From a virus (taxonomy: Duplodnaviria > Caudoviricetes): a stretch of 48,215 nt of DNA. The stretch is from IMG/VR virus record IMGVR_UViG_3300038393_000577, positions 1 to 48,215 of that record; one strand, written 5' to 3'. Position numbers and translations under genes: made by a program. Positions within the stretch are counted from its first letter, which is position 1; each line of letters begins with the position of its first letter. Positions 1 to 48,215 of this stretch are shown one piece after another. Below the pieces are notes generated by a model. That model made no database searches. It was not told the DNA's origin and worked only from the letters and a program-made list of their open reading frames with translations.

Positions 1-159
1 AGAGGATTCTTGGATTTTGCACTCCTGACGGCTAGGCCGAGGGCGGGCTTCTCCTTTTTATTCTTGCCGAATTCGGAGTCGATCTCCATGAAAAGGGCTT
101 CCGCGGCCTTGCGCAAGCGCTCCTTTTCTTCCGGGGATTGCTCAGGCTTCTTATTGGCG
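1..159. repeat. Terminal direct repeat, left copy (probably circular-assembly overlap)
   Basis: Identical to 48057-48215 except A60 versus C48116. Confidence 0.95.
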
Positions 160-176
160 CTGTAGTAGATAGACAT
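1..176 (-). CDS. 5' part of junction-spanning gene (continues into 47705-48056)
   Basis: ATG at 176-174 overlaps the TAA of the upstream ORF. It reads MSIYYSANKKPEQSPEEKERLRKAAEALF, in frame with ORF 47705..48172. Confidence 0.85.
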   Translation of the reverse strand, partial: MSIYYSANKKPEQSPEEKERLRKAAEALFMEIDSEFGKNKKEKPALGLAVRSAKSKNP

Positions 177-325
177 TATTTGGCCTTCCTTTTGAAAGGT
201 TGAAGATGGGGGAACTTTCCGCCCTTGGTAGGCTTCGCCTGGGAAGGTGGCGTGAAGCGAGCTTGTTCAAGTAGAATCTCCCGGAAACCCTTGTACTCCT
301 TCCACAAATCTGACCACTGTGCCAC
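176..325 (-). CDS. Small basic hypothetical protein
   Basis: GTG start after AAGGAG; TAATG coupling to the next gene; 3' part of ORF 176..460. Confidence 0.7.
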   Translation of the reverse strand: MAQWSDLWKEYKGFREILLEQARFTPPSQAKPTKGGKFPHLQPFKRKAK

Positions 326-348
326 TTTATTCACTCCTTCTTGTAGGT

Positions 349-413
349 GAGCAGGATTGCTCGCAGGAGAGGCTCCAGACTTGCGCCTTGAACTCCCCCC
401 TACGCGGAATCCT
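349..413 (-). ncRNA. Intercistronic two-hairpin/pseudoknot module, copy A
   Basis: AGGATT, long stem with GCAA loop, then GAGC-AATCCT-GCTC hairpin, then SD. Confidence 0.65.
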
Positions 414-627
414 ATGCGTAAGTTGTAAGGACTACGTCCTGTGCCTGAATTGCGAAGCAACCATCGCAGAGGAATTCGCCAGTCGCCTCGTCGTAGCTAT
501 TGTCGTGAATCCTGACAAAATCCTCCGGGGAGAGGTTCATGAAATGAGCTGCGAGAGTTACTGCGGGAATGTCCCTTGCGATGCGGTCGCAGCAGGTGCA
601 TACAGGTGTGGGGAAATGTTTTCTCAT
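412..627 (-). CDS. Small Cys-rich, putative zinc-binding protein
   Basis: AAGGAG SD before ATG at 627; CTCC and CDGC motifs. Confidence 0.75.
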   Translation of the reverse strand: MRKHFPTPVCTCCDRIARDIPAVTLAAHFMNLSPEDFVRIHDNSYDEATGEFLCDGCFAIQAQDVVLTTYA

Positions 628-640
628 TTTGATTAGCTCC

Positions 641-994
641 TTACTCGTAGATCGTCCCGTTCCAGGTTCCGTCGAGGTCGTACTGTTGCACTCGGCCACC
701 GTCATCCTCCTGCTGCCAGCCCTTGAGCTCGCCGCGGGGAGAGTATATGTACTGAGGCTCTCTTGGAGCGCTCTCCCGCAGGTACTGATTCCACTCGGCA
801 TTGCGCTTTTCAATGGCCCACTGGTTCCTTTGATATGTCTCGTCGGGAGTCGGCAGGGATTGTGCGAGATGCTGGTGGTAGACCTGAACTACGCGCTGGT
901 CATAGTCCTTCTCGAGTTGCTCCTCGCTCCGGGAGTCAGCCATCGGGAGATTGCAGGCGGAGAGAAATAGTAAAAAGGTTAAGTAAGATTTCAT
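641..994 (-). CDS. Putative lipoprotein or exported protein
   Basis: MKSYLTFLLFLSAC signal with LSAC lipobox; GAGGAG SD. Confidence 0.75.
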   Translation of the reverse strand: MKSYLTFLLFLSACNLPMADSRSEEQLEKDYDQRVVQVYHQHLAQSLPTPDETYQRNQWAIEKRNAEWNQYLRESAPREPQYIYSPRGELKGWQQEDDGGRVQQYDLDGTWNGTIYE

Positions 995-1007
995 TTGGAT
1001 TCTCCTC

Positions 1008-1187
1008 TTAAATCAAGTCGTAAATGTAATCTGGTTCTAGCCCGAACTCTTCGCGGAGAACAGTCTCTGGATCTTCTCCAGCAGCTACACGCTCCCGAGC
1101 TTCTGCTAATTGCTCTTGGGCCTCCTCAAGGGAAAATCCATCTCGGTGAACCAGGGTTTCTATTACCTCATTCTTGTTACTTGCCAT
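1008..1187 (-). CDS. Small acidic phage protein
   Basis: AGGAGG SD before ATG at 1187; C-terminal FGLEPDYIYDL. Confidence 0.8.
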   Translation of the reverse strand: MASNKNEVIETLVHRDGFSLEEAQEQLAEARERVAAGEDPETVLREEFGLEPDYIYDLI

Positions 1188-1243
1188 TATACATCCTCCT
1201 GTAAAAATCAATCGTTGGAATAACGCTACTTTCTTGCCCTATT

Positions 1244-1274
1244 TGTGGCGTTTATATCGGATATAATCCCCACA
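1244..1274. promoter_or_regulatory. 31-bp palindromic site, copy 1
   Basis: TGTGG-cgt-TTATAT-cgg-ATATAA-tcc-CCACA, immediately downstream of the promoter at 1283-1311. Confidence 0.75.
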
Positions 1275-1282
1275 TAAATTCA

Positions 1283-1311
1283 ATCATATCCGCTTCCACC
1301 ACCACTCACAA
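1283..1311 (-). promoter_or_regulatory. Sigma70-type promoter
   Basis: TTGTGA-N17-TATGAT on the minus strand, downstream of a terminator. Confidence 0.55.
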
Positions 1312-1389
1312 GCGTTATTTTCGGGGCTGTGGAAGATAATTTATAAGGGGAACAGGACATTTCCTCTACAAATTTTTCTCCGGGCGAAG

Positions 1390-1420
1390 AAAAAGCCAGT
1401 AGCTTTTAGGAACTGGCTTT
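1390..1420 (-). terminator. Rho-independent terminator
   Basis: AAAGCCAGT...ACTGGCTTT stem followed by a U tract on the minus strand. Confidence 0.75.
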
Positions 1421-1439
1421 CTCGTTTATGGGCTAGATA

Positions 1440-1850
1440 CTAGGCTGCAGGTGCTTCCGGGGCAGGCTCTTCAGCTACAGGCTCCGCAGGCGCTTCTGCT
1501 GGTTCCTCATCGACCGGGGCTGGTTCCTGCGGCAGAGGCTCCGAGATATTCCGAATCTCGTCCGTAATGTTCTGCAGCCTGCCGACTACATCGCTCAGCT
1601 GATCCGGGGTCACCGAACCGCTCGAGGCCAATGCATCGGTCAGCTCCTGGAGCTTGTCCGCCTGGGCAGTCATCAGGGCCTGGACTTGCTCCCGCTCGGC
1701 CCGGACTTCGGCGAGGACTTCATCAGTTTTGTTCATTACGTCTTGTACTGTTGCCATAAGGGTATTGCTCCTTGTGAGAATTTGCGCGAGAAACTCATCC
1801 ATCTTGTTGCTGAGGGCTGAGAACTGTTGCATGAGAAAATAGAACTCCAT
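1440..1850 (-). CDS. Coiled-coil protein with Pro/Ala/Glu-rich tail (alternative start at 1757)
   Basis: 3' part of ORF 1440..2240; GGAG before ATG 1850 and AGGAG before ATG 1757. Confidence 0.7.
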   Translation of the reverse strand: MEFYFLMQQFSALSNKMDEFLAQILTRSNTLMATVQDVMNKTDEVLAEVRAEREQVQALMTAQADKLQELTDALASSGSVTPDQLSDVVGRLQNITDEIRNISEPLPQEPAPVDEEPAEAPAEPVAEEPAPEAPAA

Positions 1851-1938
1851 TTGAGCTCCGAGAGAATTGAGACTGGTTACTAGGTACTGAACGAGCATTA
1901 TTGTTAGATGGTACTGATCCCCTGGTAGTTGCCCGCTG

Positions 1939-1973
1939 AAAAGAGAAAGGGCCAAGATTTTACTCCTGGCCCC
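1939..1973 (-). terminator. Rho-independent terminator
   Basis: GGGCCAGGA-gtaaaa-TCTTGGCCC then TTTCTCTTTT. Confidence 0.75.
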
Positions 1974-1992
1974 GTAGAAACTAGATGACTGT

Positions 1993-2547
1993 TTATACTG
2001 CTTCGCCTTCCAGCTCCAGGTCAATGTCCTCAACCTTCGCGGTCTCGGCGCGTTTCCGGGCTGCTTCGGCGCGAATCTCAGCAATCTTCGCCTTGACTGC
2101 GGCAGCATTGCGCCATGCCTTACGCTTCTCGTCAGTGGCTTTCTCGACAGCCGCTTGCACGACCTCGATCGGGAGGCCCTTGAGAGCGGCCAGAGCCTGG
2201 ACGAGCTCACCGATGTGGGGCTTGCTCTCGCCCGAGCCACGGCTGGCAGTCCACTGGTTATCTTGCAGCTGCTTGATTACCTTGGAAGCTGCGGCCTCGG
2301 CAAACTCGAAGTTGCCCTTGGCGCTTGCAAAAGAATCGCGCACCTTCTGCACCAGACCATGACGGGTCAGGTTGTCTTGCTGTTCCTCGGGCAGTTCCGC
2401 CGGGTTGACCTTCAGCTCGTTGCCATTGCCGAAGGTGAAGTAGATCGTACCGTCATCTCCGGATGAAACCTTGCAAAATTCTACTTTCTTCGGGGCTGCT
2501 ACTTCGTCAACTGCTACTTCGCCGTTCTCTGCATTCTTACGTGCCAT
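1993..2547 (-). CDS. Hypothetical protein, paralog of 9062..9589
   Basis: Own promoter, SD and terminator; shares FTxGNG, HGxxQ+xxD, EVVxAAVEKA, KRKxW and DIDLELE with 9062..9589. Confidence 0.9.
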   Translation of the reverse strand: MARKNAENGEVAVDEVAAPKKVEFCKVSSGDDGTIYFTFGNGNELKVNPAELPEEQQDNLTRHGLVQKVRDSFASAKGNFEFAEAAASKVIKQLQDNQWTASRGSGESKPHIGELVQALAALKGLPIEVVQAAVEKATDEKRKAWRNAAAVKAKIAEIRAEAARKRAETAKVEDIDLELEGEAV

Positions 2548-2628
2548 TTTTGATACTCCTCTAAAAAATTAAAAGACTGGTAAAATGTCTCAGGGGTTAT
2601 CCGTCCCTAATGCCGTATTGCAAATTGT

Positions 2629-2657
2629 ATGATATGAGGGTTAGCTTCCTCTGTCAA
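2629..2657 (-). promoter_or_regulatory. Strong sigma70-type promoter
   Basis: TTGACA-N17-TATCAT. Confidence 0.8.
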
Positions 2658-2726
2658 TAGGAATTTGCGCTTACTGCGGAAAATACCGGGGGATAGCATA
2701 GGGTGAATCAGCTTTCTTTCCGGGGC

Positions 2727-2906
2727 CTATTGAGGCCCTCCTACAGCTGCCGGGGAGGCCATTATCTTCAGCAATGTATGCTGCGTCTGATACTTCTGTC
2801 GGATCGCTTCGCATTGCTCCAGATACTGTGCCCGGGCCTCTTCGAGTTCTTTTGTCTGGGAAAATTTGATTTCCCGTTGGCGCTTGATATAATACTGTGT
2901 AGTCAT
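2727..2906 (-). CDS. Hypothetical protein
   Basis: AAGGAG SD before ATG 2906 (MTTQYYIKR). Confidence 0.7.
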   Translation of the reverse strand: MTTQYYIKRQREIKFSQTKELEEARAQYLEQCEAIRQKYQTQHTLLKIMASPAAVGGPQ

Positions 2907-2972
2907 GGTGAGTCTCCTTGTTATATAGTTAATCGGAACATTTACCATTGCACGTGTGCTGACTTCTGGCAA

Positions 2973-3152
2973 CTAGAGTTTCGCGAGTGGATCGACCGGG
3001 AGATAGTATAGCTCGACGATCTGGGAATTGTGCTTGAAGAAGTACGTATCCCGCAGGGCGATGTACTTCTCGGCCTCTTCCTTCGTCTTGAATACGAGAT
3101 CGCTGTCCCGGTAGTCAGTTGAAGTGACTATCCCGTAGCCGAAGAAGATCAT
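2973..3152 (-). CDS. Hypothetical protein, 59 aa (not in the ORF track)
   Basis: ATGA overlap with the upstream gene; MIFFGYGIVTSTDYRDSDLVFKTKEEAEKYI... Confidence 0.7.
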   Translation of the reverse strand: MIFFGYGIVTSTDYRDSDLVFKTKEEAEKYIALRDTYFFKHNSQIVELYYLPVDPLAKL

Positions 3153-3976
3153 TCGGGAGGCTCCAGGGAGGAAAGATCGGCCTTGAGAGTCTTGAGTTTA
3201 TCTTGAGTCTTATTTATTTCCTCCTTTAGGTTGAGTTCCTTCTGCTTGCGAATAGCTGCAGCTGCAGCCGGGGGTAGCTTCAGGTCAAAGCCATAGTCCC
3301 GGTTGAGCTTGTAATAGGTCTGCTCGTATTGGATCAGATGGTAGATATGGAGCTTCTTCAGAGCAGTGTCTACCTCACGCTCTACCTCCTTCTGGATAAA
3401 GTCCCGAGCTGATTCTAACGAATGAAATGGCCAGATGTAAGTCTCTACACCTGAGCCATCGGAGTAGGCGTTAAACCCCCAGGAGAGTTCCCCTTTGATG
3501 TTGCCGTAGAGGGAGAGGAGGCGCAAGCCGTTTCCGTTTCTGTACCTATCCATTATCTCCATAGCTTCGGAAAAGGGCTTGATGTTGTACTCGCTCCCGT
3601 AGGCTAGGACTAGGTACTTGATTCGCCCGTTGAGGAAGTCCACCACGTGCTGGAGGGCATCCACTCGGGTGATCTGTTTGCCTAGCTCCTGCTGCTTGTA
3701 AGTTGCCTCGCGGAGCTCCTCCTGAATCTTGATGAGTCTGGTGACTCGATCGGAGATCTGTTCGTCTAGCTCCTTTACTCGTTCCACCTTTATGGCAATC
3801 GGAGGAGAGGAATAGATCTCCTGGACGATCTGCGGGACAGTGAAGATGTCCTCCTCCGCGGAATCATGCAGCCGGGAGAGAATGTAGACTAAGTGCCCGC
3901 CGCCTATTACCTGATTGCCGTACTCACACTTCGTCCCATCCCCGAGGTATACGGTATCGCCTTTAGCTATTTTCAT
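3149..3976 (-). CDS. Hypothetical protein with coiled coils
   Basis: 275-aa ORF in an ATGA-coupled gene string. Confidence 0.85.
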   Translation of the reverse strand: MKIAKGDTVYLGDGTKCEYGNQVIGGGHLVYILSRLHDSAEEDIFTVPQIVQEIYSSPPIAIKVERVKELDEQISDRVTRLIKIQEELREATYKQQELGKQITRVDALQHVVDFLNGRIKYLVLAYGSEYNIKPFSEAMEIMDRYRNGNGLRLLSLYGNIKGELSWGFNAYSDGSGVETYIWPFHSLESARDFIQKEVEREVDTALKKLHIYHLIQYEQTYYKLNRDYGFDLKLPPAAAAAIRKQKELNLKEEINKTQDKLKTLKADLSSLEPPE

Positions 3977-4179
3977 TTCTTGTTCTCCTTCTTAAACTGT
4001 TTACATTGCTCAGTATCTCGAACTTCGTGAGTGCGGCAGAGAAGCTCCTTCGCAAGATCATGGTGTCCAGCTGCAGCTGCAGCTTTCGAAGCCTCAAGTG
4101 TTTGAGAATCGCTAATGTGTTCAACGATAGCTGTGCCGCCCATAAATACTGGGAAAATCAGATATACGACTGGGATCAT
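3973..4179 (-). CDS. Hypothetical protein
   Basis: GGAGG SD; 4-nt overlaps on both sides. Confidence 0.7.
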   Translation of the reverse strand: MIPVVYLIFPVFMGGTAIVEHISDSQTLEASKAAAAAGHHDLAKELLCRTHEVRDTEQCKQFKKENKK

Positions 4180-4406
4180 TTTGTACCCTCCTGTTTTGCC
4201 TTCAAAATTGAGTTGTAAGCTTCTGCTGCCGCGTTGTACTCCCTTACTAAAATTCCTACGGGATCAGCTACTTCCTCCTTTCCTTGGGGAAATTTCTGAT
4301 GTAGGTCGTGGATGACTCTTAGTTCCCCGATGAGGTAAGCTGGCCCGAGGAACGCTTCGAGTACCTGTCTTAGGGCGCTTGCATTAACTGTTACTGTTTC
4401 CATCAT
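4176..4406 (-). CDS. Hypothetical protein
   Basis: Coupled ORF in the early operon. Confidence 0.75.
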   Translation of the reverse strand: MMETVTVNASALRQVLEAFLGPAYLIGELRVIHDLHQKFPQGKEEVADPVGILVREYNAAAEAYNSILKAKQEGTK

Positions 4407-4642
4407 TTCTCCGTATATTGTTGATCCGCGAAGTATTCGAGAAATTCTGCGCCGATGCCTGAGACAGTATGGTATGTTATCTCGGGGCGAGTTCCACGAA
4501 CTATGATCTGGGTTTCATTTCCTAGTCTCTGCATGCATAGTGCGCGATGCGTATCTGTTATTTTTACCTCCTTCCACCCATGCTCTTCACAGAACTTTTT
4601 AAATTCCTCCAGCACTTCCTTGGGGAATATTCCTCTTTGCAT
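4403..4642 (-). CDS. Hypothetical protein
   Basis: AGGAGG SD; coupled to the next gene. Confidence 0.75.
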   Translation of the reverse strand: MQRGIFPKEVLEEFKKFCEEHGWKEVKITDTHRALCMQRLGNETQIIVRGTRPEITYHTVSGIGAEFLEYFADQQYTEK

Positions 4643-4672
4643 TTAGTACCTCCTGTTTCCTCTAGAAATTTC

Positions 4673-4705
4673 CTGAGGCTCAGTCTTAGCCGACTGAGCC
4701 TTCAG
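4673..4705. other. Intergenic hairpin without a U tract
   Basis: Perfect 10-bp stem AGGCTCAGTC/GACTGAGCCT. Confidence 0.5.
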
Positions 4706-4725
4706 ACGTTTGACCTTGCTACTTG

Positions 4726-5139
4726 CTACTCGTCGCTCTTTTCTGGTTCTCCGCCGTTCCAGAGCCGGGATAGCTCCTCATTCCCGAGGATGTACTTGTG
4801 GATGCAGCTCTTAGTAAAGGGAGTCAATTGGGAGATTTCCCTGAGAGTCTTCCCGGCGAGAATTCCCTGCCGGATAGTCTCGAAGAAGGGAGCTAGCTTC
4901 TCTTCCCTTTGCGCCTTGTAGCGGGAAGAGATCCGCTCCTTGACAGCCGGGGAGAATGGCTTCTGCTTTCTACGCTGGCGCTCCGGGGACTGGTGACTGG
5001 AGACTGATGACTGCATCCAGGCGGCAAACATCAGCGCCGCGACTGAATCCTGATATCTGTGCTTTTGCTCATTCCAGTTAAATTGCACATAAGGAAATTC
5101 CGCTACAGCCCATAGCTCGAACTGCTGTCTAGTGCTCAT
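4726..5139 (-). CDS. Hypothetical protein with possible C-terminal HTH
   Basis: GKTLREISQLTPFTKSCIHKYI resembles an HTH. Confidence 0.75.
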   Translation of the reverse strand: MSTRQQFELWAVAEFPYVQFNWNEQKHRYQDSVAALMFAAWMQSSVSSHQSPERQRRKQKPFSPAVKERISSRYKAQREEKLAPFFETIRQGILAGKTLREISQLTPFTKSCIHKYILGNEELSRLWNGGEPEKSDE

Positions 5140-5528
5140 CTCTCCTCCAGCGCCGCGCGGAGGTTTTCGAGTGCATCCAGCAATTGCGCTCCGTTATCCC
5201 CATGAGCAATCTTTCTCTGGAATTCTTCATAAACTTCCTCTGCTGCCTTCCTGAGCTTGTCGGACTGAGGAGCGGTGTAGAGCGGTTGCATATGCTTCAG
5301 TTTTCCCGGGAGCAAATTCAGGTTAGGCTTTTGTCTATGGAAACTACTACCCCAATCGGTATTTACAAGCCACGCCACTGGAACAAGCTCCTGCGCTGGC
5401 GGTGTCGGGGCGGCTGCGAGTGCCGAAGTTACTGCGCGTGTTAATTTTTCGGTAGCGTTTCCTCCGGTATACCCGCGCCATGCGGCATCAATCATCTCTT
5501 CTGTAGGCCATCCCTCGGGTATTTTCAT
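5136..5528 (-). CDS. Phage accessory protein (Ead/DUF551-like low-complexity type)
   Basis: PEGWPTEEMIDAA, ALAAAPTPP, PVAW and PLY motifs; ATGA overlap. Confidence 0.75.
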   Translation of the reverse strand: MKIPEGWPTEEMIDAAWRGYTGGNATEKLTRAVTSALAAAPTPPAQELVPVAWLVNTDWGSSFHRQKPNLNLLPGKLKHMQPLYTAPQSDKLRKAAEEVYEEFQRKIAHGDNGAQLLDALENLRAALEER

Positions 5529-5860
5529 TTCTCTGTCTCCTTTTCTTCTGATTCCTGCCGGACTGCCGCAGTCCCGAGAATGTAGATCGTATTTTCTGTT
5601 TCGCAGAGCCTGTAGTCCTGACTCCATTCGATTACCTTTGAAGTAGTCACCCAGGCTCCATCAGTAAAGGCGTGATGCCCCCGGACCTGCCCGAAGAGTC
5701 TGCCATTAGCTATAGACCAATTATTGAGGTCTGCTGTCGGCTTGAAGATTCCCCGGGAAGCTACTGGAGTCAATCCGCGGAGAGTTTGGAGAAGTTCCTC
5801 CTGCTGGCGCCTGATGGCTAGGACTTCTTGCACTATCGCCTGGAATTGTTGATCAGTCAT
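5525..5860 (-). CDS. Phage hypothetical protein
   Basis: LFGQVRGH..DG....TSKV...ETENTIYILG pattern; GGAG SD. Confidence 0.8.
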   Translation of the reverse strand: MTDQQFQAIVQEVLAIRRQQEELLQTLRGLTPVASRGIFKPTADLNNWSIANGRLFGQVRGHHAFTDGAWVTTSKVIEWSQDYRLCETENTIYILGTAAVRQESEEKETEK

Positions 5861-6036
5861 TTCGTATGCTCCTCTTGTATTGCCAGCGTGACGTTCTTCC
5901 ACTGTGACATATTCAAATTGATATAGGATTTTGCTTCATCTGAAAGTGGAAATATTCGCACAGTTGTTTGCACTCCACCTCCGATATTTACAGCTGCTCC
6001 GTAGTCTGAGACAATTACTGCTAGCTTTATTTCCAT
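5857..6036 (-). CDS. Hypothetical protein
   Basis: 3' part of ORF 5857..6516; AAAGGA before ATG 6036. Confidence 0.65.
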   Translation of the reverse strand: MEIKLAVIVSDYGAAVNIGGGVQTTVRIFPLSDEAKSYINLNMSQWKNVTLAIQEEHTK

Positions 6037-6038
6037 TT

Positions 6039-6368
6039 CTATTTTCCTTTTCTGATGGCTATTGACTTCCGCTTGCCCCCGCGCCAGCCGCCTACTTTTA
6101 TATAGAGGGAAGCTAGCTTTTTGAGCTCGGGATCGGCCTGGACATCGTTCCAGATGCAGCAAGAACTGACGCCTAGTTTCTTGGCGATGTAGGGGTAGCT
6201 GCGGTGCTCCTTCAGCAATTTGACTAGCTCCTCGCGCTGAGCCCGTTGCCGGGCTAGTTTTCTTGCCTTGAGGACTCCTCCACCGAGGGCTCCCTTTTCC
6301 TCGGGAGTGTATTTCTTTTCGTAAAGGGGATTGACTGTTGTCTGGAGCATGGAGAGAAGGGAGCTCAT
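6039..6368 (-). CDS. HTH DNA-binding protein
   Basis: SYPYIAKKLGVSSCCIWND HTH pattern; basic protein. Confidence 0.75.
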   Translation of the reverse strand: MSSLLSMLQTTVNPLYEKKYTPEEKGALGGGVLKARKLARQRAQREELVKLLKEHRSYPYIAKKLGVSSCCIWNDVQADPELKKLASLYIKVGGWRGGKRKSIAIRKGK

Positions 6369-6829
6369 TTAAATTCGCCTCCGTCGATGTCAGATAGGTA
6401 TTCTGTTTTACTAGTTCCCTCTGCCCGAAGTCTACGCAGATGCCAATCTCCGTTTGGACCCTTGAGCTTTTCCAATTGCTCCTCCAGCTCAGCAATCCGT
6501 TTGTCTCGGGGATCATCTTTATGCTCCCCCTTGACTATTTGCTCGAGGTCAGTTTTAAGCACAAGAAACTCCTCCCGAATTGCCTCGAGATGTTCCTTCA
6601 TACTGTCATCCGCCTGGAGCATATCCCGGAGAGTCTTAGGCTGCAACGCTGTCAGCTCATCGACTACTGCCTGGAGATCATGTCTCCAGCGATCTATTCC
6701 GTTATATGGCTGATAAAAAAAGATAAAACGATCAAGAGCTGATGCGACTTCCCTTCTTACCTTATCATTGGCTTCGGAAGCATCCGGGAGAACGTATCTG
6801 GTTTCTGGTGTCTGATTGTCTGGTGTCAT
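6365..6829 (-). CDS. Coiled-coil hypothetical protein
   Basis: Coupled ORF; KRIAELEEQLEKL heptads. Confidence 0.8.
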   Translation of the reverse strand: MTPDNQTPETRYVLPDASEANDKVRREVASALDRFIFFYQPYNGIDRWRHDLQAVVDELTALQPKTLRDMLQADDSMKEHLEAIREEFLVLKTDLEQIVKGEHKDDPRDKRIAELEEQLEKLKGPNGDWHLRRLRAEGTSKTEYLSDIDGGEFK

Positions 6830-7278
6830 TTCTTCTTATCCTTCATAAAGCTATTGACCAAATCATCTTGCGTTGGGCCAGTCGGAGGAGCAATAGGCTT
6901 GTGGCTGACAGTCTGGTGGCTGATTACTGGTGACTGTGGCTCCGGGTGGATGATCGGCGGGAGCTGATTCTTCATCAGATGCTTATTCAAAGTTTCCTGC
7001 AAAGAGAGGCTCTCGTCTGTCGTGTCTCGGGATTTTATAATCAGAACATTGTCTCGCACGCAGAACATCAGTCCCGCGGCCTGTTCTCCCAATTGTCTCT
7101 CGACCATTGAGTTACTTCTATTGCAAGCCTTAATAAAGTCATAGAGGGAAAAGCGCAGTAATTCCGCGGCCTTCTTACTGTCGCATTGATGCGCAATCTC
7201 ATTCCCCGTGGACGCGACAGTCTCTATCAAATGTGAGTAGACTGTGGGGTAGCCTGAGGGCTTTCTAGGTCTTGGCAT
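6826..7278 (-). CDS. Hypothetical protein, first gene of its operon
   Basis: AGGAG SD; promoter upstream. Confidence 0.85.
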   Translation of the reverse strand: MPRPRKPSGYPTVYSHLIETVASTGNEIAHQCDSKKAAELLRFSLYDFIKACNRSNSMVERQLGEQAAGLMFCVRDNVLIIKSRDTTDESLSLQETLNKHLMKNQLPPIIHPEPQSPVISHQTVSHKPIAPPTGPTQDDLVNSFMKDKKK

Positions 7279-7337
7279 GATGACTCCTGGGTAAATTGTC
7301 TATAGGATGTAGGTCTAAATTGCGATGTTGCCGTGCA

Positions 7338-7367
7338 ATTATGCGTATCCACCCCGGTTACTGTCAA
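7338..7367 (-). promoter_or_regulatory. Sigma70-type promoter
   Basis: TTGACA-N18-CATAAT. Confidence 0.7.
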
Positions 7368-7416
7368 GCCCTTATTTGGGAGTCTATTAACCTAAATTAC
7401 CAGTTGGATCTAGGTA

Positions 7417-7747
7417 CCTATGTAGCCTCGTATATTACCTCCTATGTAGCCTCCTATATTGCTGTAGGATGGTTGATTGGGGGGGTGTCCGGGTGGATAC
7501 TTATTGTAGCGATTATATTAGATATATTGTAGACATATATATATACTTCTAAGCTATTATATATAAATAGCTTAAGATATATATTAAGAAGAGAAAAATA
7601 AAAAAAAAAAAAAACTGAGACTTCCGCATATAGTCTTTAACTATCTCTTTTTGTAGACACTATATCCCCACCCGTATGTGTCCCCCAATAACGTTCCAAC
7701 AGTAATATAGGAGGCGATGTAGGAGGTAAATTAGGAGGCTATATGGG
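7417..7747. repeat. Large imperfect inverted repeat built from 12-bp units around an AT-rich core; candidate replication origin
   Basis: 7417-7499 pairs with 7663-7747; CTATGTAGCCTC-type units on the left, TAGGAGG-N5 units on the right; core has a TA run and a poly(A) tract. Confidence 0.75.
7505..7535. promoter_or_regulatory. 31-bp palindromic site, copy 2 (one degenerate arm)
   Basis: TGTAG-cga-TTATAT-tag-ATATAT-tgt-AGACA; an additional half-site at 7652-7666. Confidence 0.65.
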
Positions 7748-7910
7748 GAGCGATCTCCCCGTAGGAAATTTAGAAGGTAATATTCCCTACTTGGAGGCTA
7801 CAGCTAGAGGAGGCGAGGAAAGGTATCTAGGGGAGGTGTCTGGGGGATGGGACAATAGGGAATGAAAACTATAGGGGTAGGATGATTGGAAATTGGCGGG
7901 GTACGGTTAT

Positions 7911-7993
7911 GCCTAGTGCCTACCGATCGACGAAATTGGCCTATTGGATTAACGCCCTAGTGCCATTCCCCGCGACATGCCCTAGTGCATTCC
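7911..7993 (+). repeat. Three direct copies of CCTAGTGC
   Basis: At about 7912, 7956 and 7981; the last two extend with (C)ATTCC. Confidence 0.6.
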
Positions 7994-8071
7994 GCACCCG
8001 CCCGCCCGTAGATTCCCATCACCTGAGCCACCAGATCAACTGAGTAATTAAAAAGAGGGAAAATGAAGCGC

Positions 8072-8093
8072 AAAAAAGCCCTCCGAAGAGGGC
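8072..8093 (-). terminator. Rho-independent terminator ending the first early operon
   Basis: GCCCTC-TTCG-GAGGGC-TTTTTT. Confidence 0.9.
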
Positions 8094-8131
8094 CAGGAGA
8101 CTTTCCTTTCTACTGGAAGCTCCTTTCTGGT

Positions 8132-8368
8132 TCATCTTTTCTCCTTCAATTCCTCAGCCTCTCGTTCCAATTGCCTTCTGCTTTCCTCCAGACCTTTTCG
8201 ATTCGTCTCCTTCCCGCACTCAACGGCTATCTTCTGAGCCAATTCCCAGACTTGTTCCCATGTCATCTGAATCTGATGATAGGTGCCCCGTGTATCAGGC
8301 AAGCCCAAATGAACCTGCTCATCGTCAATCCGCTCGACGACCATTCCGAAGCTATCATGCAGTGCCAT
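8132..8368 (-). CDS. Hypothetical early protein
   Basis: AGGAGGAGAGAGG SD region. Confidence 0.8.
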   Translation of the reverse strand: MALHDSFGMVVERIDDEQVHLGLPDTRGTYHQIQMTWEQVWELAQKIAVECGKETNRKGLEESRRQLEREAEELKEKR

Positions 8369-8392
8369 TTCCTCTCTCCTCCTTTTCAGTTC

Positions 8393-8575
8393 TTACAATT
8401 CAATCTGATCGTTCGGATTGTGCTGCTCTTTATGCCAGATAAATGCCTCCAGCATGGCCTGTAATTTCTTAGCCTCTTCCAATGAAAGCCTTACATCTGA
8501 CACCACACCTTTATCATCAGTGAACATCATATGTGCTGATTGTTCCCCGCTGTAGAAGTAAGTAACTTTGTCCAT
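8393..8575 (-). CDS. Hypothetical early protein
   Basis: AAGGAG SD; preceded by RNA module copy B. Confidence 0.8.
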   Translation of the reverse strand: MDKVTYFYSGEQSAHMMFTDDKGVVSDVRLSLEEAKKLQAMLEAFIWHKEQHNPNDQIEL

Positions 8576-8591
8576 CTCTTCTCCTTTGAAT

Positions 8592-8652
8592 CGGCAGGAT
8601 TGCCGTCACAGGAGACTCAGACTAATTCCTGAATCCCCTGTGGCTATATCCT
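8592..8652 (-). ncRNA. Intercistronic two-hairpin/pseudoknot module, copy B
   Basis: AGGATA; CACAGGGGATTCAG/CTGAGTCTCCTGTG stem; CGGC-AATCCT-GCCG. Confidence 0.65.
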
Positions 8653-8654
8653 AC

Positions 8655-8822
8655 TTATACCTCATCAAGCTGCTGCCGAAAATTCCCGAGCGCCATAACC
8701 ATCACGCACTCTTCATCCCGCAGCACCGTCCCATCAGCTATATCCTTAGCCTCCGAATCCGTATCGACTGTAGCCAACCAGATCAATGCGCCGCCGACTT
8801 CCGACTTAAAGACTCCGTACAT
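8655..8822 (-). CDS. Hypothetical early protein
   Basis: AAGGAGG SD before ATG 8822. Confidence 0.75.
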   Translation of the reverse strand: MYGVFKSEVGGALIWLATVDTDSEAKDIADGTVLRDEECVMVMALGNFRQQLDEV

Positions 8823-8844
8823 ATTTTCTTCCTCCTTATCAACT

Positions 8845-8902
8845 GGACAGGATTGTCCCGCCAAGACACTAGACCTCAGGCCTAATGCCTTGGAAGAATC
8901 CC
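8845..8902 (-). ncRNA. Intercistronic two-hairpin/pseudoknot module, copy C
   Basis: GGGATT; CCAAGGCATTAGGCC/GGTCTAGTGTCTTGG stem; GGAC-AATCCT-GTCC. Confidence 0.65.
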
Positions 8903-8906
8903 CTAT

Positions 8907-9053
8907 CTATTCATTATACGTTACTTGAAAGTTAACTTTCTGCTCCGCGAAACAGACCACGAATCTAACGAACGCCTGCTTATCTTGAGGCCAGTTGAAT
9001 GTAGCATGTTCCGGTTCACCTGTATCATCATGCCACGAGACAATTATCTGCAT
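8907..9053 (-). CDS. Small hypothetical protein, 48 aa (not in the ORF track)
   Basis: MQIIVSWHDDTGEPEHATFNWPQDKQAFVRFVVCFAEQKVNFQVTYNE; fills the gap up to module C. Confidence 0.65.
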   Translation of the reverse strand: MQIIVSWHDDTGEPEHATFNWPQDKQAFVRFVVCFAEQKVNFQVTYNE

Positions 9054-9061
9054 CTCGTCCA

Positions 9062-9589
9062 TTAGGCTACTTCCTCGTCCAATTGATCTGTTTCCAGCTC
9101 CAGATCAATATCATCCACAGTCATATTGCCCTTAGCCTCTTTCTTCAGGCGCTTGGATTTGATCTCCGCCATTTCCGCAGCGATTGCCTTATTACTGATC
9201 CAAGATTTTCTCTTGTCCTGATTAGCCTTTTCGACCGCAGCCCGGACGACTTCCGCAGGCACTTTCTTCAGCTTACTCAACGCCTCGATCAAATCCTCGA
9301 TCTGTTGCTTATTCCCTGCTTCCCGGCCCTTGGTCCATTCCTTCTGAGCCAATTGAGCCTTCAGCTCCGTCAACGCCTCCAGCGCCTTGCCATATTCTTT
9401 ACCTTTCGACAAGTTCGCGCAGGCATCGCCCAATCTTTGACTGATCCCATGCAGGGCAGCCCGTTCCCAATTCTCAGGACTGACATCAGACTTATTAACT
9501 ACTACCTGTTGCCCATTGCCTAATGTGAACGTAACCTTATCCCCGTTGATTTCCTTGTCTAGAAAGGGAACCTTTTTCTCGTCGCTCAT
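9062..9589 (-). CDS. Hypothetical protein, paralog of 1993..2547
   Basis: AAGGAG SD; collinear similarity to 1993..2547 including DIDLELE. Confidence 0.9.
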   Translation of the reverse strand: MSDEKKVPFLDKEINGDKVTFTLGNGQQVVVNKSDVSPENWERAALHGISQRLGDACANLSKGKEYGKALEALTELKAQLAQKEWTKGREAGNKQQIEDLIEALSKLKKVPAEVVRAAVEKANQDKRKSWISNKAIAAEMAEIKSKRLKKEAKGNMTVDDIDLELETDQLDEEVA

Positions 9590-9616
9590 TTCTTTTCTCC
9601 TTTGAACTTGAAATAT

Positions 9617-9669
9617 GGGCAGGATTGCCCCAGATAGGCACTGTCGCCAATACCTATCGAGAGTTTCCT
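9617..9669 (-). ncRNA. Intercistronic two-hairpin/pseudoknot module, copy D
   Basis: AGGAAA; GATAGGTATTG-GCGA-CAGTGCCTATC; GGGC-AATCCT-GCCC. Confidence 0.65.
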
Positions 9670-9823
9670 ACTCACTCACATAATTTACTTTGAAATCATA
9701 GTGTCTGTCCATTAGCTCTTTAATATAATCATCAGCCAATTTCCTATCCACTGGCGATGTATTATACTTCGTAACCAATGCCTCTCCGTTAATCCACCGA
9801 GTGATTACTATCGTATTTACCAT
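9668..9823 (-). CDS. Small hypothetical protein, 51 aa, first early gene (not in the ORF track)
   Basis: GGGAGG SD; MVNTIVITRWINGEALVTKYN...DFKVNYVSE. Confidence 0.7.
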   Translation of the reverse strand: MVNTIVITRWINGEALVTKYNTSPVDRKLADDYIKELMDRHYDFKVNYVSE

Positions 9824-9844
9824 TTCCTGCCTCCCTTGTCCACT

Positions 9845-9913
9845 GGTCGAAATTGACCGGAAGGAGGACTCGCCACCTAATTACTACCGCAAGTCCCCTA
9901 TCCATTCAATTCC
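9845..9913 (-). ncRNA. Two-hairpin/pseudoknot module, copy E
   Basis: GGAATT; GGGGACTTGC/GCGAGTCCTC stem; GGTC-AATTTC-GACC. Confidence 0.6.
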
Positions 9914-9939
9914 AAAGGAGGAGAAAAGATGAATCCACA

Positions 9940-9951
9940 TTTTTAAAGAAC
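9940..9951 (-). promoter_or_regulatory. boxA-like antitermination element
   Basis: GTTCTTTAAAAA versus rrn boxA GCTCTTTAACAA, in a structured leader. Confidence 0.55.
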
Positions 9952-10070
9952 GGGGCTAGGCTCGCTGAGGCATAACGTGTACCTGATGCCCCCCGCGTAC
10001 TTCGTGCCCCGAGACCCTCGCAAGGTGCCTCGTTCACCGATGGATACGTTCAACTGCATCCATGTGAATC

Positions 10071-10098
10071 ATTATACACCAGCCCGCGAGGATTGCAA
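10071..10098 (-). promoter_or_regulatory. Sigma70-type early promoter
   Basis: TTGCAA-N16-TATAAT at the strand-switch point. Confidence 0.7.
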
Positions 10099-10371
10099 GC
10101 TGAAAATTCCGCCTCGTAACCCGTTGATTTCATTCAGTTTTCTGGTTCCTAGATACCCCCGAGGGGTATACCGGCCCCCCTCCCACACGTCATGGCTAGC
10201 CAGGGGGGATGACCTCTCGCCGGACTACAGGTAATCAGGGAGTTAATGTAGCTATAATCTCTCATCAGCTCTCACTTCGCATTAGCCAGTTTCGCAGGAA
10301 TCAGATAATAAGGAACCAGATTATAGACAGGAGGAATTGAGGAATGGAACTAGGAACTAGGGGGCAGGCTG

Positions 10372-10887
10372 ATGGCTGAGCTCAAGAGGATAAGCTTCAC
10401 CCACGAGGCCTTCGCGAATTGGCTGATCGAGAATCCGCACCGGAATCTGCGGGACGCGGCGGAGTACTTTGGCTACACCCAGGCGTGGCTTTCACAGATA
10501 CTTCACTCGGATGCCTTTCAGGAGGTGCTGAAGAAAAAACAGGCGCTGGTCTCGGCGGTGATCATTGCCGATCTCCCGGCGAAACTTCGAGGAGTCGCGG
10601 ACGTGGCCCTGACGAAGCTCGGGGAGAAGATAGAGAAATCCGAAGACCCGGACTTCCTCCTGGACGCTACGGATAAGCTTCTGCACCGGATGGGCTATGC
10701 GCCATCTTCAGCCCGGAATCCCGGGGCGATTACTATACAGAATAACACTGTCAATCAGACTATTGCAGTGCCTCAGGAAGCACTCGCCACAGCCCGGAAC
10801 GCACTCCTCGCGAAGGCGCAGATTCCAGCCGCGCTCCCGCAGACAATTGAGGCGGAGGTTATTCCTGCTGGAGAAGGGAATCCCTGA
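10372..10887 (+). CDS. Probable terminase small subunit
   Basis: N-terminal HTH (LRDAAEYFGYTQAWLSQI), helical core, position upstream of TerL. Confidence 0.6.
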   Translation: MAELKRISFTHEAFANWLIENPHRNLRDAAEYFGYTQAWLSQILHSDAFQEVLKKKQALVSAVIIADLPAKLRGVADVALTKLGEKIEKSEDPDFLLDATDKLLHRMGYAPSSARNPGAITIQNNTVNQTIAVPQEALATARNALLAKAQIPAALPQTIEAEVIPAGEGNP

Positions 10888-11384
10888 TGACTCCCCCGAG
10901 CCACTTCACGCCAGCCGGGGAGGTCACCTACGCGAGACTCATGCTGACTGATCCCCCGTTCCTGAGGAAGAAGAAATATACTGGCCGGAGGGCCGCCGGC
11001 GTCCGCTATGAGAAGAAGGTGCACGAGCATCTCTTGTTCCTCTATCCAGATACTTATGTGCCTGGCCCTTGGATATACTTTCGCGCGAATGGCTCCTCGC
11101 AACATCGCTGGTGTCAGCCCGATGGACTTATCTTCGACGTTCCCCGAGGAATCATTACCTGCGTGGAGGTCAAGTACAGTCATACGTCTGACGCATGGTG
11201 GCAGGTGAAGAAGCTATACCTCCCAGTCCTGCGGAAGATCTTCCCCGAGGATCTCTGGAGGTTACAGGTCTGCGAAGTAGTCAAGTGGTACGATCCGGCG
11301 ACTTTCTTTCCCGAGCCTACCCGGATGACTGTAGACATAACTCACCCGACAGATAAGTTCAAGGTGCACATATGGCGGCCCTGA
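10887..11384 (+). CDS. PD-(D/E)xK nuclease
   Basis: QPDGLI...VEVK motif. Confidence 0.75.
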   Translation: MTPPSHFTPAGEVTYARLMLTDPPFLRKKKYTGRRAAGVRYEKKVHEHLLFLYPDTYVPGPWIYFRANGSSQHRWCQPDGLIFDVPRGIITCVEVKYSHTSDAWWQVKKLYLPVLRKIFPEDLWRLQVCEVVKWYDPATFFPEPTRMTVDITHPTDKFKVHIWRP

Positions 11385-12826
11385 TAGATGTTCCTCCGGC
11401 AGAGCTAGTTCAACTCTGCGCGGTGGATAACAGGCTATATGAACGAACCTTCTTCTCGAAGACCGTCCGACAAGCAGCTCCTGAATTTCACTACGAGATA
11501 GATGCCGCGCTGGAATCAGACGCCAGGTATGTAGCTTTGATGATCCACCGGGATGGAGCTAAGACCTCGAAGTTCCGTATGTTCGTCTCGAAGCGGATTG
11601 CCTACGGGCTGACGCACACCGGGCTGCTAGTCTCCAATTCCCAGTCCCATTCGATTAAGACTCTGGACTGGATCAAGCGCCAGATAGAATTTAACACTCT
11701 CTGGGCTAGCACTTTCCAGCTGCGGAAAGGAGGCCGCTGGACTAGCGAAGAGATTGAGATTATCCACGGCATAGACGAGTACCCGATCTATGTCCTGGCG
11801 CTGGGAATGACCGGGCAACTGCGAGGTTTCAACCTGAATGATCGCCGGCCAGACTTTATAGGAGCTGACGATATAGATAATGAGGAGACCGCGGGCTCTA
11901 TTGAGCAGAAGAAAAAATCCAATGATCTGTTCTTCGGGGCACTCGCCAAGTCACTGGCTCCAGCCTCCGAAGCTCCTCACGCAAAGATGGTGCTGATGCA
12001 GACGCCTATTGCCTACGGAGATGTAATAGACACTTGCCGGAAAGACCCGCAGTGGCTGACACTCAAGTTCGGATGCTTCGATGAGCGCGGGAATAGCCGC
12101 TGGCCCGAGCGATATCCGACAGAGGTTCTGCTCGCTGATAAGAAGGCTCACATAGACCGCGGGCAATTAGCTCTGTGGATGCGCGAGAAGGAGTGCGAGA
12201 TAGTCCCCGAGGGGGGCGCCTCATTCAAGCCGGACAATTTGAAGTACTTTGAACTTCTCCCGGAGAATCCTATTTATCTGGTAGCGATTGATCCGGCCAG
12301 TAGCGAGTCCAAAACCGCCGACGATCAGGTAGCTATGCTGTTGGCTTTCTGGAAGCGGAACATTTACGTAGTGGACTACACTGCGGAGAAAGGGGAGCTT
12401 CCCGAGGTCATCGCGAACACTATAATCCAGTGGAGCTTCCAATATACTCTCCTCGGCATCTGGGTGGAGACTATTGGCTACCAGCGAGTACTGAAGACGT
12501 TCCTCGAGCAGGCTATGGCGAAGGCCCGGAGGTACGTAGCTGTCCACGCGGTGCAGGATAGACGCAAAAAGTCTGACCGAATTATCCAGGCGATAGGCAA
12601 TGCCTCAGCCCTCGGGAGACTATTCATCCGGACTACGCAGACAAAGCTCATCCAGCAGTACACGAGCTACTCCCCGCTGTCTAGAGAGCACGATGATGTT
12701 CTTGATGCTGTCGCGATGGGGATTGAAGCTGGCGAACAGATGCAGATCAATGATTGGCTTGAAGGCGAGTACGAGACTATTAACGAACCATCCCTGAAGA
12801 AACTGGAGTTTAGATCATGCCCCTGA
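11372..12826 (+). CDS. terL: Terminase large subunit
   Basis: HRDGAKTS Walker A-like, LRG..RPD, ADDID Walker B, AIDPA nuclease motif, HDDVLDA. Confidence 0.95.
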   Translation: MAALIDVPPAELVQLCAVDNRLYERTFFSKTVRQAAPEFHYEIDAALESDARYVALMIHRDGAKTSKFRMFVSKRIAYGLTHTGLLVSNSQSHSIKTLDWIKRQIEFNTLWASTFQLRKGGRWTSEEIEIIHGIDEYPIYVLALGMTGQLRGFNLNDRRPDFIGADDIDNEETAGSIEQKKKSNDLFFGALAKSLAPASEAPHAKMVLMQTPIAYGDVIDTCRKDPQWLTLKFGCFDERGNSRWPERYPTEVLLADKKAHIDRGQLALWMREKECEIVPEGGASFKPDNLKYFELLPENPIYLVAIDPASSESKTADDQVAMLLAFWKRNIYVVDYTAEKGELPEVIANTIIQWSFQYTLLGIWVETIGYQRVLKTFLEQAMAKARRYVAVHAVQDRRKKSDRIIQAIGNASALGRLFIRTTQTKLIQQYTSYSPLSREHDDVLDAVAMGIEAGEQMQINDWLEGEYETINEPSLKKLEFRSCP

Positions 12827-14730
12827 TGGAGATACCTTTTGGCAGTAAGCAGCATACGCAACTTATCTCCGCTTTTCGCGAGAGACTGAAGATCGCCCGG
12901 AGCGGCCTCAATATGCGCTCGGATAAATGGAGCGAGAATGAGGATATGCTCAAGGCGTATGTCCCGGCGAGTGAGAATGATGAGCTAAGGAAAGTATCCC
13001 GACGCTCAGGTCAGCCGCAATACACGACTATAGAAGTGCCCTATAGCTACGCGATGATGCTGACCTTACACACGTATCTGGCGTCTATCTTCCTGTCCCG
13101 TACCCCGATCATGCAAGTAACTGGTCGTCACGGCGAGAGTCAGCAGGCAGAGCAATGTATCGAGGCGTTACTAGACTATCAGCTGACCGCCGGGGGAGGC
13201 ATTCCCGCTCTCTATGTCTGGTTACTAGATCCCCTCCGCTACGGTCACGGAGTCATCGGACATTACTGGGATGAGGAGCTGATCACCACGACTCAGATCA
13301 CGGAGCAGCCGAAGACTTTTCTCGGAGCGCCTATCCCCGGAACTAAGGAAAAGGTTCGCCAGACTATTCAAACTCGGGGCTATGTAGGCGCTAGGCTCTA
13401 CAACGTCAGGCCTCAAGACTTCCTCTTTGACCCGCGCGTTCCGCTGATGAAATTCCAAGATGGAGAATTTGTCATCAGGTTCAATCAGCTCGGCTGGAAT
13501 AAGATTATCGAGGGGAAGAACGCCGGGCGCTATTTCAATGTCGATAAGGCGAAGGAAGCGGTCACGCACTATGGCAAGGATCGCGACCTGGGCTCCTCCC
13601 GGACAATGCTCCCAGACAATGGGTGGTTAGATACTGCCCTCCGGATGGACAACGGGACAGCCCCGACAAGGGTCAGCCTTCACGAGTTCTACTTCGAACT
13701 GATTCCTAGCGAATATGGCCTATCCTCTGGAGTCAATCCCGAGCGCTGGGTATTTACTATAGTCAACGAGCAGATAATCATCGGGGCGCAGCCTCTGGGA
13801 CTCTTCTCGAACAAGTGGCCCTTCGATGTACTCGAATACGAGATCGGCGGGTATGAACTGTTCAACAGGTCTGCCCTAGAAATCACGAAGAGTCTGAACG
13901 ACACTATTACTTGGCTGTTCAATTCTCACTTCTACAATGTGCGGAAGACATTGAACGATATGTTCGTTGTTGATCCGAGCAAAGTAGAAATGAGGGATAT
14001 GACTGACCCGAATCCCGGCAGACTCGTCCGGTTGAAGCCAGCGGCCTACGGCCAGCCAATTGATTCCTTCGTGAAGCAGTTTCAGACTGTAGACGTGACA
14101 CGGACCCACCTGGCTGATACGGAGGCGGTCTCCCAACTGATGCAAAGAGTCACCGGGGCGACTGATAACATCATGGGGCAGGTTAATTCCTCGGGTCGGA
14201 AAACAGCTACGGAAGTCCGGGGCTCTACCGAGTTCGGAGTCAGCCGGCTAAAGACTACCGCGGAATGGTGGAGTGCTAGTGGATTCGCTCCCCTTACTCA
14301 AAAGATGGTCCAGTTGACTCAGCAAATGTACGACATGGATAGGAAGTTCAAGATAGTAGGTGACCTGTCCCAGTGGGGTGAGCGCTATATGTCTGTCTCC
14401 CCGGAGCAGATAGCTGGCTTCTACGACTTCGTGCCAGTTGACGGGACTATGCCTGTTGACCGTTTCGCGCAGGCCAATCTCTGGCAGCAGATATTCTCCG
14501 GGCTATCCGCTATGCCGAACGTAATGGCCGCTTACGATATGCCCAAGATGTTTGCATTCGTAGCGCAGCTCGCGGGTCTGAAGAACATTACTCAGTTCCG
14601 AATCCAGCTCACTCCCGATGCCTTGATGCATCAGCAACTCGCGGCTGGTAACTCGGTGCCTGTCGACAGTATCGCTCCCGGCAATCCGAATGAGCCGGGG
14701 CAAATCCCTAACGTAGGAGCAACAGGATGA
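12817..14730 (+). CDS. Portal protein (podovirus type)
   Basis: 637 aa directly after TerL; KTATEV motif. Confidence 0.9.
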   Translation: MPLMEIPFGSKQHTQLISAFRERLKIARSGLNMRSDKWSENEDMLKAYVPASENDELRKVSRRSGQPQYTTIEVPYSYAMMLTLHTYLASIFLSRTPIMQVTGRHGESQQAEQCIEALLDYQLTAGGGIPALYVWLLDPLRYGHGVIGHYWDEELITTTQITEQPKTFLGAPIPGTKEKVRQTIQTRGYVGARLYNVRPQDFLFDPRVPLMKFQDGEFVIRFNQLGWNKIIEGKNAGRYFNVDKAKEAVTHYGKDRDLGSSRTMLPDNGWLDTALRMDNGTAPTRVSLHEFYFELIPSEYGLSSGVNPERWVFTIVNEQIIIGAQPLGLFSNKWPFDVLEYEIGGYELFNRSALEITKSLNDTITWLFNSHFYNVRKTLNDMFVVDPSKVEMRDMTDPNPGRLVRLKPAAYGQPIDSFVKQFQTVDVTRTHLADTEAVSQLMQRVTGATDNIMGQVNSSGRKTATEVRGSTEFGVSRLKTTAEWWSASGFAPLTQKMVQLTQQMYDMDRKFKIVGDLSQWGERYMSVSPEQIAGFYDFVPVDGTMPVDRFAQANLWQQIFSGLSAMPNVMAAYDMPKMFAFVAQLAGLKNITQFRIQLTPDALMHQQLAAGNSVPVDSIAPGNPNEPGQIPNVGATG

Positions 14731-15038
14731 CCTCACCACTTGATTCCCATTCCCTGATTGAACAGAAGAAGGCACTGGAGGAACTGGCCTCTGATCGAGC
14801 ATTCCTCCACCTAAATTCTCTTGTCCAGGCCCAGGTAGATGCACTTCAGCAAGAAATCTTATTTAGCCCGTGCTCGAACGTTGACAGCTTAGTCTCCCAG
14901 GAGTATAAAAAAGGCCAGCTGGAAGGGCGATTGTCTTGGGCGCGAGTTCTCGAGACAGCTATCGCAAATTTAACTTTAGACATTCAGTATAAGCAGGAGG
15001 AAGAGGAAAATGGCGGATCAGATGATAGAACTCCCTGA
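14727..15038 (+). CDS. Small head-associated protein
   Basis: Between portal and scaffold; helical; EYKKGQLEG. Confidence 0.7.
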   Translation: MTSPLDSHSLIEQKKALEELASDRAFLHLNSLVQAQVDALQQEILFSPCSNVDSLVSQEYKKGQLEGRLSWARVLETAIANLTLDIQYKQEEEENGGSDDRTP

Positions 15039-15957
15039 GCCAATCGCGGCGGAAGCTGCCCCCGTATCGGGAGACGATTCCGGTATTAACTGGGATGATT
15101 TCGCAGGATCGCAGGGCGCTGACGACAACGGCGACGATGTTACTGTAGAAGGTGACTCCGTTGTCCTGAATGTCGCTCCTCCCGCGGAAGTATCTCAGCC
15201 AGCCCCTACGCAGGTGCCTCAGCAAGAGACGACAACTATTCATGCTGAATCCCTACCGACTCAAGCTGCTCTCGCACCTGCCCCCGTTACGCAGACTCCC
15301 CAGGCTGTAGCCCCTTCCCCTACAGCGCCTGCTACCGCCCCTTCTTCGGTAGTCCCTGCGGAGTCTGCACCTACACTGCCGACAGTCCCGGTCACCCCGA
15401 CTCTGGACTACGGCGCAATCGAGGCGGAGCAACTAGCTCAATTAGAAAAGGTCTACGGCATTTCTGAAGAAGATGCCCAGAAGCTGCAGACCGAACCGGA
15501 GCTAGTCCTACCGAAGCTCGCCGCGAACATGCACGTAGCTATTACCAAAAGTGCTATGGCTGCCCTGCAATCTATGCTCCCGCAGATGCTCGTCCAGCAC
15601 CAGCAAATGGCCACGGTCGAGCAACAGGCCCGGAATGATTTCTTCACCGCGAACCCTGACCTCAAGGGGCATGAGGAGGCAATTCTTAAGGTCGGGCAAA
15701 TGTTCCGCGCAGCAAATCCGACAGCTACGAAAGATCAAGCTGTCAAGATGATCGGAGATATGGTCAGGATGTCTCTCGGTCTTCCTCTTCAGGTGCAGCA
15801 ACAACAGACGCAGCAACAAGTGTCTGCCCCTGCTACACCTGTCCAGTCTACTCCTAGCCCGGCACAGATAATGCCGTTTACCCCCTCAAGAGCGGGTGGC
15901 GGAGGAGCACAGATTCAATCACCTACAATATGGGATCAATTAATATCTGATGACTGA
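15010..15957 (+). CDS. Probable capsid scaffolding protein
   Basis: Acidic and Pro/Ala-rich N-half, helical C-half, immediately before the capsid gene. Confidence 0.75.
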   Translation: MADQMIELPEPIAAEAAPVSGDDSGINWDDFAGSQGADDNGDDVTVEGDSVVLNVAPPAEVSQPAPTQVPQQETTTIHAESLPTQAALAPAPVTQTPQAVAPSPTAPATAPSSVVPAESAPTLPTVPVTPTLDYGAIEAEQLAQLEKVYGISEEDAQKLQTEPELVLPKLAANMHVAITKSAMAALQSMLPQMLVQHQQMATVEQQARNDFFTANPDLKGHEEAILKVGQMFRAANPTATKDQAVKMIGDMVRMSLGLPLQVQQQQTQQQVSAPATPVQSTPSPAQIMPFTPSRAGGGGAQIQSPTIWDQLISDD

Positions 15958-15976
15958 ATCTTAGGAGTAATACCAA

Positions 15977-17185
15977 ATGGCAGCTATTGCTGGAATGCGG
16001 GGCACAGGAGACTGGGGCACCGACGAAAGACCAAAGAATTTCAGAGAGACTATTCTCTGGCGCAGTCCGAATGGGCAGGCACCTCTGCTTGCGCTCTCGG
16101 CTAGGATGAAAAGTGAAAGTGTGAATGACCCCGAGTTCTCGTGGTGGGAAGAAGAGATGAACGCATTGCGCCTGACGATGGCGAATGGCACTGCGTACAC
16201 TTCCTCTGACACCTCGATTGTAGTTTCCTCCAACTTGCAAGACGCGCAAGACGTTATTGCCGGCGACTTGTTCATGGTGGAGAAGACTCTTACCTCCGCC
16301 TATGACCATGAAATCGTGATGGCTAGCTCCGTGACGAACACCTCGACGGTGGTATTCAAGCGGGGGCAGCTCGGGACAACAGCCGCTGCGATAGCGATCG
16401 GCGCGAATCTGACGAAGATCGGTAACATCTTCGAGGAAGGCTCCGGGGCACCTACCGCCTCGACTCGCAATCCGACGAAGCTGTTCAACTACGTACAGAT
16501 TTTCAAGACAGTCTATGAGATCACCAAGACTGCGGAGAAGACAAAGACTCGTACTGGCGATCCGGTCAAGAACGACAAGAAGCGCAAGATGTTCGACCAC
16601 TCTGTTGCTCTGGAGTTCGCCGCGATCTTCGGCAAGAGGTACGAGACGACTGGCCCGAATGGGAAGCCGATGCGCTCCAGCGGGGGACTGCTCTACATGC
16701 TGTCGCAATACGCCTCAGACATGATCACAGTCTTCGCGACGACTCCGACCGAGACCACCTTTACTGACGCCGTGTATAAGGTATTCAACTACGATACTGG
16801 TGCCGGGGATGAGCGTGTAGTACTCGCCGGGAACGGAGCGTTGAACAGTCTGAATGCTCTGGCGAAGAGCCAAAGCCGGACGCGTGTCCACTTCGATGGC
16901 ATAATTACCCAATACGGGATGAAGCTCCAGAAATGGGTACTGCCTCAAGGCACTTTGTACGTCAAGACTCATCCGCTGTTCAATCTGCATGCTCGTTTCA
17001 CTAACGACATGATGATTCTCGACCCCTCGACTTTCAAGATCCGAGAGATGCGGTCAACTGGCTTCAAGGATGATATTCAAGACAATGACTCCGATAGCAA
17101 GAAAGGTCAGTGGCTTTCGGAAATTGGTTTCGAGTTCGCCCATCTGAAGACCTCGGCCTGGATCAGCAACTTCGTAGTTACCTAA
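15977..17185 (+). CDS. Major capsid protein (resembles the SU10/DUF5309 type)
   Basis: 402 aa; AGGAG SD; NYVQIFK motif; position after scaffold. Confidence 0.9.
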   Translation: MAAIAGMRGTGDWGTDERPKNFRETILWRSPNGQAPLLALSARMKSESVNDPEFSWWEEEMNALRLTMANGTAYTSSDTSIVVSSNLQDAQDVIAGDLFMVEKTLTSAYDHEIVMASSVTNTSTVVFKRGQLGTTAAAIAIGANLTKIGNIFEEGSGAPTASTRNPTKLFNYVQIFKTVYEITKTAEKTKTRTGDPVKNDKKRKMFDHSVALEFAAIFGKRYETTGPNGKPMRSSGGLLYMLSQYASDMITVFATTPTETTFTDAVYKVFNYDTGAGDERVVLAGNGALNSLNALAKSQSRTRVHFDGIITQYGMKLQKWVLPQGTLYVKTHPLFNLHARFTNDMMILDPSTFKIREMRSTGFKDDIQDNDSDSKKGQWLSEIGFEFAHLKTSAWISNFVVT

Positions 17186-17202
17186 GCTGTACCGGGGGTA
17201 TT

Positions 17203-17233
17203 TGTAGACATTATATCTAATATAATCACTACA
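17203..17233. promoter_or_regulatory. 31-bp palindromic site, copy 3
   Basis: TGTAG-aca-TTATAT-cta-ATATAA-tca-CTACA; the stem extends as GGGGTA/TACTCC. Confidence 0.75.
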
Positions 17234-17258
17234 TTTACTCCCTCTCTTCTCTCATACC

Positions 17259-17936
17259 ATGTCCACAGAAAATTTTAATATCCTCATCGTTGTTCCCTCG
17301 GGAACGCACTGGCTCGCAGAATTCGGGGTGAGCTTAATCAGTATGCTTGGCTATTTCAGCAACACGCGCATTGGAGCTTCAAAAGTTCAGCAATACCAGC
17401 TGGCGAATGTCCGGGGCTCAATCCTCCCGAACTCCAGGCTTAAGGGGCTTAAAGCAGCAAAAGAGGTAAACGCTACTCACCTCCTGTACCTGGACTCCGA
17501 CCACACATTTCCCCCAGACACTCTCAATCGCCTGTTAAAACATGGTAAGGATTGTGTCGCCGCGAACTGCGTTACTAAGACTATCCCGGCGATGACTACA
17601 GCCCGCAAATATAGCGAGACTAACAAGCAGGGAACTGTAGTATTCTCTGACCTCGAGTCTACCGGGCTGGAGAAAGTTTGGCGAGTAGGCACAGGCGTCA
17701 TGCTCCTCTCCCGGCGCCTCTTTTCCAAGATCCCTCACGACTCCTTCGCGATGAGTTATAAATCCCTCGACGACACTTATCAAGGCGAGGACTGGGCACT
17801 GTGCGAGGCCATCGAATATGAGGGCTGTCCCATTTACATTGACCATAAGTTGAGTCGTGAGATAGGTCACATAGGGAGCTTTATTTATACTCATGACTAT
17901 GTAGGAACAATAATAAAGGAGCCATTGGATGAGTAG
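17259..17936 (+). CDS. GT-A fold (GT2-like) glycosyltransferase
   Basis: ILIVVP strand, LLYLDSD DxD motif, GTGVMLLSR, GEDWALC, GHIG. Confidence 0.85.
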   Translation: MSTENFNILIVVPSGTHWLAEFGVSLISMLGYFSNTRIGASKVQQYQLANVRGSILPNSRLKGLKAAKEVNATHLLYLDSDHTFPPDTLNRLLKHGKDCVAANCVTKTIPAMTTARKYSETNKQGTVVFSDLESTGLEKVWRVGTGVMLLSRRLFSKIPHDSFAMSYKSLDDTYQGEDWALCEAIEYEGCPIYIDHKLSREIGHIGSFIYTHDYVGTIIKEPLDE

Positions 17937-18777
17937 CGTTACAGAGAAGCTAGTACGGTACGGATTCAGCTCAGGACAGGCCCAGATTCTTGAAGAAATG
18001 TACCCCGAACAGACTGGTGGGGTGGCTGGAGCTATACACTCATACTACCACTTTCACGGCTTCGCCGGGCAGCAGTCATCAGACGATGATAAGTTCTATG
18101 ATATGGTAGGACTGAATCACGCCTCTCGCGGGGCCAATCTTTCTATAGTCCAGCTATGGGCGACAGCTGGTTATGCGTCTACAGTTGATCCCGCTAGCGG
18201 CACAGAAAATTCCGTATTGCGGATGCCCAGCCTGAATTTCGACTATGCAGGAGGAGAGAAGCTGATCGTCTGGTGGCTTGGAAAAGCGACTCCGGAAGCA
18301 ACCAACTTCACTCTCATCGGCGATGGGGTAAGCACTTCCCTCCACGGTTTTCAGGCGCGAGTTAAGACTGATGGAAAGCTTGATCTTGTCCTGTTCGGCT
18401 CTACAGCCGGATACTCTACCTATTCCACCGCCGCCCCCTTCGACGGCAATCTTCATAGCATAGCTTTTGCCTTCGATGGAGCAAGAAAAGAACACTGTAT
18501 ATGGGTTGATGAAGCTGTCTCCTACGGCGGCAATGTCGGCTTCTCAGAGTTCAACTCAGGAACAGCTCACGACACTAAAACGAGCAATACTCTGAACATA
18601 GGCCACGCGCACGCAGCTCCTGGACAGACTTGGGAGAGTGGAGTGGTGAAGACTAGAGCTCTAGCCGTTCTGCGCTTGCCCGCTGATTACGATATGCCCG
18701 GAGCTACGACCCTGACCAGTGTTTTCCAGCAGCTCCGCGCAAACCCTGGGCGGTTGATTTCAGCGAGTGCATTCTGA
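17929..18777 (+). CDS. LamG/concanavalin A-like domain protein
   Basis: FDGNLHSIAFAFDG...IWVD...LNIG beta-sandwich pattern. Confidence 0.7.
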   Translation: MSSVTEKLVRYGFSSGQAQILEEMYPEQTGGVAGAIHSYYHFHGFAGQQSSDDDKFYDMVGLNHASRGANLSIVQLWATAGYASTVDPASGTENSVLRMPSLNFDYAGGEKLIVWWLGKATPEATNFTLIGDGVSTSLHGFQARVKTDGKLDLVLFGSTAGYSTYSTAAPFDGNLHSIAFAFDGARKEHCIWVDEAVSYGGNVGFSEFNSGTAHDTKTSNTLNIGHAHAAPGQTWESGVVKTRALAVLRLPADYDMPGATTLTSVFQQLRANPGRLISASAF

Positions 18778-19517
18778 TGGCCTTGCAATCTTATTTCCCG
18801 TTTACGGATACTTTCGCTAATTCCACTACAGTTTATCTTCAGGCGAACGGAGTAGAGCAGACTAATGCCCAGGCTCCAGCAGGACTTAGTGATAATATCC
18901 TAATCGCTGATTGCGTTTTCGAGTCTACAATGCGGGACACCGATGCATACACTTATTTCGGTCACCGGGCTGACATAAGCTGGCCCCCAGGCACTAGAGC
19001 TGAATACTGGTACACCTGGCGTGTTATGATCCCTACGTCTTGGGCAGGCTACGGAAAGCGGATAGTAATAGCCCAAGTCCACGATCGCGCTGACGAAAGC
19101 GATGGCACGCAGTACCCGAATTTCATGCTGTTAGCCGATGACAAAGAGTTCACCGCGGCGGTCCCTAGTTCTATCTATCCAACTCCTGTAAACGTCGGGG
19201 TGGCTAAAGGGGGTTACCCACTTACCCTGGGCCAGTGGTACGATTGTTGTCTGCACGCCAACTGGCAGATTTCTGGAGGCTTTCGCGAGTTCTTTATTGA
19301 CCGAAGACCAATCTTTCGCGAGCATGGGATAGCCACAGAATATGACAACGTGCTAGGGCCTTATTTCAAGCTAGGACTTTACGACGGCAATCACGATGGA
19401 GGCTTTGGCACAAAGACAGCCTATTATCGAGACGCGCGTATATGGACTGGAAATGACGGCTATCAGACTGTCATGGGCGGAGTGCCGCTAGCCCCAACGA
19501 GAAATTTACTTACCTAG
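18777..19517 (+). CDS. Polysaccharide lyase (beta-jelly-roll; PL7/PL13/PL20-like)
   Basis: YWYTWRVMIP, IAQVH, GQWYD and PYFKLGLY motifs. Confidence 0.8.
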   Translation: MALQSYFPFTDTFANSTTVYLQANGVEQTNAQAPAGLSDNILIADCVFESTMRDTDAYTYFGHRADISWPPGTRAEYWYTWRVMIPTSWAGYGKRIVIAQVHDRADESDGTQYPNFMLLADDKEFTAAVPSSIYPTPVNVGVAKGGYPLTLGQWYDCCLHANWQISGGFREFFIDRRPIFREHGIATEYDNVLGPYFKLGLYDGNHDGGFGTKTAYYRDARIWTGNDGYQTVMGGVPLAPTRNLLT

Positions 19518-19530
19518 TGGAGATTCAAAA

Positions 19531-19929
19531 ATGGCAGCAGGATATGCAGTAGCTTTGCGAAATGCCCAGCTGGATGCAATTGTAACTTTTGCAGGAGCCG
19601 GTGCGCTACTTCGAATTTACAACGGTGCTCGTCCAGCAACAGGGGGTACAGCCACTACCCTTCTGGCTGAGCTCACTTGTGGAGCAACCCTCGGGACTGT
19701 AGCAGATGGCGTCCTTACTTTTGGCTCAGTTACTCAAGACTCCAGTGCGAATAATGCCGGGGATGCCTCATGGTTTCGGATAGTTAAATCCGATGGCACG
19801 ACTCACGTTATGGATGGAACAGTTACAGTTACGGGCGGGGGTGGGCAAATGGAAGTCGTCTCTTTGACTATCACTAGTGGACAGCCCGTTAGTCTTTCCA
19901 GCTTCACTATTACCAGAGGAAACGCATAA
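19531..19929 (+). CDS. Virion structural protein
   Basis: LRIYNGARP...LLAEL...GDASWFRI; beta-rich, Gly/Thr-rich. Confidence 0.75.
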   Translation: MAAGYAVALRNAQLDAIVTFAGAGALLRIYNGARPATGGTATTLLAELTCGATLGTVADGVLTFGSVTQDSSANNAGDASWFRIVKSDGTTHVMDGTVTVTGGGGQMEVVSLTITSGQPVSLSSFTITRGNA

Positions 19930-20330
19930 TGGCTAACGTACTGTATGACAAAGGTCGTGAGGGGATTCTCGACGGCACAGTAGACATGACTGGAGATGTC
20001 CGGGCAATGCTGGTGAAGAACACTTACACCTTCAGCGCCATCCACGAAGACCTTGCTGACATCACTTCTGGAAATGACAACGGGCGTAGCGCTGCACTAG
20101 GCTCGAAAACCTATACAAGTGGGGTATTTGACGCGGCAGATACTTCACTTACTGCCACAGCCGCAGTAGCTTCTAATGCTTTAGTGCTATATCAGCATAC
20201 CGGCACGGATGCTACAGCCCGACTGATTGCCTATATTGACTCAGCGACTGGCCTGCCAGTTACCCCTAGTGCGGGGCAGACCGTGAACATCACCTGGGAC
20301 AATGGTGTGAACAAGATATTCAAGCTGTAA
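19929..20330 (+). CDS. Virion structural protein
   Basis: ANVLYDKGRE...GVFDAAD...LIAYID..GLPVTP...WDNG..KIFKL. Confidence 0.75.
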   Translation: MANVLYDKGREGILDGTVDMTGDVRAMLVKNTYTFSAIHEDLADITSGNDNGRSAALGSKTYTSGVFDAADTSLTATAAVASNALVLYQHTGTDATARLIAYIDSATGLPVTPSAGQTVNITWDNGVNKIFKL

Positions 20331-20336
20331 ACCCGG

Positions 20337-22616
20337 ATGGCTCAATTCGCTTCTGATACATTTACCGGCGCAGACGGCACAGAGCTATCTGCTTATAACC
20401 CGGCTTGGACTAACCGGCTGCGTAACGGGGCCGAGAATTGCGTACTGACTGACGCCAACAGGGTTCGCGGCCCTAACAATAATAACGAGTATTATCATTC
20501 CGGCACTCCAGCCTCTGCTGATTATTCTGTATCGGCAGACTGCTACATAGCGTCGTTCGTCTCGACAATAAGTGCGAGCGTTTTCGCTAGAGCCTCCACC
20601 ACTGTTTCATACGGCTATTTTGCAACACTTTATCTAGGCACAGGGATAAGGCTATACAAGCAGACTAGTGGAGGGTTTTCTCAGCTTGGCACTTATGCCT
20701 ACACATTCACAGCCGGGACAACCTACAACCTCAAGCTATCAGTATCAGGATCAAGCCCTGGGTCTGTAGTTCTTAAGGCGTATCTGGATGGCGCTGAAGT
20801 TCTAAGCTACACAGACTCATCCTCTCCTCATTACGCAGCTGGGAAAGCCGGTATACGCTTCGCGAATCTAGGCGTAACGTCGAACAACACGACTCACATC
20901 CACATTGACAACTTCAGCGCGGATGACCCCTCTGCGTGGGTAGATCTAACAGGTGTTGGTAACATCAGTAGTGCAGAGGCTGTAGGTTCCCCGGCCATCA
21001 GCACAGTAGCTCCAACGGAAATTACTGAAGTAGGAGGAATAACCTCGACGGAGAGTTTCGGCTCTCCTGCTGTTGCTTTGGGCGGGTTCTCCCCGAGCAT
21101 AGACAGTTTAGCTACACCTATCTACATAGGGCATGGCGGCAATAAGCAGATGTATCCCGAGCAGAGCCATACCGGATTTAACGCGAGTGTAGCGTCGGGA
21201 GAACTATTCCTGGACTTCGACGTGTGGCCTTTAAACGGCGGCAGTCCTATGGCCGTCATGCACGATGATCAGGTCGGCAGGACTACGGACGGTACTGACT
21301 ATATCGCAAACAAGAATGTGACGCAGTGGCATGCTCTGCACCTCGACCCGACCTCTGGCGGCTGGTTTGGTGGAGGTTACCCTGATACAGAAGCCCCGCC
21401 ACTTCTCAGCGAGGTCCTGAATAATCATGTAACTAATGCTGTTTTCTCGATAGAGTGCAAGCCGACAACATCCTCCCCGATGGATGTATTGCTGGCCGAG
21501 CTATCCACAGCAGGAATCGGCCTGAATCAGGCGTTGGTGTCCAGTTTCACAGCTTCGCACATGGCACAGATTAATGCAGCCGGTTACAAAGCCATGTATC
21601 TGACAGGCGGTTCCACGCCAGTTGCAACAACGCAGAGCTATGGAGTTGATTGGGTGGGCGTGCCTACTGCCATGTCCAATGCGCTGATAGGCGAGTATCT
21701 TGCGGCTGGAATAAAAGTCGTAGTTTGGACAATCAACCGGCGCTATTTGCGCGACCCTTACGTAGCCGCGAATCCGACAATAACCGGCTTCTTCTCCGAC
21801 GACGCCAAATATCTCGGAAGCTCAACAGCTATCCGCACCGCTGATAATTTCGCCTCCCAGACATGGGATTTCGGCATGTATTCAGCGGATGATCTGCTGA
21901 CTGCGGCAAGTCGGGGAGAGTTTTTTGCGCCCGATTACTGGGGTTACTCATCAACCGAGGCTACTATTCGCGGCTGTTTGATGGGCTTCCTTTGCCCCGT
22001 AGCCGATCCCACTGATTTCACTCTTGACCTTAAGATCACTTTCGATTCTGCTGACCTCGGAGACAACACAAAGTGGGCGTCAGTCTTTATCGGCACGACA
22101 GATCAGCCTTACAGAAACTTGGCTAGCGGACACAATGGCTATCACATTCAGTTCGCAAAAGATGGAAGCATAGCCATCTATCTGAAGGTCGCAGGACTCG
22201 CTCCCTCACTGCTCAATTCTGTAAGCGGAACAACGATAGCGGATGGGGAGGAGAAGAGTTTCCGTATAACTGTCACGCCCACTCAGATAAAGGCGGCTCA
22301 GGTCTCTGGCGGCACTGACATTACTGCAAACACAGTAAGCAACTCATCCTATCGTGGCGGTTACATTTCGCTGAGCCGAAACGGATTAGCTTGTAAATTT
22401 AGGGACTTAAGCATTAATGCAGATGCTGGTTGGACTGCAACAGCAGTTTTCACCGAGGAAGATGATATAATCAGCAGTACGTTATTTGATCTGGTCGTGT
22501 TAGCTGGTTCTTTTACTGATGAAGATGACGAGGTTGCATCAAGAATTTCAACGCCTGCGCGATGGACAATAGCTTCTGCTATTAGCGGCACTTGGACAAA
22601 GCAAGGCTCACTTTAG
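20337..22616 (+). CDS. Tail appendage protein: lectin-like domain, glycerophosphodiester phosphodiesterase (GDPD) domain, lectin-like domain
   Basis: IGHGG...PEQS, DFDV, VMHD..VGRTT, IECK, VWTIN and FFSDD follow the GDPD motif order. Confidence 0.8.
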   Translation: MAQFASDTFTGADGTELSAYNPAWTNRLRNGAENCVLTDANRVRGPNNNNEYYHSGTPASADYSVSADCYIASFVSTISASVFARASTTVSYGYFATLYLGTGIRLYKQTSGGFSQLGTYAYTFTAGTTYNLKLSVSGSSPGSVVLKAYLDGAEVLSYTDSSSPHYAAGKAGIRFANLGVTSNNTTHIHIDNFSADDPSAWVDLTGVGNISSAEAVGSPAISTVAPTEITEVGGITSTESFGSPAVALGGFSPSIDSLATPIYIGHGGNKQMYPEQSHTGFNASVASGELFLDFDVWPLNGGSPMAVMHDDQVGRTTDGTDYIANKNVTQWHALHLDPTSGGWFGGGYPDTEAPPLLSEVLNNHVTNAVFSIECKPTTSSPMDVLLAELSTAGIGLNQALVSSFTASHMAQINAAGYKAMYLTGGSTPVATTQSYGVDWVGVPTAMSNALIGEYLAAGIKVVVWTINRRYLRDPYVAANPTITGFFSDDAKYLGSSTAIRTADNFASQTWDFGMYSADDLLTAASRGEFFAPDYWGYSSTEATIRGCLMGFLCPVADPTDFTLDLKITFDSADLGDNTKWASVFIGTTDQPYRNLASGHNGYHIQFAKDGSIAIYLKVAGLAPSLLNSVSGTTIADGEEKSFRITVTPTQIKAAQVSGGTDITANTVSNSSYRGGYISLSRNGLACKFRDLSINADAGWTATAVFTEEDDIISSTLFDLVVLAGSFTDEDDEVASRISTPARWTIASAISGTWTKQGSL

Positions 22617-22628
22617 TTAGAGGTTTCT

Positions 22629-23264
22629 ATGTTAAGAGATGAGGTAGTTACTTTACTGGGATATAGGCTTGGCAGCCGAACTGACCTGAATGATCGGATT
22701 ATAGCTGAGATGGCTTACGTCCAGACATTTAATTTGGAAGGCACAGGCGCCTTTCTTCCGTGGTTCCTTGAGACAGAAATTGCCACGATCACAACAATAG
22801 CTGACGAAGAGAGAACAGTCCTTCCGGACGACTTCCTTGCCGAGGTCGAGGATCAGGCCCTATGGCTTTACGACGAGGACTCCGCTGCTCCTTGGACTGA
22901 GCTTCGCAAGAATGATTATGACTACCTCCGAGTGAAATATCCTGTAGCCGGCCTCCCCAAGCAATATGCACTCATCGGAGACTATTTTGCCCTGTTTCCA
23001 GTCCCCGACGATTCCTACACTATCAAGATGCGCTATTACGCAAAGGATGAGTCTCTTGCCTCGGAGAATATCGAGAACAAATGGCTGAAGCACGCGGCGG
23101 ACTTAGTCTTAGCCGAAACTGGCGCTGTGATGGCGCAGCACCTAATGAATTTCGATCTTGTGGCGAAGTTTCAGCAAGATGCAGCCATCGCCCGGCAGAG
23201 ACTCTACACTAAGCACGAAGCCCGCAGACATTCCAATCGCACTTATTCGATGGGGGAGGATTAA
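22629..23264 (+). CDS. Head-tail adaptor protein
   Basis: LPDDFL, GLPKQY, LFPVPDDSY pattern typical of podoviral adaptors. Confidence 0.7.
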   Translation: MLRDEVVTLLGYRLGSRTDLNDRIIAEMAYVQTFNLEGTGAFLPWFLETEIATITTIADEERTVLPDDFLAEVEDQALWLYDEDSAAPWTELRKNDYDYLRVKYPVAGLPKQYALIGDYFALFPVPDDSYTIKMRYYAKDESLASENIENKWLKHAADLVLAETGAVMAQHLMNFDLVAKFQQDAAIARQRLYTKHEARRHSNRTYSMGED

Positions 23265-24274
23265 TGGCACTTGAGACAGCAACATACATTGATGGACTGG
23301 TAGAAACTAATCCTCTGGGTACTGATCCGCGCAGTGCCGGGGACGATCATATTAGGCTGATTAAGACAGCCGTGAAGAGTACCTTTCCGAATGTGACTGG
23401 GGCAGTAACTCCTACACAAGCTGAGCTAAATTATGTGGATGGAGTAACTGGTCCGATCCAGTCACAACTGGATGCGAAAGTAGCTCTGACAGGGACACAG
23501 ACAGTTGCAGGTAATAAGACTTTCTCTGGCAATAATACTCACTCTGGTACGAATGCTTTTTCAAGTACTGTGACTGGACCTAGCCCGGCGCAGTTCGACA
23601 GCAGTACCAAACTTGCTACGACTGCATTTGTGCAGCAAGCTGGTTTCCATTTCCAGAACGTTGGTGGTATAGGAATTAGCTCAAATAGAACTATGGCTGC
23701 GGCTGAAGCTGGCCGTTGGGCGCAGGTAGGCGCTCCAGGAGGTTTAACCGTTACTCTTCCACCGCTGGCAAGTGTACTTGTAGGTGCCGCTTATACATTT
23801 ACGGCAATCTATGATTTTACTCTTGCGTGCTCTGGAACAGATCAAGTTTCGGCTGGGCCTAGCTTGGCGGCCACTTACGCTGTTCTAGCAGGGCAGACTC
23901 TGGCTGTTGTAGCTAATGGCACTGGAGCCTATTGGTACGTTGTGCTAGATGGCTTCGGAGCTAACTCTTTCTCCCACAATCTCGCCACAAATGGACATCA
24001 GTATCTCCCCGGTGGTCGGCTAGAGCAGTGGGGAACGCAGGCTGTGAACACAGATATTCCTGCTGGAGGATTGGAAGTGCAGGTCTGGTTCGGGGCCACT
24101 TTCCCGAATGCTGTTCATAACTGCGTAGCTACGATATATAACTACGCCAGTTTTAATAATATTTTCATGACTGAGAGCGCATTAACAACATCCTATGTCA
24201 AGTACTGGGTATACGAGGGCTCATCTGGGGTCCAGTCAAACTGGGGCATTCGCTGGAGGGCAATCGGAAAATGA
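23264..24274 (+). CDS. Tail fibre protein
   Basis: GDDHIRLIK..VK.TFPN N-terminus, KLATTAFV, NGHQYLPGGRLEQWG C-terminal domain. Confidence 0.9.
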   Translation: MALETATYIDGLVETNPLGTDPRSAGDDHIRLIKTAVKSTFPNVTGAVTPTQAELNYVDGVTGPIQSQLDAKVALTGTQTVAGNKTFSGNNTHSGTNAFSSTVTGPSPAQFDSSTKLATTAFVQQAGFHFQNVGGIGISSNRTMAAAEAGRWAQVGAPGGLTVTLPPLASVLVGAAYTFTAIYDFTLACSGTDQVSAGPSLAATYAVLAGQTLAVVANGTGAYWYVVLDGFGANSFSHNLATNGHQYLPGGRLEQWGTQAVNTDIPAGGLEVQVWFGATFPNAVHNCVATIYNYASFNNIFMTESALTTSYVKYWVYEGSSGVQSNWGIRWRAIGK

Positions 24275-24537
24275 CACTTTTTAGTCTTTGCGGTAATAAG
24301 CCATTTCTGGAGGAGCTCCGGGATCAGCTCCTTCACATGACTCATGCGGCGCTGTTGGCTTGCGCTATAATTTTTATTCACCATCCGATTTTCGCTTGCA
24401 TCGTAGTAATGCTTGAGGCACTTCTCCGTGAGCTGGAACAGCACGAGTGGGACATTATGAAGGTGGGTCGCCGCGATCTCAGTTTCTACTTTCTCTCATG
24501 CTTAATCGTCATAGTAACTTATTACCTGACAACTTGA
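24271..24537 (+). CDS. Small membrane protein
   Basis: Hydrophobic segments; ATGA overlap. Confidence 0.65.
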   Translation: MTLFSLCGNKPFLEELRDQLLHMTHAALLACAIIFIHHPIFACIVVMLEALLRELEQHEWDIMKVGRRDLSFYFLSCLIVIVTYYLTT

Positions 24538-24596
24538 CAGCCACTAGTAAATTTGTTGATATGGCAATCCGAGAGTACTTTTAAAGGAGTCTTAAA

Positions 24597-24809
24597 ATGT
24601 TGAAGGCGGAGAAAGAACAGATACAAGCGACAATCGCTGACCTTAAATCGAAGGTGGAGGAGCTGCATCAAAAGGCTATTGAGGCCGAAGCAGACACCGA
24701 CACTTTCCTGCGTAAATTGGCAGACCATCCCGCAACTTTAGTCATAGTCAGTGCAGTATCTGGCACAATTTTGGGGGGCTTAACAGCTTTTTTCTTTATC
24801 GTCTGCTAA
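24597..24809 (+). CDS. Coiled-coil protein with a C-terminal TM helix
   Basis: AAGGAG SD; hydrophobic C-terminus. Confidence 0.7.
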   Translation: MLKAEKEQIQATIADLKSKVEELHQKAIEAEADTDTFLRKLADHPATLVIVSAVSGTILGGLTAFFFIVC

Positions 24810-24813
24810 TATA

Positions 24814-25140
24814 ATGGAAAATATCCTGACCGCGTTAGGAATCAAGAAGTTTTCAATCGTGATCGCTGGGGCGGTTGGGGGCCTTATTTCACTGCGCCAT
24901 TACGTTGAGCTTACGCTACAGGGCAAAGTTGTAGTTATTGTCAGCAGCATGTGTCTGGCTAATTACGCGACGCATCCTGTAGCTCTTTATTTCGGGCCAT
25001 CTGCGGACGAGTTTGAGCTAGGCATTGCTGCGGCAATTGGCCTTTTCGGGCTTAGCATTGTATCTTCTGCTACGACAATCTTAAAGGATACAGCTCTATG
25101 GAAGGGTTTGCTGAATAGGCTGTTAGGGGGAGAAAGATGA
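24814..25140 (+). CDS. Putative holin
   Basis: Three hydrophobic segments, AGAVGGLISL and IGLFGLS, upstream of the endolysin. Confidence 0.7.
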   Translation: MENILTALGIKKFSIVIAGAVGGLISLRHYVELTLQGKVVVIVSSMCLANYATHPVALYFGPSADEFELGIAAAIGLFGLSIVSSATTILKDTALWKGLLNRLLGGER

Positions 25141-25454
25141 TAGTTCTGCTTTCGCTGTCACTTGCCACGATCTGTGCATCAGCTTTCTATTTAATTATGA
25201 GTCAAATTTACGACGATGGACTAGTGGGGCGGATTGCTTTAGTACTTATGGTATTCGCTTCTGGTATTGGGCTATGGCAGTTCTTCAAAGGTTACATAGT
25301 CTTTAATCCTGTGGGCACAGTGTTAGTGCTAGCTAACGCATTGTTCCTTGCGCGACAAGTGTTTTTCCTGATCAACTGTAAAACAGATAAAAGAACAATC
25401 TATGAAGATAAGCGCTGCCGGACTCGCGGAAATCAAGAAGCACGAAGGGCTTAG
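25137..25454 (+). CDS. Putative second holin or antiholin
   Basis: Three TM segments, basic C-tail, overlaps the endolysin. Confidence 0.6.
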   Translation: MIVLLSLSLATICASAFYLIMSQIYDDGLVGRIALVLMVFASGIGLWQFFKGYIVFNPVGTVLVLANALFLARQVFFLINCKTDKRTIYEDKRCRTRGNQEARRA

Positions 25455-25830
25455 GCTTAATGCATATTTGCCTACACCGGATGACGTCTGGACAATTGGG
25501 TATGGCTCTACGAAAGGAGTCAAAGAGGGAGACGTAATTACTGAGGACGAGGCTCATTTCAAGTTGCTTCGGGACATTGCTTGGGCTGAGGACTGTGTCA
25601 ATGCAGTAGTCCAAGTCGCTCTTAAGCAGTCCCAGTTCGATGCACTTGTCAGTCTCGTCCTCAACATTGGCGCAGGCGCCTTTCGTAGCTCAACCCTCTT
25701 GAGATTGCTGAATGAAGGGGACTACGAAGGCGCATCGGGCCAGTTCGTAAGATGGTCTCGTCAGAAAGGGCGGATATTGGCTGGTCTTGCAGCCCGCCGC
25801 GCAATCGAAAGGGACATGTTCAATGCCTAA
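25402..25830 (+). CDS. Endolysin, GH24 lysozyme
   Basis: HEGLRLNAY...WTIGYGST, QFDALVS..NIG, GLAARR..E. Confidence 0.95.
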   Translation: MKISAAGLAEIKKHEGLRLNAYLPTPDDVWTIGYGSTKGVKEGDVITEDEAHFKLLRDIAWAEDCVNAVVQVALKQSQFDALVSLVLNIGAGAFRSSTLLRLLNEGDYEGASGQFVRWSRQKGRILAGLAARRAIERDMFNA

Positions 25831-26317
25831 TGTTCCAGTCTATTTAATCGGCCTGTTGCTCATAGTCATAGCCGTATTAGGCTGGACATTAGTTGTGCAA
25901 AGGGGCAAGTACGATCTGCTTGAAGCTCGCTACGAAGCCTTCAAAGCGCAGACCGCGGCAGAAGGCCTGAAGGCAGCCTCCGCTCAGAAAGACCTAAAAG
26001 CTGCCTACCTACAAATCGCAGATACACTGGAGAAAACTCGTGTCAATTTACACGCTCAGCTTGATAAGTCTTACGCTGATTATGAGCGCCTGCGTAAGTC
26101 AGCCGATTCCAGTAGCAATCGAGTGCGCTCCCTTACCGAAGCAATTACTAATATCGACTGCGGAGCCGCGACAAAAGCCAGACTCGAAAGAGCGCTGGAA
26201 CAAATTGAAGCAGGAGTTCTTAGAGAGCTTGGAAAGCCCCGAGATGCAGCCGTGATTGAAGCGAATAGCTGTAACGACAAGCTGGATAAAATAATCGCGG
26301 CGCAGCCACAGCCCTAA
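25823..26317 (+). CDS. i-spanin (Rz-like)
   Basis: N-terminal TM helix plus coiled coil, after the endolysin. Confidence 0.8.
   Translation: MPNVPVYLIGLLLIVIAVLGWTLVVQRGKYDLLEARYEAFKAQTAAEGLKAASAQKDLKAAYLQIADTLEKTRVNLHAQLDKSYADYERLRKSADSSSNRVRSLTEAITNIDCGAATKARLERALEQIEAGVLRELGKPRDAAVIEANSCNDKLDKIIAAQPQP
26040..26255 (+). CDS. o-spanin (Rz1-like), embedded in the i-spanin gene
   Basis: +1 frame; hydrophobic signal with MSAC lipobox; Pro-rich mature part. Confidence 0.8.
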   Translation: MSIYTLSLISLTLIMSACVSQPIPVAIECAPLPKQLLISTAEPRQKPDSKERWNKLKQEFLESLESPEMQP

Positions 26318-27894
26318 TGCCTAATATCACTTTTTCTCCCGCCGGGCAGTACGGAGTTATATCTGACCTAGCCCCGCACGAGCTTCCGCTGAATGCTTGG
26401 AGTAGAGCGGATAATGTGCATTTTCTGGAGGGCTACGCTGAGAAGGTACTGGGGTACAAGAGTGTATTCGGTGGCACTTCTGTTCCACCTTACTTTCTGA
26501 CCTCAGTTCGTCCTGAGACAGGGAATGCTTTCTGGGTCTATGCGGGAGATACAGCTGTCTATTGTTATGACTCAGGTCATCATAATATTACTAGATCTGC
26601 TGGAGCCTATACCTCGGCGGGAAAGCTCTTGTGGCATGGCGGAGTAATGAATGGGCTACTTTACTTGAACAATGCTGTAGACACGCCGCAAGTCTGGAGT
26701 CCGGCGGTCAACACACAGCTGCTAGTTGACCTTCCTAACTGGCCTGCGAATACTACAGCCGCCGTAGTTCGTTCCTTCAAGAATTTCATGGTGGCACTGG
26801 ACGTGACAGTCAGCGGAAGTCGGAATGCGCGGCTAGTGAAGTGGAGTCATCCTGCCGCCGCAGGCACTTACCCCTCTTCCTGGGATCATACAGACCCGAC
26901 AAAGGATGCTGGCGAATATCCGCTGGCGGAGACTGAGGGGCTGAATATTGACTGCCTTCCGCTCCGAGACACGAACATCATCTATAAAGATGACAGTGTC
27001 TGGGGAATGTCGTATATCGGAGGCAATGACATTTTCCGTTTCTTTAACATCTTTAGGAATATCGGGATTATCTCTAGAAACTGCGCCGTGGAGTTCCAGA
27101 CAGGGCAGCACCTAGTCTTTGCTAGGGACGATGTATTTGCTCACGATGGGCAGACCCCCGTTTCAGTAGTTCGGGGAAGGACACGAAAGGAACTGTACAA
27201 CAGTCTAGACTTTGCTAATCTAGGCATAAGCAAGGTAGTTCTGGACGCAGCTAATTCTGAAGTCTGGGTCTGTTATCCTGAGACCGGGGCAACTTTCTGT
27301 AACAGGGCGCTGGTATGGAACTGGCGCACTGGCACTACCAGTTTCAAGGACTTGCCGGATATAACTGGCATTAGCCTGGGAATAGCAGATGAGTATGCTG
27401 GCAGTGATAACTGGGACAGCGCGACTGGTTCCTGGGATAGTGATGGAGCTCAGTGGGGGCAGACCGTAGCCAATCCAGCACAGACCAGATTGGTTATGGC
27501 GCAGCCCTCGGGGAGTAAACTTTTCGCCTTCACTCCGGATGCGACTAGCGCTGACGGAACAGCTTTTGAAGCACTGCTGGAGCGAACTGGACTGGGCATT
27601 CCCTTTAAAGAGAAGCTTCCTCCGGACATTTCTTCAGTCAAGTTCTGTTCTGCTATCTGGCCGCAGATAACTGGAACACTTGGCGGGATAGTCCAAGTTC
27701 GTCTCGGCACGCAGATGGATTTTTCCGACGCTCCGGTCTGGGGCTCGTGGCAGGATTTTGTAATAGGTACAACTAAGAAATTGGACGTTCTAGCCTCGGG
27801 TAGACTGTTTGCCATTAGTTTCCGATCGACTACAGCTATTGAATGGAAGTTACAAGGGTACAGTCTGGTCGTAGAAAAACTGGGAGATTATTAA
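26317..27894 (+). CDS. Tail nozzle/stabilisation protein (P22 gp10-like)
   Basis: 525 aa beta-rich; VKWS and EVWVCYP..CNRALVWN; precedes the ejection genes. Confidence 0.7.
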   Translation: MPNITFSPAGQYGVISDLAPHELPLNAWSRADNVHFLEGYAEKVLGYKSVFGGTSVPPYFLTSVRPETGNAFWVYAGDTAVYCYDSGHHNITRSAGAYTSAGKLLWHGGVMNGLLYLNNAVDTPQVWSPAVNTQLLVDLPNWPANTTAAVVRSFKNFMVALDVTVSGSRNARLVKWSHPAAAGTYPSSWDHTDPTKDAGEYPLAETEGLNIDCLPLRDTNIIYKDDSVWGMSYIGGNDIFRFFNIFRNIGIISRNCAVEFQTGQHLVFARDDVFAHDGQTPVSVVRGRTRKELYNSLDFANLGISKVVLDAANSEVWVCYPETGATFCNRALVWNWRTGTTSFKDLPDITGISLGIADEYAGSDNWDSATGSWDSDGAQWGQTVANPAQTRLVMAQPSGSKLFAFTPDATSADGTAFEALLERTGLGIPFKEKLPPDISSVKFCSAIWPQITGTLGGIVQVRLGTQMDFSDAPVWGSWQDFVIGTTKKLDVLASGRLFAISFRSTTAIEWKLQGYSLVVEKLGDY

Positions 27895-28136
27895 TGAGTT
27901 ATTACCCTGAACCAGCCCCGCACGATGCGCAGGATTTGCCTAGATACGTGATGGATGAGCTGCGACGTTTGGCTGAAGCCCTGCAAAATGTAACAGCTCA
28001 TAATATTGAGTTTCTGCATGTAGCTCCGCCAAAGCCCCGCGAAGGGATGATCCGAGGTGCGGATGGAACGAACTGGAATCCTGGCGCAGGCAAGGGCCTG
28101 TACTGTTACTATGGTGGAGCATGGACAAAGCTATAA
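27894..28136 (+). CDS. Small tail-associated protein
   Basis: TAATG coupling; PREGMIRGADGTNWNPGAGKGLY. Confidence 0.75.
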   Translation: MSYYPEPAPHDAQDLPRYVMDELRRLAEALQNVTAHNIEFLHVAPPKPREGMIRGADGTNWNPGAGKGLYCYYGGAWTKL

Positions 28137-28558
28137 CTTGCACGCAACATACAAAAGATATTCCTTGGGGCTTGTGGCACGAGCTAGCCCCTTTTATTGC
28201 TGACGCTGCGCAATATGCTCATAACGAGTTCTCTGCGCTAGACGTATTGAAGTCGCTCCGAGATGGGGATCAGCAGGTTTGGGTAGTGCGCGAGGAAGGA
28301 GATGTAAAATTTGTCTGGATTACGGAAATACTCCAGCAGACAGGGCGCAAGGTAGTAGTAGTTATGGCTGCTTCCGGGAAGATGCACTATGGCTGGAAAT
28401 TTTGGCCGTGGATGAGTGAATGGATGCTCGGGAATGGAATAGATGAGGCAGAGGTCTACTGCCGTCCTTCGATGGCGAGGCTCCTCCGCCAGCATGGGTT
28501 GAAGACACTTTACGAAGTATTGACCATTAAACCTATGGGATACGACTATGAGCAGTAA
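28121..28558 (+). CDS. Hypothetical protein, possibly GNAT-like virion assembly factor
   Basis: Position before the ejection genes; QVW, ITEI and CRPSMARLL pattern. Confidence 0.6.
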   Translation: MDKAITCTQHTKDIPWGLWHELAPFIADAAQYAHNEFSALDVLKSLRDGDQQVWVVREEGDVKFVWITEILQQTGRKVVVVMAASGKMHYGWKFWPWMSEWMLGNGIDEAEVYCRPSMARLLRQHGLKTLYEVLTIKPMGYDYEQ

Positions 28559-29432
28559 GACCCCTAAGTCTACCTCGACGACTACGCAGCAAGTCTTCAG
28601 TCCTGAAGAGACAGCCGCAAGGAATCAACTGTTTCAAGCCGGACAGACAGCTTTTGATCAGCAGAATGCCGCGTTTCAGAATGCCGGGAATCCTGCTGCG
28701 AAGCCAATAGGCCCGTCATCTGATACACTCGCCGCGCAGAATATGATCAGGAATTTTGCGACCGGAGCCGGGCAAGGTACAGCTGATAATATAGCGGGGG
28801 CTGTGAACTACGGGCTGACCGGAGCTATGGATGTTAATAATAATCCACATCTTGCCGGGGCTATTGATGCAGCTATTCGCCCTATGGTCAGGAACTTCTC
28901 CGATCCCGGCGGGGCACTCTCACAGATTCGGTCTAGCTCAATTGCAAACGGCCAGTTCGGCGGAACGCGGCAAGGAATCGCAGAGGGGATAGCTGCTAGC
29001 CGATTGGCGACAGATATTGGGGACGTGTCTGCGAGAATGTCCTCAGACGCCTATAACAAAGGGCAGGATACCTTCGCGAGAACATTGGGTCTAGCTCCTA
29101 GTGCAATGCAAGCCGGGCTTATGCCAGCGAATATGCTCAGTGCTATCGGTGCTCAGAATGAGGGATTTTCTCAGATGCTTGAGAATTACAATGCTGCGGG
29201 GAGGGAGTTTGATTTGAACCGTAGCTTCATTCCGGTACAGAATTATGCTAATCTCATTAATGGAATACAGGCACCTTCGACTACCTCTACGAACAGTGTG
29301 AATCAGGGAGGAGCAGGCACTGCCATGAGTGCGCTCGGAGGCGGTGTATCTGGAGCTATGATGGGCGCCCCTCTAGGCCCTGTGGGAATGGCTGTAGGCG
29401 GTGGGCTCGGTGTCTTGATGGGATTATTTTAA
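28548..29432 (+). CDS. DNA ejection/pilot protein
   Basis: GQFGGTRQGIAEG; Gly/Ala/Gln-rich; hydrophobic Gly-rich C-terminus. Confidence 0.75.
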   Translation: MSSKTPKSTSTTTQQVFSPEETAARNQLFQAGQTAFDQQNAAFQNAGNPAAKPIGPSSDTLAAQNMIRNFATGAGQGTADNIAGAVNYGLTGAMDVNNNPHLAGAIDAAIRPMVRNFSDPGGALSQIRSSSIANGQFGGTRQGIAEGIAASRLATDIGDVSARMSSDAYNKGQDTFARTLGLAPSAMQAGLMPANMLSAIGAQNEGFSQMLENYNAAGREFDLNRSFIPVQNYANLINGIQAPSTTSTNSVNQGGAGTAMSALGGGVSGAMMGAPLGPVGMAVGGGLGVLMGLF

Positions 29433-29442
29433 GGAGCTATAA

Positions 29443-29868
29443 ATGTTTGATCCGAGTATGTTGATGAAGTTACTGAGCGCTGATCCTTCCCAGGTAGGGA
29501 ATCTAGCTTCTATGGCAGCTATGAAAGCTCCTCCTCCAGTCATTGGCCCGAACAATCCGGGGACACTTGCTCCGGGAGCATTCGCGGGGATACTTGATCC
29601 GAATGTAGGAGCTGTTCCGCCGGGCATTCAGAATCCTATGATGGCTATGCCACAGGCTCAGCCACAAGCTCCTGCCGTTCCTCCGGGAATGCCTCTAGGA
29701 CTGGACGCGAATCAAGCCGGGATACTTTCTCAGCTAGGCCAGCAACAGCCTCTTCACTTTCCGGGGGCTAGTCTGGCTCCTCGTCCGGGGCAGATACAGA
29801 CCGCTCAAATGGGGCTCCCGCAGGTCAATGCGCAGCGTCCCTCGTTGGCTCAATTGCTAGGAGGTTAG
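29443..29868 (+). CDS. Pro/Gln-rich internal virion protein
   Basis: AAGGAG SD; low complexity; within the ejection cluster. Confidence 0.7.
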   Translation: MFDPSMLMKLLSADPSQVGNLASMAAMKAPPPVIGPNNPGTLAPGAFAGILDPNVGAVPPGIQNPMMAMPQAQPQAPAVPPGMPLGLDANQAGILSQLGQQQPLHFPGASLAPRPGQIQTAQMGLPQVNAQRPSLAQLLGG

Positions 29869-29869
29869 T

Positions 29870-30856
29870 ATGCCCGGATTCGCAGATATGATGGGAGGAG
29901 GACAACCTCCTGTAAACTTCCAACAAGCAGGGCAGTTCCAGCAGACTCTGCAACCGCAGCAGCCTCAAGCTCAAACTCCTCCGACTACCCCGCAAGAGCT
30001 GGAGCAGAGGAAAGCTGGCTGGCAGGGGTTTATCGAGGGAATACAAAAAGACCCTGCGATGAGAACTGCCGCCTTCATGACTGCGGCGCAAATGATGCGA
30101 GGGCCAGATATGGGGGAGTCTATGGCTGGAGGCATCGGGCGAGCTCTCCAAATGGGTACTCTCGCGCACAGCTTCATGAGCAGGAATCAGGCTCAACAGC
30201 AGATGGAGCAGCAGAAGATGGAAGAGCAGCGGAGACTGAACGAGGCAAATATCGCGCAGACTCAGGCACAGACGGATCAAGCTCGAACACAGACTCAAGG
30301 CATGCAGCAGGATCAGCAATTCTCCCGGGACGATAGACCTCTGGTGACTAGGGGCAAGGAACTGAAGAATCAGCAGGATCAGTTTACTGTGGATAATCAG
30401 GGCACTCTTTTGCAAGACACTCTGGCGAATAGTGCTGCGGATAGGAAGTACAAAGGAGACCACGGCGCTTACTTCAGGGATAAGAAGAATACGACTGTTG
30501 GCGCGAAGGAGGCTGAGATCGCTCAGGATGAAAGGCTGATGAAGACCGCGAACCCGCCGCTAGAGGGGGAAGCCCCAGAAGCTTATAATCAGCGCATTGC
30601 TCAGTTACTATTGAGTCGAGGTCTGAAGAATACTGATTCGGTTAGGGTACAGGCCGCGCAGAATATCATAAATAACTCTGATCCCGGTAGTCCTGAGCAT
30701 GACGCGGCACTAGCTGTTATGAATGATATAGCTTCCAGGAGTAGCAAGGGGAAAGAGGCTGCGGGGAATGACGCTTGGGTACAGGCGCGGAACTCAGTCA
30801 AGGTCGGGGAAGCTTACAAGGGCCCTGATGGAGAGACTTACATAAGGAAGAACTGA
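29870..30856 (+). CDS. Internal virion/ejection protein
   Basis: Gln-rich helical protein; GPDG C-terminal motif. Confidence 0.75.
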   Translation: MPGFADMMGGGQPPVNFQQAGQFQQTLQPQQPQAQTPPTTPQELEQRKAGWQGFIEGIQKDPAMRTAAFMTAAQMMRGPDMGESMAGGIGRALQMGTLAHSFMSRNQAQQQMEQQKMEEQRRLNEANIAQTQAQTDQARTQTQGMQQDQQFSRDDRPLVTRGKELKNQQDQFTVDNQGTLLQDTLANSAADRKYKGDHGAYFRDKKNTTVGAKEAEIAQDERLMKTANPPLEGEAPEAYNQRIAQLLLSRGLKNTDSVRVQAAQNIINNSDPGSPEHDAALAVMNDIASRSSKGKEAAGNDAWVQARNSVKVGEAYKGPDGETYIRKN

Positions 30857-30857
30857 G

Positions 30858-33800
30858 ATGGCGAATCCTTTCGGAGATGAGAAGCAGATTACTAACCCAT
30901 TCGGGGATGCGAAGCAAGTCGCTAATCCCTTTGGGGACGAAAAGCAAGCCCCGCAGGTTAATCTGCTTTCTGCGGAAGGATTGAGCAGTATCGGGAAAAC
31001 TATCATCCCTAGTGTTAAGCAGGGATTGCTTGGACTGAAGCTTCGCCGGCAGGAGAATCCAGAGGAGGACTTCGTAAACAGGCCGATAGTTAAAGTACCT
31101 GGAGTGGATCGGCAAGTTGGAGCTACTCCCGAGGAAATCGAGCAGACTCGGCAAGAGATTGTAGGAACTCAGAAAGAGATACAAGATGCGACTCCGGCCA
31201 ACCAATCGTATCCCCTGAAGATTGCGCGGGGAGCTACGCAGTCGATTGCTCAAAATGCTCCGGGAATTATTGCGGCTGTTGCCTCCCGGAATCCAGCGCC
31301 TGCAGTTCTCTCGGGGACTGTGCAATCTGTTGGGCAGACGTATGCGGAGAACAGGACTCCGAATCCAGTCGGGGATATGCCCGCTGATGTAGATACAGCT
31401 AAGCTTAACTCCTCGATTCACGGAGCTATTGAAGGGAGTATGGAATTCCTCCCGATTGGCGGGCTGATTAAAGACCTCGGAAAGGAGACCTTCGCGAAGA
31501 CTGCGGCGAGATTCCTATTGAAGGAAGAGGCCACAGAGATTCCTACAACGATTCTGCAGAAGATATCCGATAGGGCTCTGATCAACCCGGATCAGCCGAT
31601 GAGAGCGTTCCTAGAGGAAATGGGTTCGGAGGTACTGGATACGGCTGTGACTACTCCCTTCGCGGCAGGCGGGACGGTAGCTATTGCTAGCAGCCAGCAG
31701 AAGCTGCAGGACTCTTTTGCAGCTAGGAAAGAAGCGAAGAAGGCTCAGGAACTGGGTGACCTGAAGAATGAAGCTATGGCCGATCTGGAGAAGAGTATAG
31801 CGCAGGCCACCGCGGGAGTCCCTGTGGAGGATGCTGTAGCTGCGGAAACGGAGCTGCCGAAATTTGACCATATACCTGATCGTCCTCTGACAGAGGAGGA
31901 AGAAAAGCTTGCCGCGACGATTGAGAAGAATAGGGCTACAGGAACAGATGCAGTGCCTGCCGATCCCGCAGCGCAAGCGGATATAGCTGACTTGGATAGC
32001 TTACTAACTGATCCTGTCTACAAGCAGCCCGAGGACTTCGCTGGAGAAATCGACGCGCAAATTCAAAATGATATGGACAGAGGTATGTCTCGCGAAGTGG
32101 CTGAGAGACGTGCCCGGGAAAGCTTCCCTAATCAGCTGGCTCCTAGTCAGCGTCCTATTGCTTGGAGCTCAAATCCTGAGCAGATAGGATTGTCCCTTTC
32201 GCAGGCTCGGGTAGCCCCAGACAGCGTAGTGCTGCTCGGCGGGAATGAGGAGCAATTCTCCCCGGCCTATACGGAGGCATTAGGCACAACTATTAAGCAG
32301 TGGGCTGACCGCTGGATGCCGAAGGGATCAAGGATTGTCCTGAACTTAGGCGGGCTGAAGGGAGAAGCTGTCGGCGGCTATCAGCAGTCACAGACCGGAA
32401 TCCATATTATTACTCCGCGGGAAATGGTCAGGTCGGAGCGGGCAGAGAACGCTACTAAGGATGGCGTTATGCTCGGACGGCTGCCGGGGACTGGTTACAA
32501 TACCTTTACTCAACAGCAGACTTTCGGCGCTCTTACGCATGAATTTGGCCATGCTTTAGTAATGGCCTCCTTCGCACAGAGTATGCCTCAGCAATATCAG
32601 AATGTCATTAGCGCTCTAGACAATGGGGCATTGTATACTGAGCAGCAATTGGCTGAGATGCCTGCTGCAGAGGCCGCGGTTGTCCGCGACTATCAGACAC
32701 TGAAGACTGCTGTACTCTCCGGGAGAATGAGTGCGGAGCAGCTAGTAGAAAAATGGCTCGGGACTTGGAAGCTCGGGAAGGATTTGATGAAGCAACAGGA
32801 CCGCAGTCTCTACTCCCACGCGAAGGAAGTCCTCCGGCGAGAAGGAAAGCGGACTGGCGACTCGAGTCTGTCAAGTACTCCCCTGAATCAGATTCCAGCA
32901 ATTAAACTTATCCACGCAATGGGGAGAGATAACAATGTGTCTGAGGAGCAGTCAAATGCAGCAGCGGAGGCGTATTATCTTCAATTCAATGAATACATGG
33001 CGGAACAATTCTCAAGGTACGCTCATGCTAACCGAATTGATCAGGGAACATTGCTCGGAACTTATTTCGCGAAAGCACTCCAGTCCCTGCGAGAGTTCTT
33101 CAAGATGCTCAAGACCACCAAAGGAGTCTCGGGAGAAAGAATAGTTAAGCCTGGGGTTAGCTTTCAGGAATGGGTGGATGGCCTTCATGAGACGAAAGCT
33201 CAGCGGATGGCGGTGAAGGAGAAGAAGAAAAGAGCTCCCTCAAAACGGAAGCCGAAGGAGAAAGCAGAAAAGCCAAAGACGACTAGCGAAGAGCTGGTAA
33301 AGGAGGTTATCTCGGAGGTCAAGGCGCAGGAGGAACTGTCTCAAGAGGAAGCGATAAATAGTCTGGAAGCATTGGCAGAAGATCCCGAAGCGAAAGCTAG
33401 AATGAGGGAACTGGTGAAAGCCGCTATTCCCGATGAAAAGAGTAGCCACCGGAGGGAACTGATCCAAATGGTTAACCGGGGACAGCTGCTTGACGTAGCC
33501 TATGAACTGGAGGAGCTGAATAAGAGCCAAGTTAAGAAGGATGTAGATCCTTCCTTACAAGAGGCTCTTGATTCCATCGGGGAAGGTAGACAAGCTACTC
33601 TTTGGCAGCGGGCTATAAGCTTCGTAAAGGACAAGGCGCAGGTACTGTTGCAAATGCAGCAGATTGCCCACACGACTGATGACCCCGGAGTGTATTCTTT
33701 TGTGCGGCTTCAGAACGAACTAATGGCCATGAAGAATAACATGCTGAAGAAAGGGACGGACGTAGCGAAACAGTGGGAGGATTTGAGCAAGCGGGATGCC

Positions 33801-36269
33801 GAGCTAGTCGAAAAGGTTCTGTTGGATGAATGGCAGTCTGGCGGACATATGACTCTACTAGAACAAGATCCCGTGACTAAGAAGTGGACACACAAAGCGG
33901 GGATAGCTTTTCAACAATATTTGAAGGAGAGGGGAATTGATGGAACGACTCCCGAGGGAACTAAACTGGCGCAACTTATCCTTGACATTAAAAATTCTAT
34001 ACTGGAGCATATTCAGATAATAGAGAACTCCTCTATCGCGCTGATTGAAATGCGCTATGCGAGGAATAAGCTGATGGTGCAGAAGAGAAGCTTCGAGGTT
34101 CGGGAGCTTGCGAGGCAATGGCGACAGACTCCATTCGTCCCGCAGTCACATTACGGAAACTTTATTGTTAAAGTCTACGGGCAGAATGAAGAAGGGAAGA
34201 GAGATGTTATCTGGCTCGGGCATTTTGAATCTGCCGCAGAACAGGACGCAGCGATCAGGAAGCTGCAAAAGTCTGGGGTTAGAAAAGAGGACGTGCGCTG
34301 GAGTAAAATAGACGATAGGGTAGGCCCGCAGCTAATTCTTCCGAAGGACTTCATTGAAACGCTGGCTGATACCGGGGAATTTACCGGTGAGCAGCTGGAA
34401 GCTATCGGAGATGCGATGGTGCCTCTGCGGAAGGAGAAAGCTTTTGCGCGGCTGGAAAGAGATGCCTCGAGGATTGCTGGAGCTAGCCAAGATATCCTGA
34501 GGAATTACGCCAACTGGATTGAGGACTCCGCGAACTTTACCTCAAAGCTGAATTACGGCTGGCGGATGAGCCGGGCTAGGGCGTGGACTAGGTCAGAGAT
34601 GAATGATCTGAAGCGGAGCGGGGACGTGGCTGGAGCTCGGGAGAAGCAACGAGTGCTGGACACTATGACCAAGACGCAGGACTTCATCATGCATCCTATG
34701 GAGGAGTGGTTCCAGACCCGGAGTACGATTGCTCTGACCTATCTGATGTATGCCCCGAAGACAGCGCTGATGAATGCCACCGGGCTGTTCCAAACGTGGG
34801 CAGCAGTTACAGCGGATTATGGTGAGTTCCGGGGGAATGCTCTGATGGCTGGAGCTATGAAGGATCTAGTAGCTGGAAGTCTAACCGCGGATGAGCATTG
34901 GGCAAAGAACAAGGCGCTGGAAGATGGCCTGATTGATCAGGGATTTGGTTACTTCATGAGTGGGCTAGCGAACGCCGGGAATCTTGCCCGGAGAGTTCGG
35001 CCTACCTTGGCGGGGAAAGCTGCTAGGGCATTCGTCGATCTGGGAATGTTCCCGTTCAAGGCTGTTGAGACAGGGAATAGAAATATAACCCTGATGGCGA
35101 TCTATCGAGCGGAAAGGCAGAGGAATCTGGCGCAAGGGAAAACGATTGAAGAGGCTCGGGAGACAGCCTATGAAGCAGCCTCTCGGAAAACGAGGCTATT
35201 GCAGAATGACTATGCTTCAGGGAATAGGCCGGAGATACTCCGGGGGAAGAAGAGCCTGTTCATGATCTTTCTATCATATCCACAATACATGCTTTGGATA
35301 ATGTCTGGAGGCTACGAACGAGGCATTCGACAAGAAGCTCGGAATAGAGGAGAGACACCCCGCAGCGCCTTTGGTGGTATGACCATGCGGATGTGGCTGA
35401 TATTTCTCGCCATGTCAGGAGCTGAGGGTGTACCGTTTGGGGAAGCCATCGTTGAACTCCTGCAGAAGATGTGGTCCAAGTTCGGGACTGGTGAGAATGT
35501 CCGTGTGGAAGGTCACAGGTTCCTGAAGGAGACAGTAGGAATTGAGTCAATGTACTGGCGCAAGGTGATTCAACGTGGCTTCTTACACGACGTGCTAGGT
35601 ACAGACCTATCCGGTAGTTATAGTCTAGGCAAGCCTCTTCCGGGCTTAGGTCTGATAAATCCTCACGCGGATAACTGGAAGGAGTTTGTCGGGGAAGCAT
35701 TTGAGGAACTCTCCGGGCCGTTTGGCGGTGTAGTAAAGGGGGGAGTAGGGCTTGGAATGTCCGATAACCTCGACGCTAAAGAACTAGGTAAGAATCTGCC
35801 GGGGGCTGCTGGCTCGATTGCTCGGGCTGTGTCTGCGAATCAGTCTGGTCTAAAGACTTCTCGGGGGGAGCGGATACTACGAGACGAAAACGGTAATCTT
35901 CGAGAGCCGACCGCGTTAGAGGTGCTAGCTCTGGGTACTGGCTTTCGATTAAGTGAAGTAGCTCAGTTCCAAGAGCTAGAAGCTCTGAAGCGTCAGCAAG
36001 CGGAGTACTGGAATGGTCGCCGGTTGGGGCTGAAGAAGTCATATCTGAAGGCCTTTGAAGATAGAGATCCAATTGTCAGGGAAGATGTGAATAAAGCTGT
36101 TGCTGAGTACAACGCGGAGATCCCTCATCCAGCCCTGAGACTGACTACTAAGGAACTCCGCGAATATACTAGGAACAGTGCCCGCTCCGTTCGTCGGCTA
36201 GAGCAAGATCGAGACCCTCGGCGAGTACGGGGCTTGAACCGTGATATCGCACAGGTGCTCTCTGAGTAG
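30858..36269 (+). CDS. Large ejection/polyvalent protein with a zincin-like metallopeptidase motif
   Basis: 1803 aa, last late gene; LTHEFGHAL plus downstream FNEYMAEQF; FVPQSHYG resembles PLxRFG. Confidence 0.85.
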   Translation: MANPFGDEKQITNPFGDAKQVANPFGDEKQAPQVNLLSAEGLSSIGKTIIPSVKQGLLGLKLRRQENPEEDFVNRPIVKVPGVDRQVGATPEEIEQTRQEIVGTQKEIQDATPANQSYPLKIARGATQSIAQNAPGIIAAVASRNPAPAVLSGTVQSVGQTYAENRTPNPVGDMPADVDTAKLNSSIHGAIEGSMEFLPIGGLIKDLGKETFAKTAARFLLKEEATEIPTTILQKISDRALINPDQPMRAFLEEMGSEVLDTAVTTPFAAGGTVAIASSQQKLQDSFAARKEAKKAQELGDLKNEAMADLEKSIAQATAGVPVEDAVAAETELPKFDHIPDRPLTEEEEKLAATIEKNRATGTDAVPADPAAQADIADLDSLLTDPVYKQPEDFAGEIDAQIQNDMDRGMSREVAERRARESFPNQLAPSQRPIAWSSNPEQIGLSLSQARVAPDSVVLLGGNEEQFSPAYTEALGTTIKQWADRWMPKGSRIVLNLGGLKGEAVGGYQQSQTGIHIITPREMVRSERAENATKDGVMLGRLPGTGYNTFTQQQTFGALTHEFGHALVMASFAQSMPQQYQNVISALDNGALYTEQQLAEMPAAEAAVVRDYQTLKTAVLSGRMSAEQLVEKWLGTWKLGKDLMKQQDRSLYSHAKEVLRREGKRTGDSSLSSTPLNQIPAIKLIHAMGRDNNVSEEQSNAAAEAYYLQFNEYMAEQFSRYAHANRIDQGTLLGTYFAKALQSLREFFKMLKTTKGVSGERIVKPGVSFQEWVDGLHETKAQRMAVKEKKKRAPSKRKPKEKAEKPKTTSEELVKEVISEVKAQEELSQEEAINSLEALAEDPEAKARMRELVKAAIPDEKSSHRRELIQMVNRGQLLDVAYELEELNKSQVKKDVDPSLQEALDSIGEGRQATLWQRAISFVKDKAQVLLQMQQIAHTTDDPGVYSFVRLQNELMAMKNNMLKKGTDVAKQWEDLSKRDAELVEKVLLDEWQSGGHMTLLEQDPVTKKWTHKAGIAFQQYLKERGIDGTTPEGTKLAQLILDIKNSILEHIQIIENSSIALIEMRYARNKLMVQKRSFEVRELARQWRQTPFVPQSHYGNFIVKVYGQNEEGKRDVIWLGHFESAAEQDAAIRKLQKSGVRKEDVRWSKIDDRVGPQLILPKDFIETLADTGEFTGEQLEAIGDAMVPLRKEKAFARLERDASRIAGASQDILRNYANWIEDSANFTSKLNYGWRMSRARAWTRSEMNDLKRSGDVAGAREKQRVLDTMTKTQDFIMHPMEEWFQTRSTIALTYLMYAPKTALMNATGLFQTWAAVTADYGEFRGNALMAGAMKDLVAGSLTADEHWAKNKALEDGLIDQGFGYFMSGLANAGNLARRVRPTLAGKAARAFVDLGMFPFKAVETGNRNITLMAIYRAERQRNLAQGKTIEEARETAYEAASRKTRLLQNDYASGNRPEILRGKKSLFMIFLSYPQYMLWIMSGGYERGIRQEARNRGETPRSAFGGMTMRMWLIFLAMSGAEGVPFGEAIVELLQKMWSKFGTGENVRVEGHRFLKETVGIESMYWRKVIQRGFLHDVLGTDLSGSYSLGKPLPGLGLINPHADNWKEFVGEAFEELSGPFGGVVKGGVGLGMSDNLDAKELGKNLPGAAGSIARAVSANQSGLKTSRGERILRDENGNLREPTALEVLALGTGFRLSEVAQFQELEALKRQQAEYWNGRRLGLKKSYLKAFEDRDPIVREDVNKAVAEYNAEIPHPALRLTTKELREYTRNSARSVRRLEQDRDPRRVRGLNRDIAQVLSE
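30861..30947 (+). repeat. Three tandem 30-bp coding repeats (xNPFGDxKQx)
   Basis: ANPFGDEKQI TNPFGDAKQV ANPFGDEKQA with synonymous divergence. Confidence 0.9.
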
Positions 36270-36468
36270 CTAGGAAACAGTTCTTAGCTCCGCTGCACAG
36301 GAGCTTGTCATTCCGGTAGGCACTGCGCCACTTGCGTACAGTCCTAGAGTGAACGCCGAGCTCCTTAGCTATTTCCATCGGGCTGGCGTACCGGACTGAG
36401 TGGAAGTACATGAAAGGGCAGCAGAAGCCGAGTGTGCTGATCTTCTTAATTACGACATTGTAAGCCAT
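36169..36468 (-). CDS. HTH DNA-binding protein with Cys residues
   Basis: PMEIAKELGVHSRTVRKW; 3' end overlaps the convergent gene by 101 bp. Confidence 0.7.
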   Translation of the reverse strand: MAYNVVIKKISTLGFCCPFMYFHSVRYASPMEIAKELGVHSRTVRKWRSAYRNDKLLCSGAKNCFLATQRAPVRYHGSSPVLAEGLDLALADERSGHCS

Positions 36469-36470
36469 TG

Positions 36471-37685
36471 TTAATCTCCTGATTTATGGCGCTGTTCGAG
36501 GGCAACTATCATATTATCCTTTGCGCCGCCTTGAATCTGGATATATCCCGCGAGTACAGCTGAATTAAGAGCGTTCTGGAACTCCATCGCAGACATGGTA
36601 CGGTACAGTAGTCGGTATAGATAGGACTGCGGAATGCGCTGTTTTTCCAATACTATATTAACTAGCTCCGATTGTCCACGAGTAATCTCAGTTTGTCCGA
36701 TCGTGGCAAATACCATAGGCATGTCCCGTTCAAGTGCTGAGGTCATTCCCTCGGCAAACTCCAGATGCTCGGGCTTGATGATCAGTTCGCTAGACTCCGA
36801 CGCGGCGAGAACCATAGCTAGCTTATGCACGTGAGTCTGTTTTCGGGCTAGATACCCGCCGAAACGGTTGTCGTCTAGGTGCTCCGGTCTGCTGGCCCAA
36901 TGCCGCTCGTACCAGTCAGTTCCCCAGACGATCGCCTCGGGCGATAGCTTATACTCTCCTATCATATTGGATATTATCTCTAGATCGTGGATGAGGTCTG
37001 CCCGTTGCTCGAGGAAGTTTTCCGGGGTGTTGAGTCCGGGGTAAGCCACCAGTTGTCTCTTCTTGTCTGCGTAGACGAAGATGCAGCGCGACGTAAATCC
37101 TCCCCCGACCATGTATTCTGGAAAGTTTCCCGCAATCCAGCCGGGAGTGGTGCAGGCGATAATATTGATCCAGGGGTTCTCGACACTGTCCGAGCCGCTA
37201 TGCTTCGTGACCTTTTCAAATACGCCTTTCTGTCCATCCCAGAGGCTAACCAGTGCATCCACCATCCCTCTGTCGTTCGGGTCGAGGAAAGTTCCAAACT
37301 CACTTGAGGCGATGGTGATAGCGGACATGGGATGATACTCCCCTGTCGCGGGCTCAAAAGCCATCTCGGTGGACTTACTAAGAGTCTCAACCAGTGCTTG
37401 CCAAGTAACGACATCTGGCCCAAATTTGATACCGGGAACCTCTCGAAGTAAGTTAATCCCAATGTTAGCTGTTGTGGATTTGCTAATGATACCTGGGGGT
37501 GCCACAAGGACAATGTAAAAGCAAGGTGTCCATTGGAAGTAGTTTTGGTCGATCCATACTCTACGGCGTAGGGCACCTGCCAGTGTGGACACACCTGTCC
37601 AGAATAATGTTTTGAGTGGGGCCTCTCCGTGGGAGGCGTACTCCATGAACTGCTTGAGCCAGCTATCTGTTTTGCGCTCACTCAC
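36471..37685 (-). CDS. DUF3987-like P-loop protein (putative replicative helicase-like)
   Basis: VAPPGIISKST atypical Walker A, SSEFGTFL, LWDG, GGFTSR; C-terminal winged-helix-like segment. Confidence 0.7.
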   Translation of the reverse strand: MSERKTDSWLKQFMEYASHGEAPLKTLFWTGVSTLAGALRRRVWIDQNYFQWTPCFYIVLVAPPGIISKSTTANIGINLLREVPGIKFGPDVVTWQALVETLSKSTEMAFEPATGEYHPMSAITIASSEFGTFLDPNDRGMVDALVSLWDGQKGVFEKVTKHSGSDSVENPWINIIACTTPGWIAGNFPEYMVGGGFTSRCIFVYADKKRQLVAYPGLNTPENFLEQRADLIHDLEIISNMIGEYKLSPEAIVWGTDWYERHWASRPEHLDDNRFGGYLARKQTHVHKLAMVLAASESSELIIKPEHLEFAEGMTSALERDMPMVFATIGQTEITRGQSELVNIVLEKQRIPQSYLYRLLYRTMSAMEFQNALNSAVLAGYIQIQGGAKDNMIVALEQRHKSGD

Positions 37686-37709
37686 TTTTTCTCCTCTATG
37701 TTAACTTTT

Positions 37710-37740
37710 TGTGGGGATTATATTAGATATAATATCCACA
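37710..37740. promoter_or_regulatory. 31-bp palindromic site, copy 4
   Basis: TGTGG-gga-TTATAT-tag-ATATAA-tat-CCACA between the polymerase and DUF3987-like genes. Confidence 0.75.
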
Positions 37741-37741
37741 T

Positions 37742-40180
37742 CTATTCGACGCCCAGTTCTTTCCAAGTATAAGTCTTAAGATCCCCCCAGGAGGTAGTAG
37801 ATAGGTCTATGGAAGTGCTAATGATAAGGGGGTCGGAGTAAGGCACAGGTACGGTTAGACACTTTTTTAAAATTGGAAGGTTAATATATCGGTGGTCTTT
37901 CGGGTATTGGCCTACAATAGAGTCATGGACTTGGAGAAGAAGCTCCATGGAGGAACCGGACTCAGCGATGTTGCATAGACCTTTAAGGCTGACGATAGCG
38001 ATGGTTGATTGAGGTATCCACGCGAGAGCCTGAGGCAAGAGTCCCTCGATGCGATCGAAGTAGAACCTACGGAAACCGAACTTGTTCCTGACGCTGCGGG
38101 TAGTCATCAGGCTGTTCTCGACCTCGAGATGCCACGTCTTAATCCCCGGATGCATTTGGAACCAGCGCCGTTGGAATAGCTCGGACTCGTGGATAGTCAT
38201 GCCTAGGGCTTTGGAAAGGGTAGGTGGCTTTCCGCCGTAGTTGGTAAGGTGACAACCCATTTTCGCTCGTTTGTAATAAGGCGCCTTTTTTCCATCTGGG
38301 CCAGCATCATTGCCGTATATGTCCTTAGCATTAAGGGCGTGGATCTTAGCTCCACTTCGAAACTTTGCCTTAAGGTCATCATCTTCCGCCTCCCACGCAA
38401 CGACCTGAGCATCTGCCCCGGCCAAGTCAACATCGAATTGCTCGTAGCCCCGGTCAGGAATTACCATGCGCCTGACGTTAGGGAATATGAACTGGCCCGG
38501 AAGCACGTCCTCGTCCTCAGTTCCCTTCGGCCAGTTTTGGAGATTGCCTCCGGAGCCAAAAGCATTTTTCGAGGAGGACAGCCGGTAGGTTTCAGTCCCT
38601 GCTGCGTTGAAGGAGCAGCGCATACGTCCGTCCTTGTCAAGCTGCATCATAACGAAGGTGGAGAGGAACACTCCGATGGATCTGGCTTCTTCAATTAAAT
38701 GAACGAGTGGCTTAAGGATAGGCTCTCTCTGCCCGAAAATTTCTAGGGCTTGTCCATCGGTAGTAGGCTTGTGCGTTTTCTTGTGCGGGACGACTTTCAT
38801 CTGAAGCTGATCGTAGAAGAGCTCCTTCATCTGTTTCGGGGAAGAGATATTGAGTTCCCCCGAGACAAGATAATTTATCTCTTCCTCCCGCTTTTGTATC
38901 TCAGGCTGGAGAGCCAGCATCAGACGGTTCTTCTCGTTCTTGTCGATATTGGAGCCCCGGACCATCATAGTAAGGAGGTGCCCATTTGTCTGGTGAACGA
39001 AGTCGCACTGATCCTGGAAGCCGAGCTGCTTGACGAGCGGTCGGAGGGTCCCGGCGATCTCATAAGTATTCACACAGTCCTTTGCGTTGTACAGCCAGAA
39101 CTGATCCAGATCCTTCGGGAGGGACTTATAATCAGTTAGCTCGTCCTTCCAATAGACATAGTACTTGCAGTAGAGTGAGGCAAGGAAGCCTAAGTCCTTG
39201 GGAATCCCGGGGAAGATGGAATGCTGTGCCAGCATCGTGTCGAAGCTGATCTTCGGCCGGAAGCCCCAGTGCCTGATTATATGCTGAGCATCATACACTC
39301 CATTCTGCCATTCGACCTCAATCTTTGGATGGGTCAGGACTCGCTTCAGTCCCCAGATGATTTCGGTTTCCTCCTCTAGGGTATAGTAATGACTATGCTT
39401 CGCGTCCATGAAGGGAATGCACATAGCCTCAGTCTCTGACCACGCGATTCCAATGCAAGCGATGTGTCGGGCTATGGTCTCAATGTCAGCTACCAGCCGG
39501 ATAGGTCCCTTAGTGTAAGTGGCCTTGTAGTAGAAACTGTTGAGGAGGGTCTTCACCTCTTCAAACGTGGGACGGATTTTGAGCTGATAGTCTGGAGTAC
39601 GAATCTCGGGGAACTCACTCTCCACTCTAGCCCGTTCCAGATCCCGGACTGCGAAGGCCCGCCACTCCCACATACGCATGATCTGGGAAGGAGTGTACGT
39701 AGGAATCAGTTTATAGGGCCTTTCGCCTAGCGCATTGTCGAACTGCATAATCGAGCCGCGCCATTTGCTCACGCTATTTTCCTGAGTCAGATACCAGAGG
39801 GCTGCATCTCCGAGAGGGATAATAACGTTAGGATTGCAGGCCTCTATCTCCGGGAGAATGTGCTTGACTCGCTCGTAGAAGTCCTTTACGTAATACGCTC
39901 CGTCGATCTTCTTAGCTCCAGGGATACAGGCTTTTGCCTCCGCGGAGTCCTTCGTCCAGACATATTTCATCTGGCTATTATAAGGCCTAGACCGCAGGAG
40001 CGAGGTATACCTGATCTCCGTTGTCAGGTGTCCGGCTTCCTGCAGCATCTTCATGAACTCATTCCCGGAGGAACCGGAGAACAAGCGCATCTTGCGCTCA
40101 TCCTCCACAGAGGGATGCTCCCCGATGATGAGAATCTTCGCCGGGACTGGGCCGTGCGAGGGGACTGTTATCTGACTCAT
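37742..40180 (-). CDS. polA: Family A DNA polymerase with an N-terminal uracil-DNA glycosylase-like domain
   Basis: GEHP..F.G.SG UDG-like motif; exonuclease DIET, NGVYD, YNAKD; TETYRLSS, NLQN; motifs A DLAGAD, B AKMGCHLTNYG, C VHDS. Confidence 0.95.
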   Translation of the reverse strand: MSQITVPSHGPVPAKILIIGEHPSVEDERKMRLFSGSSGNEFMKMLQEAGHLTTEIRYTSLLRSRPYNSQMKYVWTKDSAEAKACIPGAKKIDGAYYVKDFYERVKHILPEIEACNPNVIIPLGDAALWYLTQENSVSKWRGSIMQFDNALGERPYKLIPTYTPSQIMRMWEWRAFAVRDLERARVESEFPEIRTPDYQLKIRPTFEEVKTLLNSFYYKATYTKGPIRLVADIETIARHIACIGIAWSETEAMCIPFMDAKHSHYYTLEEETEIIWGLKRVLTHPKIEVEWQNGVYDAQHIIRHWGFRPKISFDTMLAQHSIFPGIPKDLGFLASLYCKYYVYWKDELTDYKSLPKDLDQFWLYNAKDCVNTYEIAGTLRPLVKQLGFQDQCDFVHQTNGHLLTMMVRGSNIDKNEKNRLMLALQPEIQKREEEINYLVSGELNISSPKQMKELFYDQLQMKVVPHKKTHKPTTDGQALEIFGQREPILKPLVHLIEEARSIGVFLSTFVMMQLDKDGRMRCSFNAAGTETYRLSSSKNAFGSGGNLQNWPKGTEDEDVLPGQFIFPNVRRMVIPDRGYEQFDVDLAGADAQVVAWEAEDDDLKAKFRSGAKIHALNAKDIYGNDAGPDGKKAPYYKRAKMGCHLTNYGGKPPTLSKALGMTIHESELFQRRWFQMHPGIKTWHLEVENSLMTTRSVRNKFGFRRFYFDRIEGLLPQALAWIPQSTIAIVSLKGLCNIAESGSSMELLLQVHDSIVGQYPKDHRYINLPILKKCLTVPVPYSDPLIISTSIDLSTTSWGDLKTYTWKELGVE

Positions 40181-41490
40181 TCCTCTTCCTCCAGTTCCAA
40201 GTCAATTTGATCTAGTGCATTGTCCTTAAGTCTTCCGAGGCAGAGATTAAAGTTGCCGGGATCAATTTCGAAGAGAGTAGCAACGCAACGAGTCTGGATT
40301 GCGGCACTGATCGTAGTGCCACTTCCACCTGTGGGATCAAAGATTCTATTTCCCGGTAAGCACGAGCGGGATATAAGATCGACATAGAGGTCAACCGGTT
40401 TCTGAGCGCCATGAGATAGTCTCTTATCTCCTGACACGGAGATGACGTCGTTTCGCACTGACAGAACTTTCCTACCTCCCCTGGAAGCAAACAGGATACA
40501 TTCATATGTATACCTCGGGCCGTGCTCCGGGCGGGAGAGCATACCATTTCCTTTACTCCAAATGAGAGGACGCGGCCAGACGTCCCATCCAGCAAGATCG
40601 AACTCAGCCGATATTTTTTGAAAGTGTTCAATGGAACAGAAGATATAACAGTGGGCCTCTTGTTTCGCAATGCGATAGCCTTCGATCGCAATGAACCTGT
40701 ATATTGCATGAGCTGTCTCCCAGTCGTCTTTGTAATTGTGGCCAGTGTCTGACATATCCCCGAATGAATCCGCGTCCACTCCATAGGGAGGATCGGCTAG
40801 GATCAAGTCGAAGTAGCCATCGGGAAGGGTTGGAGTAAGCTGGAACATGTCCCCGCAGCGGAGGTCGTGCTCTACTTTCTTGAGGTCAACCTTCGCGGCT
40901 AGCTCCGCGCGCCATTCAGTCTGCTTGATCTTCTTCAGGGCTTTGACAGCTTCCTTCTGAGTCTTGGCCTTGGCTACCTCGGGGATATGCATGTTCTCGG
41001 CTAGAACGAGAATTTCCTTGACAATCCCTCCGTGGCCACTGTTCTTGCTCCCGTGAATTTCAGCTGTCAGATCGGCTACGGAATAAGGCTTATCCTCTTT
41101 CGCGGCCTGTGCCTTGCGGAGCTCGCTTAGTTGTCTCGTGGCGAATGCCTTCTCCTGCCATGTGAGGTCTACCCGTATGACGTTCTCTTCCAGTTCCGCT
41201 TCCATCACGTCGAGAGGATCGAGTTCGGCTAGCTTGGTAACAGGGATCATGTAGTCGGGGAGAATCTCGCCGTGGTAGACTACGAGTCCTTCCTCTTGAA
41301 ATAGCTCTTTGAGCGCTCGTAACCTCCGCTCACCAGCTATAAGAGTCACACCGTCATTCCTTACGACAGGAGGGTGGAGGAGCCCCTTGGACAGAATGGA
41401 CTTCTTCAGGTCGTCCAGTTCCTTCCGGGTGAACTCCTTCCGCTGGCGATTCTCGGGGATCAGGATTGAGTTGATAGGGACTAGGTTCAT
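40177..41490 (-). CDS. ParB/Spo0J-like domain fused to a beta-class N6-A/N4-C DNA methyltransferase
   Basis: LIAGERRLRA and EENVIRVDL; ADPPY precedes HGAQKP and FDPTGGSGTT. Confidence 0.9.
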   Translation of the reverse strand: MNLVPINSILIPENRQRKEFTRKELDDLKKSILSKGLLHPPVVRNDGVTLIAGERRLRALKELFQEEGLVVYHGEILPDYMIPVTKLAELDPLDVMEAELEENVIRVDLTWQEKAFATRQLSELRKAQAAKEDKPYSVADLTAEIHGSKNSGHGGIVKEILVLAENMHIPEVAKAKTQKEAVKALKKIKQTEWRAELAAKVDLKKVEHDLRCGDMFQLTPTLPDGYFDLILADPPYGVDADSFGDMSDTGHNYKDDWETAHAIYRFIAIEGYRIAKQEAHCYIFCSIEHFQKISAEFDLAGWDVWPRPLIWSKGNGMLSRPEHGPRYTYECILFASRGGRKVLSVRNDVISVSGDKRLSHGAQKPVDLYVDLISRSCLPGNRIFDPTGGSGTTISAAIQTRCVATLFEIDPGNFNLCLGRLKDNALDQIDLELEEEE

Positions 41491-41855
41491 TTCACTTCTT
41501 CCTTGTCAGCACGAGCCTGAGCAGCTGCGTCGGAGTAAGAGCCTCCGTAACGTTTCTCGAGCTTGTTCATGTTATGCTTGAGAGTCTCGCCCCGGCCAAT
41601 GCCTAGATTGAAGCGGAGTTGCGCGAGGTAGAATTCGAGGTCACCTAGTTCCTCCACCACGTTCATGAAGTCCAGGGGCTTATTATATATGACATGCTTC
41701 TTTATTGCGTCAAGCAATTCCCCAGCTTCTCCAGAAATGCCTATAGCTGCATGGATCATATCTGCTTTGATCGGGTTAAGTCCTGTCATAATATCCTCAC
41801 CGGGCTTAGCAAGATTCATAACCATGTGAGCGTGTTCGAGTTCTGTCTTTGTCAT
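41487..41855 (-). CDS. MazG-like NTP pyrophosphohydrolase
   Basis: GISGEAGELLDAIKK...EELGDLEFY...NKLEKRY. Confidence 0.9.
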   Translation of the reverse strand: MTKTELEHAHMVMNLAKPGEDIMTGLNPIKADMIHAAIGISGEAGELLDAIKKHVIYNKPLDFMNVVEELGDLEFYLAQLRFNLGIGRGETLKHNMNKLEKRYGGSYSDAAAQARADKEEVK

Positions 41856-42082
41856 AGTATATCCTTAACGTGAAGGTAGTTGAAAATGCGCCGGAGCCAA
41901 TAGGAGCGGATGAACGAGACTACGGTAAAGATAATCGTTATCCCTATGTGGCTAGAGGCTGAAATGTAAATGCCGAACAGGGGAAAGACTAGCACCTGTG
42001 TCAGGAACGCTACGCCTATCCCCACTAGAATGTTAATCAGTGACTCGGCCACCGAGTGTTTGCGGGACTGGCCTATTCTCAT
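41852..42082 (-). CDS. Small two-TM phage membrane protein
   Basis: QSRKHSVAESLINILVG...SFIRSYWLRRIFN. Confidence 0.8.
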   Translation of the reverse strand: MRIGQSRKHSVAESLINILVGIGVAFLTQVLVFPLFGIYISASSHIGITIIFTVVSFIRSYWLRRIFNYLHVKDIL

Positions 42083-42494
42083 TTTTTCTCCTCAGGATTT
42101 CGAACAAGTAACCTTGAAGGTTGAACAAGAGGGCGCAGATAGCTTCCTCGATCTGAGCGGGTGAGGCATGCCCCCGATGAAGAGTCCATAGCTCCATAAA
42201 GTGGCGGAAAGCAGACTTCATATACACCTCGAGAGGAATGCCCTTCTGCCAGTTGTCTCCATCGCGGATATTGCCGTCAGATTGCACACGGTTCTTGTGC
42301 ATATACTGCGCGTAGCGGGTAAGAACGAGCGGGGAGAGGAAAGCCTCGTAGTCCAGTTTGCTAGTGTCTGTATCGCGGTAGGCTCCGGTCTCGAAAGTTC
42401 GGCCAAGAGTAGTAGGGATTTGCGGGTCTAGCTTGCCCTGCCTAGCCGCTGCAACTGCCTCGTCAAAGGTGGGATATTTACTCGGGGTAGCCAT
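42033..42494 (-). CDS. DUF5664-like dATP/dGTP diphosphohydrolase-domain protein
   Basis: FETGAYRD...NWQKGIP...SAFRH...ALLFN pattern. Confidence 0.7.
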   Translation of the reverse strand: MATPSKYPTFDEAVAAARQGKLDPQIPTTLGRTFETGAYRDTDTSKLDYEAFLSPLVLTRYAQYMHKNRVQSDGNIRDGDNWQKGIPLEVYMKSAFRHFMELWTLHRGHASPAQIEEAICALLFNLQGYLFEILRRKNENRPVPQTLGGRVTD

Positions 42495-42688
42495 TATATG
42501 ATCTCCTTCTCTTTCGCAATCCAAGCAGACATTGTAACTCGGGTGAATCCATCAGGAGTATCCTCCGTGCTCTCAATTTGAGACAGAGGAATCCACAGCA
42601 TCTCATCGTGGTGCTCTATCATAATTGCTTTCTCAGTCTGCTTCCGGATGTGTGTTTTGACTGAGACTAATTCCGGGGCTAGGCCCAT
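42494..42688 (-). CDS. Small beta-rich hypothetical protein
   Basis: GGAGG SD; TEKAI..WIPLSQI..W.AKEK. Confidence 0.8.
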   Translation of the reverse strand: MGLAPELVSVKTHIRKQTEKAIMIEHHDEMLWIPLSQIESTEDTPDGFTRVTMSAWIAKEKEII

Positions 42689-42700
42689 TTCAAGTCCTCC

Positions 42701-42733
42701 AAAAGAAACTAGGCGGATTGTAGCCCGCCTAGT
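42701..42733 (-). terminator. Rho-independent terminator
   Basis: ACTAGGCGGG-ctacaa-TCCGCCTAGT then TTCTTTT. Confidence 0.8.
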
Positions 42734-42758
42734 CAGTTTGCTTTATACTACCTTGTTA

Positions 42759-43196
42759 TTAGTCGACTGCAGTGACTGCCTTCACATCGGCCTGAATCTC
42801 GTCCTCATAGGTGCGATGAGCTACTTTCACCTTGACGACTTGCCCGACGAGCATTCCCGGTTGCCAAGCCTTACCCTTCTGGTTCTGGCCGCAGGCTTCG
42901 CGGAGTTTGCCCAGATGGATGTTCTTGCCTTCGCCGATTGCCAGTCCTCCGGTGGGGGTCAGGTCGAGGAAGATGGACTGCCGAACTTGGGGAGAGTCGA
43001 AGCCAGTGACTGCTGCGACCTCGGGATCATCAATGCCGTAGATCACGTCGAGGACTGCTTTGTCCTTCGCGGCGCGCGGCTTGATTTCCTTGATGACTGC
43101 AACATACTCGCCTTCAGGCACGGGAACTCGGGCTGTGGAAAAGGACTCGTCGAAGGAGGTATTGAGGAAGGTCTCGGGATTGAATACGGATGCCAT
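42759..43196 (-). CDS. Probable ssDNA-binding protein (DUF669-like)
   Basis: PVPEGEY.A.I and LVGQVVKVKV motifs; follows the exonuclease and AAA genes. Confidence 0.7.
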   Translation of the reverse strand: MASVFNPETFLNTSFDESFSTARVPVPEGEYVAVIKEIKPRAAKDKAVLDVIYGIDDPEVAAVTGFDSPQVRQSIFLDLTPTGGLAIGEGKNIHLGKLREACGQNQKGKAWQPGMLVGQVVKVKVAHRTYEDEIQADVKAVTAVD

Positions 43197-43214
43197 GATA
43201 TAAGGTTTCCTATA

Positions 43215-43465
43215 AAAGTATAAAGGTAAATGGAGGGACAGTGTTTTGGGCAGGTACTGTACTTCGTGTAACCTGTATGCATCACCAGAAATCAGACACT
43301 TGGCGCTAGATCGAAGCGGCTTCTACAGATCAATCCCCACTGACTGACCTGACTTCTAACGCTGTTACCTGACAAAGGGCTGGAAGCAATGTTCTCCAGT
43401 CTGGCTGCCTCCGTAGCAATTATTCCGATTGCCACCACGGTCGCCGTCGAAGCAAAGGCAACAAC
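43215..43465 (-). ncRNA. Candidate structured leader upstream of the SSB gene
   Basis: Several nested stems with G-U pairs on the minus strand. Confidence 0.4.
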
Positions 43466-43469
43466 GAAT

Positions 43470-43610
43470 CTATAAGTTCCAGGTGCGGAGACGAGTTTTT
43501 TCACCTGTGAAAACACAATCAGCTATTTTTGCCTGATGCTTTTCAATAGCTTTTAACGTCACGAGTATCTCTTTCAAAGTAGAGAGCAGATCTTGTAGGT
43601 ACTTAATCAT
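43470..43610 (-). CDS. Small hypothetical protein, 46 aa (not in the ORF track)
   Basis: ATGA overlap with the AAA gene; MIKYLQDLLSTLKEILVTLKAIEK... Confidence 0.55.
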   Translation of the reverse strand: MIKYLQDLLSTLKEILVTLKAIEKHQAKIADCVFTGEKTRLRTWNL

Positions 43611-44464
43611 ATTCCCGCTGCCTCGTTCTTTGCGCTCCAGCTCTTGACAAGTGAAACGAAGGAGGGAGGCATATTATCAGCCCAAGGAAGATTACGCGCC
43701 TTGAGAACAGTATTCGGAGAGGTCGTAGACCAGTAGAACTTTGTCTCTTGTCTCTGGGCGTGGATTACGTCGGAGAAGAGCTTCGGAATCTTCGGGGCCA
43801 GTTTTCTGCCGATCGTCGAGACCATTGTAGAGATTCCTCCGGTAAGTTCATTGGTCTCTTTCTCCGTGTGGCCTACCACGACGACATGGCACTTCAGATC
43901 ATTGCAGAGCTTCTCGATGAAGTTCTCCAGATTGTCCATAGCCACGCCGTAGTCAGCGGGCGACTTCATTGGCTTGCTCCCGGCGACTAAGTTCATAGCC
44001 ATGTTGTTGATGCCTGAGAGACTGTCAATCCACAGGACTTGCGACTGATCAAGGTTGTCCACGGGGCCGTACTTTTTCCCAGTGCGAATATCGGTGTAAT
44101 CTGACATAGCGACCAGTAGCTCCATAAACTCCGCGTGTTCACCCTTGTTGATGTGAGGCAGCTCGGTGAGCATCTTGAAGGTCATCGTGTTGATTTTCTT
44201 GGCTGAATCAATCATCTTTTCCCAAGAGACCGTAGATGGGCTGATGTAGTTCCAGTGGAGCTTGTCGGAAGGAATATCCGCGACGACCTCCATGCCGGGC
44301 TCAGTAAATATTGCGAAGACCTCGAGGCCTGCCTCAATAAGGGTACGGAGAGCATGCGTTTTGCCTGTTCCGGCGTCCCCCATTAGTAGAGTCTTAAATC
44401 CGGGGATAGAGTACTTTGGCGTTACTTTCACGTGGTGAACTTCCGTCTGATTAGTCATGGTCAA
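43607..44464 (-). CDS. AAA_24/Sak4-like ATPase (recombinase)
   Basis: GDAGTGKT Walker A, WIDSLS Walker B, VVGH. Confidence 0.85.
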   Translation of the reverse strand: MTMTNQTEVHHVKVTPKYSIPGFKTLLMGDAGTGKTHALRTLIEAGLEVFAIFTEPGMEVVADIPSDKLHWNYISPSTVSWEKMIDSAKKINTMTFKMLTELPHINKGEHAEFMELLVAMSDYTDIRTGKKYGPVDNLDQSQVLWIDSLSGINNMAMNLVAGSKPMKSPADYGVAMDNLENFIEKLCNDLKCHVVVVGHTEKETNELTGGISTMVSTIGRKLAPKIPKLFSDVIHAQRQETKFYWSTTSPNTVLKARNLPWADNMPPSFVSLVKSWSAKNEAAGI

Positions 44465-44780
44465 CCCTTTGTAATTGATACATTAATAAAAAATCCCTGG
44501 CAAGTATTTCTTTTGGAAGGGACTTGTTCCAATCCTCATCCCACGGCAGGTAAAGGCAGCCGGGAGTAGGGCGGCTTGCGGTAGGCTCGTGCTTCTCGCA
44601 GGGGAGATGCTCGACAAATGTCTCCTGGCCTTCCACCGGAGCGAGTGCCCAAGTTTCTGAGCAAATCGGGCAGAAGAATGCCTTGCCTGTGGAGATATGT
44701 ACCTCGTTAAAGACGTGAGCGAGATGCGCCGGGGCTTGGCCGAGATACTGATCCCGAATGAAAAAGTGTCTAGTTGCCAT
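44451..44780 (-). CDS. Zinc-finger hypothetical protein
   Basis: FCPICSETW...CEKH; ATG 44780 overlaps the upstream stop region. Confidence 0.7.
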   Translation of the reverse strand: MATRHFFIRDQYLGQAPAHLAHVFNEVHISTGKAFFCPICSETWALAPVEGQETFVEHLPCEKHEPTASRPTPGCLYLPWDEDWNKSLPKEILARDFLLMYQLQRVDHD

Positions 44781-45804
44781 CGACAGGCTTCTCATCTTTC
44801 GCACCATTAGGAGCCTCTGGATCTTTGGCAAGAGGATTCCAATGCTTATTCTTATAGTCAGTAGGAATCCATGCCTCAGGGTTAGGACTAGAGCATAGGC
44901 GGAGAAACTCGCAGCCGCCGTAAGCAGCACAAGCAGTGCCCAAAGCATAGTCAAAGTTAGCCGCATCTTGCGTATCCCTCCATATTTCCCACTTCATCAC
45001 CATTCGATTTACGTCCTTGATCAGTTGCTCCAGCCAACGTTCGATCTGCCACTTAGGGCGGTAGATGATAGCCTCAGCATTCTCGAAAGACTTGGAAAGG
45101 ATGGACTGGCCCCGGATGATTGCCCCGACGACTGGCATTCCCACGACTGAAGCTGCCCAACAGTAACCAGTGAATTGGCTGTTGAGAGTCCACTGCTTCA
45201 TCCAGCTAGGGCCTAGGCGGGAGGTCGTTTTATCATCCTCGACGAACGGGGCGTTCTGGAACTCCGCGAACATGTCGAAGCGACCTCCGTAGAGAATCGG
45301 GTTCCCGGTGACTGGGTGAACTGTGTCGGGGATAGGCACGGCGAAAGTGAACTCAATTGCGTGCTTGCCAGAGGAGAGCTTCAGCGGGCGGATGTGATCC
45401 TTGGATAGGGGTCTGGTCTCTGCGTAGTGGACTAGGGCTAGGAGCAGATTATCGAAGCTCTTCACGCTGTCCTCGGGAGGCTGGTAATCGCCCCAGTACT
45501 TGATAGCCGCGATCAGTCCTTCGTCGAGAGCCTCTTGTTCTGTAATCTGACTGTCGTAGAAGCTCTTACGCATTACCTCCAGCCCGGCGGCGAAGGCTCC
45601 CCCGAAGTGCAGATGGGGGGAGGTATGCCTCGGGCCAAGCTTCTGAATCGTGCTGCGGAAAAATTTCTGCGGGCAGACGAAGAACTGCTCCCGAGCCGTA
45701 TTGTCGATCAGAGTCGGGAACTCCGAGTGGAGGACGACTGGCTCCTGCTGCGGGAGATAGGGGGCGGAGCCATCATCGTTCAGGATGGAAAGGTCGAAGC
45801 TCAT
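44770..45804 (-). CDS. PD-(D/E)xK exonuclease (RecB/Cas4-like)
   Basis: CPQKF, HFGGAF, GRFD, DDKT, QFTGY, C...GGCEFLRLC. Confidence 0.85.
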   Translation of the reverse strand: MSFDLSILNDDGSAPYLPQQEPVVLHSEFPTLIDNTAREQFFVCPQKFFRSTIQKLGPRHTSPHLHFGGAFAAGLEVMRKSFYDSQITEQEALDEGLIAAIKYWGDYQPPEDSVKSFDNLLLALVHYAETRPLSKDHIRPLKLSSGKHAIEFTFAVPIPDTVHPVTGNPILYGGRFDMFAEFQNAPFVEDDKTTSRLGPSWMKQWTLNSQFTGYCWAASVVGMPVVGAIIRGQSILSKSFENAEAIIYRPKWQIERWLEQLIKDVNRMVMKWEIWRDTQDAANFDYALGTACAAYGGCEFLRLCSSPNPEAWIPTDYKNKHWNPLAKDPEAPNGAKDEKPVDGN

Positions 45805-46028
45805 ATTCCATGACTCCTACAGAGGTCGTCTTCCGTATCCCGGAGAGTGTCTGCCCCAGTATTCCACCGGTGCAGAGTGACTCTCTGCTGATACGCGGCG
45901 TGAGCAAGCTCGGCGATCTCCACAGCATTTCCAACGATAGCACTATTTGACATGTCTCCGTTAGTGGAGAGTCCGGTGATTGCTGCGTTCATAGCGTCAG
46001 CCCACACACGAAAGTCCATGGTGCTCAT
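45801..46028 (-). CDS. Hypothetical protein, paralog of 46025..46219
   Basis: W...A..GLS.N...S..I...A..IA..AH..Y shared pattern. Confidence 0.75.
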   Translation of the reverse strand: MSTMDFRVWADAMNAAITGLSTNGDMSNSAIVGNAVEIAELAHAAYQQRVTLHRWNTGADTLRDTEDDLCRSHGI

Positions 46029-46219
46029 TTTTTCTCCTCCTCAGGTTGAACTTCAGGCAACTTGTACGTCTCATCCATCTTTTGAAGATAGATTTCGTGA
46101 GCTGCGTCAGCGATATCCCTTGCCTCAATCGCAATAGTCCGAGATGAAAGAGACAGATTTTGTGACAGTCCCGCAACAGCGACTACGAATAACTGATCCC
46201 AAATGGCTGGAAATCTCAT
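46025..46219 (-). CDS. Hypothetical protein, paralog of 45801..46028
   Basis: Same pattern; ATGA coupling. Confidence 0.75.
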   Translation of the reverse strand: MRFPAIWDQLFVVAVAGLSQNLSLSSRTIAIEARDIADAAHEIYLQKMDETYKLPEVQPEEEKK

Positions 46220-46434
46220 TTCTTCTCCTCCTGTACTTGAGCTACAATGCTCATGAAGTCGTCGTCCAGCTCATCATCACTCATTCCCTTGGTGGCTTGG
46301 CGCTTGGCAGTCGTGTTAGTGGCTACAGCCACACGCTCGCCCCTGAGGGCTGCAATAGCCTCCCGGAGCTCTTCGCGCGTATAGCTGCCGCCAGCCAGTA
46401 TCCGCTTTCTGAGATCGTCGATATTCAGGGCCAT
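46216..46434 (-). CDS. Hypothetical protein with acidic C-terminal region
   Basis: GGAGG SD; coupled. Confidence 0.8.
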   Translation of the reverse strand: MALNIDDLRKRILAGGSYTREELREAIAALRGERVAVATNTTAKRQATKGMSDDELDDDFMSIVAQVQEEKK

Positions 46435-46685
46435 TATACTTCCTCCCTTACGTGTTTCCAGTTTTCTTGAGAAACAGCATGGATTACTCGCTCCATACTA
46501 GTCGGATGTTCCCACTCCACTCGATCTATGACAAGATCCCCGGACATGCTCCAGCCGATACAAGAAGCTGGAACCCATTTACGGGTATTATCTTTATAAG
46601 TAATAAGTACCTGCACGGAATCCCCAAGACGTAGCCCATGAGCTTCCCAAAGGGCGTTAGCAGTTACCTCGTGAAGATTGGCCAT
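46434..46685 (-). CDS. Hypothetical protein
   Basis: AGGAGG SD; TAATG coupling. Confidence 0.75.
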   Translation of the reverse strand: MANLHEVTANALWEAHGLRLGDSVQVLITYKDNTRKWVPASCIGWSMSGDLVIDRVEWEHPTSMERVIHAVSQENWKHVREEV

Positions 46686-46933
46686 TATGCGACCTCCTTT
46701 TTCGCTTGTTGCTTAGCCTGAAGTTCCTTGAGTCTGGAAGGAGACACGACCCGAATCTCATCGTAGGCGAGCATAGGTTCCCCTTCTCCATCGAGTTCAT
46801 AATTCATATCCTCCAGTTGCCCGAGACCTGCCTCGACAGCATCAAGGGCACTCAAAGCCTTCACGCGGAAAGTATCCACCCACTTGCCATGCTCCCAGAA
46901 TTCAATCATGTAGTCTTCTATGATACTGTCCAT
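46685..46933 (-). CDS. Hypothetical protein
   Basis: AAGGAG SD; first gene after a promoter. Confidence 0.75.
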   Translation of the reverse strand: MDSIIEDYMIEFWEHGKWVDTFRVKALSALDAVEAGLGQLEDMNYELDGEGEPMLAYDEIRVVSPSRLKELQAKQQAKKEVA

Positions 46934-46992
46934 CTTTCTTCTCCTTCAGTTTGTTATGAAAAGTTACTGCGATCTGCTACCGTAATGAAACC

Positions 46993-47021
46993 ATTGTATC
47001 AGCTTATTCGGCCTCTCGCAA
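46993..47021 (-). promoter_or_regulatory. Sigma70-type promoter for the replication operon
   Basis: TTGCGA-N17-TACAAT with extended -10 TGn. Confidence 0.7.
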
Positions 47022-47030
47022 GCCCTAAAA

Positions 47031-47474
47031 TCACAGGCCGTTTATGTATGCAGCATAGTGGGTAAGCTCAGCAGACTTTCTAAGGCATACTGCCTCAAAG
47101 AAGTCTTTTCTCGTACCAAGATGCTTTCTCTTACCATTTGGCAGTGATATTGTAGCTTGCCAAAGGCTCTCCGCTATTACCCAACGAACTCCTACCACAC
47201 CGCTAGTATTATTGCTAGGCCTATTCCGATTATAGCCATTGCTACTCTTCGGAATACAACGCAGATTTTCTCGCCTATCGTCAAGTCTATTCCTATTGAT
47301 GTGATCTACTATAAGGCCATTTTTCGGTTTAGCTATAAGCCTGTGCAATAGTCCTAGCTTACATACGGCATAGCCGTTTGAAATCCAGATATGGAATTGC
47401 CTGAAATATTCCTCATCTTCAGGGTCAAGCAATAAGCCCTCCGGATAGTTATTTTTAAAGAGTCTTCCCGTCAT
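47031..47474 (-). CDS. HNH homing endonuclease with an AP2-like DNA-binding domain
   Basis: LHRLI, VDHINRNRLDDRRENLR, NNTSGVVGV.W, HLG. Confidence 0.9.
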   Translation of the reverse strand: MTGRLFKNNYPEGLLLDPEDEEYFRQFHIWISNGYAVCKLGLLHRLIAKPKNGLIVDHINRNRLDDRRENLRCIPKSSNGYNRNRPSNNTSGVVGVRWVIAESLWQATISLPNGKRKHLGTRKDFFEAVCLRKSAELTHYAAYINGL

Positions 47475-47695
47475 TGCTCTCCCTCTTTCAAGCATTTGTC
47501 CGCGATCTCGGGGAAATTTTTCTGCAGGTACTCGCGGATAGCTTCTTCCACATAATGGTTCCTGTTGCCGTAAGTTCTCCGGGCAAGAAAGGGATCATAG
47601 TCGATCAGCTCGAGAGCCTGGATAACTTGATCGGACAGGTAAAAGGTAACGCGCTTCCGCGGGTTGACTGCTTTTGGGCGGCCAGTTCGTGCCAT
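47471..47695 (-). CDS. Ribbon-helix-helix DNA-binding protein
   Basis: GRPK, RVTFYLS...VEEAIREYL. Confidence 0.75.
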   Translation of the reverse strand: MARTGRPKAVNPRKRVTFYLSDQVIQALELIDYDPFLARRTYGNRNHYVEEAIREYLQKNFPEIADKCLKEGEQ

Positions 47696-47704
47696 GAGGG
47701 GCTC

Positions 47705-48215
47705 CTATGAAAAGAGGGCTAGTTGGAAATTGTCCACATCTACGGATTGGAGGTGCAGGTCGAAGCGGATGCAGGACGGGCACTCCTCGACGTAGGTAGT
47801 TGTGGTGTTGACGATTTGCGGGAGACGGGAGTGGGCGGAGTCTGCGGGGAGGGAACAGTCCCAGAGATAGCCCTTGGTCTTGTGCTTGTGCCTTATTAAA
47901 ATATTCCCGAGGAACTCCTGCTCCCCCTGGCAACACTTGCAGATCTGGGTGACGAGGTGAGCTACCCGCGCGACTGGCTTCCAGGGGGAGGTCTCGCCCA
48001 TCAGCATGGAGATGCGATTCGCTTCTTTTCCCTCAGACACCTGGACGACTGATGGAAGAGGATTCTTGGATTTTGCACTCCTGACGGCTAGGCCGAGGGC
48101 GGGCTTCTCCTTTTTCTTCTTGCCGAATTCGGAGTCGATCTCCATGAAAAGGGCTTCCGCGGCCTTGCGCAAGCGCTCCTTTTCTTCCGGGGATTGCTCA
48201 GGCTTCTTATTGGCG
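47705..48215 (-). CDS. Zinc-ribbon protein with C-terminal QLALF (true start at 176, across the junction)
   Basis: CKCC and CPSC motifs; the frame stays open through the terminal repeat. Confidence 0.85.
   Translation of the reverse strand, partial: ANKKPEQSPEEKERLRKAAEALFMEIDSEFGKKKKEKPALGLAVRSAKSKNPLPSVVQVSEGKEANRISMLMGETSPWKPVARVAHLVTQICKCCQGEQEFLGNILIRHKHKTKGYLWDCSLPADSAHSRLPQIVNTTTTYVEECPSCIRFDLHLQSVDVDNFQLALFS
48057..48215. repeat. Terminal direct repeat, right copy
   Basis: Matches 1-159 with one mismatch. Confidence 0.95.

Follow-up and report, generated by a model that had tools for sequence, protein, structure and literature searches.

The minus strand of the phage genome analyzed here (a complete phage record of 48,215 nt, taken in full and called the window below) carries five copies of an RNA module that are probably RNase III processing sites like those of phage T7, at which the downstream product would refold a conserved hairpin, P2, at its 5′ end and ahead of the ribosome-binding site (RBS). 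The module is real and widespread, and unrelated phages have it in tandem arrays between their early genes. What the sequences supply for this reading is repetition, strand specificity, covariation in the lower stem and in P2, two mutually exclusive predicted folds and a fixed register. We infer from them that the RNA would be cleaved on one strand only, leaving a 3′ guard on the upstream piece and a protective P2 with an open RBS on the downstream piece.

The modules of the window and their distribution

The ends of the window overlap by 159 nt (1–159 and 48057–48215, 1 mismatch), which makes the contig either circular or terminally redundant. Its plus strand encodes the virion block (terminase, portal-type protein and capsid) and its minus strand small genes and replication genes; the closest terminase in GenBank is that of Microcystis phage Mel-JY34 (44%). 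The virion block also includes a 759-aa protein (20337–22616) in which a Pfam match (GDPD, E 1e-10) marks a glycerophosphodiester phosphodiesterase domain. Copies B–E of the module lie within one minus-strand operon extending from a promoter at 10098–10071 to a terminator at 8094–8077, which is presumably early, going by its position, promoter and gene size. Copy A lies outside that operon, within a later transcription unit. The features are as follows:

10071..10098, minus strand: putative σ70-type promoter (TTGCAA-16-TATAAT; consensus scan, 10/12) at the head of the first early operon
9845..9915, minus strand: copy E, in the leader; predicted extended hairpin of 24 bp; P2 at 9858–9845; predicted cut between 9859 and 9858
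9668..9823, minus strand: 51-aa early ORF, its TAG overlapping the 5′ strand of copy D; no PHROG or Pfam match
9617..9673, minus strand: copy D; predicted extended hairpin of 22 bp; P2 at 9630–9617; predicted cut between 9631 and 9630
9062..9589, minus strand: 175-aa conserved early protein, no assigned function; module in front in the window, L002 and L128
8907..9062, minus strand: 51-aa early ORF, its TAG 7 nt 5′ of the copy C hexamer
8845..8907, minus strand: copy C; predicted extended hairpin of 26 bp; P2 at 8858–8845; predicted cut between 8859 and 8858
8655..8822, minus strand: 55-aa early ORF, its TAA 5 nt 5′ of the copy B hexamer; 39% identity with an L002 ORF
8592..8654, minus strand: copy B; predicted extended hairpin of 24 bp; P2 at 8605–8592; predicted cut between 8606 and 8605
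8393..8575, minus strand: 60-aa early ORF downstream of copy B
8132..8368, minus strand: 78-aa ORF, the last one of annotated size in the operon, with no module in front
8077..8094, minus strand: intrinsic-terminator-like hairpin ending the operon
349..417, minus strand: copy A; predicted extended hairpin of 27 bp; P2 at 362–349; predicted cut between 363 and 362

A first-pass annotation of this DNA had reported five minus-strand copies (349–413, 8592–8652, 8845–8902, 9617–9669 and 9845–9913), each with a purine-rich 5′ hexamer, a long hairpin (P1), a short hairpin (P2), a Shine–Dalgarno sequence (SD) and a start codon, and all of these elements were found in all five. The short stems indeed vary as GAGC/GCTC, CGGC/GCCG, GGAC/GTCC, GGGC/GCCC and GGTC/GACC, and the P2 loop matches the hexamer (AGGATT or GGGATT with AATCCT, and GGAATT with AATTTC in copy E), with 6/6 positions paired in copies A, C and E and fewer in B (5) and D (4). 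As also claimed, four of the five copies begin at or just after a stop codon, the in-frame stop preceding the hexamer by 1 nt (A and D), 5 nt (B) or 7 nt (C); copy E occupies a leader position without a gene upstream, and copy A overlaps the TAG of an ORF ending at 412 and is followed by a GTG start at 325. The long stems contain 2–5 G·U pairs per copy, and the sense strand is the more stable one in 5/5, with folding z-scores of −3.6 to −6.3 against −0.3 to −4.0 for the antisense strand, consistent with the proposed structured RNA on the sense strand. Our module descriptor returned 5 modules in the window, compared with 0 in 95/100 and 1 in 5/100 dinucleotide shuffles, and its scan of the window did not find a sixth copy.

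The genes between the modules turn over: 3/6 of the operon ORFs are unmatched in the same region of the close relative L002, among them the 51-aa ORF at 9668..9823, which gave no tblastn match there. By contrast, the 175-aa gene is 88% identical in L002, and the syntenic gene of Mel-JY34 is also preceded by a module. This protein has 1,779 relatives and a paralog at 1993–2547 (39% identical), and by sequence the two paralogs belong to a large unannotated family of phage early proteins. The paralog is preceded by its own σ70 promoter at 2657 and the gene at 9062–9589 by the module; Mel-JY34 apparently has two genes similar to the paralogs.

Several further observations concern the operon and its surroundings. 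A 15-nt pyrimidine tract in the leader (9933–9919, minus strand) is a perfect complement of the SD-ATG/stop region at 8145–8131 (minus strand) at the far end of the operon, the duplex being predicted at −30.9 kcal/mol and at −27.3 kcal/mol in L002 (~4510–4555 with ~6650–6700), and it comes close to full complementarity with several of the operon's RBSs (−14 to −28 kcal/mol); a leader–trailer helix or an anti-RBS is a possible reading of this sequence. A T-rich and then A-rich 12-mer (9951–9940, minus strand; ~4505–4516 in L002), located downstream of a hairpin in the early leader, has what we take to be a resemblance to rrn boxA and may load antitermination factors. Between 7280 and 8080, ~800 nt are free of long ORFs and contain AT-rich palindromes, a poly-T run and short direct repeats; a comparable tract, also with short repeats, occurs in L128. 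This region of the window is likely an origin or packaging region.

Modules recur well beyond the window. The close relative L002/L124 has five copies, L128 three, L046 at least two, ctMlz233 two and Mel-JY34 two in the syntenic region, while L161 has five in a row at successive junctions. A first pattern scan of the collection gave 120 loci, with L046 alone a clear module, and blastn of the modules against cultured phages returned nothing useful. A descriptor without the 5′-strand term found 62 modules in 36/126 loci and later 69 in 45/202, and no row was removed by hand from either set. Beyond the window we scanned 7 phage records from GenBank, of which Mel-JY34 and ctMlz233 alone were flagged as having modules; the descriptor scan found none in PaMx41, Kuura, LS06-2018-MD01, EBPR podovirus 3 or VS-ABTNL-3. 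Mel-JY34 is the one cultured phage found to carry modules.

P2 was also sought by itself, as the small hairpin followed by SD and ATG and with nothing required upstream; the estimate was 370 viral stretches (from 21/64 parts of the collection) against 76 with the loop reversed (whole collection). For the three commonest loops there were 75 matches (21/64 parts) against 10 reversed (whole collection). These forward and reversed counts indicate that the P2 signal is strand-specific. A double-stranded DNA operator, which would be expected in either orientation, does not fit the bias of 75 to 10 for these loops.

The module belongs to no Rfam family as far as the window goes, where Rfam 15 gave 0 matches at the gathering threshold, and the modules and P2 hairpins in 60 homologous loci gave nothing at threshold either. 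Copy D resembles freshwater-2 (RF02980) and preQ1-II (RF01054) in weak cmscan matches (20 of 49.9 bits and 16.5 of 47 bits), both driven by the SD-AUG tail, and we rejected its membership of either family because the scores are below threshold and rest on that tail only. A literature search returned no description of the element, which may be listed among the candidate motifs in the supplements of Weinberg 2017 and Fremin 2023. It is not mentioned in the passages found of the main text of PMC5737381, its motifs are absent from six supplement files of PMC10690425, and the main text of a 2026 ribozyme preprint never uses the words phage, pseudoknot or RNase III.

Covariation and two predicted alternative folds

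The pairing of the P2 loop with the 5′ hexamer, which the first-pass annotation had seen in five copies, is borne out by covariation in homologs. We used permutation tests for this. Across 62 modules the fit of the 5′ strand to its own loop was 4.78 compared with 4.02±0.11 for permuted loops (0/5000), and for the 44 modules found by P2 plus SD alone the values were 4.64 and 3.95 (0/5000). With one module per locus (n=31) they were 4.60 and 4.05 (1/5000), run-length counts not being significant in that set. Since modules are related to one another, the p-values are inflated. An earlier test that used a loose P1 finder was weak (3.65 vs 3.50, 52/2000), and a compact-stem rule was used afterwards. 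In L161, each of the 5 copies fits its own loop best. The P2 stem covaries as well. Between the loop and the downstream SD there is no covariation (4.37 vs 4.48 permuted).

In its predicted ground state the RNA forms a single long hairpin, roughly two helical turns in length, with P2 melted. The minimum free energy (MFE) structure was a single nested extended hairpin of this kind in 50/69 modules, with the upstream strand paired to the P2 loop and the linker lying opposite the 5′ arm of P2; in 16/69 modules P2 was kept in the MFE. Over the 50 modules the energy gap favored the long form by a median of −4.3 kcal/mol in ViennaRNA, which folds nested structures only and has no pseudoknot term, so that this comparison leaves a pseudoknot outside. 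Masking the 16 nt upstream of P1 restored P2 in 67/69 modules, and P2 is thus predicted to re-form once the upstream strand is lost.

The same covariation could be taken to mean that P1, P2 and the helix between 5′ strand and loop coexist in a compact pseudoknot that protects the 5′ end or enhances translation, as the first-pass annotation had it. The covariation of loop and 5′ strand, with each L161 copy fitting its own loop best, and that of the P2 stem are both expected of such a fold. The pairing on which it was based stands, yet every covarying pair also forms in the plain nested hairpin, so a pseudoknot is not needed as the main reading. In the 47/69 modules whose register is set by the loop alone, linker length minus the P1–P2 spacer was 3–4 in 33/47, and linker positions +2 and +4 were complementary to the 5′ arm of P2 in 35/47 and 39/47 modules, respectively (expected 46% and 45%), whereas complementarity at +1 and +3 was not significant (19/47 and 22/47). 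The linker length, we infer, would also suit a crossing of P2, and the covariation of linker and arm is mixed: among the 13 arms other than GGGC, the arm's own linker is the better match for 4, the poorer match for 5 and an equal match for 4. The length and the mixed covariation count for the pseudoknot, and the complementarity at +2 and +4 weakens it, as does the RNase III register described below, which it does not predict; we regard it as quite unlikely. Loop covariation of this sort is easily misread as a pseudoknot, which calls for caution.

An alternative that makes use of both folds is a switch gated by translation and involving no cleavage, in which a ribosome terminating on the upstream gene melts the lower stem, P2 forms and the next initiation is coupled or insulated. 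Consistent with this, the stop codon lies 10–17 nt before P1 in 32/48 modules with an upstream ORF, and the fold flips in the 67/69 modules noted above when the upstream strand is masked. However, a hairpin that starts at the stop codon is also expected from genome compaction, no gene lies upstream of copy E, the SD lies outside both folds in most copies and, as already stated, does not covary with the loop, and gating does not predict a register at −12, −11 and −5. As the whole explanation we judge gating unlikely. It can act as a modulator compatible with cleavage: terminating ribosomes could tune the cut, although compaction accounts for the stop spacing equally well.

An RNase III-type register in the long hairpin

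The predicted dimensions of the long hairpin agree with those of an RNase III substrate. Among 49 extended modules (the 50 above without L134, whose arm is atypical), helix length had a median of 21 bp and was at least 18 bp in 48/49; the predicted helices of the five window copies span 22–27 bp, or about two turns. Published passages give an RNase III valley of ~22 bp (PMC6212723) and a minimal helix of 11 bp (PMC1540722), and the distance from the apical loop to the start of P2 was 11–14 nt in 37/49 modules and at least 11 in 44/49 (13–18 nt in the window copies). Parts of the same two papers (PMC1540722, PMC6212723) describe a UA/UG distal box with G at position J, and a strong preference for A-U at position D, where G-C is inhibitory.

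We then examined 38 dereplicated modules, 34 of which have an arm long enough, with the cut placed at the first base of P2, and compared them with 4,829 control registers in 1,220 hairpins from the same loci. An A-U pair occupied −5 in 27/34 modules compared with 25% of control registers, G occupied −11 in 25/34 (32% of controls), the U·G pair −11 in 19/34 (7%) and the U-A pair −12 in 13/34 (11%). The U·G pair occurred in at most 6 modules at every offset from −4 to +6 except 0. The RNase III signature of the upper stem (−12 U-A, −11 U·G, −5 A-U) is thus confined to a single register, which places the cut immediately 5′ of the first base of P2. In the window, the distal box is U-A/U·G in 4/5 copies and U-A/C-G in copy E. 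In register, copies B and C have U-A at −12, U·G at −11 and A-U at −5; copy D has U-A, U·G and U-A; copy A has U-A, U·G and G-C; and copy E has U-A, C-G and an unpaired −5. The first-pass annotation had called the long hairpins unrelated in sequence; this does not hold at −12 and −11 relative to P2, where U-A and G, respectively, are common to 5/5.

Because of a one-base ambiguity of numbering in the papers, we calibrated the register on the T7 sequence. The rule of G at −11 plus A-U at −5 picked positions 891, 1469, 3139, 5888 and 6449, each one base past the known cut; for 891, 1469, 3139 and 6449 the cut coordinates, on which the T7 windows were centered, are those we assume to be correct. 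A second candidate register appeared at two of the T7 sites, and none before gene 0.7. The remaining cut, matched by 5888, is placed at 5887 in a passage of PMC8708148.

These results are best explained by cleavage followed by refolding, and among the options listed by the first-pass annotation it is the mRNA processing or stabilizing element that agrees with this reading. The full-length RNA would fold as the long hairpin beginning at the upstream stop codon; host RNase III would bind the upper stem and cut its 3′ arm immediately before P2, cutting only one strand. The upper stem would stay on the upstream piece and guard its 3′ end, and the downstream piece would refold P2 at its new 5′ end, 14–31 nt ahead of the start codon, where P2 would shield the end and keep the RBS open. 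The early message would in this way become a set of separately stabilized pieces in the T7 fashion, with the refolding step added. A 5′-terminal hairpin can protect an mRNA end; the predicted products of the five window copies all begin with a hairpin (−5.7 to −8.7 kcal/mol), and P2 lies a median of 20 nt from the start codon. That single cuts leave stabilizing 3′ hairpins is noted in the part of a review available to us (PMC3867540).

The T7 sites R0.3, R0.5, R1, R1.1 and R1.3 resemble the phage copies in being intercistronic two-turn hairpins with an internal loop, located in an early operon with an RBS downstream. They share the −12/−11/−5 register with the modules, and copies B, C and D have the pair classes of R1.1. 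Unlike in T7, the 3′ arm of the module also supplies one arm and the loop of another, conserved hairpin, which would refold once the RNA is cut. The lower stem begins at the stop codon of the gene upstream, and P2 is also found alone behind promoters; 4/5 of the T7 products are without a 5′ hairpin (0 to −1.2 kcal/mol), R1.1 reaching −5.8 kcal/mol. Stabilizers of the ompA and papA type are stem-loops at the 5′ terminus of an mRNA. Like them, P2 is short and GC-rich and lies ahead of the RBS, at a 5′ end or close to it, but it arises both by predicted cleavage and by initiation, it has the conserved form GGGC-RAHNYY-GCCC, and when promoter-proximal it often lies ~7 nt inside the transcript.

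Some observations count against RNase III. Copy A has G-C at −5, a pair known to inhibit binding of the E. coli enzyme according to passages of PMC1540722, and −5 is unpaired in copy E; P2 persists in the 16/69 MFE structures mentioned above, and linker positions +1 and +3 gave no signal. Reliance on the distal box is weakened by the review cited above, according to which the box lacks conservation between substrates or species (PMC3867540), and the RNase III of this phage's host may have other requirements.

Cleavage could also be intrinsic, the module being a self-cleaving ribozyme. Its intergenic position and refoldable 5′ product would fit the logic of ribozyme insulators as set out in part of PMC8601185. 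Nevertheless, the modules match no Rfam ribozyme, their sole invariant unpaired base is A2 of the loop (49/49), and the conserved pairs are the ones that RNase III reads. We saw no sign of a ribozyme or of a riboswitch, and a ribozyme seems to us extremely improbable.

P2 outside the modules and implications

RNase III does not account for the P2 hairpins that stand alone behind promoters or before genes typical of integrative and conjugative elements (ICEs). P2 lay behind a σ70-like promoter in 15/110 viral matches compared with 22/2,200 random positions, and all 15 cases were among the 85 matches that have no module, that is, no long hairpin. The −10 box ends 13–14 nt before P2 in 10/15 of them, which puts P2 roughly 7 nt inside the transcript, so that a role as terminal cap is not the whole story. 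In Mel-JY34 (L125), P2-like hairpins lie directly behind promoter-like sites at ~42458 and ~1714, and as this phage also has full modules, both contexts occur in one genome.

In GTDB genomes we estimated 620 P2 stretches (from 13/64 parts, with the forward pattern only and no reversed control). Many precede DUF2958, RadC and DUF932 genes, as judged from 10 proteins hand-picked for identification, and P2 also precedes chromosomal dapA in several Rhodobacteraceae-type genomes. The motif YTGAC has its 3′ end exactly 30 nt upstream of P2 in 22/90 of the GTDB cases. A conserved ~150-nt sequence lies upstream of P2 (at 1525–1538 and ~2313–2326 in L348, for example) in loci L343–L464, and this sequence, in front of the P2 of DUF2958, RadC and DUF932 genes, also matches 272 plasmid records. 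For the ICE copies, a reading as Frpo-like promoters on single-stranded DNA, as described in parts of PMC12672017 and PMC13478746, was not supported, the L348 fold being no better than its shuffles (z −0.44). We found no P2 in the leading regions of F or ColIb-P9 that were fetched.

Conservation of the P2 loop where it has no pairing partner suggests a sequence-specific role of P2. Tentatively, then, and with a good deal of doubt, P2 (GGGC-RAHNYY-GCCC before an SD) may be a 5′-leader signal read in a sequence-specific manner by a host factor or the ribosome, common to unrelated phages and ICE-type elements and placed before genes needed immediately after entry into a cell, and which phages would expose either by promoter placement or by RNase III unmasking. 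The stalk recognized by RNase III would have its lower stem overlapping the upstream stop, and cleavage, possibly tuned by ribosomes, would unmask P2 gene by gene.

If P2 is read by a protein, it could be an operator RNA like those of Aca1 and Aca2, hidden or exposed by the long hairpin, to which RNase III may bind without cutting. The conserved and strand-specific P2 sequence (75 vs 10) and the G-C at −5 of copy A would fit this reading. P2 also shares with the Aca1 and Aca2 5′-UTR motifs, as presented in part of PMC13551039, its occurrence in early phage operons and its position downstream of the transcription start, with ~20 nt separating it from the start codon; those motifs, which belong to anti-CRISPR operons, resemble the modules in occurring also between genes. 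On the other hand, the Aca1 motif and its Aca2 counterpart have a different stem according to that description, which in the parts seen includes neither a bistable long hairpin nor an RNase III register, both features of the module. We identified no cognate HTH or RHH regulator for P2 and no regulator shared among the phages, the 175-aa family, the one that was sought, not being found in 5 module-bearing contigs (2 of them at least 90% complete; this comparison had no positive control), and P2 also precedes the chromosomal dapA. We consider an operator very unlikely.

RNase III cleavage with refolding of P2 would mean that many unrelated phages, as yet uncultured, process their early mRNA in the T7 manner, and it predicts the cut to the nucleotide. 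If it is true, the module would be a natural part that combines a cut with an insulator, through which one host enzyme yields separate messages with the same 5′ end, and a shuffled array of small early genes would be split into separate messages. If the stand-alone P2 is the same signal, it would represent an unrecognized shared route by which newly arrived DNA expresses its first genes.
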